Of a DNA stretch of 59,392 bases, positions 1-59,392 are shown one piece after another. Position numbers and translations under genes: made by a program. The DNA is taken from IMG/VR virus record IMGVR_UViG_3300045988_149079, positions 1 to 59,392 of that record; one strand, 5' to 3'. Numbering within the stretch: position 1 is the first letter of the stretch; each line of letters begins with the position of its first letter. Under the pieces are notes generated by a model, which saw only the letters and a list, made by a program, of their open reading frames with translations, did no database searches and was not told where the DNA came from. This DNA is from a virus.

Positions 1-99
1 TATATGTAATAAATAGGAGGAAGAAAGATGCTAAAGAAAAAGATGGATAAAAGATGTTTAGATATTATTAACCATTATGGTCCAGATCATCAAAAAAGA
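1..99. repeat. Terminal direct repeat, copy 1 (identical to 59294-59392)
   Basis: Read directly: bases 1-99 equal 59294-59392, giving a unique unit of 59,293 bp. This fits an assembly overlap of a circular or permuted genome, or a short terminal redundancy. Confidence 0.95.
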
Positions 100-372
100 A
101 TATTTAGTGGAGAAGCTGATGAATTAAGAGATGCTATAACAGAAGTAGAATTAAGGGATCAAGATTATTTATGCGAAAGACATGAGGATATGCTAATTGA
201 TGAAATAGCTGATGTACTGGTTATGTTAGGTCAGTTTATTCAATATTATGATCTACCTATCGATAAAATAGATAAGAGGATAGATTTTAAATTAGATAGA
301 CAGGAGGAAAGAATGAAAAATGAAGGCATTCATCAAACAAGAGTGTTGGGACCAGTTCAAAGAGAATTCTAA
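28..372 (+). CDS. MazG-like nucleoside triphosphate pyrophosphohydrolase (putative)
   Basis: 114-aa ORF with SD 'aggagg' upstream. Acidic helices 'GEADELRDAITE' and 'LIDEIADVLVML' resemble MazG/YpjD-type NTP-PPase metal-binding helices. Confidence 0.5.
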   Translation: MLKKKMDKRCLDIINHYGPDHQKRIFSGEADELRDAITEVELRDQDYLCERHEDMLIDEIADVLVMLGQFIQYYDLPIDKIDKRIDFKLDRQEERMKNEGIHQTRVLGPVQREF

Positions 373-583
373 TAAGTATAAGTTCTACGTCTATAGTAAA
401 TCTAAAAAATATTTTGTAAAGATATTAGATGAGGATCTTATATTAACAGTTAATAAAAGAACTAGGGAATTACAATTACAAACACCAATGGGCTATAGTC
501 CTTTTATGGAAGTACATAAAGAAACATATAAAGATCTATATGACGAAGGTTTTGTAGAATTCGAAGAAAGTAGGTTCGACTAA
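320..583 (+). CDS. Hypothetical protein
   Basis: 87-aa ORF with SD 'aggagga' about 11 nt upstream of the ATG. It overlaps the 3' end of the previous ORF in another frame. Confidence 0.5.
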   Translation: MKAFIKQECWDQFKENSNKYKFYVYSKSKKYFVKILDEDLILTVNKRTRELQLQTPMGYSPFMEVHKETYKDLYDEGFVEFEESRFD

Positions 584-777
584 TGAATAAAGAAGAAAGA
601 GATAGAGAAAAAGAAATAAGAAGATTGATGTATATAAAATCAGAACTTATAAAACAAACTAAAAAAGAATTAGTAGAATTAAGAACTGAATTGAATAGTT
701 TAGGTAATAATAAGGGAGGTAAAGAATATGAAGAAGGTCCTAGATTGGTTAAAAGAAAACAAAGAGGAAATCGTTGA
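583..777 (+). CDS. Hypothetical protein (Lys/Glu-rich, coiled-coil-like)
   Basis: 64-aa ORF. Its ATG overlaps the upstream stop (TAATG), suggesting translational coupling. Confidence 0.45.
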   Translation: MNKEERDREKEIRRLMYIKSELIKQTKKELVELRTELNSLGNNKGGKEYEEGPRLVKRKQRGNR

Positions 778-1063
778 AGCAAGTGCAATAGGATTATTTC
801 TATTAGTATTAGGCTTAATGTTATTTATAGTTATGTTAGTAGCTATGACAGATGATTTAGTTGGCGTATTGGAGGAAAAACAAGTTCAATTAGATCAAGT
901 AACTATGGAAAGAAATAGATTATATTTAGTAAACGATAGTATTATACAAACATATGAGGATGCAATACCAAAACAACAATATATAGATGATATTGAATAT
1001 TTAGAATCTGTAATAAGAGAGCTAAGGGAGTCATGTCAAAATGACACATATAATAATAATTGA
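728..1063 (+). CDS. Hypothetical membrane protein
   Basis: SD 'aagggagg' upstream. One hydrophobic helix, 'AIGLFLLVLGLMLFIVMLVAM'. Confidence 0.55.
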   Translation: MKKVLDWLKENKEEIVEASAIGLFLLVLGLMLFIVMLVAMTDDLVGVLEEKQVQLDQVTMERNRLYLVNDSIIQTYEDAIPKQQYIDDIEYLESVIRELRESCQNDTYNNN

Positions 1064-1077
1064 TAGGAGGAGTTAGA

Positions 1078-2796
1078 ATGGCTAAAAAAAGATCTGTGAT
1101 TAACAATAACTTAGGTGGCGAACAGATAGTATATTTAGATAACGAAAAAGATGATGCTATAAAAGATACTATAGAAACATATAACGTAAGTGCTAATGAT
1201 CAAGAAGTAGATAAATTGGTTCAAAAAGTTTACGATGAGTTTAATAATAGCGACGAAAGAAAGTTAATGTTAGATGGTATTAGATACTACAATAATGAAT
1301 CAGAAATAGATAAAAAAATAAGATATAATCATTGTGGTACAGATGCTTCAGTAAATGATAAGTTATCTAACGTTAAGCTACATAAGAATATTATGAGAAA
1401 ATTAACAAGACAAAAAGTTAATACTTTATTAGGTAAACCATATAGTATTAAGACCGATGATGATAATTATAAGAAAATACTAGAAGATGAATACTTTAGT
1501 AAATATATGTATAGAAAGATCTATAATACAGCTAAGGAAGCCATAAAAGAAGGTATTAACTGGTTAAATGCTTATTACGATGAGAATGGCGCATTATGTT
1601 TTAGAAGAGTTCCAGGAAATCAAGTTAAAGTATTCTGGGCTGATAGAGAGCATACAAAGATATCTCAACTAATACATTATTATGAAATTATAGTATATAA
1701 AGGCGACGAAACTAAAACATGTGTATATGCTGATTACTATAATGATAAAGGTGTTATTCATTATGTAAAAGAAGATAGTGGATTTACTAGAGATTCAGAA
1801 CATCCAAAACAAGAAGGTAACTTTACTTTAATGGTTCCACAAACAGAAGAAATAAAGAATGATAAAGATGAAGTAATAGAAGTTACTTATAAGTTAGATG
1901 AAAATGGTAATATCATATTCGAACCACAAGAAATGGTTTGGGATAGAATACCTTGGGTTCCTTTAAAGTATAATGAGGAAGAAACTAGTTTACTTAAATA
2001 TATTAAATCATATCAAGATAATTATGAAAAGATTATTAGTGCAGCAGCTGATATCATAATTGATATCCCTAATGCTATTAAATATTTCAAAGGTTATGCA
2101 GGAGCAGATCTTGCAGAATTAACTAGAAATATAGCAGAGTTTAGAGCTGTATTAGTTGATCCAGATGGAGATGTAGGATCTTTAGATACAGATTTCAATA
2201 TAGAAGCATTTAATTCATTATTAGATAGATTAAGAAAAGATGCTTATGAGGATGGAGCAGGAGTAGATGTTCAATCTGATAAAACAGGAGATAAGAGTGG
2301 TGTTGGATTGAAGTTCCTTTATTCAGATCTTGATTTAGATCTAAATGAATTAGAGCAAGAAATGGACGTATTCTTTGAATGGCTATTATGGTTTATAGAT
2401 TTCGATATAAGAATGAAGCACGGAACTGATTATTCAGAAGAAGAAGTAACATTCGAATTTAATAAAACCAATATTATTAACGAATCTGAGTTAATTAGTA
2501 TGATTAACAATTCTAGAGATATGATACCAGATAGTATCTTATTACCAAAACATCCATTCGTAGATGATGTAACTGAAGTAGAAGATGCAATAGAAGAGCA
2601 AAGGATGGCCGAAGAAGAAGAAATGCAAAAGAATATGGAGCTATATGGTAATCAAGGATTTAATAATGGAAATAATGTATCTACGAGTAAATTACCTAAA
2701 GTAACTAGTGGATCATCAAGTAATAAATCAAATAGCAATAGTTCTAAGAAGGATGAAAAGAAAGATCAAAAAGCAAAAAGTAATACCAATAGTTAG
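1078..2796 (+). CDS. Portal protein (SPP1 Gp6-like)
   Basis: About 570 aa, placed between TerL and the head-morphogenesis gene, with the acidic/Ser-Asn-rich C-terminal tail typical of portals. Start moved to ATG 1078 (SD 'taggagg'). The ORF track starts at 1060. Confidence 0.75.
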   Translation: MAKKRSVINNNLGGEQIVYLDNEKDDAIKDTIETYNVSANDQEVDKLVQKVYDEFNNSDERKLMLDGIRYYNNESEIDKKIRYNHCGTDASVNDKLSNVKLHKNIMRKLTRQKVNTLLGKPYSIKTDDDNYKKILEDEYFSKYMYRKIYNTAKEAIKEGINWLNAYYDENGALCFRRVPGNQVKVFWADREHTKISQLIHYYEIIVYKGDETKTCVYADYYNDKGVIHYVKEDSGFTRDSEHPKQEGNFTLMVPQTEEIKNDKDEVIEVTYKLDENGNIIFEPQEMVWDRIPWVPLKYNEEETSLLKYIKSYQDNYEKIISAAADIIIDIPNAIKYFKGYAGADLAELTRNIAEFRAVLVDPDGDVGSLDTDFNIEAFNSLLDRLRKDAYEDGAGVDVQSDKTGDKSGVGLKFLYSDLDLDLNELEQEMDVFFEWLLWFIDFDIRMKHGTDYSEEEVTFEFNKTNIINESELISMINNSRDMIPDSILLPKHPFVDDVTEVEDAIEEQRMAEEEEMQKNMELYGNQGFNNGNNVSTSKLPKVTSGSSSNKSNSNSSKKDEKKDQKAKSNTNS

Positions 2797-2807
2797 GAGG
2801 TATTAAA

Positions 2808-4577
2808 ATGAATATCGACGAAATTAAGAAGGCCATAGAGAATAACAGCAACTATTGGGAAAAGAGAGCTTTAGAAAATAAATTAAATATATTAGAAAAC
2901 GAAGAGGATTACCTTAAAAGAATATCTGATATATATGATAGAGCTAATAAAGATATTGACGATAAATTAGCTGCTGTTTACACTAGATATGCTAAAGAAA
3001 ATGGAATGACGTTAGATGAAGCATATAAACAATTACCTAAGGCTGTTGAGACTCAATATAAAAAAGATGTTATAGATTATGTTAATAAGGCTAAGAGTGG
3101 GGATGAAAGATGGAAACAATATCTCCTTAATCAAAGCCTTATGCATAAACATTCTGTATTGGATCAATTAAGAACTGAGTATAGAAATGTTATTTATAAT
3201 ATAGATATTGAGGAGACAGGTGGTAAATTCTTAGAAAAAATATTCATAAATGCCAACTATTATGCTCAGTATCAAGATAATAACGAAGCATTCGCAAGAG
3301 TGGATCAAAATAAGATACAAGCATTATTACAAGAGAATTGGTCTGGTGGAGGTAATTTTAGTCAACTTATTTGGAAAAATAAAGAACAATTAGTGGAAGC
3401 ATTAGATGATATAGTAGTTAGAGGATTTGCTACGGGAGAGAATTATGATAAGATGTCTGAGGAATTAGCTAAAAGAATGAATACTAGTAAATCTAATGCT
3501 AAAAGACTAATAATGACAGAATCGGCTAGAATGGATAATGAAGGTTTATTAGCTCATTATAAAGAAACAGAGGTTGAAAAACTAATATTCGTAGCAACAT
3601 TAGATATGAAAACATCTGAAATATGCAGAGCTATGGATGGACAAATAATTCCAATAAAAGATGCGCAAATAGGTTTAAATGTTCCTCCTCTACATCCATA
3701 TTGTAGATCAGTAATAAGTCCATATTATGAAGATAATGTTCCTGAGGATAGAATTTATAGAGATACTGAAACTAGTAAAAGCACTAAAGGAAATTATAGA
3801 ACTTATAAAGAATATTTAGAAGAAGAATTAGGAGATAGAGAACAAGCTGAAGCATTGGCAAGCACTAGAAATGATCTTCAGACATTGATAAAGGCAGTAG
3901 GAACAGTTCCAATACAGCCATCTTTACCAGTTATGGACACCTCATTAAAAATAAATACTGAATTAAATATAGAAAATAATGTAGGAAGAGAACCAATGGA
4001 AGATGAAGAAATAATTAAGGAAATAGAAGAGGCATTAGAAGAAGGATTAAATCTATACGGTAACGGTAGCGGTACAAGTGATGAATTCTTAATAGATAAA
4101 CTAGATAAGAATGGGGAATTAAAACCTAAAATAATTACTGATAAACAATACGATAAATTATTAAAGGAAATAGATAGTGTAGAAATATATAGAGGGGTTT
4201 CCATAAAAAATTATGATTTCTCTAAAGATAAGTTTATTGGTAAAGGATCTATGGGAAGTGGATTATACTTCACTAGTAAAAAAACAATAGCTCAATCATT
4301 TAGCGAAGAAGGAAATGGAACTATGATTAGTGCTATTATAGATAAAGATGCAAAAATCATAGAATTAGCTGATGTATATAGAATAGGTTCTAATTTATAT
4401 ACTAAAATGACAGGTAAGGATATTACCGATGGTATTATAAATCAGGATCCATTAGCATTGGTTTGCAGAAATTATGGATTGATAGCCTATTATAAAGGCT
4501 ATGATATAGTATATAATGGTCTTACAGAAGAATATTTAGTATTAAACAAGAAAATACTTAATATTCGTAAAAAATAA
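2808..4577 (+). CDS. Head morphogenesis protein (SPP1 gp7 / Mu F family) with an extra C-terminal domain
   Basis: Family signature 'PPLHPYCRSVISPY' in the middle of the protein. About 190 extra C-terminal residues include 'YRG' and 'GLYFTS' motifs. Confidence 0.8.
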   Translation: MNIDEIKKAIENNSNYWEKRALENKLNILENEEDYLKRISDIYDRANKDIDDKLAAVYTRYAKENGMTLDEAYKQLPKAVETQYKKDVIDYVNKAKSGDERWKQYLLNQSLMHKHSVLDQLRTEYRNVIYNIDIEETGGKFLEKIFINANYYAQYQDNNEAFARVDQNKIQALLQENWSGGGNFSQLIWKNKEQLVEALDDIVVRGFATGENYDKMSEELAKRMNTSKSNAKRLIMTESARMDNEGLLAHYKETEVEKLIFVATLDMKTSEICRAMDGQIIPIKDAQIGLNVPPLHPYCRSVISPYYEDNVPEDRIYRDTETSKSTKGNYRTYKEYLEEELGDREQAEALASTRNDLQTLIKAVGTVPIQPSLPVMDTSLKINTELNIENNVGREPMEDEEIIKEIEEALEEGLNLYGNGSGTSDEFLIDKLDKNGELKPKIITDKQYDKLLKEIDSVEIYRGVSIKNYDFSKDKFIGKGSMGSGLYFTSKKTIAQSFSEEGNGTMISAIIDKDAKIIELADVYRIGSNLYTKMTGKDITDGIINQDPLALVCRNYGLIAYYKGYDIVYNGLTEEYLVLNKKILNIRKK

Positions 4578-4684
4578 TTATTATACGAACTAACATATAA
4601 TAAATAATGAATAATTTATTCAATCTTTTATTCGAGGGTCGTGGCCTCGGAAAAAAGCGGAATAATAGGAGAGGAGAATATATT

Positions 4685-5335
4685 ATGAAAGAGAAATTAG
4701 TTAAATTAGGTCTAACCGATGAATTGGCTCAAAAGGTTGTTGATAACTTCGGAGATGTTATTGATGGTATCTATGTAACCAAAGAAAGATTCAATGAAGT
4801 CAATACGGAGTTAAAACAAGCTAAAGAAACAGTTACAGAAAGGGATAAACAATTAGAGAAATTGAAAAAAGACAATGAATCTAATGAAGATCTAAAAAAG
4901 ACTATTCAAGATTTACAAGCGGCTAATAAAACTGCTAAAGAAGAAGCAGATAAAGCATTGGCAGCTGAACGTAAATCGAATGCCATTAAGTTAGAGTTAA
5001 TGGGGAAGGTTCATAATCCAGCCATCACAATGAATCTATTAAAAATGGATGAAGTAATTATGAATGAAGATGGTACAGTAAAATCAGGATTAAAAGAACA
5101 ATTGAAGGCGTTGGAAAAAACAGATAGTTATTTATTTATTCCACAAGGCGATAATAATAATAACCAAAATGTAAATACTAACCCTTATGTTAAAGGTGCT
5201 ACGCCAAAAGATGGTGAAGGTGCCCCACAAACTAACTTAAGTAAGGCTGAACAATTTGCTAAGAACTTAGCAAAAGATCGTAACGAAGCATTCAAAGTTG
5301 CTGCGGATAGTGTTTATTTTGGTGAAAATAAATAA
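4685..5335 (+). CDS. Scaffolding protein (GP20-like)
   Basis: Start set at ATG 4685 (SD 'aggagaggag'). Coiled-coil Lys/Glu-rich protein directly upstream of the capsid genes, with the N-terminus 'MKEKLVKLGLTDELAQKV' typical of the GP20 scaffold family. Confidence 0.65.
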   Translation: MKEKLVKLGLTDELAQKVVDNFGDVIDGIYVTKERFNEVNTELKQAKETVTERDKQLEKLKKDNESNEDLKKTIQDLQAANKTAKEEADKALAAERKSNAIKLELMGKVHNPAITMNLLKMDEVIMNEDGTVKSGLKEQLKALEKTDSYLFIPQGDNNNNQNVNTNPYVKGATPKDGEGAPQTNLSKAEQFAKNLAKDRNEAFKVAADSVYFGENK

Positions 5336-5352
5336 AGAAGGAGGAATATTAA

Positions 5353-5799
5353 ATGAAAGTTATTCAAACAGAATATGGTACAAGCATTGATATCTTATTT
5401 AATCTAGATCCATATACAGCTAGACCAATTATGGTAAGTGACGAAAGTGTAACAGCTGATGAAACTACTGGTAAGAAAATTGTTAAGGCTGGTTCTTTAT
5501 TAGATAAAGATGGAGTTGTAAAAAATGATGGTACTGTTAGATATGTACTATTAAAAGATGTTGATGTAACTAATGGAGATGCTCCAGGAGCTGGTGTATA
5601 TAGAGGTACATTAGACGAAGCTAAAATTGAAAAAAATACAGGAGTTACTATTTCAGATGCTGCTAAAGTGGCATTAAGAGGAATTATCTTCATGAGCGAT
5701 GCTGATACAGATTATGTAGGTGGTACTCAAGTAGTTGCTGGAACTGGTATTTCCGTAGCTCAAAGTGGCTCTAAAGTAACTGTATCAACAAGTGCTTAG
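5353..5799 (+). CDS. Head decoration protein (lambda gpD-like, putative)
   Basis: 148-aa Gly/Val/Thr-rich ORF immediately upstream of a gpE-family capsid gene, matching the lambda D-E gene order. SD 'aaggagg'. Confidence 0.5.
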   Translation: MKVIQTEYGTSIDILFNLDPYTARPIMVSDESVTADETTGKKIVKAGSLLDKDGVVKNDGTVRYVLLKDVDVTNGDAPGAGVYRGTLDEAKIEKNTGVTISDAAKVALRGIIFMSDADTDYVGGTQVVAGTGISVAQSGSKVTVSTSA

Positions 5800-5829
5800 A
5801 ATTAAATAACAGAAAGGGAGGAATATTAA

Positions 5830-6891
5830 ATGAATTCAGTTATGGAATTAGTTAGTGCTAAGGCATTAACAACATATTGGCAAGAAACATCAAGTAATCG
5901 TATTCCTTATCTAGGTGAAGGATTATTCCCAGCTAAAAAGAAAATGGGATTAGATCTTGCTTGGATCAAAGGTTATAAAGGATTACCTGTTGCATTAAAA
6001 CCAAGTCATTTTGATACTAAAGCAACAGTTCGTGATAGAATTGGTGTTAAAAAGGTAGAAACAGAAATGCCATTCTTTAGAGAATCAATGACTATTAAAG
6101 AAAGGGATAGACAAGAATTATTAAGATTTCGTGAAAACGATAATCAAAACTTATATAGTTCAATTATTTCTGAAATCTTTGATGATAGAGCTCAATTGAT
6201 TGAAGGTGCATTGATCCAATCAGAAAGAATGAGAATGCAGTTATTAACTACTGGTGGTATTAGTATTGTAGCAAATAATGTAGATTATACTTATAATTAC
6301 GATGTAGATGGCGAATGGAAGAAAAATAATTATGAACAATTATCAGGAACCTCATTATGGAGCGATTTAACAAATGCTACTCCATTAGAAGATATTCGTG
6401 AAATGCAAGATAAGATTGTTAGTTTAACAGGAGTAAAACCAACAAGAGCAATTATGACTCAAAAAACTTGGAATTACTTACTACAAAACAAATCAATTAG
6501 AATTGCATTAAATCCATTAGCTAACGGATTAAACTTGGTAAGAGATGCTGAATTAAAATCATTGCTATTAAGCGAACTTGGTTTATCAGTAGCTATTTAT
6601 GATAAGAAATTCAAAGCAGAAGATGGAACAACACATAACTTCTATCCAGATGGATATGTTACATTACTTCCAGGAAGCACTGTTGGTAATACTTATTATG
6701 GTACTACACCAGAAGAAGCCGATCTACAATCAGCAAACTTTAATGGAGACGTATCAATCGTCGAAACAGGAGTTGCTGTTACTACAATAAATATCCCACA
6801 TCCAGTTAATAAAGAAACAATCGTTTCTGAAATCGTTTTACCTTCATTCGAAAGAATGAACGAAGTTGCTACAATTAAAGTTGCAGCGTAG
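5830..6891 (+). CDS. Major capsid protein (lambda gpE family)
   Basis: 353 aa. The N-terminal 'YLGEGLFPAKKKMGLDLAWIKG' resembles the phage major capsid protein E family. Followed by a strong terminator. Confidence 0.8.
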   Translation: MNSVMELVSAKALTTYWQETSSNRIPYLGEGLFPAKKKMGLDLAWIKGYKGLPVALKPSHFDTKATVRDRIGVKKVETEMPFFRESMTIKERDRQELLRFRENDNQNLYSSIISEIFDDRAQLIEGALIQSERMRMQLLTTGGISIVANNVDYTYNYDVDGEWKKNNYEQLSGTSLWSDLTNATPLEDIREMQDKIVSLTGVKPTRAIMTQKTWNYLLQNKSIRIALNPLANGLNLVRDAELKSLLLSELGLSVAIYDKKFKAEDGTTHNFYPDGYVTLLPGSTVGNTYYGTTPEEADLQSANFNGDVSIVETGVAVTTINIPHPVNKETIVSEIVLPSFERMNEVATIKVAA

Positions 6892-6900
6892 TCCAAAAGT

Positions 6901-6930
6901 AAGGGAAGGTTGCAAAACCTTCCTTTATTA
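6901..6930 (+). terminator. Rho-independent terminator after the capsid gene
   Basis: Stem 6901-6911 'aagggaaggtt' pairs with 6916-6926 'aaccttccttt' (one G.U), loop 'gcaa', then a T-rich tail. Confidence 0.75.
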
Positions 6931-6953
6931 GTATTAAGAAAGGAGAATTGTTT

Positions 6954-7322
6954 ATGGCTAAGTTTCCATTTAGAGTAAAACTTAATGGTGTTGTTTACGA
7001 AGCTGGTATGGAAGTACCTATCGGTAAAGAGCCTGCTAAAGAAGTTGAAATGCAGGATAAAACAGCAACAGAATTATCTAAAGAACTTAAAGAAAGATTC
7101 GGTATTGATATGGCTGCTCAAAAAGGTAAAGCTAAATTAGAAGCAGCATTAAAAGAAGCTGAAGAAGCAGAAAAGAAAAAAGCTGAGGAAGCTACTAAAG
7201 AAGATGACGAAGTTAAAGAAAACGAAGAAGATATCGAAAATGAAGGCGAAGGTTCTGAAGATAATGAGGATTCTACTCAAGACGAAAATGATTCATTCTT
7301 AGATAAAATTATAAATGAATAA
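6954..7322 (+). CDS. Hypothetical acidic protein
   Basis: ATG 6954 with SD 'aaggaga'. The C-terminal half is extremely Glu/Asp-rich. Confidence 0.55.
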   Translation: MAKFPFRVKLNGVVYEAGMEVPIGKEPAKEVEMQDKTATELSKELKERFGIDMAAQKGKAKLEAALKEAEEAEKKKAEEATKEDDEVKENEEDIENEGEGSEDNEDSTQDENDSFLDKIINE

Positions 7323-7341
7323 TAGCAGAGGAGGTGCTAAT

Positions 7342-7776
7342 ATGAAAGTTGAAGAAATCTTAGATTATAAGTTAAAAAAACTATTATCTTCTGATTCCTA
7401 TAGTAAAGTAAGCGCTGAAGATAAACAGTTTATATTAGCACAGGCTAAGAGTAAAATTCAAGCATATTGTCATAGAACAGATATGCCAAAAAGTATCTAT
7501 TATATATGGGCCGATATGGCTATAGAATTTCTTAAAATATTAAATAGTTCATTATTTAAAGTAGATGTAACATCTGAGGAAGAACTTGGTAAAAGAATTA
7601 CTAGTGTAAAAGCGGGAGATACAACAATATCATTAGATTCTGGATCAACTAGCGATTCTATTGATACAGGTTATGTTCCTACTAGTGAAGATGATATATT
7701 AAATTCTTTTTCAGATCAATTAAAACAATTTAGAAAAGTAGCAGCTGGATGTGGAGATACAACACATGGCCTTTAA
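7342..7776 (+). CDS. Head-tail connector protein (gp6-like, putative)
   Basis: Start ATG 7342 (SD 'agaggagg'). Assigned by position and size within the head-completion module. Confidence 0.5.
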   Translation: MKVEEILDYKLKKLLSSDSYSKVSAEDKQFILAQAKSKIQAYCHRTDMPKSIYYIWADMAIEFLKILNSSLFKVDVTSEEELGKRITSVKAGDTTISLDSGSTSDSIDTGYVPTSEDDILNSFSDQLKQFRKVAAGCGDTTHGL

Positions 7777-8155
7777 TATTGCCCCATTCGGAAAGATATT
7801 AAAGAATCTTATGTATTCCGACAGCTGCACAATTTCTAGAGTTGTTAGTAAAAAAGATGAATATGGTGCTACATTACCTTCCAGTAGAGAAGATATTTAC
7901 AAAGATGTTCCTTGTAAATTCAGTTTTAACCAAAAAGATGATCCTAAAGATACTAATGAAGTTTATATGCCAGTTTTAAAACAAGTAACATTGTTTGCAG
8001 AATTATCATATAACATAGTTGCTGGGGATTATATAACGGGTAAAAGAATTGATCCTGCTAGCGGTATATCACAAGATATAAAAGGTATTTGTGGAGAACC
8101 AAATAGATTTAATACTCATCAAGAAATTCCAATTCAAATAGAGGAGGAAAACTAA
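7766..8155 (+). CDS. Head closure / head-tail adaptor protein (putative)
   Basis: Start ATG 7766 (SD 'ggaga'). The pattern 'CTISRVV..KDEYG....EDIYKDVPCKFSF' is typical of head-tail joining proteins. Confidence 0.55.
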   Translation: MAFNIAPFGKILKNLMYSDSCTISRVVSKKDEYGATLPSSREDIYKDVPCKFSFNQKDDPKDTNEVYMPVLKQVTLFAELSYNIVAGDYITGKRIDPASGISQDIKGICGEPNRFNTHQEIPIQIEEEN

Positions 8156-8575
8156 TTGTTTGGTTATAGTATTGATACTAGAGCTATTAGCGAATATCAA
8201 ATGAGAGTATTAAGAGCTTCAAATAGATTAAAGGATTTCGAAAGAAAATTCTTAAACACTTTAGCGAATATGGTTATGCAAAGAGTAATGCCCAGAACAC
8301 CAGTTGATACAGGAAGATTAAGAAGAAGTTGGAAAGTATCTAAGGTTTCTGAAAAGGGTAATGTGCTGCAAATAACTATATATAATGACGCTAGAGATAA
8401 TGGAGCCGATGAAAGTTATGCTTCTTATGTTGAATTTGGACATTTTACTAGAGGAAGAGTAAGTTGGGTAGAAGGTGTTTGGATGTTAACTATTTCTACA
8501 GATGAAGTAAAAGCTGAGATGAATAGAGTTTGGAATAAATTATTCAACCAATTTGTTAAGGAGATGGGGCTATGA
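8156..8575 (+). CDS. HK97 gp10-family tail-completion protein
   Basis: Motif 'PVDTGRLRRSW'. TTG start with SD 'gaggagga' 7 nt upstream. Confidence 0.65.
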   Translation: MFGYSIDTRAISEYQMRVLRASNRLKDFERKFLNTLANMVMQRVMPRTPVDTGRLRRSWKVSKVSEKGNVLQITIYNDARDNGADESYASYVEFGHFTRGRVSWVEGVWMLTISTDEVKAEMNRVWNKLFNQFVKEMGL

Positions 8576-9066
8576 ATTTAGAAATAACTGAAAATATTAT
8601 TCGAGGATCCATAGTTAATCAATTAAAAACTATCTTTGGAGAAGATTATAAATATTATGACGAAGAAATAGTTCAAGGCTTTGAAAAACCATCATTTCAT
8701 GTTAAGCAAATAGATGATATAAGTAGAAAAGGTTATACAGGACATCAATACCAATTTACAGATGATACTTACAGATATGTTATTAAATATTTTAGTAATG
8801 AACAATTTGCTGTAATAAAGGACATAAATGATAAAATAGATGCTTTGAAAAAGGGATTTAAGTATTTAGAAATAGTAAACATAGATGGAAATAACGTATA
8901 TAGTAAATCTAATAGAATTAACGAAATTACTGTTACAATATCAGATAATGTTTTATTATTTCAAATAGAATTTCCAATAAGAACAGTAGAGTATTTACAA
9001 CTTGATAAAGTAAAGACAAATACCCTATTGACACATATAATAAATAAAGAAAAGGAGGAAGAGTAA
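8572..9066 (+). CDS. Tail terminator/completion protein (XkdJ-position, putative)
   Basis: 164-aa ORF with an ATGA overlap with the upstream gene, immediately before the sheath gene. Confidence 0.45.
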   Translation: MNLEITENIIRGSIVNQLKTIFGEDYKYYDEEIVQGFEKPSFHVKQIDDISRKGYTGHQYQFTDDTYRYVIKYFSNEQFAVIKDINDKIDALKKGFKYLEIVNIDGNNVYSKSNRINEITVTISDNVLLFQIEFPIRTVEYLQLDKVKTNTLLTHIINKEKEEE

Positions 9067-9067
9067 T

Positions 9068-10429
9068 ATGGCAGGTGGAGTTTTCCAAAGTCAAAATAAG
9101 ATTAGACCAGGTGCTTATATAAAATTCCAAGGAGTTCCAGCACAAGATAACATTGTTGGTAGTCGTGGAGTTATAACAATGGCGGCACCAATCGGTTGGG
9201 GTCCAGAAGATGAACTAATTACTATTACAGTAAATGATTTATATAACAGTAATTTAGAGAAACTTATTGGATGCAATATTTATAATGCTAGGGCAAAACT
9301 AGTAAAAGCTGCACTAGAGAATGCTCATACTTTATTACTATATCGTGGAGATAAAGGTGGAACTAAGGCTACCGCAACATTATCAGTTGGTGAAAGCGTT
9401 AATCTAATTGTTACTGCTAAATATGCCGGTGCGATTGGTAATACCATTAGTGTTGGTGTTAAGCAAGCATATAGTGGTGGATACCAAGTTAACACTTACT
9501 TAGGTAGCACTCAAAAAGATTCACAAATAGTTTCCAATATTAGTGAATTAGTAAGTAATGACTTTGTAGATTTCAGTGGTACTGGTGTTATTGCTAAAGA
9601 TGTAGTTAATACATTACTAACTACAGGGGCAGATGGAACATTTACTACTCAAAACTATACAGAGTATTTAGCATTATTAAAAACTAAAGAATTTGATACT
9701 TTAGCAGCATATAACTTTGATGATGATGCAGAATTATTTAATGGTTCTGACATTAAAGATTTCATTCAAGAAATGAGAGAAACTAGAGGAATTAAATGTC
9801 AAGCAGTTATCAATAACTATGCGGCAGCTAATTACGAAGGTATTATTAGTACATATAACCAAGGAGTTAAGTATTCTGATGGTACTGAATTAAGTGGAGA
9901 GGAAATGGTAGTATGGGTTGCTGGTGCTACAGCAGGTGCCGATATTACAGAATCTAATACTTATAAAGTAGTTGCAAATGCCGTTGAAGTTACTGGTACC
10001 GTAATTGAAGATGACATTGAAACCTTAATTCAAACTGGATATTTAATTATTAGCCAAAGAAGAGATGGTGCAATCGTTATTGAAAAAGACATCAATACCT
10101 TAGTTAATCTTAGAGATGATGTTACTAAAGCATTCAAAGAAAATAAAGTTATTAGATTATTGGATGCAGTTGCTAATCACATTGCATTAGATTTCGAACA
10201 AAATTATATTGGTAAGGTTACTTCAGATAGTGCTGGTCTTTCATTATTCAAAGCAAGTATTATTACATACCTAACAGAGTTACAAACTAGTGGAGCAATT
10301 ATAAACTTCAATAGTTCAACAGACGTTTTGGTAGAAGCTGGAGAACAAGAAGATTCATTCTATTCTGAAATCTATATCCAACCAACATACAGTGTAGATA
10401 AACTATATATGGTTGTCAATGTTAGATAA
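9068..10429 (+). CDS. Contractile tail sheath protein (XkdK-like)
   Basis: 453 aa. The N-terminus 'MAGGVFQSQNKIRPGAYIKF' is typical of PBSX-type sheath proteins, and a tube gene follows. Confidence 0.85.
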   Translation: MAGGVFQSQNKIRPGAYIKFQGVPAQDNIVGSRGVITMAAPIGWGPEDELITITVNDLYNSNLEKLIGCNIYNARAKLVKAALENAHTLLLYRGDKGGTKATATLSVGESVNLIVTAKYAGAIGNTISVGVKQAYSGGYQVNTYLGSTQKDSQIVSNISELVSNDFVDFSGTGVIAKDVVNTLLTTGADGTFTTQNYTEYLALLKTKEFDTLAAYNFDDDAELFNGSDIKDFIQEMRETRGIKCQAVINNYAAANYEGIISTYNQGVKYSDGTELSGEEMVVWVAGATAGADITESNTYKVVANAVEVTGTVIEDDIETLIQTGYLIISQRRDGAIVIEKDINTLVNLRDDVTKAFKENKVIRLLDAVANHIALDFEQNYIGKVTSDSAGLSLFKASIITYLTELQTSGAIINFNSSTDVLVEAGEQEDSFYSEIYIQPTYSVDKLYMVVNVR

Positions 10430-10453
10430 TAAATAAGAGAGGAGATGTTGTAG

Positions 10454-10921
10454 ATGAAAACATTAAAAGCTAGTGATATTCCTGCTGGTTCAGAAGCCGT
10501 TGCCTATATTGAGGTAGATGGTAAAGTAGAGGAATTCTTCTACGCTAAAAGTATTGAAGCAACAGCCGAACTTAATAAATCAGAAGTTAAAGTAATGGGT
10601 AAAAGAGGAGTACAGAATAAGGCTACAGGATGGACTGGTTCTGGTTCCATGACAATCTATTACGTAACAACTATATTTAGAAATATGCTATTGAAATATG
10701 CAAAGGAAGGTATTTTACCAGCATTTAAGTTAGTTATTACTAACGAAGATAAAGGCACTACTATTGGTAAACAAACAGTATGCCTTTACGATTGCGTAAT
10801 TGATAGTGTTAATCTAGCAAAGTTCGATGTTGAATCAGATGCATTAGATGAAGATATGGACTTCACATTCAGTGATTTCGATATTCTAGATAGTTTTGGT
10901 AATCCAGTTTATACTGATTAG
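10454..10921 (+). CDS. Tail tube protein (XkdM-like)
   Basis: 155 aa immediately after the sheath gene. SD 'agaggag'. Confidence 0.75.
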   Translation: MKTLKASDIPAGSEAVAYIEVDGKVEEFFYAKSIEATAELNKSEVKVMGKRGVQNKATGWTGSGSMTIYYVTTIFRNMLLKYAKEGILPAFKLVITNEDKGTTIGKQTVCLYDCVIDSVNLAKFDVESDALDEDMDFTFSDFDILDSFGNPVYTD

Positions 10922-10954
10922 AAACATATATCTAAGGAATCGGATCAAAATAAA

Positions 10955-11000
10955 GAGTTTTATAGGGAAGTATATAATTATATATATTTCCCGAAAACTC
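10955..11000 (+). promoter_or_regulatory. Long imperfect stem-loop between tube and chaperone genes
   Basis: 'gagtttt' (10955-61) pairs with 'aaaactc' (10994-11000), and 'gggaa' (10965-69) with 'ttccc' (10988-92). There is no T-tract, so it may be an mRNA stability or attenuation element. Confidence 0.4.
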
Positions 11001-11044
11001 ATTAAAATGAAGCTAAAAGTTGACAATAAGAGAGGAGAATTTAT

Positions 11045-11467
11045 ATGTCATTATTACAAGATTTCTTAATTGAAAATTCAGACGTTATGTCTAAAGAAGT
11101 AGAAGTAGCCATTAGTCCTAGATTTAAAGATAAGGATGGTAACATGCTTAAGTTTAAAGTAAGACCTATGAGCGGAGATGAATTTGGAAAATACCAAAAA
11201 CAATCAACTTCTATTAAAATAAATGGAAGAAAGAAAGAAACTAGTTTTGATAGTTCAAAATTCAATATGTTATGTATTACTAATCATTGTATTGATCCAG
11301 ACTTCAGAAGTGCGGATATGCTAAAAAAATTAGGAGTACAAACACCTGAGCAAGCTATTAGTAAAGTATTATTAGCTGGGGAAATTGTTGAATTAGGAAA
11401 TCAAATCAGTAATATTTCTGGATTCGATGTAGATATTAACGATGAAATTGAACAAGCAAAAAACTAA
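11045..11467 (+). CDS. Tail assembly chaperone (XkdN / gpG-like), short form
   Basis: 140-aa ORF between the tube and tape-measure genes. SD 'agaggag'. Confidence 0.75.
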   Translation: MSLLQDFLIENSDVMSKEVEVAISPRFKDKDGNMLKFKVRPMSGDEFGKYQKQSTSIKINGRKKETSFDSSKFNMLCITNHCIDPDFRSADMLKKLGVQTPEQAISKVLLAGEIVELGNQISNISGFDVDINDEIEQAKN

Positions 11468-11655
11468 TTAAGGAAGGTGATGGCGAAACGATGTACGCAT
11501 ACTTCGCTTTCCATAAATGTCACATGAGGCCTTCCGAATTTGCCAATTTGCCGGTAAAAGAGAAGGCCTTAATTATTGCCTTTATAGATGAATATCAAGA
11601 GGAAAAAAGAAAAGAAGCTGCTAAAATAAGAAGCAGTACAAGAAAGAAAAAATAG
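11045..11655 (+). CDS. Tail assembly chaperone, -1 frameshift-extended form (gpGT-like)
   Basis: Slipping at 11458-11464 joins the chaperone to a 63-codon extension ending '...MYAYFAFHKCHMRPSEFANLPVKEKALIIAFIDEYQEEKRKEAAKIRSSTRKKK'. The extension has no SD of its own. Confidence 0.65.
11458..11464 (+). promoter_or_regulatory. Programmed -1 frameshift slippery heptamer A_AAA_AAC
   Basis: Zero frame reads gcA AAA AAC taa. The -1 frame is open from 11452 to the TAG at 11653-11655. Confidence 0.7.
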
Positions 11656-11678
11656 TTGCGTACGGATAGGAGGTAGAC

Positions 11679-14126
11679 ATGGCAACAATTAGTTCTGTAT
11701 TTAAAATGCAAGACAATGCTACCAAAACTTTTAACAATGTAGCTAGTGCTATGGATAGTGTAATAGCAAAAGCTGATCAGTTAAGTAATTCAACCTCCAA
11801 CATGGATGCTGGAATATCTAGTATTAACCCAGCCTTATCAAAAGCAGTAACTAAGTATCAAGATCTTATAAATAAGCAAGATATGATAAATGCTAAAATA
11901 GATATCATGTCAAGGCAAGAAAAGATGTTGATTCAAGATCTTAATAGAGAGAAATCAGGATATAATCAAAATGAGAAGGCTATATTAAATATAGAGAAAA
12001 GGTTATTAAATGTTCAAAATCAAAAGAGTAAGTTAATAGCTCAATCAGATAAATTAACTAATGAAATATATGAACAAGCTGGAGCTGTTAACAAGGTAGC
12101 CGATAATACTGGTAAAATAAAACCACATCAAAATAACGTTGAAGAAGGTTTCAGTAAATGGCAAACTAATGTTATAGCTATAAATCAAGCATTACAATTA
12201 ACGCAAACAATTGCTAAAGGAATTGGAAGTGTATTAAATTATGCAGATGATTTAACTTTAACTAAAGCTAGAATAGATCTAATAAATGATGGTCAAAGAA
12301 CAACGGCAGAATTACAGCAAGATATATATCAAGCAGCTCAAAGATCAAGAGGATCATATGACGATATGGCTAAGAGTGTTGCTAAGTTAGGTATGTTAGC
12401 TGGAGATGCTTTTAAGAATAATGATGAAATGATAGCCTTTACAGAATTGATGAATAAATCATTTACTGTATCAGGAGCTAGTGAATCGGAAAAAAGTGCA
12501 GCTATGTATCAGTTAACACAAGCAATGAGTTCTGGTATATTACAAGGTGATGAATTAAGATCTATTAGAGAAAATGCTCCAATGTTCTATCAAGCAATTG
12601 CAGAATATACGGGTAAATCTACAGCAGAGTTAAAGGAAATGGGAGCTAATGGAGAAATAACAGCTGATATAATGAAGAATGCTTTATTTGCAGCCGGAGA
12701 TGATATTGAAGCAAAAATGGAACAAATGCCAAAAACATTCGGTAATGCAATGACTAATATAAAGAATTCTGCAGCTTATTATTTACAACCAGTAGCAGAT
12801 AGAATATCCGAAATGCTTAATAGCGAAACTTTCCAAAATGCTCTAAATGTAATTCTAAGAGGTATTCAGTTATTTGCATCATTAGCATTAAGTGGATTTG
12901 ATGCTGTTGGAAATGCAATTCAATTCTTTAAAGATAATATGTGGTTAACAATACCAATTATAACGGCGGCAGCTGTAGTATTAACTGGATTATTAGTACC
13001 AGCATTAGCCGCATCATTAGTTGGTATATTAAAAAATATTGCAGCCTGGGCAGTAGCTCATTGGCAATTGTTATTAGTAGCCGCAGTTATTGGAATAGTT
13101 GTAGGAGCAATAATTACAATGAATCCTGTATTATTAACATTAGCTGCTATAATTGGAGTTTTAGTATTAGCTTATGCAGCTTGGCAAGTAGCTCAATGGG
13201 CAACTAATACAGCAATGTATGCTTGTCCAATAGTATGGATCATAGTATTGATCATAGCATTAGTAGCTGCTATATATCTATTCATAGATTGGATAGCTAA
13301 AGCGACAGGAACAGCAAGCTCTGGATTAGGAGTAATTGCTGGGGGAGTAAATGTAGTTATTCAATTCTTTAAGAATTTAGGTTTAATGGTTGCTAATATA
13401 GCTTTAGCAATAGGTAACGCTATTGGAGCATTGGCAAGTAATATGATGACGGCTTTTGGAAATGCTATAAAAAGTATTCAAGCTTGGTTCTGGGGATTAT
13501 TGGAAACAGGAACAAATGTAATTCTAGGTATAGTAGAAATGTTGAATAAATTACCATTCGTTGACATCGATACTAAAGGATTAACTAGTGCTGCTAAGAA
13601 ATATGCAGATAAGAAAGCTGAAGCTGAAGATTCTAAAGAAGAATATAAAGATATTTCAGAAGAATTCAATAAAGGATTAAATACTTTTGAGGCATTCGGA
13701 GATAATTGGGTAAGCGATGCGTTTAATGATGGTAAAGCCTGGGGAGATAATGCAGCAGCAAGTATTGCAGATGCAGTGGGATCTTTTGATCCAGGAGCAA
13801 TGTTAGAAGGAATATTACCAGATCAAGAACAACAAGATATGAGTGGTTATGATTATTCATCAATGTTGGATCCAAATGGTAACTTACCAGTAAGTGTTAA
13901 TGATGATAAAACAAGTAATGAAGTAGATATTTCAGATGAAGATTTGAAAATGTTGAAAGATATTGCTACAAGAGAATATATGTTGAATTACAAACAAATA
14001 ACTCCAAACGTTAATATTCAATTCGGTGACGTTAAAGAAACAGCAGATATAAATGCTATTAAAGATGAATTGGATAAAATGATGCAAGAGGAGTTAGCTG
14101 AACTTTATGTAGTGGAGGAGGCATAG
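11679..14126 (+). CDS. Tape measure protein
   Basis: 815 aa. Contains the tape-measure N-terminal motif '[23 protein letters not shown]' and a central hydrophobic helix-rich block. Confidence 0.9.
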
Positions 14127-14127
14127 T

Positions 14128-14820
14128 ATGATAAGTTTATTTGCTAAGTATAAAGAAAAACTGGTTCAATTACCAGTTAATCCAGAAGATGTAACAATAA
14201 CTGGTGGAGCAAATAATAGTACCTCTGATACTGTTGGACAAGGGGAAATAAATGATCTTGGTTTTCCAACACTAAAGGAACTAACTATTAGTTCCTTCTT
14301 CCCCAAATCCTACAATGGAGAATTATATATAAATACAGGTGGGGATTTTAGGGATCCAGACTATTATATAAAATTCTTTGAGGATATTAAAAAAGCTAGA
14401 GAACCATTTAGAGTAATTATAACGGATGTAAATGTAAATATGTTAGTTAGCATAGAGAATTTCGAATATAAATATCAATATGGTACTGATGATGTTGATT
14501 ATTCTTTAGAATTAAAAGAATATAAAGAGCATAATATAAGAGTTTTAAAACCTAGTGGAAGTGGTTATGTAACTTCAGATTCAGTGCAGCAAGTAGCATC
14601 AGCATCTGTAACTAATACAAACAGTAATAGATCAATAGAAAGATCCATTCCTAAAACATACACTGTTGTGCAAGGAGATAATCTATGGAAGATAGCTCAA
14701 AAATATCTAGGGGATGGTAGTAGATGGCAAGAGATATATACATATAATAATAATAAAAGTATAATTGGTGGAAACCCAAATCTGATATTGCCAGGAATGG
14801 AGTTATCTATACCAAGTTAG
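14128..14820 (+). CDS. LysM-domain tail protein (XkdP-like)
   Basis: C-terminal LysM '[27 protein letters not shown]...[11 protein letters not shown]'. Confidence 0.8.
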
Positions 14821-14833
14821 GAGGTGAACACTT

Positions 14834-15823
14834 ATGAAGTATGATCAAATAGAATTAGTTGTGCAAGATTCCGAAACAGGAAATATTTATGATCTAAGTA
14901 ATATTGCTAAATCAATATCTACATCTAAGTCTATTGATAGTTCTTCTGGTAAGTGTTCTTTTTCTATAGATACAAATGTTAATAAAATAAAAATATCAAT
15001 GGGAAGCACAGTTAGTTTAACAGTTATAGAATCGGGCAAAAAGAAGGGTAAGTTCTTCGGTTACGTTTTCTCAAATAATCCTAACAGCAATGAAAATTCT
15101 ATAACAGCATATGATCAATTACGTTATTTAAAGAATAACGAAACATATGTTTTAACTGGATCCACAATGGAAAAGGTTATAAAGCTAATTGGTAATGATT
15201 TTGGTTTAAGATTAGGGACTATAGAAGGAAGTAATTATATCTTGCCAGAAAGAATAGAAGATAATAAATCTTTAGGAGATATTATACAAAGAGCAATTGA
15301 TTTTACTTTACAAGGAACAGGTAAACAATATATTATTAGAGATGAATTTGGATACCTATGTTGTAGAGATGTTAGTAAATTAGTTACCAACTTGGTAGTA
15401 GGCGATGTTAGTTTATTAAAAAGTTATGATTATAAAGAATCGATAGATTCAGATGTTTATAACAGTGTTAAATTATATAAAGATAATGAGGATACTGGAA
15501 AAAGAGAGGTTTATATAGCATTAGATAGCAATAACATTAAAAGATGGGGTAAATTACAATTATTTCAATCTATAGATGAAAATGTTACTGATGCTCAGGC
15601 TAGAGAAAAAGCAGAGCAACTTCTTAATTTATATAATAAAATAAGCAGAACATTAACATTAAAATGTAAAGGTGTTATTGATCTAGAACCGGGTAGTGGT
15701 ATTTATTTAGAAATAAATGATATACCTGGAACAACATTTAAACAAGCAGCTCTAATTACTAAAATAGATGATACTTATGAAAACGGTATTCACAATATGG
15801 ATTTGGAGGTGAGGTTTGAATGA
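14834..15823 (+). CDS. Baseplate hub / tail protein (XkdQ-like)
   Basis: 329 aa in the position after the LysM protein in PBSX-type tail modules. Confidence 0.6.
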   Translation: MKYDQIELVVQDSETGNIYDLSNIAKSISTSKSIDSSSGKCSFSIDTNVNKIKISMGSTVSLTVIESGKKKGKFFGYVFSNNPNSNENSITAYDQLRYLKNNETYVLTGSTMEKVIKLIGNDFGLRLGTIEGSNYILPERIEDNKSLGDIIQRAIDFTLQGTGKQYIIRDEFGYLCCRDVSKLVTNLVVGDVSLLKSYDYKESIDSDVYNSVKLYKDNEDTGKREVYIALDSNNIKRWGKLQLFQSIDENVTDAQAREKAEQLLNLYNKISRTLTLKCKGVIDLEPGSGIYLEINDIPGTTFKQAALITKIDDTYENGIHNMDLEVRFE

Positions 15824-16425
15824 TAAAATATGTTAACGAAGCTATAAATAGAAAATTAAATTCTATTAGTTTTACAGATATTATAGTAGGAACAGTTCAA
15901 TCCTTAGATCCTTTACAAATAAGAATAAATAGTAAAATCGTTATAGGGCAGAGCTTCATTGAACCTATGAGTCTAGGAATAAATGACAATTCTCCTAGTT
16001 CTGCCCTACCACTTATTGTGGGAGAAAAAATTCAAATGATTAGGTACAGTAACGGGCAACGATTCTATATATTAGGGAAGAGTACTAATGCCAGTACAAT
16101 CAATTATAATGAATTACAAAATAAACCAAGATTAAATACGGCAAATAGTACTTCTCTAGCAGTTAATGAGTCAGAAGAACTAAAAGGTATTGTATCGCTT
16201 CATAAAGTGGCTAAAACTGGTAGTTATAATGATTTATTAAATAAACCGGCACCGGTTGATTTAAGTAATTACGTTACATTAAATACAGGACAAACTATTA
16301 GTGGTAAGAAAACATTTAGTACATTACCAGAAAGTTCAAAAACACCGACTACTGCTAATCAGTTAATCAATAAGAATTATGTTGATACCAATTTTCTTCA
16401 ATTCGAGGTAATTGAAGAATTTTAG
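15820..16425 (+). CDS. Baseplate spike-like protein (XkdR-like N-terminus) with fibre-repeat C-terminus
   Basis: N-terminus 'FTDIIVGTVQSLDPLQIRINSKIVI' is XkdR-like. The C-terminus has two 'Y-N-[ED]-L-x-N-K-P' motifs as seen in tail fibres. Confidence 0.55.
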   Translation: MIKYVNEAINRKLNSISFTDIIVGTVQSLDPLQIRINSKIVIGQSFIEPMSLGINDNSPSSALPLIVGEKIQMIRYSNGQRFYILGKSTNASTINYNELQNKPRLNTANSTSLAVNESEELKGIVSLHKVAKTGSYNDLLNKPAPVDLSNYVTLNTGQTISGKKTFSTLPESSKTPTTANQLINKNYVDTNFLQFEVIEEF

Positions 16426-16450
16426 TATAAATAAGAAAGGAGTGTTCAAA

Positions 16451-16561
16451 ATGAACATAAAATTAGTACGTGGGGGGGGGAACGAGTTATTTATTAAGCG
16501 TTCTACCTTCTCTAATATCTCCGAAAGGAGGTATAATAGATTAGGTGACCTAGATGGCTAA
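16451..16561 (+). CDS. 36-codon leader ORF containing a G9 tract
   Basis: SD 'aaggag' 8 nt upstream of ATG 16451, peptide MNIKLVRGGGNELF.... Its stop TAA (16559-61) overlaps the ATG 16554 of the next gene. Confidence 0.4.
   Translation: MNIKLVRGGGNELFIKRSTFSNISERRYNRLGDLDG
16472..16480 (+). repeat. Homopolymeric G9 tract
   Basis: 'tggggggggg' read directly. I noticed no other comparably long G or C run while reading this AT-rich window. Confidence 0.95.
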
Positions 16562-16997
16562 AGGTGTATATCTAAAAGATAAAGATGGAAATAAATGTTA
16601 TCCAGCACCTTATTGGCCGATAGGTTCAATTTATATTTCTGTAAATAATACTAATCCAAGTACTTACTTTGGTGGTACATGGGAGGCATTGCCACAAGAT
16701 TATTACCTTTTAACGGCACCGATAAAGCAAACAAACATAGGTAAGGGTGGCAGTTGGTATACTAATGAAACTGTATTAACTATTGACCAAATACCAGCAC
16801 ATAATCATAATATGCAGAAAAGATATGCAAAACAGGTTGATTGGAATATGGGTTATCCGGACGCTATACATTATAGTGGTGATTGGTATAATACTTATGG
16901 TGTTGTTTCAACAGCAACTGTTGGAGGTGGAAAAGGTCATAATCATAAATACCAACCTCCATACTATCAAGTATATGCTTGGAAAAGAGTATCCTAA
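16554..16997 (+). CDS. Tail-fibre-tip / collar-domain-like protein, paralog 1
   Basis: Framework 'PIGSIYIS..NP..FGGTWE' ... 'HNHN' ... 'GHNHKYQPPYYQVYAWKRV' shared with the next two ORFs. Weak SD 'aggtg'. Confidence 0.7.
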   Translation: MAKGVYLKDKDGNKCYPAPYWPIGSIYISVNNTNPSTYFGGTWEALPQDYYLLTAPIKQTNIGKGGSWYTNETVLTIDQIPAHNHNMQKRYAKQVDWNMGYPDAIHYSGDWYNTYGVVSTATVGGGKGHNHKYQPPYYQVYAWKRVS

Positions 16998-17010
16998 TCT
17001 ATAGAAATGG

Positions 17011-17538
17011 ATGAAGGCAGTATATCTAAAAGATAAAAATGGTAATAAAGTGGTAACAGTTCCTTATTATAGGGTAGGAGATTTATTTCTAACTACTATA
17101 GCAACTAATCCATCTAGTTATCTAGGTGGTACTTGGGAATTATTTGGACCAGGTAGATGTCTAGTATGTGTTGATACTTCTCAATCGGAATTTAATTCAG
17201 TAAAGAAAACTGGTGGAAGTAAATATTTACAAAGCCATTATCATTCAGTAAGTATTTATACAGATTATCAAGGAGGACATTATCACGATGGAATATACTG
17301 GGGTGGTGGGATAGCATTTACATATACTGGAGTTGGTGGTAGTGATGGCACTTTTGATTTAGCAGGACCTGGAGTTTATAACCAAAATTATAATTATGGA
17401 AGCACAAATCATCTTACCACAGGAAGTGTTGGTAATCATAGGCACTTAGTTAGTGGTAATACTGGCACAAATGGTTCCGGAAATAGTCAAAATCTACAAC
17501 CATTTATTACTTGTTATGTTTGGATAAGAATAGCTTAA
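17011..17538 (+). CDS. Tail-fibre-tip / collar-domain-like protein, paralog 2
   Basis: 'VGDLFLT..NP..LGGTWE' ... 'HYH' ... 'NHRH' ... 'NLQPFITCYVWIRI'. No recognisable SD. Starts 13 nt after the paralog 1 stop. Confidence 0.65.
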   Translation: MKAVYLKDKNGNKVVTVPYYRVGDLFLTTIATNPSSYLGGTWELFGPGRCLVCVDTSQSEFNSVKKTGGSKYLQSHYHSVSIYTDYQGGHYHDGIYWGGGIAFTYTGVGGSDGTFDLAGPGVYNQNYNYGSTNHLTTGSVGNHRHLVSGNTGTNGSGNSQNLQPFITCYVWIRIA

Positions 17539-17555
17539 TATAATGCTCATAATTT

Positions 17556-18008
17556 ATGGCAAATAAATTAGTTCAATTAAAGGATAAAAATAAAAATAAT
17601 ATTTTTTCAGTTCCCTATTTCCCAATAGGATATATATATTTGAGTACCTCAAGTATAAATCCTTCTGAAATATTTGGAGGTGTTTGGGAACCTATAAAAG
17701 ATAGATTCTTATTACTTGCCGGTGATACTTATAAAGGAGGTAGTACTGGTGGGACAAGTAATCACTCACATTCAGCCGGTTCATTGGTTGCCTGTTATGA
17801 TCCTCAAAATTATTACAATAATGCCTTATTCAGAGTCAAGAATGTGTCAGGAGGATGGACATTGTCCGGATATTTTTCAGAAAGCAGAATATGGAACTCC
17901 GGAGGTGGTGACACTGGAAGGGGTATTGAAGTTATTGGCGATACAGGAAGTAGTAATAATATGCCTCCATACCTGGTTATATACGGTTGGGTAAAAGTAA
18001 GTAATTAA
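17556..18008 (+). CDS. Tail-fibre-tip / collar-domain-like protein, paralog 3
   Basis: 'PIGYIYLS..NP..FGGVWE' ... 'NHSHS' ... 'NNMPPYLVIYGWVKV'. No SD. A 'tataat' lies at 17540-17545, 10 nt before the ATG. Confidence 0.65.
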   Translation: MANKLVQLKDKNKNNIFSVPYFPIGYIYLSTSSINPSEIFGGVWEPIKDRFLLLAGDTYKGGSTGGTSNHSHSAGSLVACYDPQNYYNNALFRVKNVSGGWTLSGYFSESRIWNSGGGDTGRGIEVIGDTGSSNNMPPYLVIYGWVKVSN

Positions 18009-18041
18009 GAATCATAAAATAATAAAGAAGGAGGTAAGAAA

Positions 18042-18434
18042 ATGTTACCTGAGATAAATATCGTTAATCAAATAGGGGATACAATGCCTAGCTACACATA
18101 TAATATAAATAGAAATACCAATCGTATTTCTGGTTACATAGACGATAAAGATGCCATTATACAAGCGATTTATTTAATACTTCAAACCGAGCGTTATGAA
18201 TCGATGATTTATAATTGGTATTATGGAGTAGAGTTCGATGGTCTAATTGGCAAAAATAAGGATTATGTTACTAGTGAATTACAAAGAGTTATTAGAGAAG
18301 CATTAACTGAAGATGATAGAATAACCGAAGTTAGTGATTTCGATATTACCTATACTGATGATAGTGCTTTAATAGTATTCTTAGTTCAAACAAACATTGG
18401 TGACATAACAATAGAATGGGAGGTGAATATTTAA
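18042..18434 (+). CDS. Baseplate protein (XkdS-like)
   Basis: 130 aa with SD 'aaggagg', immediately upstream of the baseplate J-like gene. Confidence 0.6.
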   Translation: MLPEINIVNQIGDTMPSYTYNINRNTNRISGYIDDKDAIIQAIYLILQTERYESMIYNWYYGVEFDGLIGKNKDYVTSELQRVIREALTEDDRITEVSDFDITYTDDSALIVFLVQTNIGDITIEWEVNI

Positions 18435-19498
18435 TGAATGAAATACCTACATATGAACAAATCTTACAGAGATGTCTAGATAGAGTTCCTAATAGTATTG
18501 ATAAGAGACAAGGTTCTATTATATATGATGCCATCGCACCATGTTGTGTTGAATTGGCACAAATGTATATAGAATTGGCTGGTGTATATGACCAAGTATT
18601 TATTGATTCAGCAGTTGGTGATGCTTTGGATGCCTTAGTTAAACAAAATGGAGTAACCAGAAAAGAAGCTACTAAAGCAATTCGTAAAGGTGAATTCAAT
18701 ATGGTAGTACCTGTTGGCAGTAGATTTAGTGATGGAACTAATTCTTATATAGTTATTTCTAATATAGAAGGAACTAACAATTCTAGATTACAATGTGAAC
18801 AAGCTGGTACAGCTGGTAATAGTTATTATGGCTCACTAACACCAATTAGTTTTATTACTGGACTAACTAAAGCAGAATTAACGGATATCATTGATTTAGG
18901 TGATGATACAGAAACAGATGATGCTTTAAGAGAAAGATATATGGAAGTTGTCACAGCACCTCAATTTGGTGGTAATGTTTCAGATTATCAAAACAAAGTA
19001 AAAGCTCTTACAGGTGTTGGTGGATGTAAAGTTGTTCCTATATGGAATGGTGGTGGAACAGTTAAGTTAATTATTACTAATAGTCAATATGGGGTTCCAG
19101 ATGGAACATTAGTAAGTGAAGTTCAACAAGCAGTTGACCCAACTCAAGACCAAACAGGAATGGGTATAGCTCCAATAGGTCATATAGTTACTGTTGTTGG
19201 TGTTGAAGCATTAAATATTTCTATTTCTGGAACATTTACATTACAAGCAGGAACAAGTGCAGCAGATATTCAAGATAGTGTAAATGAAGTTGTTGATAAT
19301 TATTTCAATTCTTTAGCAAAAGAATGGGATAAAGAAGAAAATATTATAGTCAGAGTAAGTCAGATTGAAACAAGATTACTTGGTGTGGCAGGAGTATTAG
19401 ATATCACAAATACTAAAATAAATAATGGAACAGCTAATATTTCATTAGATAGTGACCAGATACCAGTAAGAAATGGAGATGTGGTAATCAATGTCTAA
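18434..19498 (+). CDS. Baseplate J-like protein (XkdT-like)
   Basis: Start ATG 18434 (SD 'gggagg', TAATG overlap). About 355 aa, with size and position matching the baseplate J family. Confidence 0.7.
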   Translation: MNEIPTYEQILQRCLDRVPNSIDKRQGSIIYDAIAPCCVELAQMYIELAGVYDQVFIDSAVGDALDALVKQNGVTRKEATKAIRKGEFNMVVPVGSRFSDGTNSYIVISNIEGTNNSRLQCEQAGTAGNSYYGSLTPISFITGLTKAELTDIIDLGDDTETDDALRERYMEVVTAPQFGGNVSDYQNKVKALTGVGGCKVVPIWNGGGTVKLIITNSQYGVPDGTLVSEVQQAVDPTQDQTGMGIAPIGHIVTVVGVEALNISISGTFTLQAGTSAADIQDSVNEVVDNYFNSLAKEWDKEENIIVRVSQIETRLLGVAGVLDITNTKINNGTANISLDSDQIPVRNGDVVINV

Positions 19499-20360
19499 TA
19501 TTCATAAATATTTACCTAAAGTATTACAACCCATTTTAGAGTTTCAGTTAATTAACCAAGATTTAGATATAGAGTTATCTTTATTAGATGGTTACATAAC
19601 TGATATAAATAAGGAAACAATAGTTCAAACAGCTTCTGACTATGGTATAAGTAAATGGGAAAATGCTCTTGGAATTATACCTGGAGATACAGATTCTTTA
19701 GAAGTTAGAAGATTTAGAGTTAATAATATTCTTACAAGTAAACTACCATATACTATTAGATGGTTAAGACAAAAACTTACAGAAATTACAGGTTCATCTA
19801 CTGGATGGACCTTGAATATGAATTATCAAGATTATACAGCAACGATTATTCTATCAGGTCTTGATACAGAATTGATGTTGGATGTAGAAAAACAATTTAG
19901 AAATGCTATACCAGCCAATATAGAGCTAGAAATTGGTGGTCCTGGAATATCAAGTTCAGAAATAAAAGTTGGTATTGCTATGATGTACGGAACTAAATAT
20001 AATTTACCTTATTTAGAGGATATCGAATATTTAACAGAGGAGAAAATGGAGCAAGGAACCATAGCTTCTGTAAATGGTCAGAATAGTAGAGCAAATGATA
20101 GAATTAGAACAATAGGTAATATTTCTATTTCAAACATAAAAAGGATAAAAATAGAAAATGATAATATGACTCAATATGCTATATTTCAATATTTATCTAA
20201 TAATGAATATATAGGCACCTCTAGATGGAAAAACATTGGTGAATATGTAGATATAAATCCAAAAACAAAGTATATCAGAATAATATTAACTAAAGGTTCG
20301 GGAACGGTAATAACCCCAGATATGTTAGGTACAGCAATTTTAATTATGGAAAGGAGTTGA
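19491..20360 (+). CDS. Baseplate/tail-fibre connector protein (XkdU-like N-terminus) with extra C-terminal domain
   Basis: Follows the baseplate J gene as xkdU does. The C-terminal ~120 aa form an additional beta-rich domain. Confidence 0.55.
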   Translation: MSNIHKYLPKVLQPILEFQLINQDLDIELSLLDGYITDINKETIVQTASDYGISKWENALGIIPGDTDSLEVRRFRVNNILTSKLPYTIRWLRQKLTEITGSSTGWTLNMNYQDYTATIILSGLDTELMLDVEKQFRNAIPANIELEIGGPGISSSEIKVGIAMMYGTKYNLPYLEDIEYLTEEKMEQGTIASVNGQNSRANDRIRTIGNISISNIKRIKIENDNMTQYAIFQYLSNNEYIGTSRWKNIGEYVDINPKTKYIRIILTKGSGTVITPDMLGTAILIMERS

Positions 20361-20364
20361 TTAT

Positions 20365-21168
20365 ATGTTTAATGGATTACAATTAACTAACAAAGGTTTA
20401 GAATTACTAACTAATTTGTTGAATGGTCATAACATTCAGTTTACTCATATTAAGATGGGTGATGGAAATGCTCCAGCTGATATTAGTACAATGACTGATT
20501 TAGTTAGCGTTAAACAAAGTTTACCAATAGCACGTAGTTCTATTATAGATTATAAAACTATGTTAATTGGTGCTAACCTATATGGTGAAACAGTAACTGC
20601 GGCATTCTATTGGAAGGAAGTTGGGTTATATGCCAAAGATTTAGATGGCGATAATACAGAATACTTATTTAGTTATGATAATGCTGGGGATGAAGCAAGC
20701 TATATACCAGCAGGAGGAGCTGTTTCAGAGCAGTTAATAGATTTAAACGTTATAGTAGGGAATGTAAATAATGTAACAATTACTATTGATAAATCATTAG
20801 TATATGCCACACAAGATGATATGGAACAAGCTATCACCAATGTAACTAATACCTTAACTACTAAAATAAATACAGATGTTGGTGCAGTTAATACAGCTTT
20901 AACAAATCATATCAATAATAAATCTAATCCGCACGAGGTTACAAAAGCACAGATTGGATTAGGAAGCGTGGTTAATTATGGTATTGCTAGCCAGCAAGAA
21001 GCACAAAATGGTTCAGTAGATAATAAATACATGACCCCATTAAAAACAAAACAAGCTGTAGAGGCTTATGGTGTTATTAGTGATGGTAATACTATTATTA
21101 AAGTTGGTGGAACACAACCAGCAGTTCAGACAGGAAAAACAATTATTTGGATTGATACTTCAAGTTAG
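20365..21168 (+). CDS. Tail fibre protein (tail-collar fibre N-terminal domain)
   Basis: 'MFNGLQLTNKGLELL...FTHIKMGDG' matches the tail-collar fibre N-terminal pattern. 'NPHEVTKAQIGLGSVVNY' is a fibre motif. Confidence 0.7.
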   Translation: MFNGLQLTNKGLELLTNLLNGHNIQFTHIKMGDGNAPADISTMTDLVSVKQSLPIARSSIIDYKTMLIGANLYGETVTAAFYWKEVGLYAKDLDGDNTEYLFSYDNAGDEASYIPAGGAVSEQLIDLNVIVGNVNNVTITIDKSLVYATQDDMEQAITNVTNTLTTKINTDVGAVNTALTNHINNKSNPHEVTKAQIGLGSVVNYGIASQQEAQNGSVDNKYMTPLKTKQAVEAYGVISDGNTIIKVGGTQPAVQTGKTIIWIDTSS

Positions 21169-21180
21169 GAGGTGGTGTAG

Positions 21181-22266
21181 TTGGCAACATTTAAAAGTAA
21201 TAGTTTTGAAGGAAGACAATTACGTCTAGAGGTATGGCAAGATGGTGGATATTTAAAATGGACATTATATTCTGAAGGTGGTATTGATAAATATTATAAC
21301 ATCTATAACTTATCCATAAGTATTGCTGGAACCAATGTTTATTCTCCTGGTACAGTTGATTGGTCTACTCAAAAATTCCCAGCGGCAAAAGGTAGCACAG
21401 GTGGAGAGGTATGGGTAGGACATAGTGCTAGTTATAGGGAATTTTATGTATCGTTTATAGGTGCCGTTTATTATAATAGAAGTACTCAAAACGGTGGTAA
21501 CGTTGGCGTGGGTGCCACAATATCCAAACCTAGCTTAAGTGGATTAAGCGTAAGCAATATTTCAGATAAATCAGCATATCTATCTTTCAATATTAACAGC
21601 GCCAATAATGGTACTGTATCGGATAGTTACATAGATGTAAGTTTGAGTAATTTTGGGTCAGTGGTTAAATCAATAAGTTCTAGGGCAGGTACTATTAGCG
21701 GATTAGACCCAAACAGAACATATTATGCCAGAGGTAATGCTGCCAACCAAGCTGGAAGAAGTTACACTGCTGTTAAAAGTTTTAAGACATCCTTTATCAA
21801 TCCAGGGGCACCTGGTAAACCAAGTTTAACTTATGACCAACCAGAACCTATACCAAGAGCAAAGTTAACGGCAAGCTGGGGTGCAGCATCAAATGGTTCT
21901 ACTGCAATAGCTGGTTATAGGGTTAGGCTATATAAGAATGGTACTGAAGTGGTAGAGGTAGATACAGAAAGTAGTATAACATCTTACATATTCCCTAAAA
22001 CATTAGAAGAATATGGTTTTGAACCTGGAGATATTGTTAAAGTTGGTATATATAGTTATTGTAAAGACTGGCAAGGAACCAAGTTCTTTAATGGTGGTGG
22101 TGCAAGTACCGCCATAGTTTATAGTAATGATTTAACTATAGTTTCTGATAAGTATATATGGGTAAGTTTAAATGGTCAATCATTTAATAAACATAAAATG
22201 TATGTAAGTATAAATGGAGGTAGTTTCCAAGAAGTAAGGAAGGAAAAATTCAAGGTTATTAAATAA
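21181..22266 (+). CDS. Fibronectin type III-like repeat tail/fibre-associated protein
   Basis: TTG start with SD 'ggaggtgg'. Segments such as 'PGAPGKPSLT...LTASWGAASNGSTAIAGYRVRLYKNG' are FN3-like. Confidence 0.55.
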   Translation: MATFKSNSFEGRQLRLEVWQDGGYLKWTLYSEGGIDKYYNIYNLSISIAGTNVYSPGTVDWSTQKFPAAKGSTGGEVWVGHSASYREFYVSFIGAVYYNRSTQNGGNVGVGATISKPSLSGLSVSNISDKSAYLSFNINSANNGTVSDSYIDVSLSNFGSVVKSISSRAGTISGLDPNRTYYARGNAANQAGRSYTAVKSFKTSFINPGAPGKPSLTYDQPEPIPRAKLTASWGAASNGSTAIAGYRVRLYKNGTEVVEVDTESSITSYIFPKTLEEYGFEPGDIVKVGIYSYCKDWQGTKFFNGGGASTAIVYSNDLTIVSDKYIWVSLNGQSFNKHKMYVSINGGSFQEVRKEKFKVIK

Positions 22267-22277
22267 GGAGGATAAAA

Positions 22278-22892
22278 ATGGAGTGGTTTACAGCATTCTT
22301 AATGGGTATAACAGCTATTATATCAGCTCTTGGTACTTTAGTAGTTACTGCCTATAAAACTAAAAAACAGATAGATGAAACAATACCTAGAAAAGTAAAG
22401 AAACAGTCCGGACTAGATATGGAAATTGTAGATAAGATGGAAGATTTAAAGGAATTACTTGGTGCTGATAGAGTTCAAATATATGATTTCAGTAATGGAG
22501 GTCACTGGGCGAATGGAAGGTCAGCATTAAAAACTAGTTGTACATACGAAGTAGTTAGAACAGGAGTTTATGGATGTCAAAGTAAATTACAAATGATTCC
22601 AATAAGTTGTATTCCTAGATTTATTCACGCACTTCTTGATAAAGAAACATTAGAAGTTACTAATTTAGAAGACATAAAAGATTCAATGCCTAGTACTTAT
22701 AATCTAAAACATTCACAAGGAATTAAATCATTTTACGATATAGTACTTAATAATAAGGAAGGCGAGCCAATAGGATTTCTAGGTATACAATATGTTCATA
22801 ATTGCCATAAAACATATAATAATAATGATAAGACTGAGGTCCTTAGACTAAAGTTCTTTATCGAAGAAAGATTAGAGAAAATGATAAAATAA
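22278..22892 (+). CDS. Membrane-anchored protein of unknown function (N-terminal TM helix plus globular domain)
   Basis: TM 'FTAFLMGITAIISALGTLVVTAY', then a ~170-aa soluble domain. Lies between the fibre genes and the holin. Confidence 0.55.
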   Translation: MEWFTAFLMGITAIISALGTLVVTAYKTKKQIDETIPRKVKKQSGLDMEIVDKMEDLKELLGADRVQIYDFSNGGHWANGRSALKTSCTYEVVRTGVYGCQSKLQMIPISCIPRFIHALLDKETLEVTNLEDIKDSMPSTYNLKHSQGIKSFYDIVLNNKEGEPIGFLGIQYVHNCHKTYNNNDKTEVLRLKFFIEERLEKMIK

Positions 22893-22907
22893 GAAAGGAG
22901 AATTGCT

Positions 22908-23153
22908 ATGACAATGGAAGTTATTTTCATGGGAGTTACTGCAATAGTTACAGCTATTTTAGGAATGTTCTTCAAAGATAGTGTAATTCCTTCAAGATTT
23001 ATTCCAATTCAAAACCTAGTAATTGGAATAATTTCAGCAGTATTAGCGGTAGTATTTGGTCTATTTGATAATATTGCTTTAGCAATTGCAGTAAGTCTAT
23101 TTACAGCATTCGGCGTAGGCGGACTATACGATTTGGCAAAAACTAAAAAGTAG
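22908..23153 (+). CDS. Holin (putative)
   Basis: 81 aa with three hydrophobic helices and a basic C-terminus 'AKTKK', just upstream of the endolysin. Confidence 0.65.
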   Translation: MTMEVIFMGVTAIVTAILGMFFKDSVIPSRFIPIQNLVIGIISAVLAVVFGLFDNIALAIAVSLFTAFGVGGLYDLAKTKK

Positions 23154-23168
23154 GAAGGAGGTATTATA

Positions 23169-23297
23169 ATGCCCGAAGAATTTAATGATATTGAATTAAA
23201 AGAACAGTCAGAAGAAGAAATGGGACCAGAACATGAAGAAGGTTTTGGTATTCCTGGCGAGGATGTAGAATTAGAAGAATTGGAGGATGAAGAATAA
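23169..23297 (+). CDS. 42-aa hyperacidic protein
   Basis: Not in the ORF track (under 60 aa). SD 'ggaaggagg', peptide MPEEFNDIELKEQSEEEMGPEHEEGFGIPGEDVELEELEDEE. Its stop overlaps the endolysin ATG (TAATG). Confidence 0.5.
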   Translation: MPEEFNDIELKEQSEEEMGPEHEEGFGIPGEDVELEELEDEE

Positions 23298-24403
23298 TGA
23301 AGGTATTTGGTATTGATATTAGTACTTGGCAAAAAGGTTATCCTTATGATGCAGCTAATTCCGAAGGAGTTAAGTTTGCTATATTAAGAGCCGGCTATAG
23401 TCAAACAAAAGATAATCAATTCGAAACCCACTATGCTAATGCTAAGAGATTAGGATGGGGGGTTGGTGCTTATTGGTATATGTATGCAACTACTGTTGAT
23501 GCCGCTAAAGTCGAAGCTCGAGCTTTCTTGAAGGCAATTAAAGGTAAACAATTTGATTATCCTGTTTATCTAGATATCGAAGATAAGACAGTTAGAGCAA
23601 CTGGTAAAACTAATTGTAATAATATGATTAAGGCTTTTGGTGAAATAATTGAAGGTGCTGGATATTATTTTGGTGTTTATACTAACTTAGATTGGTATAG
23701 AAATGTTATTAGTGGTACTGAATTAAATAAGAAATATGATTGGTGGATTGCTTGTTGGTCAACTGGTGCTCCTACTGGAGTTAATTATGGTTTATGGCAA
23801 TTCGGTGGAGAAACTAATTATATTAGAGGCAATAAAGTAGCAGGAGTTGTTACAGATCAAAACTATGCTGTTAAAGATTATCCTTCGCTTATTAAAGGAT
23901 TAGGTCTTAATGGTTATGGTAATGGAGAAATTATAGATAAGCCTGATAAAACTATAGATGAATTAGCTAATGAGGTTATTCAAGGTTTATGGGGAAATGG
24001 TCAAGATAGAAAAGATAGATTAACTAATGCCGGATATGATTATAGTGCAGTTCAAAAAAGAGTTAATGAAATTCTAGGATCTAATAGTAAACCAACCACT
24101 CCAACTAAATCTAATGAAGAAATAGCTAATGAAGTTATTGCTGGTAAATGGGGAAACGGAAAAGATAGAAAAAATAAATTAACACAAGCTGGATATGATT
24201 ATGATGCTATTCAGAAAATTGTTAATCAAAAATTAGGATCATCTTCTGGTTCAAATGCAGTGTATCATAAAATTCAATATGGAGACACATTATATGATAT
24301 AGCAATAAAATATGGAACCACTATTGGAGCAATTCAAAAATTAAATCCGAAAATAAAAAATGCCAATAAAATATATGCTGGCGATACAATTAGAGTAAAA
24401 TAA
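23297..24403 (+). CDS. Endolysin: GH25 muramidase + 2x CW_7 repeats + LysM
   Basis: N-terminus 'FGIDISTWQ...FAILRAGY' is GH25-like. Two 'ELANEVI.G.WGNG.DRK..L...GYDY..VQ..VN' repeats are Cpl-7-type. C-terminal LysM 'YGDTLYDIAIKYG'. Confidence 0.85.
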   Translation: MKVFGIDISTWQKGYPYDAANSEGVKFAILRAGYSQTKDNQFETHYANAKRLGWGVGAYWYMYATTVDAAKVEARAFLKAIKGKQFDYPVYLDIEDKTVRATGKTNCNNMIKAFGEIIEGAGYYFGVYTNLDWYRNVISGTELNKKYDWWIACWSTGAPTGVNYGLWQFGGETNYIRGNKVAGVVTDQNYAVKDYPSLIKGLGLNGYGNGEIIDKPDKTIDELANEVIQGLWGNGQDRKDRLTNAGYDYSAVQKRVNEILGSNSKPTTPTKSNEEIANEVIAGKWGNGKDRKNKLTQAGYDYDAIQKIVNQKLGSSSGSNAVYHKIQYGDTLYDIAIKYGTTIGAIQKLNPKIKNANKIYAGDTIRVK

Positions 24404-24413
24404 ATTCAAAAAT

Positions 24414-24436
24414 GGGCCTTATAGGCTCGTTTTTTA
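24414..24436 (+). terminator. Rho-independent terminator ending the late operon
   Basis: 'gggcct' / 'aggctc' stem (one G.U), loop 'tat', followed by 'gttttttatt'. Confidence 0.65.
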
Positions 24437-24448
24437 TTGACATAATTT

Positions 24449-24508
24449 AAAACTTTTTTGAGAAATTTTCAGTTTATGGTTGATTTTTTCCATAAAGTAG
24501 TATATAAT
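24449..24508 (+). promoter_or_regulatory. Early promoter-operator module, copy 1
   Basis: TTGATT (24480-85), N17, TATAAT (24503-08). Inverted repeat 'tttatgg' (24473-79) and 'ccataaa' (24490-96) brackets the -35. Near-identical to the copies at 52980 and 55888. Confidence 0.7.
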
Positions 24509-24542
24509 ATATAATGTAATAAGAGAAGGAGGAATGAGAAAA

Positions 24543-24701
24543 ATGTTTAATTGCTATGTTATTTTAATTGATGAAGCTCAAAACTTCAAGACATTAAAAG
24601 CGATAGATGATTTAGTAGATCTAAATAAAAAACAGTTAACTGCCATTCAATATCAAACATTACAAAGTATGTTAAATGAAAAAATATTAAAATTAAATTA
24701 A
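24543..24701 (+). CDS. Hypothetical early protein (52 aa)
   Basis: Not in the track. SD 'gaaggagg', peptide MFNCYVILIDEAQNF.... Confidence 0.45.
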   Translation: MFNCYVILIDEAQNFKTLKAIDDLVDLNKKQLTAIQYQTLQSMLNEKILKLN

Positions 24702-24724
24702 GAAAGGAAAGAAGGTTTTACAAA

Positions 24725-24907
24725 ATGAAAAAATTAAGTAAAGAAGAAAAAAGAATAATGAAGGATGATATAGAAGGACTAAAATATTTAGTTGATCTAT
24801 ATACTAAAGAAGGTAAGTTAGCAAAAGCTGCTGCTTGCGAAAAAGAGATGGAAGAAATTAAAGCTAAGTTGAAAGGGGCTAACAAAAATGGAATTCAAGA
24901 AATATAA
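24725..24907 (+). CDS. Hypothetical early protein
   Basis: 60-aa Lys/Glu-rich ORF with a purine-rich SD 'gaaagaagg'. Confidence 0.45.
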   Translation: MKKLSKEEKRIMKDDIEGLKYLVDLYTKEGKLAKAAACEKEMEEIKAKLKGANKNGIQEI

Positions 24908-25328
24908 TAAAAACCCTAAACAATGGAAGCACGAAGGAGATTGTGTTGTTAGAGCTATAAGCACAGCAATGAATCAAACCTGGGATGAAACTTATATGGA
25001 ATTATGCTACTTAGGCAGAAAGAAATGTATGATGCCTAATAGCAAAAAATTATATGAAGCTTATTTAAAACAAATGGGCTGGGAAAAACATAAAATGCCT
25101 AGACATTTAGATAGATCAAGATATACAGTTGCAGAAATAATAGATGAAAATAAAAACAAAACAATGATAATAAGTATGGCTAATCATTTAACTTGTGCAG
25201 TAGATGGTACTTTAATAGATACCTGGGATTGCAGAAATAAATCAGTTGGTAATTACTGGACTAATTCAGATTATGATAAAGTAATTTCATTAGAAGAAAT
25301 GAATGAAGTGGTAAGGAGGATATTATAA
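24888..25328 (+). CDS. Hypothetical protein (possible Cys-His peptidase-like fold)
   Basis: 'GDCVVRAIS' and a later 'NHLTCAVDG..IDTWD' are arranged like a papain-like Cys/His/Asp triad. This is motif-level only. Confidence 0.45.
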   Translation: MEFKKYNKNPKQWKHEGDCVVRAISTAMNQTWDETYMELCYLGRKKCMMPNSKKLYEAYLKQMGWEKHKMPRHLDRSRYTVAEIIDENKNKTMIISMANHLTCAVDGTLIDTWDCRNKSVGNYWTNSDYDKVISLEEMNEVVRRIL

Positions 25329-25663
25329 TGACAGAACAAATATTGAGAAGGTATGGAAAAATAATTAACCGAATGGATTGGAAGCAAGGAGAATTATTTG
25401 TAACTAATAAATTATATTTCTACGATCATAAATATTACTTAGTTCAAATGCAAAGCGGTATAGTAATCTTTGTTAGAGAAGTTGAATTTACCGATTACAC
25501 TAAAATTGGAGATGATATGGTTAGTAAAATATGTTGTATATGTGGGGAAGAGTTTGTGGGGTTTGGAAATAATCCAGATCCTGTATGCAAAGAAGGAAGA
25601 TGCTGCGACGAATGTAATTCGACAGTAGTTGTTCCTACAAGGTTAAAGGAATGGATAAAATGA
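25328..25663 (+). CDS. Hypothetical protein with C-terminal Cys-rich (zinc-ribbon-like) segment
   Basis: SD 'aaggagg'. Contains 'CCICGEEF...CKEGRCCDECN'. Confidence 0.55.
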   Translation: MTEQILRRYGKIINRMDWKQGELFVTNKLYFYDHKYYLVQMQSGIVIFVREVEFTDYTKIGDDMVSKICCICGEEFVGFGNNPDPVCKEGRCCDECNSTVVVPTRLKEWIK

Positions 25664-25884
25664 GAATTACTAGTGAGATAAAATTAGAATTAACCAGATA
25701 TATAGATAAGGACTACGAATGTAATCATTCGGTCCTTACTATACTTATTGGTAATCATATGATCCAGAAAACGGGAATAGAAGCAGAAGCTTTATTCGAT
25801 ATGGTTAAAGATATAGTTGATACTGGAGAAGAAATTGTTTTTGAGGAGGATGAAGATGGAAGTAATAATGAGACATCCAACTGA
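25651..25884 (+). CDS. Hypothetical protein
   Basis: 77-aa ORF with an acidic C-terminus. Confidence 0.45.
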   Translation: MDKMRITSEIKLELTRYIDKDYECNHSVLTILIGNHMIQKTGIEAEALFDMVKDIVDTGEEIVFEEDEDGSNNETSN

Positions 25885-26125
25885 TAATATGAAGGATGTA
25901 GTTAAGAACTATAGAGGATGTGGTCATAAAGAATACTATGGTATGATACATTGGAGAGATGGATTACAATATTGCAGAAAATGTATCTATAATATATGGC
26001 AACAAGATTCTAATTATACTGGTTGGAAACCTGGCAAAGAAGATTATATATTCCCTTATTATCAAGATGGAATAGATTATACTAAAGAATGCAAGGAGGT
26101 GAAGAAAGATGAGTATAATTTTTGA
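25856..26125 (+). CDS. Hypothetical protein
   Basis: Start moved to ATG 25856 (SD 'gaggagg' 6 nt upstream). Contains a Cys/His-containing segment 'CGHKEYYG...CRKC'. Confidence 0.45.
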   Translation: MEVIMRHPTDNMKDVVKNYRGCGHKEYYGMIHWRDGLQYCRKCIYNIWQQDSNYTGWKPGKEDYIFPYYQDGIDYTKECKEVKKDEYNF

Positions 26126-26396
26126 TCCATTAAAGAAAGTAAAATTAAAAGATAATATAGAGCATCAAGGTATTGGAGGTCATATTATTATTTTAGAAAG
26201 AAAACTTCATGTAGAAGATGCTCCTGCTAATATAGCTTTAATGAACTTTTTTGAAAGAAGAGTAAAAGAAAATAAAACTATTCCTGATATAGTATATTAT
26301 GGACATGTTAATCACTTAGGTTATTTTGTATCTGAAGATGAATTTGATGGAGAATTAGAAGATATTATTGAAGATGATTTCAAGGAGATTTGGTAA
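26109..26396 (+). CDS. Hypothetical protein
   Basis: 95-aa ORF with SD 'aaggagg'. Confidence 0.5.
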   Translation: MSIIFDPLKKVKLKDNIEHQGIGGHIIILERKLHVEDAPANIALMNFFERRVKENKTIPDIVYYGHVNHLGYFVSEDEFDGELEDIIEDDFKEIW

Positions 26397-26701
26397 TGAG
26401 CAATCTTAGACCTCTATTTTCTCTAAATTCTAAAGATAAAGAACCTGAGATGATAAATAATATTGAAGAACCTAAAACATTAGCCATAGAAGCGGAAAGT
26501 AGCCAATGTGGTTGGATTAGTAGATACGTACCATCAGAGCATACAGATAGATTTCAACTAATTTCACCAGAAGGCACAAAATATGCCTGTAAATTCTATA
26601 ATAAAGATACTGATGATTTTGTTGGAGCTTCCTTAATGGCTATGTATATGCTTAGAGATCATTTTGATAGAAGCATAATACCCGTTGATGAAAACTTATA
26701 G
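26396..26701 (+). CDS. Hypothetical protein
   Basis: ATG 26396 overlaps the upstream stop (TAATG). Confidence 0.45.
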   Translation: MSNLRPLFSLNSKDKEPEMINNIEEPKTLAIEAESSQCGWISRYVPSEHTDRFQLISPEGTKYACKFYNKDTDDFVGASLMAMYMLRDHFDRSIIPVDENL

Positions 26702-26702
26702 A

Positions 26703-26711
26703 TCGTATAAT
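26703..26711 (+). promoter_or_regulatory. Conserved TCGTATAAT promoter-like element (before SNF2 helicase gene)
   Basis: Exact 9-mer, 24 nt upstream of ATG 26736. Confidence 0.5.
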
Positions 26712-26735
26712 AAATATGGAAAGGAATGATTAAAT

Positions 26736-28430
26736 ATGTTATATATAAGATTTGCACCCAGAGATAAACAAGCTGTAACAAAATATTCTGCATTCATTTC
26801 CTTTTCTTATAATCAATTCTATGTAACTAAAGTTAAGGAATTACCCGTTAGATTTTATCATGGGAATACTAAGGAATGGGAAATACCCAGTAATTTAGTT
26901 TCCTTAGTGCAGGAAATTGATGAAGTTAGATTCTTAAATGAAAAACCAGAAGAAGAAATAGATGTTGAGATTGATCCAAATGAATTTAAAACCAAACCAT
27001 TACCTCATCAGATAGATGGAGTTAAATATGGTATATTAAATAACAGTTGGTTATTAGGGGATCAACAAGGTTTAGGAAAAACAAAACAAATGATAGATCT
27101 AGCTGTTTGGAAAAAACATCATGCTGGATTAAAACATTGTCTAATAATATGTGGCGTAAATAATTTAAAATATAACTGGTTAGAAGAAATAGAAAAACAT
27201 AGCAATGAAACGGCCTGCATTTTAGGTAAAAGATTTGTTAGACCTAAACAAGAACCATCATTCGAAAATAGGCTGGAAGATTTAAAACAACTTCCTTCAG
27301 AATTCTTCTGGATAACTAATATAGAATCATTAAGATGTAAGCAAATGCCTAATAGTCATTATAAATCAGAAATAGTAGATATGATAAATGAACATATAAA
27401 TAATAAAGAACTTGGATTAGTAATAGTTGATGAAATTCATAAAGCAAAAAATCCTAACTCGGCGCAAGGTAGAGGGTTAATGAAAATAAAAGGATGTCCT
27501 AGAATAGGCTTAAGTGGTACACTATTAGTTAATAAACCATTAGATCTATTCATGCCCTTAGCCTTTATAGAAGCTATAAAAAATAACTATTATCAATTTA
27601 AGTTAAGGTACATAGTATCAGATCCTTGGGGACATCCTATTGGATTCAAAAATATGGCCGAACTAAGAGATATTATAAATGTTAATATGTTAAGAAGAAC
27701 AAAAGATTTATTAGATCTACCACCTAAAATAACTGAAAATATTTACTTAGAAATGAGTAAAGAAGAGGAAAGTATTTATAATGAAATACTAAATAAAACT
27801 ATACAAGAATGTGATTTAATAAAATCTCCTAGAGATAAGTTAGCTAGTTTAGTAAGATTAAGACAAGTTTGCTGTCATACTGGTTTAGTTAGCAGTAAAG
27901 TCAGAAAGTCAAGCAAGTTTGAAAAACTAAGAGATATTTTAGAGGAAGCTAAAGAAAATGGAGAAAAGGTAATAGTATTTAGTATGTTTAGGGAAGTAGT
28001 TTCCTTAGCTTTAGAAGAATTTAAAGAATATGATCCTTTACATATTTGGGGACAAATGAATCAACAAGAAATAATGGATCAAAAGAATAAATTCCAGAAT
28101 GAACCAGGCTTTCAAGTTTTATTTGGGGTAGTTCAAGCAGCTGGAACAGGTATAACATTAAATGAAGCTTCAATAGTTGTATTCTTAGATTTGCCTTGGA
28201 ATAAAGCAACTATGGAACAAGCAGAAGATAGAGCTCATAGAATTGGAACAAAGAAAACAGTGGTAATAATTAAATTACTAATGAAAGATACTATTGACGA
28301 AGCGATAGATAAAACGGTTATGAAAAAGGCAGGAATGGGAGAAGTTTTAGTTGATGGAAAGGATCCACAACTCTTCAGAGAATTCTTAGGAGCCGTATTT
28401 AGAATGAGAGGAGAAGGTTTTTTAAGATGA
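26736..28430 (+). CDS. SNF2-family DNA helicase/translocase
   Basis: Motif I 'GDQQGLGKTKQ', motif II 'VIVDEIHKAKN', motif VI 'QAEDRAHRIGT'. Confidence 0.85.
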   Translation: MLYIRFAPRDKQAVTKYSAFISFSYNQFYVTKVKELPVRFYHGNTKEWEIPSNLVSLVQEIDEVRFLNEKPEEEIDVEIDPNEFKTKPLPHQIDGVKYGILNNSWLLGDQQGLGKTKQMIDLAVWKKHHAGLKHCLIICGVNNLKYNWLEEIEKHSNETACILGKRFVRPKQEPSFENRLEDLKQLPSEFFWITNIESLRCKQMPNSHYKSEIVDMINEHINNKELGLVIVDEIHKAKNPNSAQGRGLMKIKGCPRIGLSGTLLVNKPLDLFMPLAFIEAIKNNYYQFKLRYIVSDPWGHPIGFKNMAELRDIINVNMLRRTKDLLDLPPKITENIYLEMSKEEESIYNEILNKTIQECDLIKSPRDKLASLVRLRQVCCHTGLVSSKVRKSSKFEKLRDILEEAKENGEKVIVFSMFREVVSLALEEFKEYDPLHIWGQMNQQEIMDQKNKFQNEPGFQVLFGVVQAAGTGITLNEASIVVFLDLPWNKATMEQAEDRAHRIGTKKTVVIIKLLMKDTIDEAIDKTVMKKAGMGEVLVDGKDPQLFREFLGAVFRMRGEGFLR

Positions 28431-28714
28431 AAGTTTACAATTTAAAGGATATTGCTAAAGAGTGTGGAGTTAAGGAAGGATCAATATTAAGTTATATTAA
28501 ATACTGTATTGAAACTAAGAAAGATATTCCTAATCCAATACCTTATCAAAGAAGTTATTATGTTTATGATGAAAAATCAGCTAAGAAAATAGCAGAAATG
28601 TTTAAGAATAAAAAAAGAGGGGAAATGGCTGAATATAATTATAAACATAATTGGGGAAGTAAATATCGAAGCAAATACGCTCGTAGCAAAGAGGATTCCG
28701 CTCAAAATAATTAG
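28427..28714 (+). CDS. Hypothetical protein (possible HTH DNA-binding)
   Basis: 95 aa with an ATGA overlap. The N-terminus 'LKDIAKECGVKEGSILSYIK' is HTH-like. Confidence 0.4.
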   Translation: MKVYNLKDIAKECGVKEGSILSYIKYCIETKKDIPNPIPYQRSYYVYDEKSAKKIAEMFKNKKRGEMAEYNYKHNWGSKYRSKYARSKEDSAQNN

Positions 28715-28720
28715 TTAAGT

Positions 28721-28752
28721 AAAAGGTAATGTAATTTATTACCTTTTTTCTT
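28721..28752 (+). terminator. Rho-independent terminator
   Basis: 'aaaaggtaat' (28721-30) pairs with 'attacctttt' (28738-47), then a T-run. Confidence 0.7.
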
Positions 28753-28801
28753 TGACTCGTTATACGAGAAATTAGAGGTCTTTTTTAAGATGACATAAAT
28801 A

Positions 28802-28810
28802 TCGTATAAT
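28802..28810 (+). promoter_or_regulatory. Conserved TCGTATAAT promoter-like element
   Basis: Exact 9-mer, 20 nt upstream of ATG 28831. Confidence 0.5.
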
Positions 28811-28830
28811 ATATTTGAGGAGGATAAATT

Positions 28831-29205
28831 ATGTTTGATAATCTAACAATGGAAGAAGTTGTAGATAAATTAAAGGAAGTTAGAGATGCTCAAAAATCAT
28901 TAAAAGAACAAGAAGATGCTTTAAAGAAAAGAATTTTAGAAGATGGTAGATCAGAAATTAAATCTGAAAATCATACAATGAAAATTCAAATAAGAACTAA
29001 AGAGGTATTCAATCAAGAAGCATTTATCGAACAATTTAAGAATGATTCATCATTCTCAGATGAATTGAAATCTAAAGTATTAGAAAGTAAATTAGTACTT
29101 AATGAGCAAAATCTAAATCAAGCATGTCAAGATGGTGAAATCCCTCTAGATTACGTTATTCCTTTCAATTCTGTAACTGAATCTAAAGTAATTTCAGTAA
29201 AATAG
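28831..29205 (+). CDS. Hypothetical protein
   Basis: 124 aa with SD 'gaggagg', flanked by terminators. Confidence 0.55.
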   Translation: MFDNLTMEEVVDKLKEVRDAQKSLKEQEDALKKRILEDGRSEIKSENHTMKIQIRTKEVFNQEAFIEQFKNDSSFSDELKSKVLESKLVLNEQNLNQACQDGEIPLDYVIPFNSVTESKVISVK

Positions 29206-29224
29206 CCTAAAAGGCTATTTTTTG
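29202..29224 (+). terminator. Rho-independent terminator
   Basis: 'atagcct' / 'aggctat' stem, loop 'aaa', followed by 'tttttgttg'. Confidence 0.7.
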
Positions 29225-29235
29225 TTGTCCGAAGT

Positions 29236-29244
29236 TCGTATAAT
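29236..29244 (+). promoter_or_regulatory. Conserved TCGTATAAT promoter-like element
   Basis: Exact 9-mer, 20 nt upstream of GTG 29265. Confidence 0.5.
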
Positions 29245-29264
29245 AATTTAAAGGAGGATTTTTT

Positions 29265-30284
29265 GTGATGATTGATGAAAATGGATACATAATTGAAGAA
29301 GAAGAATTAAATCAGGAATATGAAAGTTCTTATTTTCTAGTATTAACTAGCGAGGTATTAGAAGATGAAAGACTGACTGATTTTCAAAAATTATTGTTTG
29401 CAGCTATTACTGGATTATGCAAACAAAGAGGTTATTGCTGGGCTAGCAATGATTATTTAGAAAAGAAACTACATAGAAAGGTAACTCAAGTTAGTACAGG
29501 AATTTCTAAATTGGTTGAATTAGGATATCTAAATAGAGAAATAGTTTATAAAAGAAAGCAAGAAGCAAATGGAAAAATAGTTACTACTAAGCAAATATCT
29601 TATAGAAAATTGACTGTAAATATACCTAGAAAAAATGTAGAAAATAACGAAGACCAAAATAGGGGTATATTGGAAAATCAAAATAGGGGTATATTGGAAA
29701 ACCAAAACCAAATAAATAATAATATAATAAATAATTATTCCAATAATAAATTATTACATAATTTATCATCGGTTGAGCAGCAAGCAGCATCAACAGAAAT
29801 GGATATAAAAGATAATGATTATTTAGAAGAAAATAAAATTAAAAAGGATGATGTTGGTGATGTTGTTTTAGAGGATAATCTGAATAAAGATTCTAAAAAC
29901 GCGCCCGCCGCTCCCGCAGCAAAGCCTAAAGGAGGATTAGCACCACTTATAGATGAAATCGATAATTTCTTTAGTAAAGAAACTTATCCAGATATAAATA
30001 CAGCACTTAATCAATATCTACATTGTTACATTGGTTGCAGAAGATTACCTAGTTTAGAAAAATGGAAAGGTATGTTAAAAGATCTTATAGAATATTCTAG
30101 TTCAGTTATACCAGGAACTTCTGGTAAAAAAATAAATAGAGGAAAGGCTTTAATAATTATTGAGAAGGCAAGTAAAGGAAAAGATGGAGCACCGTTTACC
30201 GAATTCGATAACTTGTTTGGAAGTGAAGGAAATGAGATGGAACCTCAGTTTAATTTAAACCAAGAATTCAAAAAAGGCTTTTAA
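29265..30284 (+). CDS. Replication initiator / replisome organiser (winged-helix N-terminal domain, putative)
   Basis: 'FQKLLFAAITGLCKQRGYCWASNDYLEKKL...VSTGISKLVELGYLNREIVY' is winged-helix-like. Tandem iterons lie inside the gene, which sits upstream of the loader, helicase and primase genes. Confidence 0.5.
   Translation: MMIDENGYIIEEEELNQEYESSYFLVLTSEVLEDERLTDFQKLLFAAITGLCKQRGYCWASNDYLEKKLHRKVTQVSTGISKLVELGYLNREIVYKRKQEANGKIVTTKQISYRKLTVNIPRKNVENNEDQNRGILENQNRGILENQNQINNNIINNYSNNKLLHNLSSVEQQAASTEMDIKDNDYLEENKIKKDDVGDVVLEDNLNKDSKNAPAAPAAKPKGGLAPLIDEIDNFFSKETYPDINTALNQYLHCYIGCRRLPSLEKWKGMLKDLIEYSSSVIPGTSGKKINRGKALIIIEKASKGKDGAPFTEFDNLFGSEGNEMEPQFNLNQEFKKGF
29655..29702 (+). repeat. Two tandem 24-bp direct repeats (candidate origin iterons)
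   Basis: 'caaaataggggtatattggaaaa[t/c]' x2 (23 of 24 identical) plus a partial third 'caaaac', followed by a very AT-rich stretch. Confidence 0.85.
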
Positions 30285-30865
30285 TGACTTTAGAGGAAAG
30301 GAATAAAAAGGTTGAAGAAAATCTTCCTTTAGTTACATTTTGTTTAAAGAAACTAGGGAAGGATTTTAATGAAGATTATTTCCAACAAGGTGTTTTAGAG
30401 TTAATAAGATGTGTTAATAATTTCGATGAAAGTAAAGGAATTGCTTTTTCAACATATGCAGTAAAAAATATTAAGCTTTACTTAAAAGAATATATTATGA
30501 GAGATAAAGTATTAAAACCAAAAAGATGGGGAGGTACAGCAAAAGTTTATTCTCCTCCTTGCGATAGTTTTGATGAAGTTATTTATAATCAAGGAGGAAA
30601 TGAAATAAAACTTGGCGACACTGTAGCAGATAGAAGATTTGATGATAATGTTTTGGAAGGAAAAGAGTTTCTATGGGAATTGGATCTTTTAGTAACTAAA
30701 AAACTTATAACTCAATTAGAACTTGACATATTCTTAGAATATTACATGAATGGTTTAACTAAAACAATTATTTGTAAGAAATATAAGTTGGATAGAAGAT
30801 TTGTTAGTGATGCAATAAATAATACTATGAACATAGTCAGAAATAATTTATCGTATAATGATTAA
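30284..30865 (+). CDS. Sigma-70-family factor (phage-encoded), no. 1
   Basis: Region 2-like 'GIAFSTYAVKNIKLYLKEYI' and a C-terminal HTH-like 'LTKTIICKKYKLDRRFVSDAINNTMNIV'. Confidence 0.65.
   Translation: MTLEERNKKVEENLPLVTFCLKKLGKDFNEDYFQQGVLELIRCVNNFDESKGIAFSTYAVKNIKLYLKEYIMRDKVLKPKRWGGTAKVYSPPCDSFDEVIYNQGGNEIKLGDTVADRRFDDNVLEGKEFLWELDLLVTKKLITQLELDIFLEYYMNGLTKTIICKKYKLDRRFVSDAINNTMNIVRNNLSYND
30851..30859 (+). promoter_or_regulatory. Conserved TCGTATAAT promoter-like element (inside the 3' end of the sigma gene)
   Basis: Exact 9-mer, 21 nt upstream of ATG 30881. Confidence 0.45.
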
Positions 30866-30880
30866 GAGGAGGATGACATT

Positions 30881-31564
30881 ATGAGTTGCTTTAAAGATGG
30901 AAACGAATGTCCTTATAGAAAAAGTTGTAAAAATAAAGCTGAAGATGGTAGTTGCTATAAGATATGCCCTATATTTCATGAGATAAATTCTTTGTTTGAA
31001 TATGCAAATATACCTAGATTGTATTTACAACCTTTTCTTCTATATCCTGGTGAATATGATAGCGATAATTATTATACCTTAGCTCATATTAAGAAAAATA
31101 TTGAAGAATTAGTAGAAAAAGGTTTTAATTTGTACATACAAAGCGATAAAAAACAAAATGGAAAAACATCTTGGGCTATAAAGATATTACAAAACTATTT
31201 GCATTATAGTATTTTAAGACATAATTCCGAAAATAAAGGGCTATATGTAGATACAACAAAATATCTTAAAGATCTAAAACTAAGTTTTGATGATTATGAT
31301 AAGGATCTTAGAAGTTTTCAAAAAGATTTGGAAGAAGTTCAATTAGTTATTTGGGACAATATAGATGAAATGAAATTAAGTGATTTTGATAGAGCATATA
31401 TAAAACAAATAATAAAATCTAGATTATCTAATGGAAGAAGTAATATATTTGTAGGTAATAATTCTGGAAATAAATTATCTATTATGATAGGAGAAGATTT
31501 AAAATACTACGTAGAAAATAATAGTACAGTTGTTTCATTATTTTCAGAAAGAGGTGATAAATAA
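30881..31564 (+). CDS. Helicase loader-like ATPase (DnaC/IstB-like, putative)
   Basis: Cys-rich N-terminus. P-loop-like 'KKQNGKTSWA' and Walker B-like 'LVIWDNID'. Immediately upstream of the DnaB-like gene. Confidence 0.45.
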   Translation: MSCFKDGNECPYRKSCKNKAEDGSCYKICPIFHEINSLFEYANIPRLYLQPFLLYPGEYDSDNYYTLAHIKKNIEELVEKGFNLYIQSDKKQNGKTSWAIKILQNYLHYSILRHNSENKGLYVDTTKYLKDLKLSFDDYDKDLRSFQKDLEEVQLVIWDNIDEMKLSDFDRAYIKQIIKSRLSNGRSNIFVGNNSGNKLSIMIGEDLKYYVENNSTVVSLFSERGDK

Positions 31565-32835
31565 TGATCGAAGCTCAGGTTATTAGTAAATTATTAGAGG
31601 AAGGATCATTAGATGTACTTCTTGATAAGAATATATCTTCTGATTATTTTGTAACATATAATGAGGAAGCAAGATTTATTTATAGTCATTATAATGAATA
31701 CAGGCAATTGCCATCTAAGGAATCTTTTATAGGAAGATTTAATGAATTTGAGTTTACTGGAATAAATGAAAGTTGGGATTATTTAACAACAGCTCTAACA
31801 GAGAATTATATGTTTAGTGAATTGGCTAAGTTAATAAATTCATCAAGTAAGGTAATAGAGGATAATGCTTTAAGTGGATTCCAAATGCTAAAGAATAGAA
31901 TAACAGAATTAGAAGAAATAAGACCTTTGAGTACTGTTGATATAATTTCTGGAGCATCTGATCGTCTAAAAACATATGAAGATAAATTAAGTCATCCTAG
32001 CAATAATGTAATAAATATCGGCTTAAAGGAAATGGATCAGAAATTATATGGTTGGCAAATGGGAGAAGAATTAGTAACTGTAATGGCAAGAACTAATCAA
32101 GGTAAATCTTGGATCCTATTAGAATTCTTAATGAATGCCTGGAAACAAGGAAAAAGAGTTGGGTTATACAGTGGAGAAATGTCTGCTGAACAAATAGGTT
32201 ACAGATTTGATGCTTTATTAGAACATTTTAGTAATCTAAACCTTATGAGAGCAAATGATGGTGAAAAAGACAAATATAAACAATACATAGAAGAATTAAA
32301 AGAAAAGAAAAATTGTTTTGTTGTTATTACACCAAAAGATCTAGGTCACTTAGCTACTATAAATGATATTGATTATTTAATAAAAAAGAACAATTTAGAT
32401 ATTGTTGGAGTGGATCAATTTAGTTTAATGGAAGATTTTAGATCCAAAAAGGGTGATCCAATAAGAATTAGATTAGGTAATATAAGTGCTGATCTATTTA
32501 ATCTAAGCATGAAACATAAGATACCTATTATAGCATTATCGCAAGCAAATAGAATGGCTGCTAAAGGATCAACACCTGAATTGGAACATATGTCAGAATC
32601 AGATGCCATTGCTCAGAATAGCACTAAAGTTTTAAGTATGAGTAGGAAAGGTAATGAATTAAGAATTAAGGTAACTAAAAATAGATATGGACCAGTTGGA
32701 GACGAATTTGTTTATCTATGGGATATTGATACAGGACAATTTAATTTTAGCAGATATGGAGAAGAAAAACATGAAAGTAAACCAACTGATACTAGCCTTT
32801 CTAGAAATATTGATGCCGAGGAGAGTCCATTCTAA
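31564..32835 (+). CDS. Replicative DNA helicase (DnaB-like)
   Basis: Walker A 'ARTNQGKSW' and Walker B 'VGVDQFSLM'. N-terminal DnaB-like helical domain. Confidence 0.8.
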   Translation: MIEAQVISKLLEEGSLDVLLDKNISSDYFVTYNEEARFIYSHYNEYRQLPSKESFIGRFNEFEFTGINESWDYLTTALTENYMFSELAKLINSSSKVIEDNALSGFQMLKNRITELEEIRPLSTVDIISGASDRLKTYEDKLSHPSNNVINIGLKEMDQKLYGWQMGEELVTVMARTNQGKSWILLEFLMNAWKQGKRVGLYSGEMSAEQIGYRFDALLEHFSNLNLMRANDGEKDKYKQYIEELKEKKNCFVVITPKDLGHLATINDIDYLIKKNNLDIVGVDQFSLMEDFRSKKGDPIRIRLGNISADLFNLSMKHKIPIIALSQANRMAAKGSTPELEHMSESDAIAQNSTKVLSMSRKGNELRIKVTKNRYGPVGDEFVYLWDIDTGQFNFSRYGEEKHESKPTDTSLSRNIDAEESPF

Positions 32836-33797
32836 TGATAAGATTAGATAAAAAAGAAATATCAGCTGACGTTTACGATATTCTATTACAATTAAGAGAA
32901 TATATATCTAATAGAGATAACATTACTGTGTTAAAAGATATAAAAGATGGTCCAGATAATGTTATGATAACTTGTCCATTTCATAAGCACGGAGAAGAAA
33001 GAAGACCAAGTTGTGGTGTTAGTAAAATTGATAAAGATAGTACTCCCGCTGGAATGGTTCATTGCTTTACTTGTGGTAAGACTTTATTTATCGATAAACT
33101 AATTAGTACTGTTTTAGGATATGAAGATGATGGCGAAGAAGGAAGAAAATGGCTTCTAAATAATTTTGATATAACATTAACCAGAAAAATAGCTAATAAA
33201 GTATTAAAAAGAAGTAAAGAAAATAATAGTGAAGGCATACAATATATTGGTGAAAGGTTATTACAAGAATATAGATACTATCATCCGTATATGTTTAAAC
33301 GAGGTCTAACCGAAGAAATAATAAATAGATATGATATTGGCTACGATAAAATAAATGATATGATAACCTTTCCAGTTAGGGATAGGCAAGGTAGATGTCT
33401 ATTTATAGCTAAAAGAAGTGTAAAAGGTAAGATGTTTATTCTACCATCAGAAAAGGATAAACCACTATATGGAGTATATGAACTAAATTACAATGATCCA
33501 GATTTATATATTTGCGAAAGTTTCTTTAATGCTCTAACATTAGCGAAGTGGGGAATGAATGCTATAGCAATGATGGGAACAGGAAGTAAAACTCAATATG
33601 ATCTTATAAACAGATTACCTTTTAGAACTATTCATTTATGTTTGGATGGAGATTTTGCTGGAAGAATGGGAACAAAGAAATTATTATCAAATATAGTAAA
33701 TACTAAAATAGTACTTGCTCATATATTACCAGAAGGAAAAGATGTAAACGATTTGGATGAAGAAACCTTTAGAAAATTGGGGGTTTATAGAAGATAG
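32835..33797 (+). CDS. DNA primase (zinc finger + Toprim)
   Basis: 'CPFHKHGEERRPSC...CFTCGK' zinc finger. Toprim 'ICESFFNALT' and 'LCLDGDFAG'. Confidence 0.8.
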   Translation: MIRLDKKEISADVYDILLQLREYISNRDNITVLKDIKDGPDNVMITCPFHKHGEERRPSCGVSKIDKDSTPAGMVHCFTCGKTLFIDKLISTVLGYEDDGEEGRKWLLNNFDITLTRKIANKVLKRSKENNSEGIQYIGERLLQEYRYYHPYMFKRGLTEEIINRYDIGYDKINDMITFPVRDRQGRCLFIAKRSVKGKMFILPSEKDKPLYGVYELNYNDPDLYICESFFNALTLAKWGMNAIAMMGTGSKTQYDLINRLPFRTIHLCLDGDFAGRMGTKKLLSNIVNTKIVLAHILPEGKDVNDLDEETFRKLGVYRR

Positions 33798-33829
33798 GAA
33801 AAAAATTATGGAAAAATTCTTAAAAACTA

Positions 33830-33858
33830 TTGACTTATTTTTTGAAAGTCTATATAAT
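33830..33858 (+). promoter_or_regulatory. Consensus sigma-A-type promoter
   Basis: TTGACT (33830-35), N17, TATAAT (33853-58). About 115 nt upstream of the second sigma-like gene. Confidence 0.7.
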
Positions 33859-33973
33859 TAAATTAGAGTAAGAATAATAGATAACATAATAGGAAGGAGG
33901 ATAGTTGTTTTTATAGAAATGATTATTTAGTTTTCCTACTCCAAACAATCAGAAAGAAAGGTTTTAAGATAAT

Positions 33974-34543
33974 ATGATGAATGAAATTAAATTAATAGGG
34001 GATTGGGATTTGGAGAAATTAGTGATGGTTTATCAACAAACCAGAAATGAAGAATTATTTAAAAGGATATGGCAACTAGTAAAACCATTTAGTATTAAAA
34101 TAAGTAATAAATATCCTAGTATATCATATGAGGATAGAGAAAGTATTTCAATGCAAACGTTATGGGAAAGTTGTTTAAACCTAAAAGAAGGAAAAAAATT
34201 ATTGACAATGTATGGAACAGTTTTAAAGAATAGGCTATTTGATTTATACGCAAAACATATGCAAAGAGGAAAATATAAAATAAATTCCGAAGCCTATAGC
34301 CTAGAAAAAATGGCTGAAGACATAAATTATCAACCAAGTGTTGAAATGGATGTTTTTATAGAAGAAGATTTTTATAGAACTTGTGAACTAAGAAATATAG
34401 AAATTACTTTAGTTCAATTACTAAATCAAGGATATAAAAGAAGAGAAATAGCCAGAGAATTAAATATTAAAATAAATGAATATGATACTATGTTAAGGAT
34501 TATACAAAACAAAGTTGAGAATAACTGGTCCAAATCTTTATAA
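33974..34543 (+). CDS. Sigma-factor-like protein, no. 2 (divergent)
   Basis: 189 aa. The C-terminal 'LLNQGYKRREIARELNIKINEYDTMLRIIQNKV' is a region 4-type HTH. The N-terminal half is helical and region 2-like. Confidence 0.5.
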   Translation: MMNEIKLIGDWDLEKLVMVYQQTRNEELFKRIWQLVKPFSIKISNKYPSISYEDRESISMQTLWESCLNLKEGKKLLTMYGTVLKNRLFDLYAKHMQRGKYKINSEAYSLEKMAEDINYQPSVEMDVFIEEDFYRTCELRNIEITLVQLLNQGYKRREIARELNIKINEYDTMLRIIQNKVENNWSKSL

Positions 34544-34574
34544 AAAATACACCGAAATGGTGTATTTTATTTTG
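34544..34574 (+). terminator. Rho-independent terminator
   Basis: 'aaaatacacc' (34544-53) pairs with 'ggtgtatttt' (34559-68), followed by 'attttg'. Confidence 0.75.
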
Positions 34575-34580
34575 TGAATA

Positions 34581-34589
34581 TCGTATAAT
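34581..34589 (+). promoter_or_regulatory. Conserved TCGTATAAT promoter-like element
   Basis: Exact 9-mer, 31 nt upstream of ATG 34621. Confidence 0.5.
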
Positions 34590-34620
34590 ATATACAGGAA
34601 GCAAAAAAGGAGGAAATAAA

Positions 34621-35391
34621 ATGGCAAGATTGAATTTAGAACAAGCCGCTTCATTCCCTAATTCTAGTGGAGGAACTAGTTTTCTTTCATTACAAAATGA
34701 TGGGGATAGCGCTAAGGTAAGATTTGCTTATAATTCTTATCAAGACATAATTACAGATTCTGTACATGATGCTAAAAATAACGAAGGAAAGTTTAGACAA
34801 GTATCTTGTTTAAGACATAGTAATGAGGAACCATTTTCCGTTTGTCCTATGTGCGCAGCTGGATCACCAATTAAGAAAGTTATTTATTTCAATGTAAGAA
34901 ATGAAGAAACTGGAGAGATGCAAGTATGGCAAAGATCAGAAGCATATTTTAGAAATAATTTATTACCATTATTTCAAGATATTATGAATGATTACCCTAA
35001 TGTACCATTATGCTCAATTCCATTTAAAATTACAAGAAATGGTGCTAAAGGGGATCATAATACAAAATATGTTATTAGAAACTTACAACCAGATGGAATG
35101 ACATTAGATCAATTTCCAGAAGAAATAGATCCAGAGGAAAAAGGAATCATTAAGAAGTTTAGTTTTGATCAATTACAGAATTATGTCAATACAGGCGTTT
35201 ATCCTGAAGAAGGAAATAAAGCAACAAATGCAAACCAAGCAGTAAATGCAAACCAAGCAGAAGTAAGACCAAGAGATAGTTACAATAATTTTGGACAACC
35301 TGCAAGAGTAGAAAATTACATGAACAACGGCCAACAATATTCATCACCTATGAATACAAATCGTAGAACAATGAATAATGGTGGATTCTAG
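34621..35391 (+). CDS. ssDNA-binding protein (T4 gp32-like, putative)
   Basis: The His...Cys...CxxC spacing in 'VHDAKNNEGKFRQVSCLRHSNEEPFSVCPMC' resembles the gp32 zinc site. Asn/Gln-rich C-terminal tail. Confidence 0.55.
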   Translation: MARLNLEQAASFPNSSGGTSFLSLQNDGDSAKVRFAYNSYQDIITDSVHDAKNNEGKFRQVSCLRHSNEEPFSVCPMCAAGSPIKKVIYFNVRNEETGEMQVWQRSEAYFRNNLLPLFQDIMNDYPNVPLCSIPFKITRNGAKGDHNTKYVIRNLQPDGMTLDQFPEEIDPEEKGIIKKFSFDQLQNYVNTGVYPEEGNKATNANQAVNANQAEVRPRDSYNNFGQPARVENYMNNGQQYSSPMNTNRRTMNNGGF

Positions 35392-35393
35392 AA

Positions 35394-37670
35394 TTGGCAT
35401 TATTTGATACTTATTCTAGAAGTTCAAAAGAATTAGACAAAGCATTAAACGAAAAACTAGCCAAAAAAGCTCAACCTAAAAAGAATAGTAATTCTAATAG
35501 TTTATTATCTAGAATAAATCTTATTAGAGAAAGAGTTAAGCAAAACTTATCCGAATATGAAAACGATTACATTATATTAAGAACAGATGAGGAAGTTGTA
35601 AAATATTTTGATAAGATAAGAGAGAATGGTATTTGCTCAATAGATACCGAAACAACTGGTTTAGATTTTTTCGAAGATAAAGTAGTTGGTATATGTTTAT
35701 ACACAGAGGGACTTAAAGCTTCCTACATCCCTCTTAATCATATATCAAGTATTTATCAAACAAGAATAGAAAATCAAGCTAATATAGATTTAGTTATTGA
35801 ACAAATGAAATTGTGTGTGGATCAAGACATAAAATTCATTTATCACAATGGTAAATTCGATATGAATATGCTTGAAACATTTTTAGGATTTCCAATGAAT
35901 TGTCCTTATTGGGATACATTAGTTGCAAGTTATTTAATAACTAATGACGAATTCCAAAGAGGTTTAAAAGATCAATATAGTAAATATTGCAGTCATTTAG
36001 AAAATAAAGATAAGATTACTACATTAAGCCATTTCAATGATTTATTTGATAAAGTAAGATTCGATTATGTTCCTATTGAATGTGGTTATATTTATGCAGC
36101 TAGAGATGCTTGGATGACTTACAAGTTATATGAACATCAACTAGAATTCTTTACCAAACCAGAAAATGATATGGTATATCACTTATTTAAAGATATTGAG
36201 GTACCACTAATTCAAGTAACTGCTTCGATGCAAAGAACTGGTGTGGCAATAGATATGGAATTGGCTGATAAACTTCATAAAGAATATAGTCAGAAGTTGG
36301 AAGAGGTAACTAATAAAGTTTATGAGGAAATAAGTAAATATGAAGATAAGATAATTAAATACAGAATGATTCACTATAATAGTAAATTAAAAGACCCTAT
36401 CAATTTCAACAGTAGTGAACAATTAGCTATATTATTGTATGATATAATAGGTTGTCAAAATAATGATAAAGAAAAACCTAGAGCAACTGGTGAAGAAGTA
36501 CTTAATAAAATAGGTTTACCTTTATGCGATGCTATATTAGAATACAGAAATATAAATAAATTATTAACTACTTATATTGATGCATTACCTAAAAAAGTTG
36601 CTAAAACAGATGGTAGATTACATGCTCAGTTTAATCAAAATGGAGCAGATACTGGAAGATTTAGTTCTTCGGATCCAAATCTACAAAACATTCCTACTAA
36701 AGGTGGAATAAGAAATCTATTTAGAGCAAGCGATGGTATGTATTTAGTTGGAGCAGACTTCTCGCAACAAGAACCAAGAATACTAGCTCATTTATGTCGA
36801 GATGAGAATATGATAAATGCTTATAAAACTGGTAAAGATTTATACAGTACAATGGCTAGTTTAGCATTTCATGTTCCATATGAAGATTGTAGAGAGTTTT
36901 ATCCAGATGGAAAAGTAAATAAAGAAGGTAAAGCTAGAAGAAGTAGAATTAAAGCCGTAGTATTAGGGTTAATGTATGGTAGAGGAGATGCAAGCGTTGC
37001 CGAACAATTAGGCATTACAGTAGATGAAGCAAGAGAATTATCTAATTCATTATTTGAAGGATTTCCTAAAATAAAAGAATATATTGAGAAAAGTAAAATA
37101 AAAGCTAAAGAACAAGGCTATACAACAACATTGTGGGGCAGAAGAAGATATCTAAAATATATTCAAAAGGAAAGATTTGAATATAGCTATGGTATAAATA
37201 GACCTGTTAATTTTGATCCATTATTTGATAGTGATGATAATGTAACTAATGAGGTGGATCAAGAAATAAAAGATTATTATAATCATCAATTAGAAAGAGC
37301 TGGATTTGCTAAAAGAAAACAAATAATAGCTCAGGCAGAAAAAGAAGGAATTATAATAGTAGATAATAGTGGATATGTAGCAGAAGCGGAAAGACAAGTT
37401 GTTAATGGTATTGTTCAAGGATCAGCAGCGGATATGACTAAAAGAGCTATGGTAGCTTTGTTTAATAATAAAGAGTTAAAAGATCTAGGATTTAGATTGT
37501 TGATGTCCGTTCATGATGAAAACATAGGAGAATGTCCGAAAGAAAATGTTAAAAGAGTTAGAGAATTATTAAGCTCTATAATGATAGGAGCTAATAATAA
37601 ATGTTCTGTACCAATGAAATGCGATGCTGAGGTATCTGAATATTGGTATGGACCTAGCATAGAAATATAA
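35394..37670 (+). CDS. Family A DNA polymerase with 3'-5' exonuclease domain
   Basis: Exo motifs 'SIDTETTGL', 'YHNGKFD', 'YAARDA'. Pol motifs A 'DFSQQEPRILA', B 'RRSRIKAVVLGLMYG', C 'SVHDEN'. TTG start. Confidence 0.9.
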   Translation: MALFDTYSRSSKELDKALNEKLAKKAQPKKNSNSNSLLSRINLIRERVKQNLSEYENDYIILRTDEEVVKYFDKIRENGICSIDTETTGLDFFEDKVVGICLYTEGLKASYIPLNHISSIYQTRIENQANIDLVIEQMKLCVDQDIKFIYHNGKFDMNMLETFLGFPMNCPYWDTLVASYLITNDEFQRGLKDQYSKYCSHLENKDKITTLSHFNDLFDKVRFDYVPIECGYIYAARDAWMTYKLYEHQLEFFTKPENDMVYHLFKDIEVPLIQVTASMQRTGVAIDMELADKLHKEYSQKLEEVTNKVYEEISKYEDKIIKYRMIHYNSKLKDPINFNSSEQLAILLYDIIGCQNNDKEKPRATGEEVLNKIGLPLCDAILEYRNINKLLTTYIDALPKKVAKTDGRLHAQFNQNGADTGRFSSSDPNLQNIPTKGGIRNLFRASDGMYLVGADFSQQEPRILAHLCRDENMINAYKTGKDLYSTMASLAFHVPYEDCREFYPDGKVNKEGKARRSRIKAVVLGLMYGRGDASVAEQLGITVDEARELSNSLFEGFPKIKEYIEKSKIKAKEQGYTTTLWGRRRYLKYIQKERFEYSYGINRPVNFDPLFDSDDNVTNEVDQEIKDYYNHQLERAGFAKRKQIIAQAEKEGIIIVDNSGYVAEAERQVVNGIVQGSAADMTKRAMVALFNNKELKDLGFRLLMSVHDENIGECPKENVKRVRELLSSIMIGANNKCSVPMKCDAEVSEYWYGPSIEI

Positions 37671-37681
37671 TAGGAGGTAAT

Positions 37682-38614
37682 ATGAAACCACGTTTTGATT
37701 TATACTTTGCAGGATATTGTAATGATGAAATTACTAAGTTAATAATTGAAAATGATTTTAATCAGTTGCTATCTTATGTAAACGAATATAAGAAAATACC
37801 TTTCTATATGGAGGCCAAGAAAAATGGTTGGAAAGGTAAGTTACTTATAGATTCGGGAGCATTTAGTATTCATAAAAGTGGAAAAACGGCGGATGTAGAT
37901 GCTTATATAGAATTTCTAAATAAGAATCATGAATATTTAGATTATTATATTCAATTAGATGATATTCCTGGTAAATGGGGACAACCAAAAACAGAAGAAC
38001 AAAAAAGAGTTAGTCCTATAAAAACATGGGAAAATTATTTATATATGAGATCTAAATTAGTAGAACCTAAAAAACTATTACCAGTTTTCCATCAAGGAGA
38101 AGATTTCAAATATTTAAGACAAATGTTGGAATATAGAGACGAAAATGGAGAGCCAATTGATTACATGTGTATATCAAGTAATAAAGAAATAAATGCTAAT
38201 AGAAGATTAGAATGGTATAAAAGATGTTATGAAGAAATTCAAAAAAGCAGTAATCCAAACATTAAAACTCATTCCTTAGGAACACAAAGTGAAAAACATT
38301 GCGAAAAGATTCCATTTACAAGTGTTGATGCTACATCTTGGATAATGACTGGAGCTAATGGTAACTTGTATACTAAATGGGGATCTAAAACAATAAGCGA
38401 TATGCAAAAAGGAAAGAAGAAAAATGTTATAAATGATAGAAGCTTTGAAGTATTCAAAAATTATGTAGAAGAAAATGGATTTACAGTAGAAGATCTAGCT
38501 AATAAAAGTGACGAAAGAGTAAAATGGAATTGCTTATATCTTGGTAAATGGGCTAGAGATGTAAGAGAATATAAAGGCCCTAAATCATTCAAAAATAATG
38601 GGAGGTTATTTTAA
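37682..38614 (+). CDS. dpdA: DpdA-like DNA (7-deazaguanine) transglycosylase
   Basis: 310 aa with 'LLIDSGAFSIH' near the N-terminus, adjacent to queC/D/E and folE. Confidence 0.6.
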   Translation: MKPRFDLYFAGYCNDEITKLIIENDFNQLLSYVNEYKKIPFYMEAKKNGWKGKLLIDSGAFSIHKSGKTADVDAYIEFLNKNHEYLDYYIQLDDIPGKWGQPKTEEQKRVSPIKTWENYLYMRSKLVEPKKLLPVFHQGEDFKYLRQMLEYRDENGEPIDYMCISSNKEINANRRLEWYKRCYEEIQKSSNPNIKTHSLGTQSEKHCEKIPFTSVDATSWIMTGANGNLYTKWGSKTISDMQKGKKKNVINDRSFEVFKNYVEENGFTVEDLANKSDERVKWNCLYLGKWARDVREYKGPKSFKNNGRLF

Positions 38615-39327
38615 TGAAAAAAGTGTTATTATATAGTGGAGGAATGGATAGTTGGTTAATTAGTCATATTTGGAAACCAGATATGAAGGTATATGTTAAT
38701 ATGCACACTAGATATTCTGAAGAAGAAATAAAAAGAATTAAGGAATTAAATGAAGATGTTACAATTATAGATTTTCCGTTAGGTCAATGGGAAAGAGAAG
38801 ATGCTATTATTCCATTAAGAAATCTATATTTAGTTATGGCTATATGTAATTTAACTGGATCTGAAGATATAGATATTTGTTTAGGAGCTACAGCAGGAGA
38901 TAGAGTATTAGATAAAAGTCCAGAATTTGCAGAAAAAGCAACTGAATTATTAAATTATTTATATCAACCACAACATTGGATACCAGAAGGTAAAAAGGTT
39001 AGAGTCAATATTGATTTTAAATCTAAAACTAAAACAGAACTAATCGAAGAGTTTATAAAACAAGGTGGAGATATCAACGAAGCATTTAATAGATCATTTA
39101 GTTGTTATAATCCAGTAGATGGACATGAATGTTGGCAATGTAAACCTTGCTTTAGAAAGTTTGTTAGTTTTGCTTTAAATGGTATGGAATTTCCAGAAGA
39201 AGTTAGTAATACAGCATTAGATTACATTCAAAGAGAAATTGAGCCTCAAATAGATAATGGAACTTATGGTAGAGCTCATGAAGAAGAAGAAATTAAAAAG
39301 GTATTGAAATTATATGGCAGAAGGTAG
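38614..39327 (+). CDS. queC: 7-cyano-7-deazaguanine synthase (QueC-like, divergent)
   Basis: PP-loop 'LLYSGGMDSW' and a C-terminal Cys cluster 'SCYNPVDGHECWQCKPC'. Confidence 0.7.
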   Translation: MKKVLLYSGGMDSWLISHIWKPDMKVYVNMHTRYSEEEIKRIKELNEDVTIIDFPLGQWEREDAIIPLRNLYLVMAICNLTGSEDIDICLGATAGDRVLDKSPEFAEKATELLNYLYQPQHWIPEGKKVRVNIDFKSKTKTELIEEFIKQGGDINEAFNRSFSCYNPVDGHECWQCKPCFRKFVSFALNGMEFPEEVSNTALDYIQREIEPQIDNGTYGRAHEEEEIKKVLKLYGRR

Positions 39328-39694
39328 AAGACATATAATAGCGGTAGATTTCGATGGTACATTAACCGAGAAATCTCCCTACCCTATAATGGGCAAAATA
39401 AGAGAAGATGCTATAAAGTATATAAATAAATTATATAATGACGGATATCTTTTGGTTCTATGGACATGTAGATCAGGAGATTTCTTAGAAGAAGCTATAA
39501 ATGCGTTAAAGGAGGCTAGAATATTTCATTGCTTTACTTTTGTAAACGAAGATGGATTAGGAAATAGTTCCAGAAAGATTGTAGCAGCCTTTTATATAGA
39601 TGACAGATCCATCATGAAAGACATTGATTGGGAAGAAATATATAATTACATTAAAAATAATATTTCCGTTAAAATGGGAGGAAAAAATGAATAA
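39314..39694 (+). CDS. HAD-superfamily phosphatase-like protein
   Basis: Motif I 'IAVDFDGTLT'. 126 aa. Confidence 0.55.
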   Translation: MAEGRRHIIAVDFDGTLTEKSPYPIMGKIREDAIKYINKLYNDGYLLVLWTCRSGDFLEEAINALKEARIFHCFTFVNEDGLGNSSRKIVAAFYIDDRSIMKDIDWEEIYNYIKNNISVKMGGKNE

Positions 39695-40079
39695 AAAAGT
39701 ATATACTTGGAAAGATGTTGAAGATTATATCAACAATGTTTCTAAAAGAATTAAAGAGGAAGTCAATTTAGACGAATGTCCTGGAATATTTACATTTCTA
39801 AGAGGAGGATTAGTTTTAGCAGTAATGCTATCTCATAAATTAGACTTACCTATATTATCAAATCCAGCTAAGAATTGTATCATCATAGATGATATATGCG
39901 ATACTGGTATAACATTAAAGAAATATTCAGAAGAAAAATCTAGGAAAAATTATTTTATAACAACTATGTTGGTTCAAGAAGATCAGTTATCTGAAACAGC
40001 AGAATATAATTGTGTTGTAGATTATTTCGAATATATTAAGCATAAAGATTGGGTTGTGTACCCTTGGGAGATGGAATAG
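39687..40079 (+). CDS. Type I phosphoribosyltransferase (xanthine/guanine PRTase-like)
   Basis: Start moved to ATG 39687 (SD 'gggagg'). PRPP-binding loop 'CIIIDDICDTGITL'. The C-terminal 'WVVYPWE' is Gpt-like. Confidence 0.65.
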   Translation: MNKKVYTWKDVEDYINNVSKRIKEEVNLDECPGIFTFLRGGLVLAVMLSHKLDLPILSNPAKNCIIIDDICDTGITLKKYSEEKSRKNYFITTMLVQEDQLSETAEYNCVVDYFEYIKHKDWVVYPWEME

Positions 40080-40080
40080 T

Positions 40081-40287
40081 ATGAATATAGAATTATTAGG
40101 CTTATTAGCCACATTATTTATAGTATTAGCTTTTTGTTTTAATGATAAAAAACTAATAAGATTATTTGATTCTATTGGAGCATTATTATTTGTAATATAT
40201 GGTTTAATAACAGGAGCTTTAAGTGTTTGGATATTAAATGCTATACTAATAATAGTAAATGCTTATAAAATCATAAAAAAGAAATAA
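40081..40287 (+). CDS. Small integral membrane protein (68 aa, 2-3 TM)
   Basis: Start ATG 40081. Hydrophobic segments 'LLGLLATLFIVLAFCF' and 'IGALLFVIYGLITGALSVWILNAILIIV'. Confidence 0.55.
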   Translation: MNIELLGLLATLFIVLAFCFNDKKLIRLFDSIGALLFVIYGLITGALSVWILNAILIIVNAYKIIKKK

Positions 40288-40290
40288 ATA

Positions 40291-40299
40291 TCGTATAAT
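40291..40299 (+). promoter_or_regulatory. Conserved TCGTATAAT promoter-like element
   Basis: Exact 9-mer, 19 nt upstream of ATG 40319 (queD). Confidence 0.5.
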
Positions 40300-40318
40300 A
40301 TTAGTGAGGAGGAAAATT

Positions 40319-40768
40319 ATGGAAAAAGTAAGAATTACAAGACATGAAGAGTTTGAAACAGCTCATTTATTGCCTCATTATGATGGTGGTTGTGGAAATC
40401 TTCATGGCCATAGTTACAAAATTGAAGTAACTGTGGAAGGTCCAAGAGGTAATGTACCATTCGATATGGTTATGGATTTCAAGGATCTAAAGAAAGCTAT
40501 TAAAGCAGTTATACCAGATCATATGTTTGTTTACAAAGATGGAGATGAAATAAGCGAAAAAATAGCTAAAGTATTAGATGAATATAATCTTAAATATGTA
40601 AGATATCCATTCTTTACAACAGCAGAAAATATGGCTGGTTATTTTGCAGAATTGATTGATAATTATATTAAAGCTGAATTAGGTTATAGCGAAGTAGATG
40701 TAGTGGAAGTTAATCTTTGGGAAACTACAAATAGTCATGCTACTTGGAGGAAAGAAGACAATGAATAA
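40319..40768 (+). CDS. queD: 6-carboxy-5,6,7,8-tetrahydropterin synthase (QueD)
   Basis: 'FETAHLLPHYDGGCGNLHGHSY' is the QueD/PTPS signature. Confidence 0.8.
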   Translation: MEKVRITRHEEFETAHLLPHYDGGCGNLHGHSYKIEVTVEGPRGNVPFDMVMDFKDLKKAIKAVIPDHMFVYKDGDEISEKIAKVLDEYNLKYVRYPFFTTAENMAGYFAELIDNYIKAELGYSEVDVVEVNLWETTNSHATWRKEDNE

Positions 40769-41504
40769 TAAAACTATTCCAGTAGCTGAAATATTTGGTC
40801 CTACAATTCAAGGAGAAGGTCCAAATGTTGGTATAAAAACATTATTCGTAAGAGTAGCTGGTTGCGACTTTAAGTGTGCTTGGTGCGATAGTAAGTTTGC
40901 TTGGAAAATAGATGGTAATGTTAAAAGATATGATCCATATGATTTAGTAAGCGAAATAATAAATACATGCAGAGAAACAAATACAGCTAATGTAGTATTA
41001 ACTGGTGGTAACCCATGTCTATATGATTTCGATAAAGTTATAGACTTACTAAAGGATATTGGAATATCTATAGATGTAGAAACACAAGGAAGTATATTAC
41101 CAGATTGGTTATATAAAGTTGATCAATTAGTAATAAGTCCTAAAGCACCTAGTAGCGGACAAAAAGATGTTTATGATAATGTATTAAAATTCTTATCTAA
41201 TGAAGAAAAAGTACCAGTAGGTTATAATGTAGCTATAAAAATTCCAGTTTTTAATGAAGAAGATTTTAAGTTTGCGGAAAGATATTATGAATTAGTTCAA
41301 CAAGTAATTTGGAATACTAATGTAAATGCTAAGATGTATTTAAGTGTTGGAAATACTAATACTAATGAAGCAGGAGATATTAGTAAAAGAGTTTTATTAG
41401 ACTATGAATCCCTAATAAATAGAACTATGGAAAGTGGAATGAAAAAAGTTTATGTATTACCACAAGTACATACCTTAGTTTGGGGAAATAAGCAAGGAGT
41501 GTAG
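40761..41504 (+). CDS. queE: 7-carboxy-7-deazaguanine synthase (QueE, radical SAM)
   Basis: 'EIFGPTIQGEGPNVG' and the cluster 'CDFKCAWCDS'. Start ATG 40761 (SD 'ggagg'). Confidence 0.8.
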   Translation: MNNKTIPVAEIFGPTIQGEGPNVGIKTLFVRVAGCDFKCAWCDSKFAWKIDGNVKRYDPYDLVSEIINTCRETNTANVVLTGGNPCLYDFDKVIDLLKDIGISIDVETQGSILPDWLYKVDQLVISPKAPSSGQKDVYDNVLKFLSNEEKVPVGYNVAIKIPVFNEEDFKFAERYYELVQQVIWNTNVNAKMYLSVGNTNTNEAGDISKRVLLDYESLINRTMESGMKKVYVLPQVHTLVWGNKQGV

Positions 41505-41506
41505 AT

Positions 41507-42115
41507 ATGAAAGAGTTTAATTATGAAGCAGTGAAGTCTGCTACAAGAGATTTACTTATTGCTATGGGAGAGGATCCAGATAGAGAAGGATTAAAAGAAA
41601 CTCCTAGAAGAGTAGCTGGTTATTGGAAAGAATTATTAGAAGGAAATAATTACACTAATGCCGAAATAGCAGAAAAATTTTCAAAAGAATTTGAAGTTGG
41701 TTATGATCCAATGGTAACAGAATATATAAAAAATGTTTATAGTCATTGCGAACATCACTTAGCTTTAATGTTTAATGGTAATGTTATAGTTGGATATTTA
41801 CCAGTTAAAAATGAAAATGGAACATTCAAAGTATTAGGTTTAAGTAAGATAAATAGAATTGTTGATCTTTGTTCAAAAAGATTACAACTTCAAGAAAAAT
41901 TAGCTAGTGATATAGCAGAATGTATTTCTTTAGCTACTGGATCTAAAGAAGTTTATGTTAATTTACATATGAGTCATGGTTGCGTTTCTGCAAGAGGACC
42001 TAAGTCAGAATCTAATACAAATGTGACATATATGACAAAGGAATTAAGAGAAAATAAAGAATGCAGAAATGAATTCGAAAGAAAAGCTACTGAAATGATT
42101 TTAAGAAATAAATAA
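41507..42115 (+). CDS. folE: GTP cyclohydrolase I (FolE)
   Basis: 'DPDREGLKETPRRVA' and 'SHCEHHL' are FolE signatures. Confidence 0.85.
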   Translation: MKEFNYEAVKSATRDLLIAMGEDPDREGLKETPRRVAGYWKELLEGNNYTNAEIAEKFSKEFEVGYDPMVTEYIKNVYSHCEHHLALMFNGNVIVGYLPVKNENGTFKVLGLSKINRIVDLCSKRLQLQEKLASDIAECISLATGSKEVYVNLHMSHGCVSARGPKSESNTNVTYMTKELRENKECRNEFERKATEMILRNK

Positions 42116-42127
42116 TAGGAGGAAAAT

Positions 42128-43225
42128 ATGATTAAGATTAAAACAGCATTATTACAAGATATGCTTGACAAAGCAATGAAAGTTGCTAAAATTAAGGACA
42201 ATGATATAGCACCTTTATCATCATTGTTAGAAATAACTGTAGATAATAATGTATTTTACATAAGAGCTACAGATGGTGTTAATAATTTAATTGTTAAATC
42301 ACCTATTGAAGGAGAAAATGATAATACTAGAATAGTAGTAGATACTAAAGTATTACCATTACTAATTCCTAAAATGACCACTGAATATATTGAATTAAAT
42401 ATTTCAGAAAATTCATTAACTATAGTTGGTAATGGTGTTTATTATTTAGATATCAGAATTGATGAAAATGGGGATATTATTAAATTCCCTAAATTAGAAT
42501 ATGACGTTTCTAAAGCTAATAAAGAAATATCATTTACAGAATTAGCACAAAAATTATCTACTTGTTCTCCAGCTATTCCAGACAATTTAGATAATAAAGA
42601 GTTAAACAATTTCTATATTAAAGATAGAATAATTGCTACAAATGCTTTTATTATTACATCTATTGCAGGAGAAGAAGGAATAAATGAAAATGCTATCTAT
42701 GTTGGAGAAGATCTTGGTAGACAAATAATTTCATTAAACTTCGATAAAGCAAAATATTATGTTGAAAACGATAAAATATATTTTGTAGGAGATAATTTTA
42801 TTTTAAATGGGGAAGTAAATAATGATTCATCAAAAAGATATCCGTTAGACGCAATATTAAGCACAGTAAATATTCCATTAAATAATAGTGCTAAGATAGA
42901 TAGAAACGAATTATTAAGTCTTATTGAAAGATTAAGCTTATTTGTAAGTGAATATGATGATAACTCAGTTCAAGTTACATTTAAGAAAGATAGAATGACT
43001 ATTTTCACTAAGAAAAATAGTTCAGAAGATATAATGTATAAAGAAGCTAATGTGGATAATTTAATTGAATTTACATGTAAGATTCATATAAATCATTTAA
43101 AGGCTCAATTATCCTCACTAGAAAACGAAGTTGTTACTATTGAATTTGGTGGTAGCGATCAAGTAGTTAAGTTAATAGATACTGATGTAGTTCAAGTTAT
43201 TTCCCTAATGTTGGAAAACGAATAA
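42128..43225 (+). CDS. DNA polymerase sliding clamp (beta-clamp-like)
   Basis: 365 aa. The N-terminus 'IKTALLQDMLDKAMKV...LLEITVDNNVFYIRATDG' resembles DnaN domain I. Confidence 0.65.
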   Translation: MIKIKTALLQDMLDKAMKVAKIKDNDIAPLSSLLEITVDNNVFYIRATDGVNNLIVKSPIEGENDNTRIVVDTKVLPLLIPKMTTEYIELNISENSLTIVGNGVYYLDIRIDENGDIIKFPKLEYDVSKANKEISFTELAQKLSTCSPAIPDNLDNKELNNFYIKDRIIATNAFIITSIAGEEGINENAIYVGEDLGRQIISLNFDKAKYYVENDKIYFVGDNFILNGEVNNDSSKRYPLDAILSTVNIPLNNSAKIDRNELLSLIERLSLFVSEYDDNSVQVTFKKDRMTIFTKKNSSEDIMYKEANVDNLIEFTCKIHINHLKAQLSSLENEVVTIEFGGSDQVVKLIDTDVVQVISLMLENE

Positions 43226-43226
43226 A

Positions 43227-44066
43227 ATGGCTAGAGGATTATTTTCAGTCTCTAATTTAGTAAAAGAAAAGGAGGCTAACAAGAATGTGGCCTCCTTATT
43301 TCTTAAAAGAATAGAAGAAGCTATTGTAAAATTAGAGCCAGAATATAAACCATCTATATATTACAAACCATCAAGTCTTGTTTGTTTAAGACAGATGTAT
43401 TTTACAAGAAAGGGAATTCCACCAGAGGATGAGATAAAGGATCCATCTTTTATAGGGATATGCGAATCAGGATCCGATAGACATAATAGAATACAAAATG
43501 TTTTATCTCATATGAAAGATTTGGGAATGGAATTTGAATATATAGATGTTGAAACTTATGTCAAAGAACATAACTTAACTGATATAGAAATAAAAGAGAA
43601 AAAGGGAATGGAAACACATTGTTTCAATAAAAGATATAATATTAGTTTCTTTACAGATGGTATTATTAAGTTTATACCTGAGAATAAATATTTTATATTT
43701 GAATATAAAACTGAAACAACACAGAAATTCAGTAAAAGGGATGAAGAGGAGATCATTCATAGAACTCAAGCTGCTGCTTACGCTTTAAGCTTTGGTATAG
43801 ATGATACGTTATTTGTTTATGAGGATAGAAATTTCTGTAATAAGAAAGCATTTCATTTTCATGTAACAGAAGAAGATAAAAGAGTAAAAGTAGCGGATAA
43901 AATAAATACTTGTGAAAGATATTTAAAGGAAGATAAAGTTCCACCTAAAATTACAAATAAAGATATTGATCCTACTATGGACTGGGGACAAGATAGAGTT
44001 AATGGTCCATCAGCTAAGATTTGTCAGTATTGTAAATATAAAAAAGAATGTTGTAAACATCTATGA
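43227..44066 (+). CDS. PD-(D/E)XK exonuclease (Cas4/RecB-like, Fe-S type)
   Basis: N-terminal Cys ('SSLVCLRQ') plus a C-terminal 'CQYCKYKKEC' cluster. 'IFEYKT' core motif. Confidence 0.6.
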   Translation: MARGLFSVSNLVKEKEANKNVASLFLKRIEEAIVKLEPEYKPSIYYKPSSLVCLRQMYFTRKGIPPEDEIKDPSFIGICESGSDRHNRIQNVLSHMKDLGMEFEYIDVETYVKEHNLTDIEIKEKKGMETHCFNKRYNISFFTDGIIKFIPENKYFIFEYKTETTQKFSKRDEEEIIHRTQAAAYALSFGIDDTLFVYEDRNFCNKKAFHFHVTEEDKRVKVADKINTCERYLKEDKVPPKITNKDIDPTMDWGQDRVNGPSAKICQYCKYKKECCKHL

Positions 44067-44215
44067 GTTCACAAGAATTATTTGAATATCTATATCCAGT
44101 GGGATCATATTTTCTTTCTAAAAATAGAAATATGATATTTCCTGCTGGAAAATGGATATATGTAGGAATTACTATTTTAGGTGAAGGAGCTTACGTTTTC
44201 AGAAGAGTTAAATGA
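44063..44215 (+). CDS. 50-aa ORF with similarity to the N-terminal motif of the fibre-tip paralogs
   Basis: Not in the track. ATGA overlap with the nuclease stop. 'YPVGSYFLSKNRNMIFPAGKW' compares with 'PIGSIYISVNNTNPSTYFGGTW' of 16554-16997. Confidence 0.35.
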   Translation: MSSQELFEYLYPVGSYFLSKNRNMIFPAGKWIYVGITILGEGAYVFRRVK

Positions 44216-44225
44216 GGAGGTCAAA

Positions 44226-44582
44226 ATGTCAATAAATAGTAAAAAGAAAGGTGCAGCCGGCGAAAGAGAGTTTGCTAATTATTGTAAAACAAAAGGATTT
44301 GATACTAGAAGAACAGCTCAGTATAATGGTAAAGAATTAGATTCTAAAGCCGATGTAATAGGTATACCTGGTATACATATAGAAGTAAAGAGAGTTGAAA
44401 AATTAAATATAGATGCTGCAGTAGAACAAGCAGTTAGAGATAGTAAAGGTCATGGGGAAATTCCTATGGTAGCTCATAGAAAGAATAATAAACAATGGTT
44501 AATAACAATGACTGCCGATGACTGGTTTAAATTATGGTATGGAGTAGAGGAGGATAAAGATGAGCCTAAAAAAGAAAATTAG
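44226..44582 (+). CDS. Holliday-junction resolvase-like PD-(D/E)XK nuclease
   Basis: Start ATG 44226 (SD 'gaggagg'). 'KKGAAGEREFANYCKTKGF...ADVIG...HIEVKR' pattern. Confidence 0.55.
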   Translation: MSINSKKKGAAGEREFANYCKTKGFDTRRTAQYNGKELDSKADVIGIPGIHIEVKRVEKLNIDAAVEQAVRDSKGHGEIPMVAHRKNNKQWLITMTADDWFKLWYGVEEDKDEPKKEN

Positions 44583-44808
44583 AGATAATAATGATAAAAA
44601 GGTTTTAAAACAGATGTTTGGTAAAGAACCTAAACATAGATGTAGTAAGTGTCATAGATTTAGTTTATTTAATTACAATGATCCTAAGTTGAAACCTTTC
44701 AATGGTTGTGTTATGTGTTATCTTATTGAAGAAACTCGAAAGGAGAGGGAAAACAATGAGGGAACTGAACAGGGAATCGATATTGAACAAACAAATCCAG
44801 GAGAATAG
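44560..44808 (+). CDS. Hypothetical zinc-ribbon protein
   Basis: 'CSKCHRF...CVMCY'. Confidence 0.45.
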   Translation: MSLKKKIRDNNDKKVLKQMFGKEPKHRCSKCHRFSLFNYNDPKLKPFNGCVMCYLIEETRKERENNEGTEQGIDIEQTNPGE

Positions 44809-45256
44809 TATCTTAATAGAAAATATAGTCTATGAGATTGTAACGGAATATACTAAAGAATTAGATAGTATAATGATAACTTGTAGATCCATATTTAATA
44901 GTAAGGATAAAGTTACTAATGAGGAATTAGAGGATCTGTTGACTCAATTACCTACAGCATTATATTTTGTTAATGAAGGTCAAGAATATGTCGGTTTAAG
45001 AGAAGATATATCTAAAATGACTAGAATGGAAAAATATAACGAAGCAAGAAAGAAAGCCACTGGAACAATAGCAGATAAAAATACAGCAGCTGAGCTAGAG
45101 GTAATGAATGAGGATCTTAATAGAATTATTTATCAGAGAGCCTATAAAATGATTAGAAGTAAAGTTGAAATGGGACAGGAAATGATAAATGGTTTGAAAA
45201 GGATCTTTGATGCAAGAATGAGCGATAGAGATTTATCGAAAGGAGTAAGAAGGTAA
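44756..45256 (+). CDS. Hypothetical protein
   Basis: Start ATG 44756 (SD 'aaggagaggg'). Lies upstream of the recombinase. Confidence 0.5.
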   Translation: MRELNRESILNKQIQENSILIENIVYEIVTEYTKELDSIMITCRSIFNSKDKVTNEELEDLLTQLPTALYFVNEGQEYVGLREDISKMTRMEKYNEARKKATGTIADKNTAAELEVMNEDLNRIIYQRAYKMIRSKVEMGQEMINGLKRIFDARMSDRDLSKGVRR

Positions 45257-45257
45257 T

Positions 45258-46331
45258 ATGAGTAAATTAGATGCCTTGATAAAAGAAATAAATAAATCAT
45301 ACAAAGAAGAAATAGCATTTAATGGTAATGAAGCTTCTTTAATCAAATATGAATTAGTTCCATTTAGTAGCCCTAGATTAAACTATATGTTATATGGTGG
45401 ATTACCTATGGGTAGAATGATTGAGTTTGCTGGAGCAGAGAAATCAGGTAAAACAACAACAGCATTAGATATGGTTAAGAATTGTCAAAAAAAGTTTGAA
45501 AAGGAATATGAAGAAGCCTGTAATAAGAAAACGCTTAAAGATTATGATCCAGTAATGAGAAGGGTATGTTTTGTAGACGCCGAAAACACATTCGATGTTG
45601 AATGGGCAGAAAAGCTAGGCGTAAATGTAGATGATCTAATTTTAATTAAACCACAAGAGCAATATGCAGAGCAAGTTTTTGATATTATGAAAGCAGTAAT
45701 AGAAACAGGAGAAGTTGGTTTAATAGTTTTAGATTCTGTAGCGCAACTAGTTAGTAAGCAAGCTTTTGAAGAAAGTATGGAAAAAAAGACTTATGGAGGT
45801 ATAGCATTAGCTTTAACAAAGTTTTGTAATATAGTTGTTCCTTTATTAGGGAAATATAATTGTATGGCTATAATGATAAACCAAGTAAGGGAAGATCTTA
45901 ATAATCCGTATAATGAATTCGTTACTCCAGGTGGAAGAGGTTTTAAGCATAACTGTTCAGTAAGGTTAATGTTTAAACAAGGATCATTTATTGATGCTAA
46001 TAATAGAGAACTAACAAGAAGCTGCGAAAATCCTTCTGGTAATTTGGTTAAGGTTCATATAGAAAAATCAAAAACATGTAGAAGTGATAGAAGAGTTGGT
46101 TATTATACATTGAATTATCTTAATGGTATAGACTATGTAAATGATACTATAGATGTTTTAATGCAAATGGGTTATATAAATCAAAGAGGAGCTTATTTCG
46201 ATATATTAGATGCGGAAACAGGAGAAGTTTTGTACGATGGTAAAATACAAGGAAGAGCATCTTTAGTTAATTTATTAAAAGAAAATGAGGAATTATATAA
46301 TCTTTTATTAAATAAAGTATCGTATAATTAA
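45258..46331 (+). CDS. RecA-family recombinase
   Basis: Walker A 'GAEKSGKTTTAL' and Walker B 'LIVLDSVAQL'. Confidence 0.75.
   Translation: MSKLDALIKEINKSYKEEIAFNGNEASLIKYELVPFSSPRLNYMLYGGLPMGRMIEFAGAEKSGKTTTALDMVKNCQKKFEKEYEEACNKKTLKDYDPVMRRVCFVDAENTFDVEWAEKLGVNVDDLILIKPQEQYAEQVFDIMKAVIETGEVGLIVLDSVAQLVSKQAFEESMEKKTYGGIALALTKFCNIVVPLLGKYNCMAIMINQVREDLNNPYNEFVTPGGRGFKHNCSVRLMFKQGSFIDANNRELTRSCENPSGNLVKVHIEKSKTCRSDRRVGYYTLNYLNGIDYVNDTIDVLMQMGYINQRGAYFDILDAETGEVLYDGKIQGRASLVNLLKENEELYNLLLNKVSYN
46320..46328 (+). promoter_or_regulatory. Conserved TCGTATAAT promoter-like element (in the last codons of the recombinase gene)
   Basis: Exact 9-mer, 19 nt upstream of ATG 46348. Confidence 0.45.
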
Positions 46332-46347
46332 GGTAAGGAGGTATAAT

Positions 46348-46503
46348 ATGAGTTTACAAGAAATAATTAAAACAAAGATTGAATTATTAAACATAAGACT
46401 TTTACTTGGAATCTTATCTGATAATTATTTAGATCCTACTACAAAATATGAAATTACAAAACTATATTTCGAAAAGGAAGCACAATTAGTTAAGAAAAGA
46501 TAA
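46348..46503 (+). CDS. Hypothetical protein (51 aa)
   Basis: Not in the track. SD 'aaggagg', peptide MSLQEIIKTKIELLNIRLLLG.... Confidence 0.45.
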   Translation: MSLQEIIKTKIELLNIRLLLGILSDNYLDPTTKYEITKLYFEKEAQLVKKR

Positions 46504-46504
46504 T

Positions 46505-46837
46505 ATGAATACCAGAAAATATAGTAAAAAGCAAGAAGATAGGGTAGCAAAAGTCGTAGGTGGAAAAGTAAATGCTAACTCAGGGGCAACATCATTCTTT
46601 AAAGGAGATGTTAGAACAGATCATTTATTAGTGGAATGTAAAACATCAACCAAAGAAGTAAAATCAGTTTCGATAAAGAAGGAATGGTTAGAAAAGTTGA
46701 ATGAAGAAAGATTTGCTATGGGTAAGCAACATTCAGTTCTAGCCTTTGATTTTGGAGATGGAAAAGATTACTTCATAATAGATAAAAGGTTAATGAGTAT
46801 GCTATTAGATACGTTGGAGAAATATTATGGCGAGTAA
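46505..46837 (+). CDS. Second resolvase-like PD-(D/E)XK nuclease
   Basis: 'KKQEDRVAKVVGG...GDVRTDHLLVECKTS' pattern. Confidence 0.5.
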   Translation: MNTRKYSKKQEDRVAKVVGGKVNANSGATSFFKGDVRTDHLLVECKTSTKEVKSVSIKKEWLEKLNEERFAMGKQHSVLAFDFGDGKDYFIIDKRLMSMLLDTLEKYYGE

Positions 46838-47153
46838 TTCAGATGGATTATGGTTAGAAGATCTTTTATCGGAAAGAATGAGCGGAGTAGAAAAGAAACT
46901 AAGATTTGTTAATAGTTTAGTAGATGAACTTTTCTTACTATTAAGAATAAATAAATATCCTATCATATTAGATAAGCCGCAGTATAAAGTTACAGTAGGA
47001 AAATTAAAGGATAAGAAGTGGGTAAAGATTTATGAGGAAGAAGATATGGAATTATTACCATTATTAACAAGATGTGAAAAATTCCTAAAGAAATATCGAG
47101 ACGATCATAAAGATTATATATTAACAAAACCGGGAGGAGGAGATATTATATGA
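46827..47153 (+). CDS. Hypothetical protein
   Basis: 108-aa ORF with SD 'ggaga'. Confidence 0.5.
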   Translation: MASNSDGLWLEDLLSERMSGVEKKLRFVNSLVDELFLLLRINKYPIILDKPQYKVTVGKLKDKKWVKIYEEEDMELLPLLTRCEKFLKKYRDDHKDYILTKPGGGDII

Positions 47154-47542
47154 AGGTTCAAATAAAAATTGATAGTAGAAATACCGTAGCAAAGAAATCA
47201 GACAACTATCATATGACTCCTTTATTAGAGAAATATATTTCTAGATCCAATTTCTATACTTATGAAGAAGCTTTTGATTTAGTATTTTCAAGAAATAAAG
47301 CACTTAAGAAAATAGCTGCAAATATAAAAGATAAAGACGAATTCAAAAGTAGACTTAATAAATATAAGAATGGAAAATTAGGTCCTTCAGAAATGATAGA
47401 ACTATACAACATATGTGGTAGATCCTATTTTACTAGAAATATTATTTGGGGATTTTGGTTTTATGGTTTTGATTTTAGATCAGATCATATGAAGAAATAC
47501 GGCAAGATACCAAACTGGATAATAAAGAAATCAAATAGTTAG
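47150..47542 (+). CDS. Hypothetical protein
   Basis: 130-aa ORF with SD 'gggaggagg'. Confidence 0.5.
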   Translation: MKVQIKIDSRNTVAKKSDNYHMTPLLEKYISRSNFYTYEEAFDLVFSRNKALKKIAANIKDKDEFKSRLNKYKNGKLGPSEMIELYNICGRSYFTRNIIWGFWFYGFDFRSDHMKKYGKIPNWIIKKSNS

Positions 47543-47552
47543 GAGGTATATA

Positions 47553-48626
47553 ATGGCACAACCATTGGCTAATAAATATAGACCAAAAACTTTCGAGGAT
47601 GTTAGTGAACAAGGAGCTATAAAAACAATAATAGAACATCAAATAGAAAACAATGATGTTAGAAACGCTTATTTGTTTTGTGGTGGAGCTGGTACAGGTA
47701 AAACAACATGTGCTAGAATAGTTGCTAACATGATGAATGGGGGAGAAGGAAATCCAATAGAATTAGATGCTGCTAGTAATAACAGTGTAGAGGATGTAAG
47801 AAGAATAATTGCCGATAGCAAGTTTAAATCTTTAAGTAGTAAGTATAAAATATATATAATTGATGAATGCCACAGTTTATCAAATGCTGCTTGGCAAGCC
47901 ATGTTAAAATTATTAGAAGAACCACCAAAGAGCACAGTATTTATATTTTGTACAACAGATCCTCAAAAAATACCTGGAACAATATTAAGTAGGGTTCAAA
48001 GATATAATTTTCAAAGAATAAGTAAAGAAGGAATTATAAATAGATTAAAATATATAATCAAAGAAGAAAACTTAGAAGTTCATACAACAATGGGAGATTT
48101 GGATACATTATCAGATCCTATATGGGCAGAAAAAGCTGGGTTACCACTAATAGAATATGAAGAAGAAGCTTTAGATTATATAGCAAAGCAAGCAAGAGGT
48201 GGTATGAGGGATGCTATAACAACATTAGATAAGTGCTTGGCTTATAGCAAAAAACTAACATTGAATAATGTAGTTAAAGTATTATCAGCTGGCGTAACGC
48301 CTTATGATTTAAGTGATTTTACTCAAGCATTACTAATAAGAGATGTAAAATCAGCACTAAAGAAATTGGATGATTTCTTTATGAGCGGTATAGATATGAG
48401 TCTATTAGTAAATAGTTATTTCGAATTCTTGCTTAATCTACAGAAATATTTAGTTTTAGGAAATCAAGATATATCTAATTTACCTAACGATATATTAAGT
48501 AGATATAATGCAAGTCAGGCAACAAGTGTTAGAAATTATATTCAAAAACTATATTCTGTTATAAATGCTCCTAAAATGGATGTTAAATCTCTATTAGAAG
48601 CTTGGGTGATAGAAAGATGTTTATAG
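47553..48626 (+). CDS. Clamp-loader ATPase (DnaX gamma/tau-like)
   Basis: 'YRPKTFEDV', Walker A 'GGAGTGKTT', Walker B 'IIDECH', sensor 'LSRVQRYNF'. Confidence 0.85.
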   Translation: MAQPLANKYRPKTFEDVSEQGAIKTIIEHQIENNDVRNAYLFCGGAGTGKTTCARIVANMMNGGEGNPIELDAASNNSVEDVRRIIADSKFKSLSSKYKIYIIDECHSLSNAAWQAMLKLLEEPPKSTVFIFCTTDPQKIPGTILSRVQRYNFQRISKEGIINRLKYIIKEENLEVHTTMGDLDTLSDPIWAEKAGLPLIEYEEEALDYIAKQARGGMRDAITTLDKCLAYSKKLTLNNVVKVLSAGVTPYDLSDFTQALLIRDVKSALKKLDDFFMSGIDMSLLVNSYFEFLLNLQKYLVLGNQDISNLPNDILSRYNASQATSVRNYIQKLYSVINAPKMDVKSLLEAWVIERCL

Positions 48627-49405
48627 TAGGTCAAAAGGAAAATGTTGGTTTAATAGATGATGGTAAGTTAGACAATGCTAATTTCATCATAATAAAAGGA
48701 CCAAGAAACTATGGTAAAACATATCTTACTAAATACATAGCTAATCATTATAATATGAATTATGTCCTATTAGATAATAAAGTAGATACAATAAGAAATC
48801 TTGTACAATATAGCGATAAAAATAATAATTGTTGTTATCATTTTAAAGATTTTGAAAAATCGAGCCCAGCTGCTAAAGCTGCTCTATTAAAAATAGCGGA
48901 AGAAACTCCAAAGGGTATAAAGATAGTAGTTACTACTTCTTCTTATAATATATTACAAACCTTAATTAGTAGAGCTTATGTGCTTAATATTGAACCTTAT
49001 AGCAATGAGGATATAGAAGAATATAACAATAAATTAGATTTAGATAATAATTTATTTGATATAATAAATAATCAATTAAAAATAAATATTACGCCTTCTA
49101 AATTATTCAAATATAAAAATACAGAAGAAATAGAAAAAATTGTAGAAGTAGCTAAAACTTGTTCAATGTCTATAAATAATGGATTAAAGCTAGAAGATAT
49201 AAGTGTTATTAGTAATAATTTCTGGAAACAGGATCCAGAAAATATGAGCGCCTTCTTAGAGCTAATTAAAGGAGGCATAGACAAGAATTTAAGAGGTTAT
49301 TATAAAATTATTAGTTCTATAGAAAAAACTAATTACCTGCTAAGAAATGTATCAATTAGTAACTATAAACAGCTAATACACAATATGCTTATGGAGATGG
49401 TATAA
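48617..49405 (+). CDS. Clamp-loader subunit (delta-prime-like)
   Basis: 'KGPRNYGKTYL' and 'LISRAYVLNIEP' (SRC-like). Confidence 0.55.
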   Translation: MFIVGQKENVGLIDDGKLDNANFIIIKGPRNYGKTYLTKYIANHYNMNYVLLDNKVDTIRNLVQYSDKNNNCCYHFKDFEKSSPAAKAALLKIAEETPKGIKIVVTTSSYNILQTLISRAYVLNIEPYSNEDIEEYNNKLDLDNNLFDIINNQLKINITPSKLFKYKNTEEIEKIVEVAKTCSMSINNGLKLEDISVISNNFWKQDPENMSAFLELIKGGIDKNLRGYYKIISSIEKTNYLLRNVSISNYKQLIHNMLMEMV

Positions 49406-50361
49406 TGAGATCGTTATTAGATTTAAAACAAAAATTATTAAAGAATGAACTTGAAGAATTATATGTATTCACTGGAGAGGAAACTGAAATAAGAAGAATA
49501 TACTATAAAAAAATAGGCGAAATATATGGTAATTTAAAGGTTTTAGAATCAGTAAGTAATTTATATGGGGAATTGGAAAAACGTTCGTTATTTAAGCTGA
49601 AAACAGCCTATGTAGTATATAATGATATGGAATTCTTAAAGCAGAAAGAAAAAGTTTATGATAGATTATTAAAATTATGTAGTAAACATGTAGTTATATT
49701 AGTTTATGACGAGATTCCAGAAAATAGTTCTTTCTTTAAGTATTTTGAAGAATATATAACAGTATTTAATAAAGTAACGGACGACGTAGCTATTAAATAT
49801 GTTCATAAAGAATGTAGTAAAATACTTAGTAAGTCATTAGCTGAAAGAATAGCTTTTAATTGTAATAACCTATATGGAGGAATAAAAGAAGAATGTAATA
49901 AATTGGATTATTTTATAAATTATGAAACTAAATCTGATAATAAAGATGATATAATAGATGCTATTAGATATTATTATAATTCATTATTTGAGGATAGAGT
50001 TATCGTACCTACTCCAAAAGAATTTGCTAATGCTTTTATAACAAAGAATATAAATGAATTAGTTAGACAATTAAAAATATTAAAAAATGAAAATATATTA
50101 GCCTACTTACCTGAACTATATAATACCACTTGCTTATGCCTTTACTTTAAGTTATATGGTAAATGGGATGGCAGTTCTATAGCTTATAATGCTGGAGAAT
50201 ATTGGGGAAGAGTAAAAGAATTAAGGGAAATGAATGTAATATATGATAAAAATGATTTATTAGATATTAGATATTTAGTAAATAAATTAGATATAGATCT
50301 AAGAAGAGGAACAATGAAAGCAGAATATGCTTGGGATTATTTAATAGGAGTGATATTATGA
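49405..50361 (+). CDS. Clamp-loader subunit (delta/HolA-like, putative)
   Basis: 318 aa in the third position of the clamp-loader operon. ATG overlaps the upstream stop. Confidence 0.45.
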   Translation: MRSLLDLKQKLLKNELEELYVFTGEETEIRRIYYKKIGEIYGNLKVLESVSNLYGELEKRSLFKLKTAYVVYNDMEFLKQKEKVYDRLLKLCSKHVVILVYDEIPENSSFFKYFEEYITVFNKVTDDVAIKYVHKECSKILSKSLAERIAFNCNNLYGGIKEECNKLDYFINYETKSDNKDDIIDAIRYYYNSLFEDRVIVPTPKEFANAFITKNINELVRQLKILKNENILAYLPELYNTTCLCLYFKLYGKWDGSSIAYNAGEYWGRVKELREMNVIYDKNDLLDIRYLVNKLDIDLRRGTMKAEYAWDYLIGVIL

Positions 50362-50537
50362 TAAAACAGAAAATGGCTCCACTAGTAACTAATTATTCTT
50401 ATATGCTAAAGGATAGATGTCTTAGATGTGGAAGAAAATTAAAAAGTAAAGAATCTATGTTAATAGGATATGGTCCTAGTTGTTATAAGAAACATATTAA
50501 GGAAGAAAAAGGAGCTAAATTAAGGAGGTTATTCTAA
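50358..50537 (+). CDS. Small Cys-containing protein
   Basis: Start ATG 50358 (SD 'taggag'). 'CLRCGRKLKSKESMLIGYGPSC'. Confidence 0.5.
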   Translation: MIKQKMAPLVTNYSYMLKDRCLRCGRKLKSKESMLIGYGPSCYKKHIKEEKGAKLRRLF

Positions 50538-51022
50538 TGGAAGAAGAGAAGAAGGTTAAGAGTGGAAGAAAAACTTTAACGGAAAATCAAGAGGAATTCT
50601 GTAAACTTATTGTATCTCAAGGTATGCAACCTTTAGAGGCTATGCTTAAAGTATTTCCAAACAGAAAGACTTATTCAAAAGGTAACCAAACTAGATTAGC
50701 CAATGAAATGATTAAAAATGAAAGAATAAATGCTAGGTTGACTGAATTATATGAGGAGTTAAGAAGTAATTCTATCTTAGGAGATCTTTATGATTTTGAT
50801 AAAGGTGTTAAGATATTATTAGAAGAAATAGATAGAGCTCAGAAAAAGATAGAAGAAGGATTCTTTTCAGAATCAGTACATCGTATAATATTAACATCGA
50901 TACAGGAATTGAATAGAATGTATGGATTCAACATAACCGATAAAAAAGGTGGTTCTGGAGGATCAATGAGTATTACATTCGTCAAAGTCGATAAAACAGA
51001 AGGAGATGTTAAAATTGGTTAA
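50537..51022 (+). CDS. terS: Terminase small subunit-like protein (Terminase_2-type HTH)
   Basis: 'LTENQEEFCKLIVSQGMQPLEAMLKVFPNRK...LANEMIKNERINARL' matches the TerS N-terminal HTH pattern. It lies 6.5 kb upstream of TerL. Confidence 0.55.
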   Translation: MEEEKKVKSGRKTLTENQEEFCKLIVSQGMQPLEAMLKVFPNRKTYSKGNQTRLANEMIKNERINARLTELYEELRSNSILGDLYDFDKGVKILLEEIDRAQKKIEEGFFSESVHRIILTSIQELNRMYGFNITDKKGGSGGSMSITFVKVDKTEGDVKIG

Positions 51023-51347
51023 AAGCGATATAGGAAGATATGAAGATTTGGTATACGAATTATTAAAGAAATATCCTTTCTTAAGAGATAATGTAGGGCA
51101 ATTATATCTTTCTTGCATATCTATTAGAAGAGGAAAAGAATATGTAAGAGGAACCACTTTATATGATTTCTTTGTAACTGATTGTAATAATGAATCATTA
51201 CCTAAGGTTCCAACAATGGCATCAGTAATTAGATTAAATACCAGATTACAGAAAGAAAATCCAGAGTTAAGAGGTAAGGATTGGGAAGCAAAACAAAAGC
51301 ATTCAAAAGATTACAAGGAGGATCTAGGATATGGAAAAGGAAAATAA
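51006..51347 (+). CDS. Hypothetical protein
   Basis: 113-aa ORF. The SD 'aaggag' abuts ATG 51006, so TTG 15 may be the true start. Confidence 0.45.
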   Translation: MLKLVKSDIGRYEDLVYELLKKYPFLRDNVGQLYLSCISIRRGKEYVRGTTLYDFFVTDCNNESLPKVPTMASVIRLNTRLQKENPELRGKDWEAKQKHSKDYKEDLGYGKGK

Positions 51348-51579
51348 TTCAGAAATAGTTATTTTATATGTTAATAGAAATGATAATTGCTTTAATCAAA
51401 TATTACTTAATGAATTTGAGTTAGATCAAATAGCAGCTATGATTTCTAACATATTTAGTAGAAAGGCTAATGGTAATAATCCAAATGGAGATGTTATGGT
51501 TAGCGATAAAAAATTACATCTTTGCGAGGAGGTAGATGACAATGTCCAAACTAATAATAGGGAGATTCAACGAGGATAA
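51331..51579 (+). CDS. Hypothetical protein
   Basis: 82-aa ORF with SD 'aaggagg'. Confidence 0.5.
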   Translation: MEKENNSEIVILYVNRNDNCFNQILLNEFELDQIAAMISNIFSRKANGNNPNGDVMVSDKKLHLCEEVDDNVQTNNREIQRG

Positions 51580-52030
51580 TAAGATATTATTCTATTCCGT
51601 AGAAGATAGTTGGAAACATTATTTAATAATAAAATCACAGCCTTTTGGGGATTATTATTTATATAATAGGGCAAACAAATCATTAACAAAACAAAGTTTT
51701 AGAATATTAGATATACCAGATGATAAAAATATATACAGTAGTTTAATACATGATGATCATTACACATGGGAATATAATAAAGTATTTTTTGAAGCTAATA
51801 GTCCTTTTGTAGATAAATGTGGTTTACCAGAACATAAAGTTTTATTAAAGATGTACAGATCTTTAGAACATTTAATAGCAACTGATAACCAAATGAGAAA
51901 AGATTTGGAAGATGTTTATTATAGTCATAGAATATACTATTTTATTTTAAGATTAAAAATGAGATATAATATGTTTAAACAAAATAGAGTTTTAAGAAAA
52001 GTAATAAAGGAGTATAAAATAATATGGTAA
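51542..52030 (+). CDS. Hypothetical protein
   Basis: Start ATG 51542, 9 nt after SD 'gaggagg'. Confidence 0.5.
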   Translation: MSKLIIGRFNEDNKILFYSVEDSWKHYLIIKSQPFGDYYLYNRANKSLTKQSFRILDIPDDKNIYSSLIHDDHYTWEYNKVFFEANSPFVDKCGLPEHKVLLKMYRSLEHLIATDNQMRKDLEDVYYSHRIYYFILRLKMRYNMFKQNRVLRKVIKEYKIIW

Positions 52031-52383
52031 AGTTAAAACAATTTAAGTTGGGGGATGAAATAAGAACTATAGAAGGGAGCAGATGGAAAACTCCATTTAT
52101 AGTTGAAGTTATTTATAGAGGATACATAGTAGCAGTTAATAGAAGGTCTAAAATGAATCCTCAATTCATGTTTATAAAAACATATACAAATGAAGTATAT
52201 ACAGGATCAAGTAAGTATATGAAGTATGGTGTTTTTGGTAAAGAAAGTATTAGAGAATTCATAGATGGTGTAATAAAAGGAGAATATAAGTTAGATAAAG
52301 CAACTTGTGTTCCAACTAATTTAATATTATCAGAGGAGGCGTTCGATATAAATGAAACAAGAGAACAAGTTAGATATCAATAA
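52024..52383 (+). CDS. Hypothetical protein
   Basis: 119-aa ORF with SD 'aaaggag'. Confidence 0.5.
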   Translation: MVKLKQFKLGDEIRTIEGSRWKTPFIVEVIYRGYIVAVNRRSKMNPQFMFIKTYTNEVYTGSSKYMKYGVFGKESIREFIDGVIKGEYKLDKATCVPTNLILSEEAFDINETREQVRYQ

Positions 52384-52981
52384 TATGTGGGAAATATATA
52401 AAACATTATTAGAAAGTACAAAAAGAAAAGGGATAAATAATCTTATTAAATGGTTAGATAATAGTGATTTCAAAGTAGCTCCAGCTAGCACAAGATATCA
52501 TAATTGCTTCGAAGGAGGATTATTAGCACATAGTCTTAATGTATATAACGAAGCTATTAGACAAAAAGATTTAATAAAATTATTTAATATTCCTATGGAA
52601 AGTATCATAATTGCATCGTTATTACATGATATATGTAAAGTTAATTATTACTGCCAAGAATTAAGAAATGTAAAAGTAAATGGTCAATGGGTTCAAGAAC
52701 CTTTCTATAAAGTAGAAGATCTATTTCCAGTAGGTCATGCAGAAAAAAGTATTATTATAGCAATGAATTATATTGAATTAACTGACGTGGAAGTTGCTAT
52801 GATTAGAAATCATATGGGATTCAGTAAAGACGAACCTAATCAAGTAAGTGCTCTATTTAATAAATATCCAGAAGCATTGATATTACATAATGCGGATATG
52901 ATTGCTACTTATGTATTAGAATCTGAAGGTATGTTAGAGAATTTTAGAGAAGGTTTAGATCAATACGTTAATCATAATTAA
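52352..52981 (+). CDS. HD-domain phosphohydrolase
   Basis: 'HNCFEGGLLAHSLNV' and 'ASLLHDICK' form an H...HD motif. Confidence 0.65.
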   Translation: MKQENKLDINNMWEIYKTLLESTKRKGINNLIKWLDNSDFKVAPASTRYHNCFEGGLLAHSLNVYNEAIRQKDLIKLFNIPMESIIIASLLHDICKVNYYCQELRNVKVNGQWVQEPFYKVEDLFPVGHAEKSIIIAMNYIELTDVEVAMIRNHMGFSKDEPNQVSALFNKYPEALILHNADMIATYVLESEGMLENFREGLDQYVNHN

Positions 52982-53039
52982 AACTTTTTTAAGAAATTTT
53001 AATTTTATGGTTGATTTTTTCCATAAAATATTATATAAT
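52980..53039 (+). promoter_or_regulatory. Early promoter-operator module, copy 2
   Basis: TTGATT (53011-16), N17, TATAAT (53034-39). Inverted repeat 'tttatgg' (53004-10) and 'ccataaa' (53021-27). Confidence 0.7.
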
Positions 53040-53072
53040 TAAAATGTAATTAAAAGAAAGAAGGTTTTACAC

Positions 53073-53282
53073 ATGAAAAAAACAGTTAAAAGAAGAAGAT
53101 TAAAAAGATGGGTTAGAGTTACATTAAAGGTTATTGTATTCCTAGTTGCAGCTCTATTATTAGCATTATTATTTATGAAAGCAAATAACGATCTAAATGA
53201 TATGTATGAAGCTTGCGATAATGCTAAAGGTTATACTTGTAGTTATTATGAAGCTAGATTATATTCAATAAGAGGTGAATAA
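53073..53282 (+). CDS. Small membrane protein
   Basis: Basic N-terminus, then TM 'VTLKVIVFLVAALLLALLFM'. Confidence 0.55.
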   Translation: MKKTVKRRRLKRWVRVTLKVIVFLVAALLLALLFMKANNDLNDMYEACDNAKGYTCSYYEARLYSIRGE

Positions 53283-53581
53283 TGGGAATTATAAAAGATC
53301 TAATAAAGCAGCATGTAGAGAAGAAAGATGATTTCATATCCGAATGGTATTGGAGAAGAAAATATAATTCTCTAGCATCTGAATTAGAAGTCTTAAAAGA
53401 TGTTATGGCCAGCGATATATATAAAAAAGTAATAAAGCAAATGGTTGAGCCTATGGAAATAAAAAGATATAAAAGAACTATAGAGAGACTAAATAATAAA
53501 TGTAGTTTCTTATTAGAGGAAAGAAATAGATATTATGATGAGCTTAATAAAATCAATAAGAAGAAAGGTGGGGAAAATTAG
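53282..53581 (+). CDS. Hypothetical protein
   Basis: 99-aa ORF with SD 'gaggtga'. Confidence 0.5.
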   Translation: MGIIKDLIKQHVEKKDDFISEWYWRRKYNSLASELEVLKDVMASDIYKKVIKQMVEPMEIKRYKRTIERLNNKCSFLLEERNRYYDELNKINKKKGGEN

Positions 53582-53582
53582 A

Positions 53583-54056
53583 ATGGCAATTTTGAAAGAT
53601 AAGCTATTAGATGAACTAGTTGCCAGCATATCTAATATAACCGAAGCCGAATCAAATATATATGATTGTTGTCAAAAATTAGAAGAGACACAAAATAAAA
53701 TTGGTGATATTGAGCACTATTTAGAGGATCATGAAATCACTAGAAATGGTGCTATTAACTTAATTTCATTACTACAGAAATTAAGAATAGAAAGAAGACA
53801 AATAAAACAAATGTGGGAGATTTGGAACGTATATGGTCTTAATAGAGAAAAATTAAAACAAAAAGATCATAGGGAATTTCTTATCCACGATCTTAGAAAA
53901 AAAGATAAAGAATTGCAAACTAAGTATAATTATAGAGTCTTCGATGAGCAATATTTAGATTCTCTAAATGAGGATAAACCTTTACCAAGAGGTAGAAAGA
54001 GTAAATCAATATCGTATAATAATATTGAGGAGGAGGAAAAGGAAAGTGAAGAATGA
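53583..54056 (+). CDS. Hypothetical protein
   Basis: Start ATG 53583 (SD 'ggtgggg'). Coiled-coil-like. Confidence 0.5.
   Translation: MAILKDKLLDELVASISNITEAESNIYDCCQKLEETQNKIGDIEHYLEDHEITRNGAINLISLLQKLRIERRQIKQMWEIWNVYGLNREKLKQKDHREFLIHDLRKKDKELQTKYNYRVFDEQYLDSLNEDKPLPRGRKSKSISYNNIEEEEKESEE
54012..54020 (+). promoter_or_regulatory. Conserved TCGTATAAT promoter-like element (intragenic, before 54046)
   Basis: Exact 9-mer, 25 nt upstream of GTG 54046, with 'gaggaggagg' in between. Confidence 0.4.
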
Positions 54057-54258
54057 CCAAAATGAATCATCTAAGAAATACATTAGATTGCAAGGTGCTG
54101 ATTGGGATGCTGTAAAAGATAATATGAAATTATTATATACCTATAAAAGTGATAAAGGTAATATTAAAGGCATCTATACAGATGGAAAAAAGAAATATTC
54201 TCATTGGATGAATGATTATGAGAAACAAGAATATTTAAGTAATAGGGAGGAAAAGTAA
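54046..54258 (+). CDS. Hypothetical protein
   Basis: GTG 54046 chosen because of the upstream SD. The track ORF starts at 53968. Confidence 0.4.
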   Translation: MKNDQNESSKKYIRLQGADWDAVKDNMKLLYTYKSDKGNIKGIYTDGKKKYSHWMNDYEKQEYLSNREEK

Positions 54259-54259
54259 A

Positions 54260-54628
54260 ATGAAAATAAATGGAAAAGAAATTAGAATTGAAGTAAAAGG
54301 GGCAAAATCACCAGAAGAAGCTAAGAAAATAGCATTAGAAAAAGCCAAAAAAGAAATTGATAAAATGTTTGATGAAATTAGTTGTGAACATAATGAAGGT
54401 AACTTCATGTTAGATGTTAATTATAAAAATGGTTCAATGGTAGCTGAAACAAGAGTACATGGAAATACTAAAGATATTTTATTAGCATTCGGACCAGCGG
54501 CTTATAGATTTATTCAAAGTTTAACTGGAATGGATAAAGATTCTGCAAAAGAATATTTTAAAGCATTATCAGATAATGTTAATGAAGGAGAATTTGATGA
54601 CTTAGAGGGGGAAGAAATAGATGGATAG
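54260..54628 (+). CDS. Hypothetical protein
   Basis: 122-aa ORF with SD 'gggagg'. Confidence 0.5.
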   Translation: MKINGKEIRIEVKGAKSPEEAKKIALEKAKKEIDKMFDEISCEHNEGNFMLDVNYKNGSMVAETRVHGNTKDILLAFGPAAYRFIQSLTGMDKDSAKEYFKALSDNVNEGEFDDLEGEEIDG

Positions 54629-54887
54629 TTTAAAACAATTATCCATTGATGATATCCTTAATAATGAGGAGCTTCAAGTGGAGGAAATAGAAGATATTAA
54701 AGAACCTTCAGTAGAAGAACAAATAGAAATGGCTACTAAGGATCTAAATAATAAAATAAATGATCTTACCCAACAAATATATTATAGAGAACATGAAAAT
54801 GCAGAATTAAGAAAAGCTATGGATGAACAAGCAAGACAATTTGAAAGAACTATAGCAGCATTGGTTTATTCTATATATGGAAGATAA
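54621..54887 (+). CDS. Hypothetical protein
   Basis: 88-aa acidic coiled-coil ORF with SD 'gaggggg'. Confidence 0.5.
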   Translation: MDSLKQLSIDDILNNEELQVEEIEDIKEPSVEEQIEMATKDLNNKINDLTQQIYYREHENAELRKAMDEQARQFERTIAALVYSIYGR

Positions 54888-55182
54888 TATGAGAAGATTA
54901 GCTTATTTATTAGATAAATATTTAGTACCTACATTATTATCAATAATCTTAATAATTTGCGTATATGGTATATTTATTAAGATAGATAATAATAAATTAA
55001 AGGAACAAAATACTGAATTAAAAGTAAAAGTATCTGAATTAGAAACCAATAATAAAGATCTAAATAATCTTGTTATAGAAAGAAATAATGAGATATATAG
55101 ATTAAAAATGATTGCTGAAGAATGGAAAGAATTATTCTATACAGAAATAGATTTTCATCCATATGAAGGACCTGAATGGTAA
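54877..55182 (+). CDS. Membrane-anchored coiled-coil protein
   Basis: TM 'LVPTLLSIILIICVYGIFI' followed by a coiled coil. Alternative start ATG 54889. Confidence 0.5.
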   Translation: MEDNMRRLAYLLDKYLVPTLLSIILIICVYGIFIKIDNNKLKEQNTELKVKVSELETNNKDLNNLVIERNNEIYRLKMIAEEWKELFYTEIDFHPYEGPEW

Positions 55183-55306
55183 AATAACATATAATAGTAA
55201 TATTCGGTTGTTAGTAGTAATGGCGCTTATAAACGTATAGTATGCTAACGTAAAAAGGCTAAAGTAATAGGGGCACCATCCTTTTCCGATATATTCTCTC
55301 ATTATA

Positions 55307-55397
55307 TAAGCCGGTGGTGGAATAAAGACACGCAAGGAGCAATTGTGAGGTATCAGTAATGACCTCGTGGGAGTATTAAATCTCTTCCGGCTTACCA
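55307..55397 (+). ncRNA. Cloverleaf-like sub-domain closed by an 8-bp helix and followed by ACCA
   Basis: 'taagccgg' (55307-14) pairs with 'ccggctta' (55387-94), followed by 'cca'. Internal hairpins include 55346-51/55362-67. The T-loop and anticodon loop are non-canonical. Confidence 0.35.
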
Positions 55398-55729
55398 AAT
55401 AAGGTATCTACTATCAATAAGTTTTCTAGATAAACTTGATAGAGTTATAGATATAGGTGAGGCTTATCGGTGTACCTGCTGGTGATAAGGCGAAGCAGAT
55501 GGCAGTGAATTCATACTTAATGAATCGACTTTTGGATCGAAGGACGTTAGCAAGATCACAGTTTCCTAAGGTTAAGATTTAAGAACCCGAGGGTCCTAAT
55601 GCTAGACAGGTATGAGCATTCCCTTACTAATAGGGCATATTAGTTGAAATAACAATTTATCACTGACTTATGGAAAGACATATACGTCAGCTCACCTACC
55701 AGGACTAAAAACAAGGTAGGGTTGCCTAT

Positions 55730-55824
55730 GGGTATGTAGCTTAAGGGTAAAGCTTGTATCGTAATAACTGGGAACATGATACTTAATGCCACGGTTGATA
55801 TCAGTTCGAATCTGATCATACCCC
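55730..55824 (+). tRNA. tRNA-like element (canonical acceptor, D and T arms; no canonical anticodon arm)
   Basis: Acceptor 'gggtatg' (55730-36) / 'cataccc' (55817-23). D arm 'gctt-aagggta-aagc'. T arm 'atcag-ttcgaat-ctgat' (55800-16). 44 nt lie between the D and T arms, and I could not find a 5-7-5 anticodon hairpin there. Confidence 0.45.
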
Positions 55825-55840
55825 AACGTAAAACCTTTCT

Positions 55841-55877
55841 GGATATTAGCATATAGATCTAATATCCACTTTTTTTG
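55841..55877 (+). terminator. Rho-independent terminator ending the ncRNA/early unit
   Basis: 'ggatattag' (55841-49) pairs with 'ctaatatcc' (55859-67), followed by 'actttttttg'. Confidence 0.8.
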
Positions 55878-55887
55878 CCAAAAAATT

Positions 55888-55947
55888 AAAACTTTTTTAA
55901 GAAATTTTAATTTTATGGTTGATTTTTTCCATAAAATGGTATATAAT
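55888..55947 (+). promoter_or_regulatory. Early promoter-operator module, copy 3
   Basis: TTGATT (55919-24), N17, TATAAT (55942-47). Inverted repeat 'tttatgg' (55912-18) and 'ccataaa' (55929-35). Confidence 0.7.
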
Positions 55948-55979
55948 ATAATTGTAAATAAGAAAAGGAGAGATATTAA

Positions 55980-56210
55980 ATGAAAGCATTAGTTGAAATG
56001 ATAGGTAAAAGAAATGGTATTAGTGTTATTGATATTCATAATCAATATGAAAGCATTGATAATAATATTAAAAAATTAGTTGAGGCGGAAGTTAAGTTAT
56101 CAACAGATGAAATTATTATGGTAGTAATCAAATGGTGTCTAAATTTAAAGCTAAGAATGGAATACAAAACAATATTTAATTATATAACAGAAACAAGAGT
56201 TTTATATTAA
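55980..56210 (+). CDS. Hypothetical protein
   Basis: 76-aa ORF with SD 'aaaggagag'. Confidence 0.5.
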   Translation: MKALVEMIGKRNGISVIDIHNQYESIDNNIKKLVEAEVKLSTDEIIMVVIKWCLNLKLRMEYKTIFNYITETRVLY

Positions 56211-56221
56211 GAAAGGAAGAG

Positions 56222-56836
56222 ATGAAGATGAAAGGTTTAACATTTAAAGAAATTGAAAATATTATAAATAGTGAGGAATTAAAATTATATAGTAGATGGG
56301 GAAAGCACGAAGAAATAGAATCAGCAGGAATGGATCTTATATTAGATACAGTTAGAAATAAAATAATAAATATACTAAGAGAAAATGGAGCATATGATAA
56401 AAACGTATATGTAACAACATATAGATCTAAAATATATATTTGCTACGGATATAGTTGGGGATATGGAAATGAACCAAGAGGAATAAGAGTATTAGTTCGT
56501 AAAAAGAAAGATGCCAAGAATTCTAGATGGTGCGAAACATTATATACATTCGATAGAATAGAAATAGAAGTTCCACAAAGATATAATGAAGAAAAAGAAA
56601 ACTATGAGGATATGGAAACAATCCAAGAATATTATCAAGAAATAGTAGATCAAACAAATAGATCTAATGAAAGAAAAGAAAATAATTATATTGAATTCAA
56701 AGAAAAATTAGCTGAAGCGGGAATAAGTGGTAAGGAATTCATAGAACTAATGAATAAATACAAATCATTAGAATATAAATATAAACAAGAATTCGCAAAA
56801 GAAATAGATCCAGAAAAATATTATATATATTATTAG
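56222..56836 (+). CDS. Hypothetical protein
   Basis: 204-aa ORF with SD 'gaaaggaag'. Confidence 0.5.
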   Translation: MKMKGLTFKEIENIINSEELKLYSRWGKHEEIESAGMDLILDTVRNKIINILRENGAYDKNVYVTTYRSKIYICYGYSWGYGNEPRGIRVLVRKKKDAKNSRWCETLYTFDRIEIEVPQRYNEEKENYEDMETIQEYYQEIVDQTNRSNERKENNYIEFKEKLAEAGISGKEFIELMNKYKSLEYKYKQEFAKEIDPEKYYIYY

Positions 56837-56848
56837 GAGGTATAAATA

Positions 56849-57127
56849 ATGAAACTAATATATACAGGAGATTTTGAAAGATTAAAAGATTTTGGATTTG
56901 AAGTTGGAGAAGATTACTTATATGAAAAAATGCACATTGATAGTTATTACAACGGAAGTAAATCTGTAGTAGTTGATGAGAATACAAAAGAAATATATAT
57001 AGTTTGTTATAACTTTAGTTATGATGAAAGTAATATGTCAAAAAAAGTAATAAATAAAACATCTTATGTTAAAAAATATATAAAAGATTTAATACAAGCA
57101 GGACTTGTTAAAAAGGAGGAGGTATAA
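56849..57127 (+). CDS. Hypothetical protein
   Basis: 92-aa ORF with SD 'taggagg'. It shares a 26-nt initiation region with the next gene. Confidence 0.5.
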   Translation: MKLIYTGDFERLKDFGFEVGEDYLYEKMHIDSYYNGSKSVVVDENTKEIYIVCYNFSYDESNMSKKVINKTSYVKKYIKDLIQAGLVKKEEV

Positions 57128-57130
57128 ATA

Positions 57131-57325
57131 ATGAAACTAATAGATAAGATATCAGGAGAAATATTAGAAGGTAATAAAAAACAAATAGAAAAAGAATTAG
57201 TTAGAAGAGTAGATAAATACAGTAATTATGGAACAACTAAATCTAGACATACTTATAATGAAGATAAGATACCTCCAATCATAATACAAAATGGAGATAC
57301 ATATACAATAATGAGAGCTAAGTAA
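57131..57325 (+). CDS. Hypothetical protein
   Basis: 64-aa ORF with SD 'aggaggagg'. Confidence 0.5.
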   Translation: MKLIDKISGEILEGNKKQIEKELVRRVDKYSNYGTTKSRHTYNEDKIPPIIIQNGDTYTIMRAK

Positions 57326-57540
57326 TTAGTTCTTTTTTTATGTCAAAAAAATATTTTGGCGCGAGAGGGATTTGTATAAAGATATGTATATAACTAAATA
57401 ATAAGAATACATATAATAGTTAATGTAATAAAAAGAGTAATAGTATATAAAAGAGTATTATATAGTAAAGGACATTATATACTAGTCGATATAGAGGAAC
57501 TTAATAAATCCAACGGAAAACGTAGTCAGGAGGAAATTTC

Positions 57541-58983
57541 ATGAGCATACTAGATAAAATAAACGATTATTATAAACAAAAGCAAGCCATGGTAGTAGAG
57601 AATCCTGTTAATAGTAAAGTAGTAGATCTTAATGAAGTAATAGGAAGGGAATATGAACCTTTCTGGAATAGTAGAGAACGTTATAGAGCAGTTAAAGGAT
57701 CGCGTGGATCTAAGAAGTCAAAAGTAACTGCATTATTTTATATAGCAAATATGATGGAATTTCCTATGTCTAATTTAGTAGTAATAAGAAAGAGATTAAA
57801 CACTCATCGTACTTCTACTAGAAATGATTTGATATGGGCGATAAATAGATTAGGAGTAAAATCAGATTGGAATTATTCAGATTCAGATAATGGTGAATTA
57901 ACTATTACTAGAATAAGTACTGGACAGAAAATATTCTTTCGTGGTTTTGATGATCCATTAAACATAACATCATTTAGTGTTAGTGTAGGTGTTTTATGTT
58001 GGGCTTGGTTTGAGGAAGCATTCCAGATAGAGTCAGAAAGTGATTTCGATAAAGTAGATAAATCTATTCGTGGTAAAATGCCAGATGGAAGTGAATTAGC
58101 AGATCATGGCTTATGGAAACAAATAACATTTACATTCAATGCTTGGTCAGATAAAAGCTGGTTAAAGAGAAGATTCTTTGATAAATGTCCTGATGTTAAC
58201 ATAACGGAAGAAGAATTAGATGAATATAATAATGGGACAAGGAAACGAATAAATAAATGGGCCGTATGTAAGAGAGAAAACATATTCGTAGGTACTACTA
58301 TATATGCTTGTAACGAATTCTTAGATCAGGATGACTTAGATCTATTTAATTTAACAAGAGTTAATAATCCAATAGCATTCCAAATAGAAGGTCTTGGAAA
58401 CTGGGGTATTAGTGAAGGACAAATCTTTAGAAATTGGTCAGTATTAGACTTCGATTATAAGAAAATAATAAAACAATCAGTTAACATAAATGGTAAAACT
58501 AAGTTGAAATTAAGATTTGGATTAGACTTCGGTTATACAAATGACGTGGCGGCGTTAATAAGTTGTATAGTAGATGAAGAGAACATGAGAATATGGATCT
58601 TCGACGAATTCTATAAAGTAGGTCAAACTAACTTAATGTTATCTAATGTAATAAAGTATAAAGGCTATTCAAAGGAAGTTATTAGATGCGATTCTGCAGA
58701 GCCAAAGAGTATAGATGAATTAAAATATTACGGTATTACTAGAGCTATAGCAGCGTTAAAAGGTAAAGATAGTATAAGACAAGGTATTGGTAGATTAAAA
58801 GATTATAAGATATATGTACATCCTTCTTGCGAAAATACTATAATAGAATTTAACAACTATGTTTGGAAGAAAGATAAAGATACAGAGAAATTATTAAACG
58901 AACCAATAGAAGAATACAACCACCTTATGGATGCGTTAAGGTATGCTACTGAAGGAATAAGAGTTAGAACATTTAGATTCTAG
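57541..58983 (+). CDS. terL: Terminase large subunit (PBSX/XtmB family)
   Basis: Walker A-like 'KGSRGSKKSKV', Walker B 'CWAWFEEA', nuclease acidic motifs 'GLDFGYTNDVAA' and 'NHLMDALRY'. Confidence 0.9.
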   Translation: MSILDKINDYYKQKQAMVVENPVNSKVVDLNEVIGREYEPFWNSRERYRAVKGSRGSKKSKVTALFYIANMMEFPMSNLVVIRKRLNTHRTSTRNDLIWAINRLGVKSDWNYSDSDNGELTITRISTGQKIFFRGFDDPLNITSFSVSVGVLCWAWFEEAFQIESESDFDKVDKSIRGKMPDGSELADHGLWKQITFTFNAWSDKSWLKRRFFDKCPDVNITEEELDEYNNGTRKRINKWAVCKRENIFVGTTIYACNEFLDQDDLDLFNLTRVNNPIAFQIEGLGNWGISEGQIFRNWSVLDFDYKKIIKQSVNINGKTKLKLRFGLDFGYTNDVAALISCIVDEENMRIWIFDEFYKVGQTNLMLSNVIKYKGYSKEVIRCDSAEPKSIDELKYYGITRAIAALKGKDSIRQGIGRLKDYKIYVHPSCENTIIEFNNYVWKKDKDTEKLLNEPIEEYNHLMDALRYATEGIRVRTFRF

Positions 58984-58993
58984 GAGGTATATT

Positions 58994-59194
58994 ATGAAAT
59001 TCATCGCTAAAATGAGATATAAAGAGGAAACTGTAACATTATGTGAAGGAGATCATTTAGATCTATATTTAAGAATAATGGGATCTATCAATGAAGGTAA
59101 TCATATAGAAAAACTATTCATTGAAAATAACAATGAAATTATTGAGGAAAAGGTATTAGGTAAACCTAAGGTCCTGAGGAGAACTAAGAAATGA
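58994..59194 (+). CDS. Hypothetical protein
   Basis: 66-aa ORF with SD 'taggagg'. Confidence 0.5.
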   Translation: MKFIAKMRYKEETVTLCEGDHLDLYLRIMGSINEGNHIEKLFIENNNEIIEEKVLGKPKVLRRTKK

Positions 59195-59293
59195 GAAGGC
59201 TATTATGGTATTGGAAGTTATTTTGGGGAGTTAGATACTATATAATAGAAGAAAGAAAAGAGGCTAAGGAGATATTAGTATATCATCATAAAA

Positions 59294-59392
59294 TATATGT
59301 AATAAATAGGAGGAAGAAAGATGCTAAAGAAAAAGATGGATAAAAGATGTTTAGATATTATTAACCATTATGGTCCAGATCATCAAAAAAGA
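59294..59392. repeat. Terminal direct repeat, copy 2 (identical to 1-99)
   Basis: Read directly. It contains the SD and first 24 codons of the MazG-like gene. Confidence 0.95.

Follow-up and report, generated by a model that had tools for sequence, protein, structure and literature searches.

The genome of an uncultured phage raises the question of what a GC-rich stretch that lies between genes, at 55183–55979, encodes. The window analyzed here—the 59,392 nucleotides of IMG/VR virus record IMGVR_UViG_3300045988_149079, read on one strand from 5′ to 3′—comes from an uncultured, myovirus-like phage of ~59 kb with a Firmicute-type endolysin, and portal, sheath, tape measure, and TerL are found among the window proteins. 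The initial annotation, which was made from the letters of the window, proposed a single ornate non-coding RNA of about 680 nt resembling ROOL and GOLLD in size, context, and tRNA association, or else a new RNA class. Comparison with related phages points to a different organization, namely an island of separable units, referred to as modules A, B, C, and G (Table 1).

Table 1. Positions of features within and around the RNA island, numbered from the first nucleotide of the window
Feature	Position	Strand	Basis
TATAAT box, possible −10 or processing context	55190-55195	+	kept in relatives
Module A, 85-90-nt conserved leader RNA motif	55203-55292	+	19-homologue alignment, covariation
Module B, tRNA-like element	55308-55397	+	MFE fold, relatives
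Module C, ~320-nt structured RNA, undescribed class	~55402-55722	+	11-12 homologues, covariation
Module C helix enclosing hairpin P1a (55411-55442)	55404-10/55448-54	+	
P1a apical loop UCUAGA, candidate symmetric intermolecular kissing loop	55425-55430	+	11 homologues
Module C helix	55490-96/55561-67	+	
Module C helix	55509-13/55521-25	+	
Module C helix	55526-32/55539-46	+	
Module C helix	55569-74/55583-88	+	
Module C helix	55598-603/55615-20	+	
Module C helix	55625-31/55639-44	+	
Module C helix, GAAAGA loop	55669-72/55679-82	+	
Module C 3′ hairpin	55693-55720	+	
Module G, 95-nt tRNA-like element	55730-55824	+	Rfam tRNA model
Intrinsic terminator closing the island	55840-55876	+	folding, relatives
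Sigma-70-type promoter TTGATT-17-TATAAT, next operon	55919-55947	+	promoter scan 10/12
ORF, 88 aa	55132-55398	−	ORF list
ORF, 31 aa	55464-55559	−	ORF list
ORF, 70 aa	55640-55852	−	ORF list
ORF, 44 aa	55692-55826	−	ORF list

A gene-free region closing a transcription unit

According to the ORF list of the window, + strand reading frames end at 55182 and restart at 55980, and the sole + strand ORF in between spans 41 aa. In 15 homologous intergenic regions the longest ORFs measure 29–81 aa and agree neither in strand nor in position. The frames are interrupted by indels and by the exchange of modules, and no ORF conserved among these homologues was found, so that the description of 55183–55979 as free of genes withstands comparison. 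G+C content amounts to 0.385–0.40 in 200-nt windows over 55200–55800 versus 0.18–0.31 in the flanks, in agreement with the rise noticed at the outset (0.39–0.40 in the region as against ~0.25 nearby). The palindromes TCTAGA and GAATTC are present in the region. For the whole 691 nt, the MFE z-score is +0.21 on the + strand and −0.92 on the − strand, neither of which is significant, and the z-scores of single modules are not significant either, with the exception of the terminator. Folding thermodynamics alone is insufficient to reveal any of the RNA structure. A GTAAT motif recurring in loops of modules A, B, and G is enriched 2.5-fold, which was judged not significant.

The region had been placed at the 3′ end of an early transcription unit starting at ~53011, with which a repeated promoter module of ~80 nt (TTGATTTTTTCCATAAA..TATATAAT), occurring at 24480, 53011, and 55919, agrees. 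The promoter at 55919 is conserved in relatives and constitutes the downstream boundary, outside the RNA. Toward the 5′ side, the TATAAT box precedes the invariant GG that opens the RNA island by 12–13 nt. The arrangement (A/C)ATATAAT-N(10-13)-TTGG is kept in three relatives (L154, L086, and L153) despite a different upstream gene, and in L158 the TATAAT block stands immediately 5′ of module C. Since no −35 hexamer is seen upstream of the box at 55190, its role as a promoter is putative. The island is closed by a stem-loop of 12 pairs (55840–55868; ΔG −10.4 kcal/mol; z = −3.4; 0 of 200 shuffles as stable), followed by a C and by U7 at 55870–55876. This is the + strand intrinsic terminator recognized in the initial annotation, and it is conserved in L173, L175, and L177. 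The consensus terminator scan missed it, presumably because the plain hairpin has a 9-nt loop and the scan allows 8. In several relatives, the island lies directly 5′ of the large terminase gene.

Relation to known RNA families

tRNA was the sole family matched in Rfam, both in the whole window at gathering thresholds and in searches of 55100–56000 at E ≤ 10 and of 11 homologous loci at E ≤ 1. Membership in ROOL, GOLLD, OLE, HEARO, raiA, tmRNA, RNase P, or intron families, which the initial annotation had listed for a cmscan comparison, is not supported, with no match in the window at E ≤ 10 or in the 11 loci at E ≤ 1; the tRNA-like element at 55730–55824 was the only hit. The covariance models of ROOL (RF03087) and GOLLD (RF01998) remained unmatched over 55100–56000 with relaxed filters. 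That of OLE (RF01071) has no match in the window and matches a single relative, L011. No Rfam match was obtained for 6S, SRP, T-box, group I and II introns, known ribozymes, or riboswitches, and for tmRNA both Rfam and the tmRNA mode of ARAGORN were empty. As Rfam is silent except for the tRNA-like element, the region is not ROOL, GOLLD, or OLE. It does share the genomic setting of ROOL/GOLLD-type RNAs—a phage location next to tRNA genes—in that it harbors two tRNA-like elements and that relatives carry genuine tRNAs.

Module C, a covarying RNA

An alignment of 11–12 distinct homologues (A3) predicts 55 pairs in nine helices for module C, with 93.9% of the cells paired as compared with 33–41% when the partner strand is slid. 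Double changes occur in 23 of the 55 pairs versus 4–9 with a slid partner, a count that partly reflects shared ancestry because the homologues represent one narrow phage clade, and for which the slid controls correct only partly. For four of five measures, none of 500 shuffles attains the value of the real alignment. G·U accounts for 11.4% of paired cells and A·C for 0.3% (11–15% and 0.3–1.9%, respectively, across modules A and C), an excess indicating that the + strand acts as RNA. Invariant blocks are AUAGAUAUAGGUGA, CGGUGUACC, AAGCAG, and GGAAAGAC; a further block, near-invariant, reads ACAGUUUUGGAUAGUUUAGAUUUAAGAACUAGA in most homologues, and the window copy deviates from it at several positions. 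Several of the invariant blocks are long and provide covariation evidence neither way, and the helix 55455–64/55469–77 is invariant throughout. A pseudoknot candidate (55473–78/55607–12) is 78.8% paired with zero compensatory change and is unsupported. On visual inspection, similarities to RNase P CR-I, SRP domain IV, the T-box, and the sarcin-ricin loop were noted and then rejected, because the elements are in an unsuitable order and context and the models found no match.

Most of the helices that the initial annotation had paired by eye proved real. Two of them (55509–14/55520–25 and 55598–603/55615–20) match covariation-supported helices, 55663–67/55686–90 lengthens a covarying hairpin, and 55695–700/55715–20 is a hairpin conserved in position but not in sequence; 55463–68/55484–89, in contrast, is lost in relatives.

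No homologue of module C matches Rfam 15. A pattern describing it gave zero matches in JGI metagenomes and recovered from IMG/VR only three contigs that were already known, and of the 59 stretches in IMG/VR sharing a 17-mer with it, the real ones are clade members only. Module C is thus so far confined to one clade of ~59 kb phages. INPHARED phages offer no DNA match, near or distant, the nearest TerL among isolates is less than 48% identical, and the flanking proteins of 122 and 204 aa have no IMG/VR matches. Module C is a fairly large RNA of a class absent from Rfam 15.

Could the conservation reside in DNA or protein rather than in RNA? A packaging site, an origin, or protein-binding palindromes beside the terminase genes, or a hidden protein gene, might be suspected from the nearby packaging module, the palindromes TCTAGA and GAATTC, and the − strand ORFs of 70–88 aa. 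Such an explanation is very improbable: the asymmetry between G·U and A·C reveals selection on a + strand RNA and not on duplex DNA, stems covary while loops are fixed, the ORFs are unconserved in strand, position, and length, and the 88-aa frame spans a module that is exchanged in close relatives. On the strength of the homologue comparison, which yielded covariation-supported helices for modules A and C, the gene-free, GC-rich stretch is a real non-coding, structured, and conserved + strand RNA.

A palindromic loop in module C

The apical loop of P1a contains a 6-nt palindrome in 11 of 11 distinct homologues, in three versions: UCUAGA in six sequence versions, UGUACA in two, and AGCGCU in three. 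In a random loop of 7–12 nt, the chance of a 6-nt palindrome is 3.5–11%. Switching between palindromes within a loop has served as the criterion for the symmetric kissing loops L9.3 of OLE and L21a of GOLLD, and in OLE and GOLLD the palindrome signature has been tied experimentally to intermolecular kissing loops (PMC12286853). Given that its loop bears this published signature, module C probably self-associates, pairing with copies of itself. The version found in the window, UCUAGA, would contribute just two G-C pairs.

Module A, a leader motif shared by several phage groups

In module A, a 7-bp helix P1 surrounds the 3-bp hairpin P2; there are also a small hairpin (P3), long single-stranded blocks that are invariant, and perhaps a helix AAAAGG/CCUUUU. 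In 19 distinct homologues (alignment A2), 92.9% of the pairs predicted by RNAalifold and scored by pair counts are paired, versus 37–53% with the partner slid. Compensatory changes affect three helices: P1 pairs vary among GC/CG/GU/UA and among UA/CG/AU, P2 among CG/UA/AU, and P3 between GC and CG. The helix 55253–58/55280–85, paired by eye in the initial annotation, belongs to this module and is partly conserved (78.7% paired) but without covariation. A covariance model of module A (R1) finds one copy per locus and none elsewhere in the window. No Rfam match was obtained in the window at E ≤ 10 or in 11 homologous loci at E ≤ 1, and the pattern found three chance matches in GTDB species genomes, at least two of which are inside coding sequence.

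Module A is common to at least three phage groups. It stands solo, directly upstream of protein genes, in L081/L167, which are unrelated phage contexts, and in a 109-kb phage (L083/L168) it leads an array of a tRNA-Ala, two long hairpin RNAs—neither with an Rfam Y-RNA match—and a TROVE-domain gene. From this array it appears that module A travels with tRNA-mimic or RNA-quality-control cargo.

These positions invite the view that module A, perhaps together with module C, is a cis-acting leader that acts on transcription or on the stability of the RNA at the boundary between early and late genes, just upstream of the packaging genes, for example by processive antitermination through the terminator at 55840–76, as the put RNA of HK022 does. 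In support of this view, module A is always first, right behind the TATAAT box, it directly precedes protein genes in L081/L167, and the island stands immediately before the large terminase gene in several relatives. Nevertheless, it is an improbable explanation. Read-through of the terminator is unneeded in the window, as the strong promoter at 55919 follows, tRNA and RNA genes are far commoner than ORFs downstream of module A, no alternative terminator/antiterminator pairing is seen, and the covarying RNA of 320 nt, with its palindromic loop, would be left unexplained.

Two tRNA-like elements

The helix 55307–14/55387–94 of the initial annotation corresponds to the acceptor-like stem of module B, in which AAGCCGG (55308–14) pairs with CCGGCTT (55387–93) and is followed by a 3′ ACCA at 55394–97. 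The MFE fold is cloverleaf-like (ΔG −25 kcal/mol, z = −1.7) with three or four internal arms, among them an anticodon-like arm (55347–51/55362–66) whose loop measures 10 nt; the T-like loop is of a non-canonical form. Neither the Rfam tRNA model nor ARAGORN calls module B. It is identical in L177, and in L153 and L154 its position is taken by a short GCCGG...CCGGC-U-CCA hairpin.

Module G is the tRNA-like unit that had been noticed at the end of the region. It scores 42.8 bits with the Rfam tRNA model (RF00005) against a gathering threshold of 29 and has a cloverleaf with normal acceptor stem, D arm, and T arm. In place of the 17-nt anticodon arm, it contains 41 nt forming a 5-bp stem, a 17-nt loop, and a long variable region, and thus lacks the 7-nt loop on a 5-bp stem in which an anticodon would be presented. 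CCA is not encoded. By default ARAGORN does not call it, reporting a tRNA only with a 10-nt 'intron' or at a lowered threshold. With its anticodon arm replaced and ARAGORN silent by default, module G is classified as tRNA-like and not as a tRNA. The tRNA, intron, tmRNA, and mitochondrial modes of ARAGORN detect no canonical tRNA or tmRNA in the window. Module G is near-identical in L173, L175, and L177, and no homologues of module B, module G, or the terminator were found beyond close relatives; more distant relatives have other tRNA-like elements (D, G′, or H) after module C.

Modules B and G might themselves be tRNA genes in decay, with no separate function. Extended to the whole island, this idea makes B and G pseudo-tRNAs of a decaying phage tRNA cluster and the remainder functionless spacer or leader. 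The genuine tRNA-Ile, tRNA-Trp, and tRNA-Ala genes that this island holds in relatives fit such a history, as do the acceptor and T-arm features that B and G retain without usable anticodon loops and their lack of conservation beyond close relatives. The extended version has little to recommend it in view of modules A and C, which are not tRNA-derived, show compensatory changes and invariant loops, and are conserved across phages whose upstream protein is just 51–70% identical. Furthermore, the tRNA-like families D, F, G′, and H recur in relatives, and at least one of their helices has undergone compensatory change (GAUGC/GCAUC versus GAUAC/GUAUC), which argues for selection.

Independent shuffling of the units

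In two near-identical phages, the segment 55295–55399 is exchanged while A, C, and G are unchanged: L173 carries a tRNA-Ile(UAU) in place of module B, and L175 other modules including a tRNA-Trp(CCA). Across the relatives, the architectures A-B-C-G, A-tRNAIle-C-G, A-C-D, C-D, A-D, A-E, A-E-tRNATrp-F-C-G′, and E-A-F-C occur. Module C is present without A in L158, and A without C in L157, L008, L002, L081, and L083. A tRNA-like element follows module C in every copy whose downstream side was inspected (L082 had no annotation of its own). In L011, whose TerL is 72% identical, an OLE RNA 3′ end occupies the equivalent locus, ahead of the terminase region (match at 1–119, model positions 497–616, 57.1 bits versus a gathering threshold of 50), in line with a locus that may accommodate large RNAs.

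These arrangements bear directly on the original proposal of one continuous, ornate RNA of ~650–680 nt, in which A, B, C, and G would be domains, as in GOLLD. It is true that a single gene upstream and a single terminator enclose all units, that no terminators occur inside, that A ... C ... tRNA-like is a frequent order, and that the linkers of GOLLD sometimes hold tRNAs (PMC12286853). Yet B is traded for tRNA-Ile or other modules while its neighbors stay, A and C occur without each other, A even solo, and no long-range pairing was found between units, so that a single RNA is unlikely. As judged from the relatives, the region is a modular island of at least four independently shuffled units.

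A model for the island

The account that we favor, and regard as reasonably probable, is that of an island of non-coding RNA modules (A, B, C, and G) at the 3′ end of an early operon, which is processed at its tRNA-like units and whose module C self-associates. Transcription of the + strand would start from the promoter near 53011, from the −10-like box at 55190, or from both, and end at 55840–55876. The tRNA-like units may then serve as punctuation for host RNase P and the 3′-end tRNA-processing enzymes, and cleavage at these units would free A and C as discrete stable RNAs. Alternatively, C might remain joined to G as a 3′ tRNA-like tail. Module C is predicted to form a dimer or higher oligomer via the symmetric 6-bp kissing loop UCUAGA, like OLE, ROOL, and GOLLD, and could serve in early infection as a scaffold or as a decoy; the factor concerned, of host or phage, would most plausibly have to do with tRNA or translation.

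A more far-reaching proposal, which we put forward tentatively, concerns two RNA classes jointly. Module C may be the first of a new class of phage RNAs capable of self-assembly, akin to ROOL, GOLLD, and OLE on a smaller scale. Such an RNA would be made early, excised by tRNA-processing enzymes from an array punctuated by tRNA-like units, and assembled through the palindromic loop into a symmetric dimer or cage that sequesters a host translation/tRNA factor or a defence factor. Module A may be a second new class, a leader that marks non-coding RNA arrays in unrelated phage groups and helps to process or stabilize them.

Comparison with known systems

Several phage and cellular systems invite comparison. 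In the tRNA cluster of bacteriophage T4, species 1 and 2 RNAs are stable non-tRNA RNAs that are cotranscribed with the cluster and matured by the host tRNA machinery; they are unrelated in sequence to module C and much smaller, and processing in the window is a prediction. tRNA-like punctuation is also found in eukaryotes and organelles, exemplified by MALAT1-mascRNA and mitochondrial tRNA punctuation. By analogy with these systems, a tRNA-like fold just 3′ of a long non-coding RNA could direct an RNase P cut that sets the 3′ end. A parallel to Y RNA/Ro (Rsr/TROVE) systems is provided by L083/L168, where module A heads the array with the TROVE gene, and no TROVE protein is seen among the scanned window proteins.

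OLE is likewise a large structured Firmicute RNA and forms a homodimer partly via a palindromic kissing loop (PMC12286853). The window RNA differs from it in that OLE is ~610 nt long, is known from bacterial chromosomes, and has Oap proteins as partners; the window proteins that were scanned included no oap-like gene product. With ROOL and GOLLD, the island shares phage-encoded, multi-helix, covarying non-coding RNA in or beside tRNA islands; the rumen or gut origin of relatives is also reminiscent of ROOL. The loop palindrome of module C is the signature of the kissing loops joining the GOLLD and ROOL assemblies (PMC12286853). In contrast to these RNAs, module C measures ~320 nt instead of ~580 and >800 nt, has other conserved blocks, and its oligomerization is a prediction from the loop palindrome. 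Few widespread RNA classes have, like ROOL and GOLLD, a solved architecture but an unexplained function. Module C, as a compact RNA of the same kind with a mutable dimerization signature, should suit experiments, and the 85-nt leader motif of module A provides a handle for finding more non-coding RNA arrays. Near-identical phages exchange RNA cargo at this locus—tRNAs and tRNA mimics, with OLE in a relative—and such natural variation could reveal what RNAs of the ROOL, GOLLD, and OLE kind do.

Boundaries and composition of the RNA island

The stretch from the stop codon at 55182, which closes a gene for an FtsL/DivIC-like protein of 101 aa, to the following start codon at 55980 is a phage RNA island built of modules, with two RNA motifs not described before. 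As held by the initial annotation, it contains no credible ORF, with ORFs in homologues being short and inconsistent (15 intergenic regions), and its G+C content is raised (0.385–0.40 over 55200–55800 vs 0.18–0.31 in the surroundings). The tRNA-like module near its end is indeed present, constituting the sole Rfam feature, and so is the terminator. The folding energy of the whole island is uninformative (z = +0.21 on the + strand, −0.92 on the − strand). Comparison with relatives by blastn and nhmmer splits the island into a leader motif (A), a tRNA-like unit with ACCA (B), an RNA of ~320 nt (C) and a second tRNA-like unit (G); the terminator and the next promoter also separate as units. A promoter module kept in the relatives probably marks host-sigma-dependent early operons. 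Since it occurs at 24480, 53011 and 55919, the island forms the untranslated 3′ end of an operon starting near 53011, in agreement with its earlier placement. No RNA-related enzyme gene adjoins the island, and the small proteins beside it have no family matches, except for a weak spanin/DivIC-like match of the upstream 101-aa protein.

Features of the island, the phage genome and related contigs (L-numbers; window positions unless a contig is named)
Feature	Location	Strand	Remarks
Unit A	55203–55292		blastn/nhmmer
Unit B	55295–55399		blastn/nhmmer
Unit C	~55398–55725		blastn/nhmmer
Unit G	55730–55824		blastn/nhmmer; Rfam tRNA-like match
Terminator	55840–55876		hairpin + U7 tail; ΔG −10.4 kcal/mol, z = −3.4
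Promoter module, ~80 nt	53011–53040, 55919–55948		AAAACTTTTTTAAGAAATTTTAATTTTATGGTTGATTTTTTCCATAAA..TATATAAT at both sites
Promoter core TTGATT-17-TATAAT	24480–24509		shared with 53011 and 55919 copies
Sigma-70 region 2 protein	30284–30865		phage-encoded
7-deazaguanine gene set	38614–42115		QueC-like, phosphoribosyltransferase-domain protein, PTPS/QueD, radical-SAM QueE-like, GTP cyclohydrolase I
Terminase_3 large terminase	57541–58983	+	
SPP1-type portal, MuF-like protein, tail sheath, tape measure protein		+	
PolA, DnaB, primase, RecA, sliding clamp, clamp loader		+	
GH25/CW_7/LysM endolysin			
B slot, L177			B
B slot, L173	L173 3408–3483		tRNA-Ile(UAU)
B slot, L175			extra modules including tRNA-Trp(CCA)
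Family D	L133 7579–7765; L004 ~9370–9545		also L002, L003, L152, L156, L157, L158
Family E			~135 nt; recurs in relatives
Family F			100-nt tRNA-like RNA ending in ACCA; recurs in relatives
Family H			minihelix with T arm; recurs in relatives
Module A array	L083 ~2100–2610	−	tRNA-Ala(UGC) + hairpin RNAs
TROVE-domain (Ro60-like) ORF	L083 529–2160	−	

Module A

The consensus of 19 distinct copies of module A (90 nt, mean identity 88%) comprises a helix of 7 bp around a hairpin of 3 bp, and a further small hairpin on the 3′ side. In the long helix, two positions take three to four pair types each; CG/UA/AU and GC/CG exchanges occur in the hairpins, and 92.9% of cells are paired vs 37–53% in slid-partner controls. 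Among the paired cells, 14.9% are G·U and 1.9% A·C. Long single-stranded blocks (GUAAU, CUUAUAAAC, GUAAAAAGG, AGUAAUAG) are free of any variation, and the 3′ end reads CCA in 18 of the 19 copies, the window copy having CCG. The pentamer GUAAU also occurs in predicted loops of A (twice), B and G (55217, 55264, 55356, 55761), and in relatives, modules D and E contain GUAAUAAC-like loops; as a signal, the recurrence of GUAAU was judged not significant, being only 2.5-fold enriched in the window.

The covariance model detects one copy per locus, with no further copy in the window and none in 66 more distant TerL loci; module A was not found in GTDB species genomes. It is independent of the other units: a 44-kb phage (L081/L167) carries it alone between a putative membrane protein, assigned by eye from the translation, and small-ORF/lysin-like genes, and in a 109-kb phage (L083/L168) it is the first element of an array, followed by tRNA-Ala(UGC), a pair of long hairpin RNAs and a TROVE (Ro-like) gene. 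The hairpin RNAs, whose 5′ end pairs with the 3′ end, look Y-RNA-like by eye and have no Rfam match; a tRNA-Trp lies just upstream. A cis-regulatory or antitermination leader is a possible reading of A, but an unnecessary one given the promoter at 55919.

Module C

The alignment of module C (11–12 distinct copies, mean column identity 72%) consists of long invariant blocks between hairpins that differ in sequence and keep their pairing. RNAalifold predicts 56 pairs; over the 55 pairs (nine helices) covered by the pair statistics, 93.9% of cells are paired vs 33–41% in slid controls, double changes affect 23 pairs vs 4–9, and none of 500 shuffles reaches the observed value in four of five measures. 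Among the paired cells, 11.4% are G·U and 0.3% A·C; hence, the + strand is the RNA. Covariation among homologues takes the form of compensatory pair changes in A and C, and both are shown to be under selection at the level of the + strand RNA. The G·U asymmetry contradicts a DNA-level site or a hidden gene, and so does the lack of any conserved ORF. Two of the helices originally paired by eye coincide with module C helices of the comparative analysis. The predicted helix 55455–64/55469–77 is unproven because its sequence never varies, and a candidate pseudoknot (55473–78/55607–12) was not supported.

In every homologue, the apical loop of a hairpin (55411–55442) nested in the first helix of module C has a palindrome of 6 nt: UCUAGA in the window and five other sequence versions, UGUACA in two and AGCGCU in three. 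UCUAGA and UGUACA differ by two symmetric changes, and in AGCGCU all six positions are changed; a random loop of 7–12 nt contains a 6-nt palindrome with a chance of 3.5–11%. Because nucleotides that adjoin each other in a loop cannot pair in a single chain, Kretsch et al. (Nature 2025; PMC12286853) took such palindrome switching as evidence for symmetric intermolecular kissing loops, which cryo-EM revealed in OLE (L9.3) and GOLLD (L21a). From the sequence, we therefore infer that module C would form at least a homodimer.

Modularity and tRNA-like units

The predicted fold of module B is cloverleaf-like: its acceptor-like stem has 8 bp and runs into ACCA, the "anticodon" loop has 10 nt, and the T loop is non-canonical. 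In module G the acceptor, D and T arms are canonical, and 41 nt stand in place of the anticodon arm. A decaying tRNA cluster could account for B and G, though not for A and C. In phages with a 97–99% identical upstream gene, A, most of C, G and the terminator are almost unchanged and the B position differs. The close relative L173 is a mosaic: its tRNA-Ile and the 5′ two-thirds of its module C are similar to the L152/L156 type (vs window 55295–55660), while the 3′ part matches the window exactly from ~55665 on, a sign of recombination within the island. In more distant relatives, A and C are mixed in many orders with further RNA families (D, E, F, G′, H) and tRNA-Trp, and some tRNA-like element lies 3′ of C in every copy inspected downstream. 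Family D, mostly found after C, is a conserved tRNA-like RNA of ~185 nt in which an acceptor-like stem of 7 bp and a canonical T arm enclose a large insert; one helix covaries (GAUGC/GCAUC vs GAUAC/GUAUC), and ARAGORN calls neither a tRNA nor a tmRNA.

The units are independent, the B slot is equivalent to tRNA genes, and the terminator is genuine. The initial annotation had proposed one large ncRNA; the module swaps disfavour a single 650-nt molecule, and the island is probably not one RNA. The best-supported reading is an early-transcribed array of stable RNAs. RNase P would cut on the 5′ side of B and G, and 3′ maturation at acceptor ends would free A, B, C and G; alternatively, C might keep G as a 3′ tRNA-like tail. 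Module C may dimerise or oligomerise, and the island RNAs could target a factor of the host or of the phage early in infection.

The phage and its relatives

The window approximates a whole phage genome of ~59 kb with all genes on the + strand. Its sigma-70 region 2 protein suggests phage-specific middle or late promoters, the 7-deazaguanine cluster suggests hypermodified DNA, and the endolysin, by its GH25/CW_7/LysM composition, points to a Gram-positive host. No sequenced isolate is close: INPHARED gave no DNA match, and the TerL is <48% identical to those of Bacillus and Streptococcus phages. More than 25 related loci were gathered by TerL-based retrieval from IMG/VR, by DNA-pattern scans, and from contigs that encode a homologue of the 101-aa protein upstream of the island; the relatives stem from rumen, gut and faecal assemblies. 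In several (L152 2200–3244, L156 2360–3321, L157 1120–1769, L008–L010) the large terminase gene comes immediately after the island, and no small-terminase gene is recognisable between the two; the AT-rich spacer contains a G+C-rich motif (AATCG..CGCGG) that is conserved and may be a late promoter or a packaging signal.

Relation to ornate phage RNAs

The island is not a member of ROOL, GOLLD or OLE, the first two of which had been named as likenesses: no copy of module C, including that of the window, matches an Rfam family, and pattern scans found C only in this ~59-kb phage clade. The 3′ 120 nt of OLE (RF01071, model positions 497–616) do occur at positions 1–119, the contig end, of a relative (L011, IMGVR_UViG_3300045988_050254) whose TerL is 72% identical to that of the window. 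The alignment is convincing (57.1 bits vs a gathering score of 50), and the piece lies at the corresponding place, upstream of three small genes and then the terminase gene. To our knowledge, OLE has been described from bacterial chromosomes; a phage-borne copy would be unusual. The island is a real finding that merits follow-up and needs re-description. Given the unit swaps, the tRNA-like followers of C and the OLE 3′ end in a relative, the locus is a slot for structured RNA cargo, akin to the tRNA islands that house ROOL and GOLLD. Module C, with its ~320 nt, multiple helices and kissing-loop signature, would stand functionally beside the known ornate RNAs of phages as a variant that is new and smaller.
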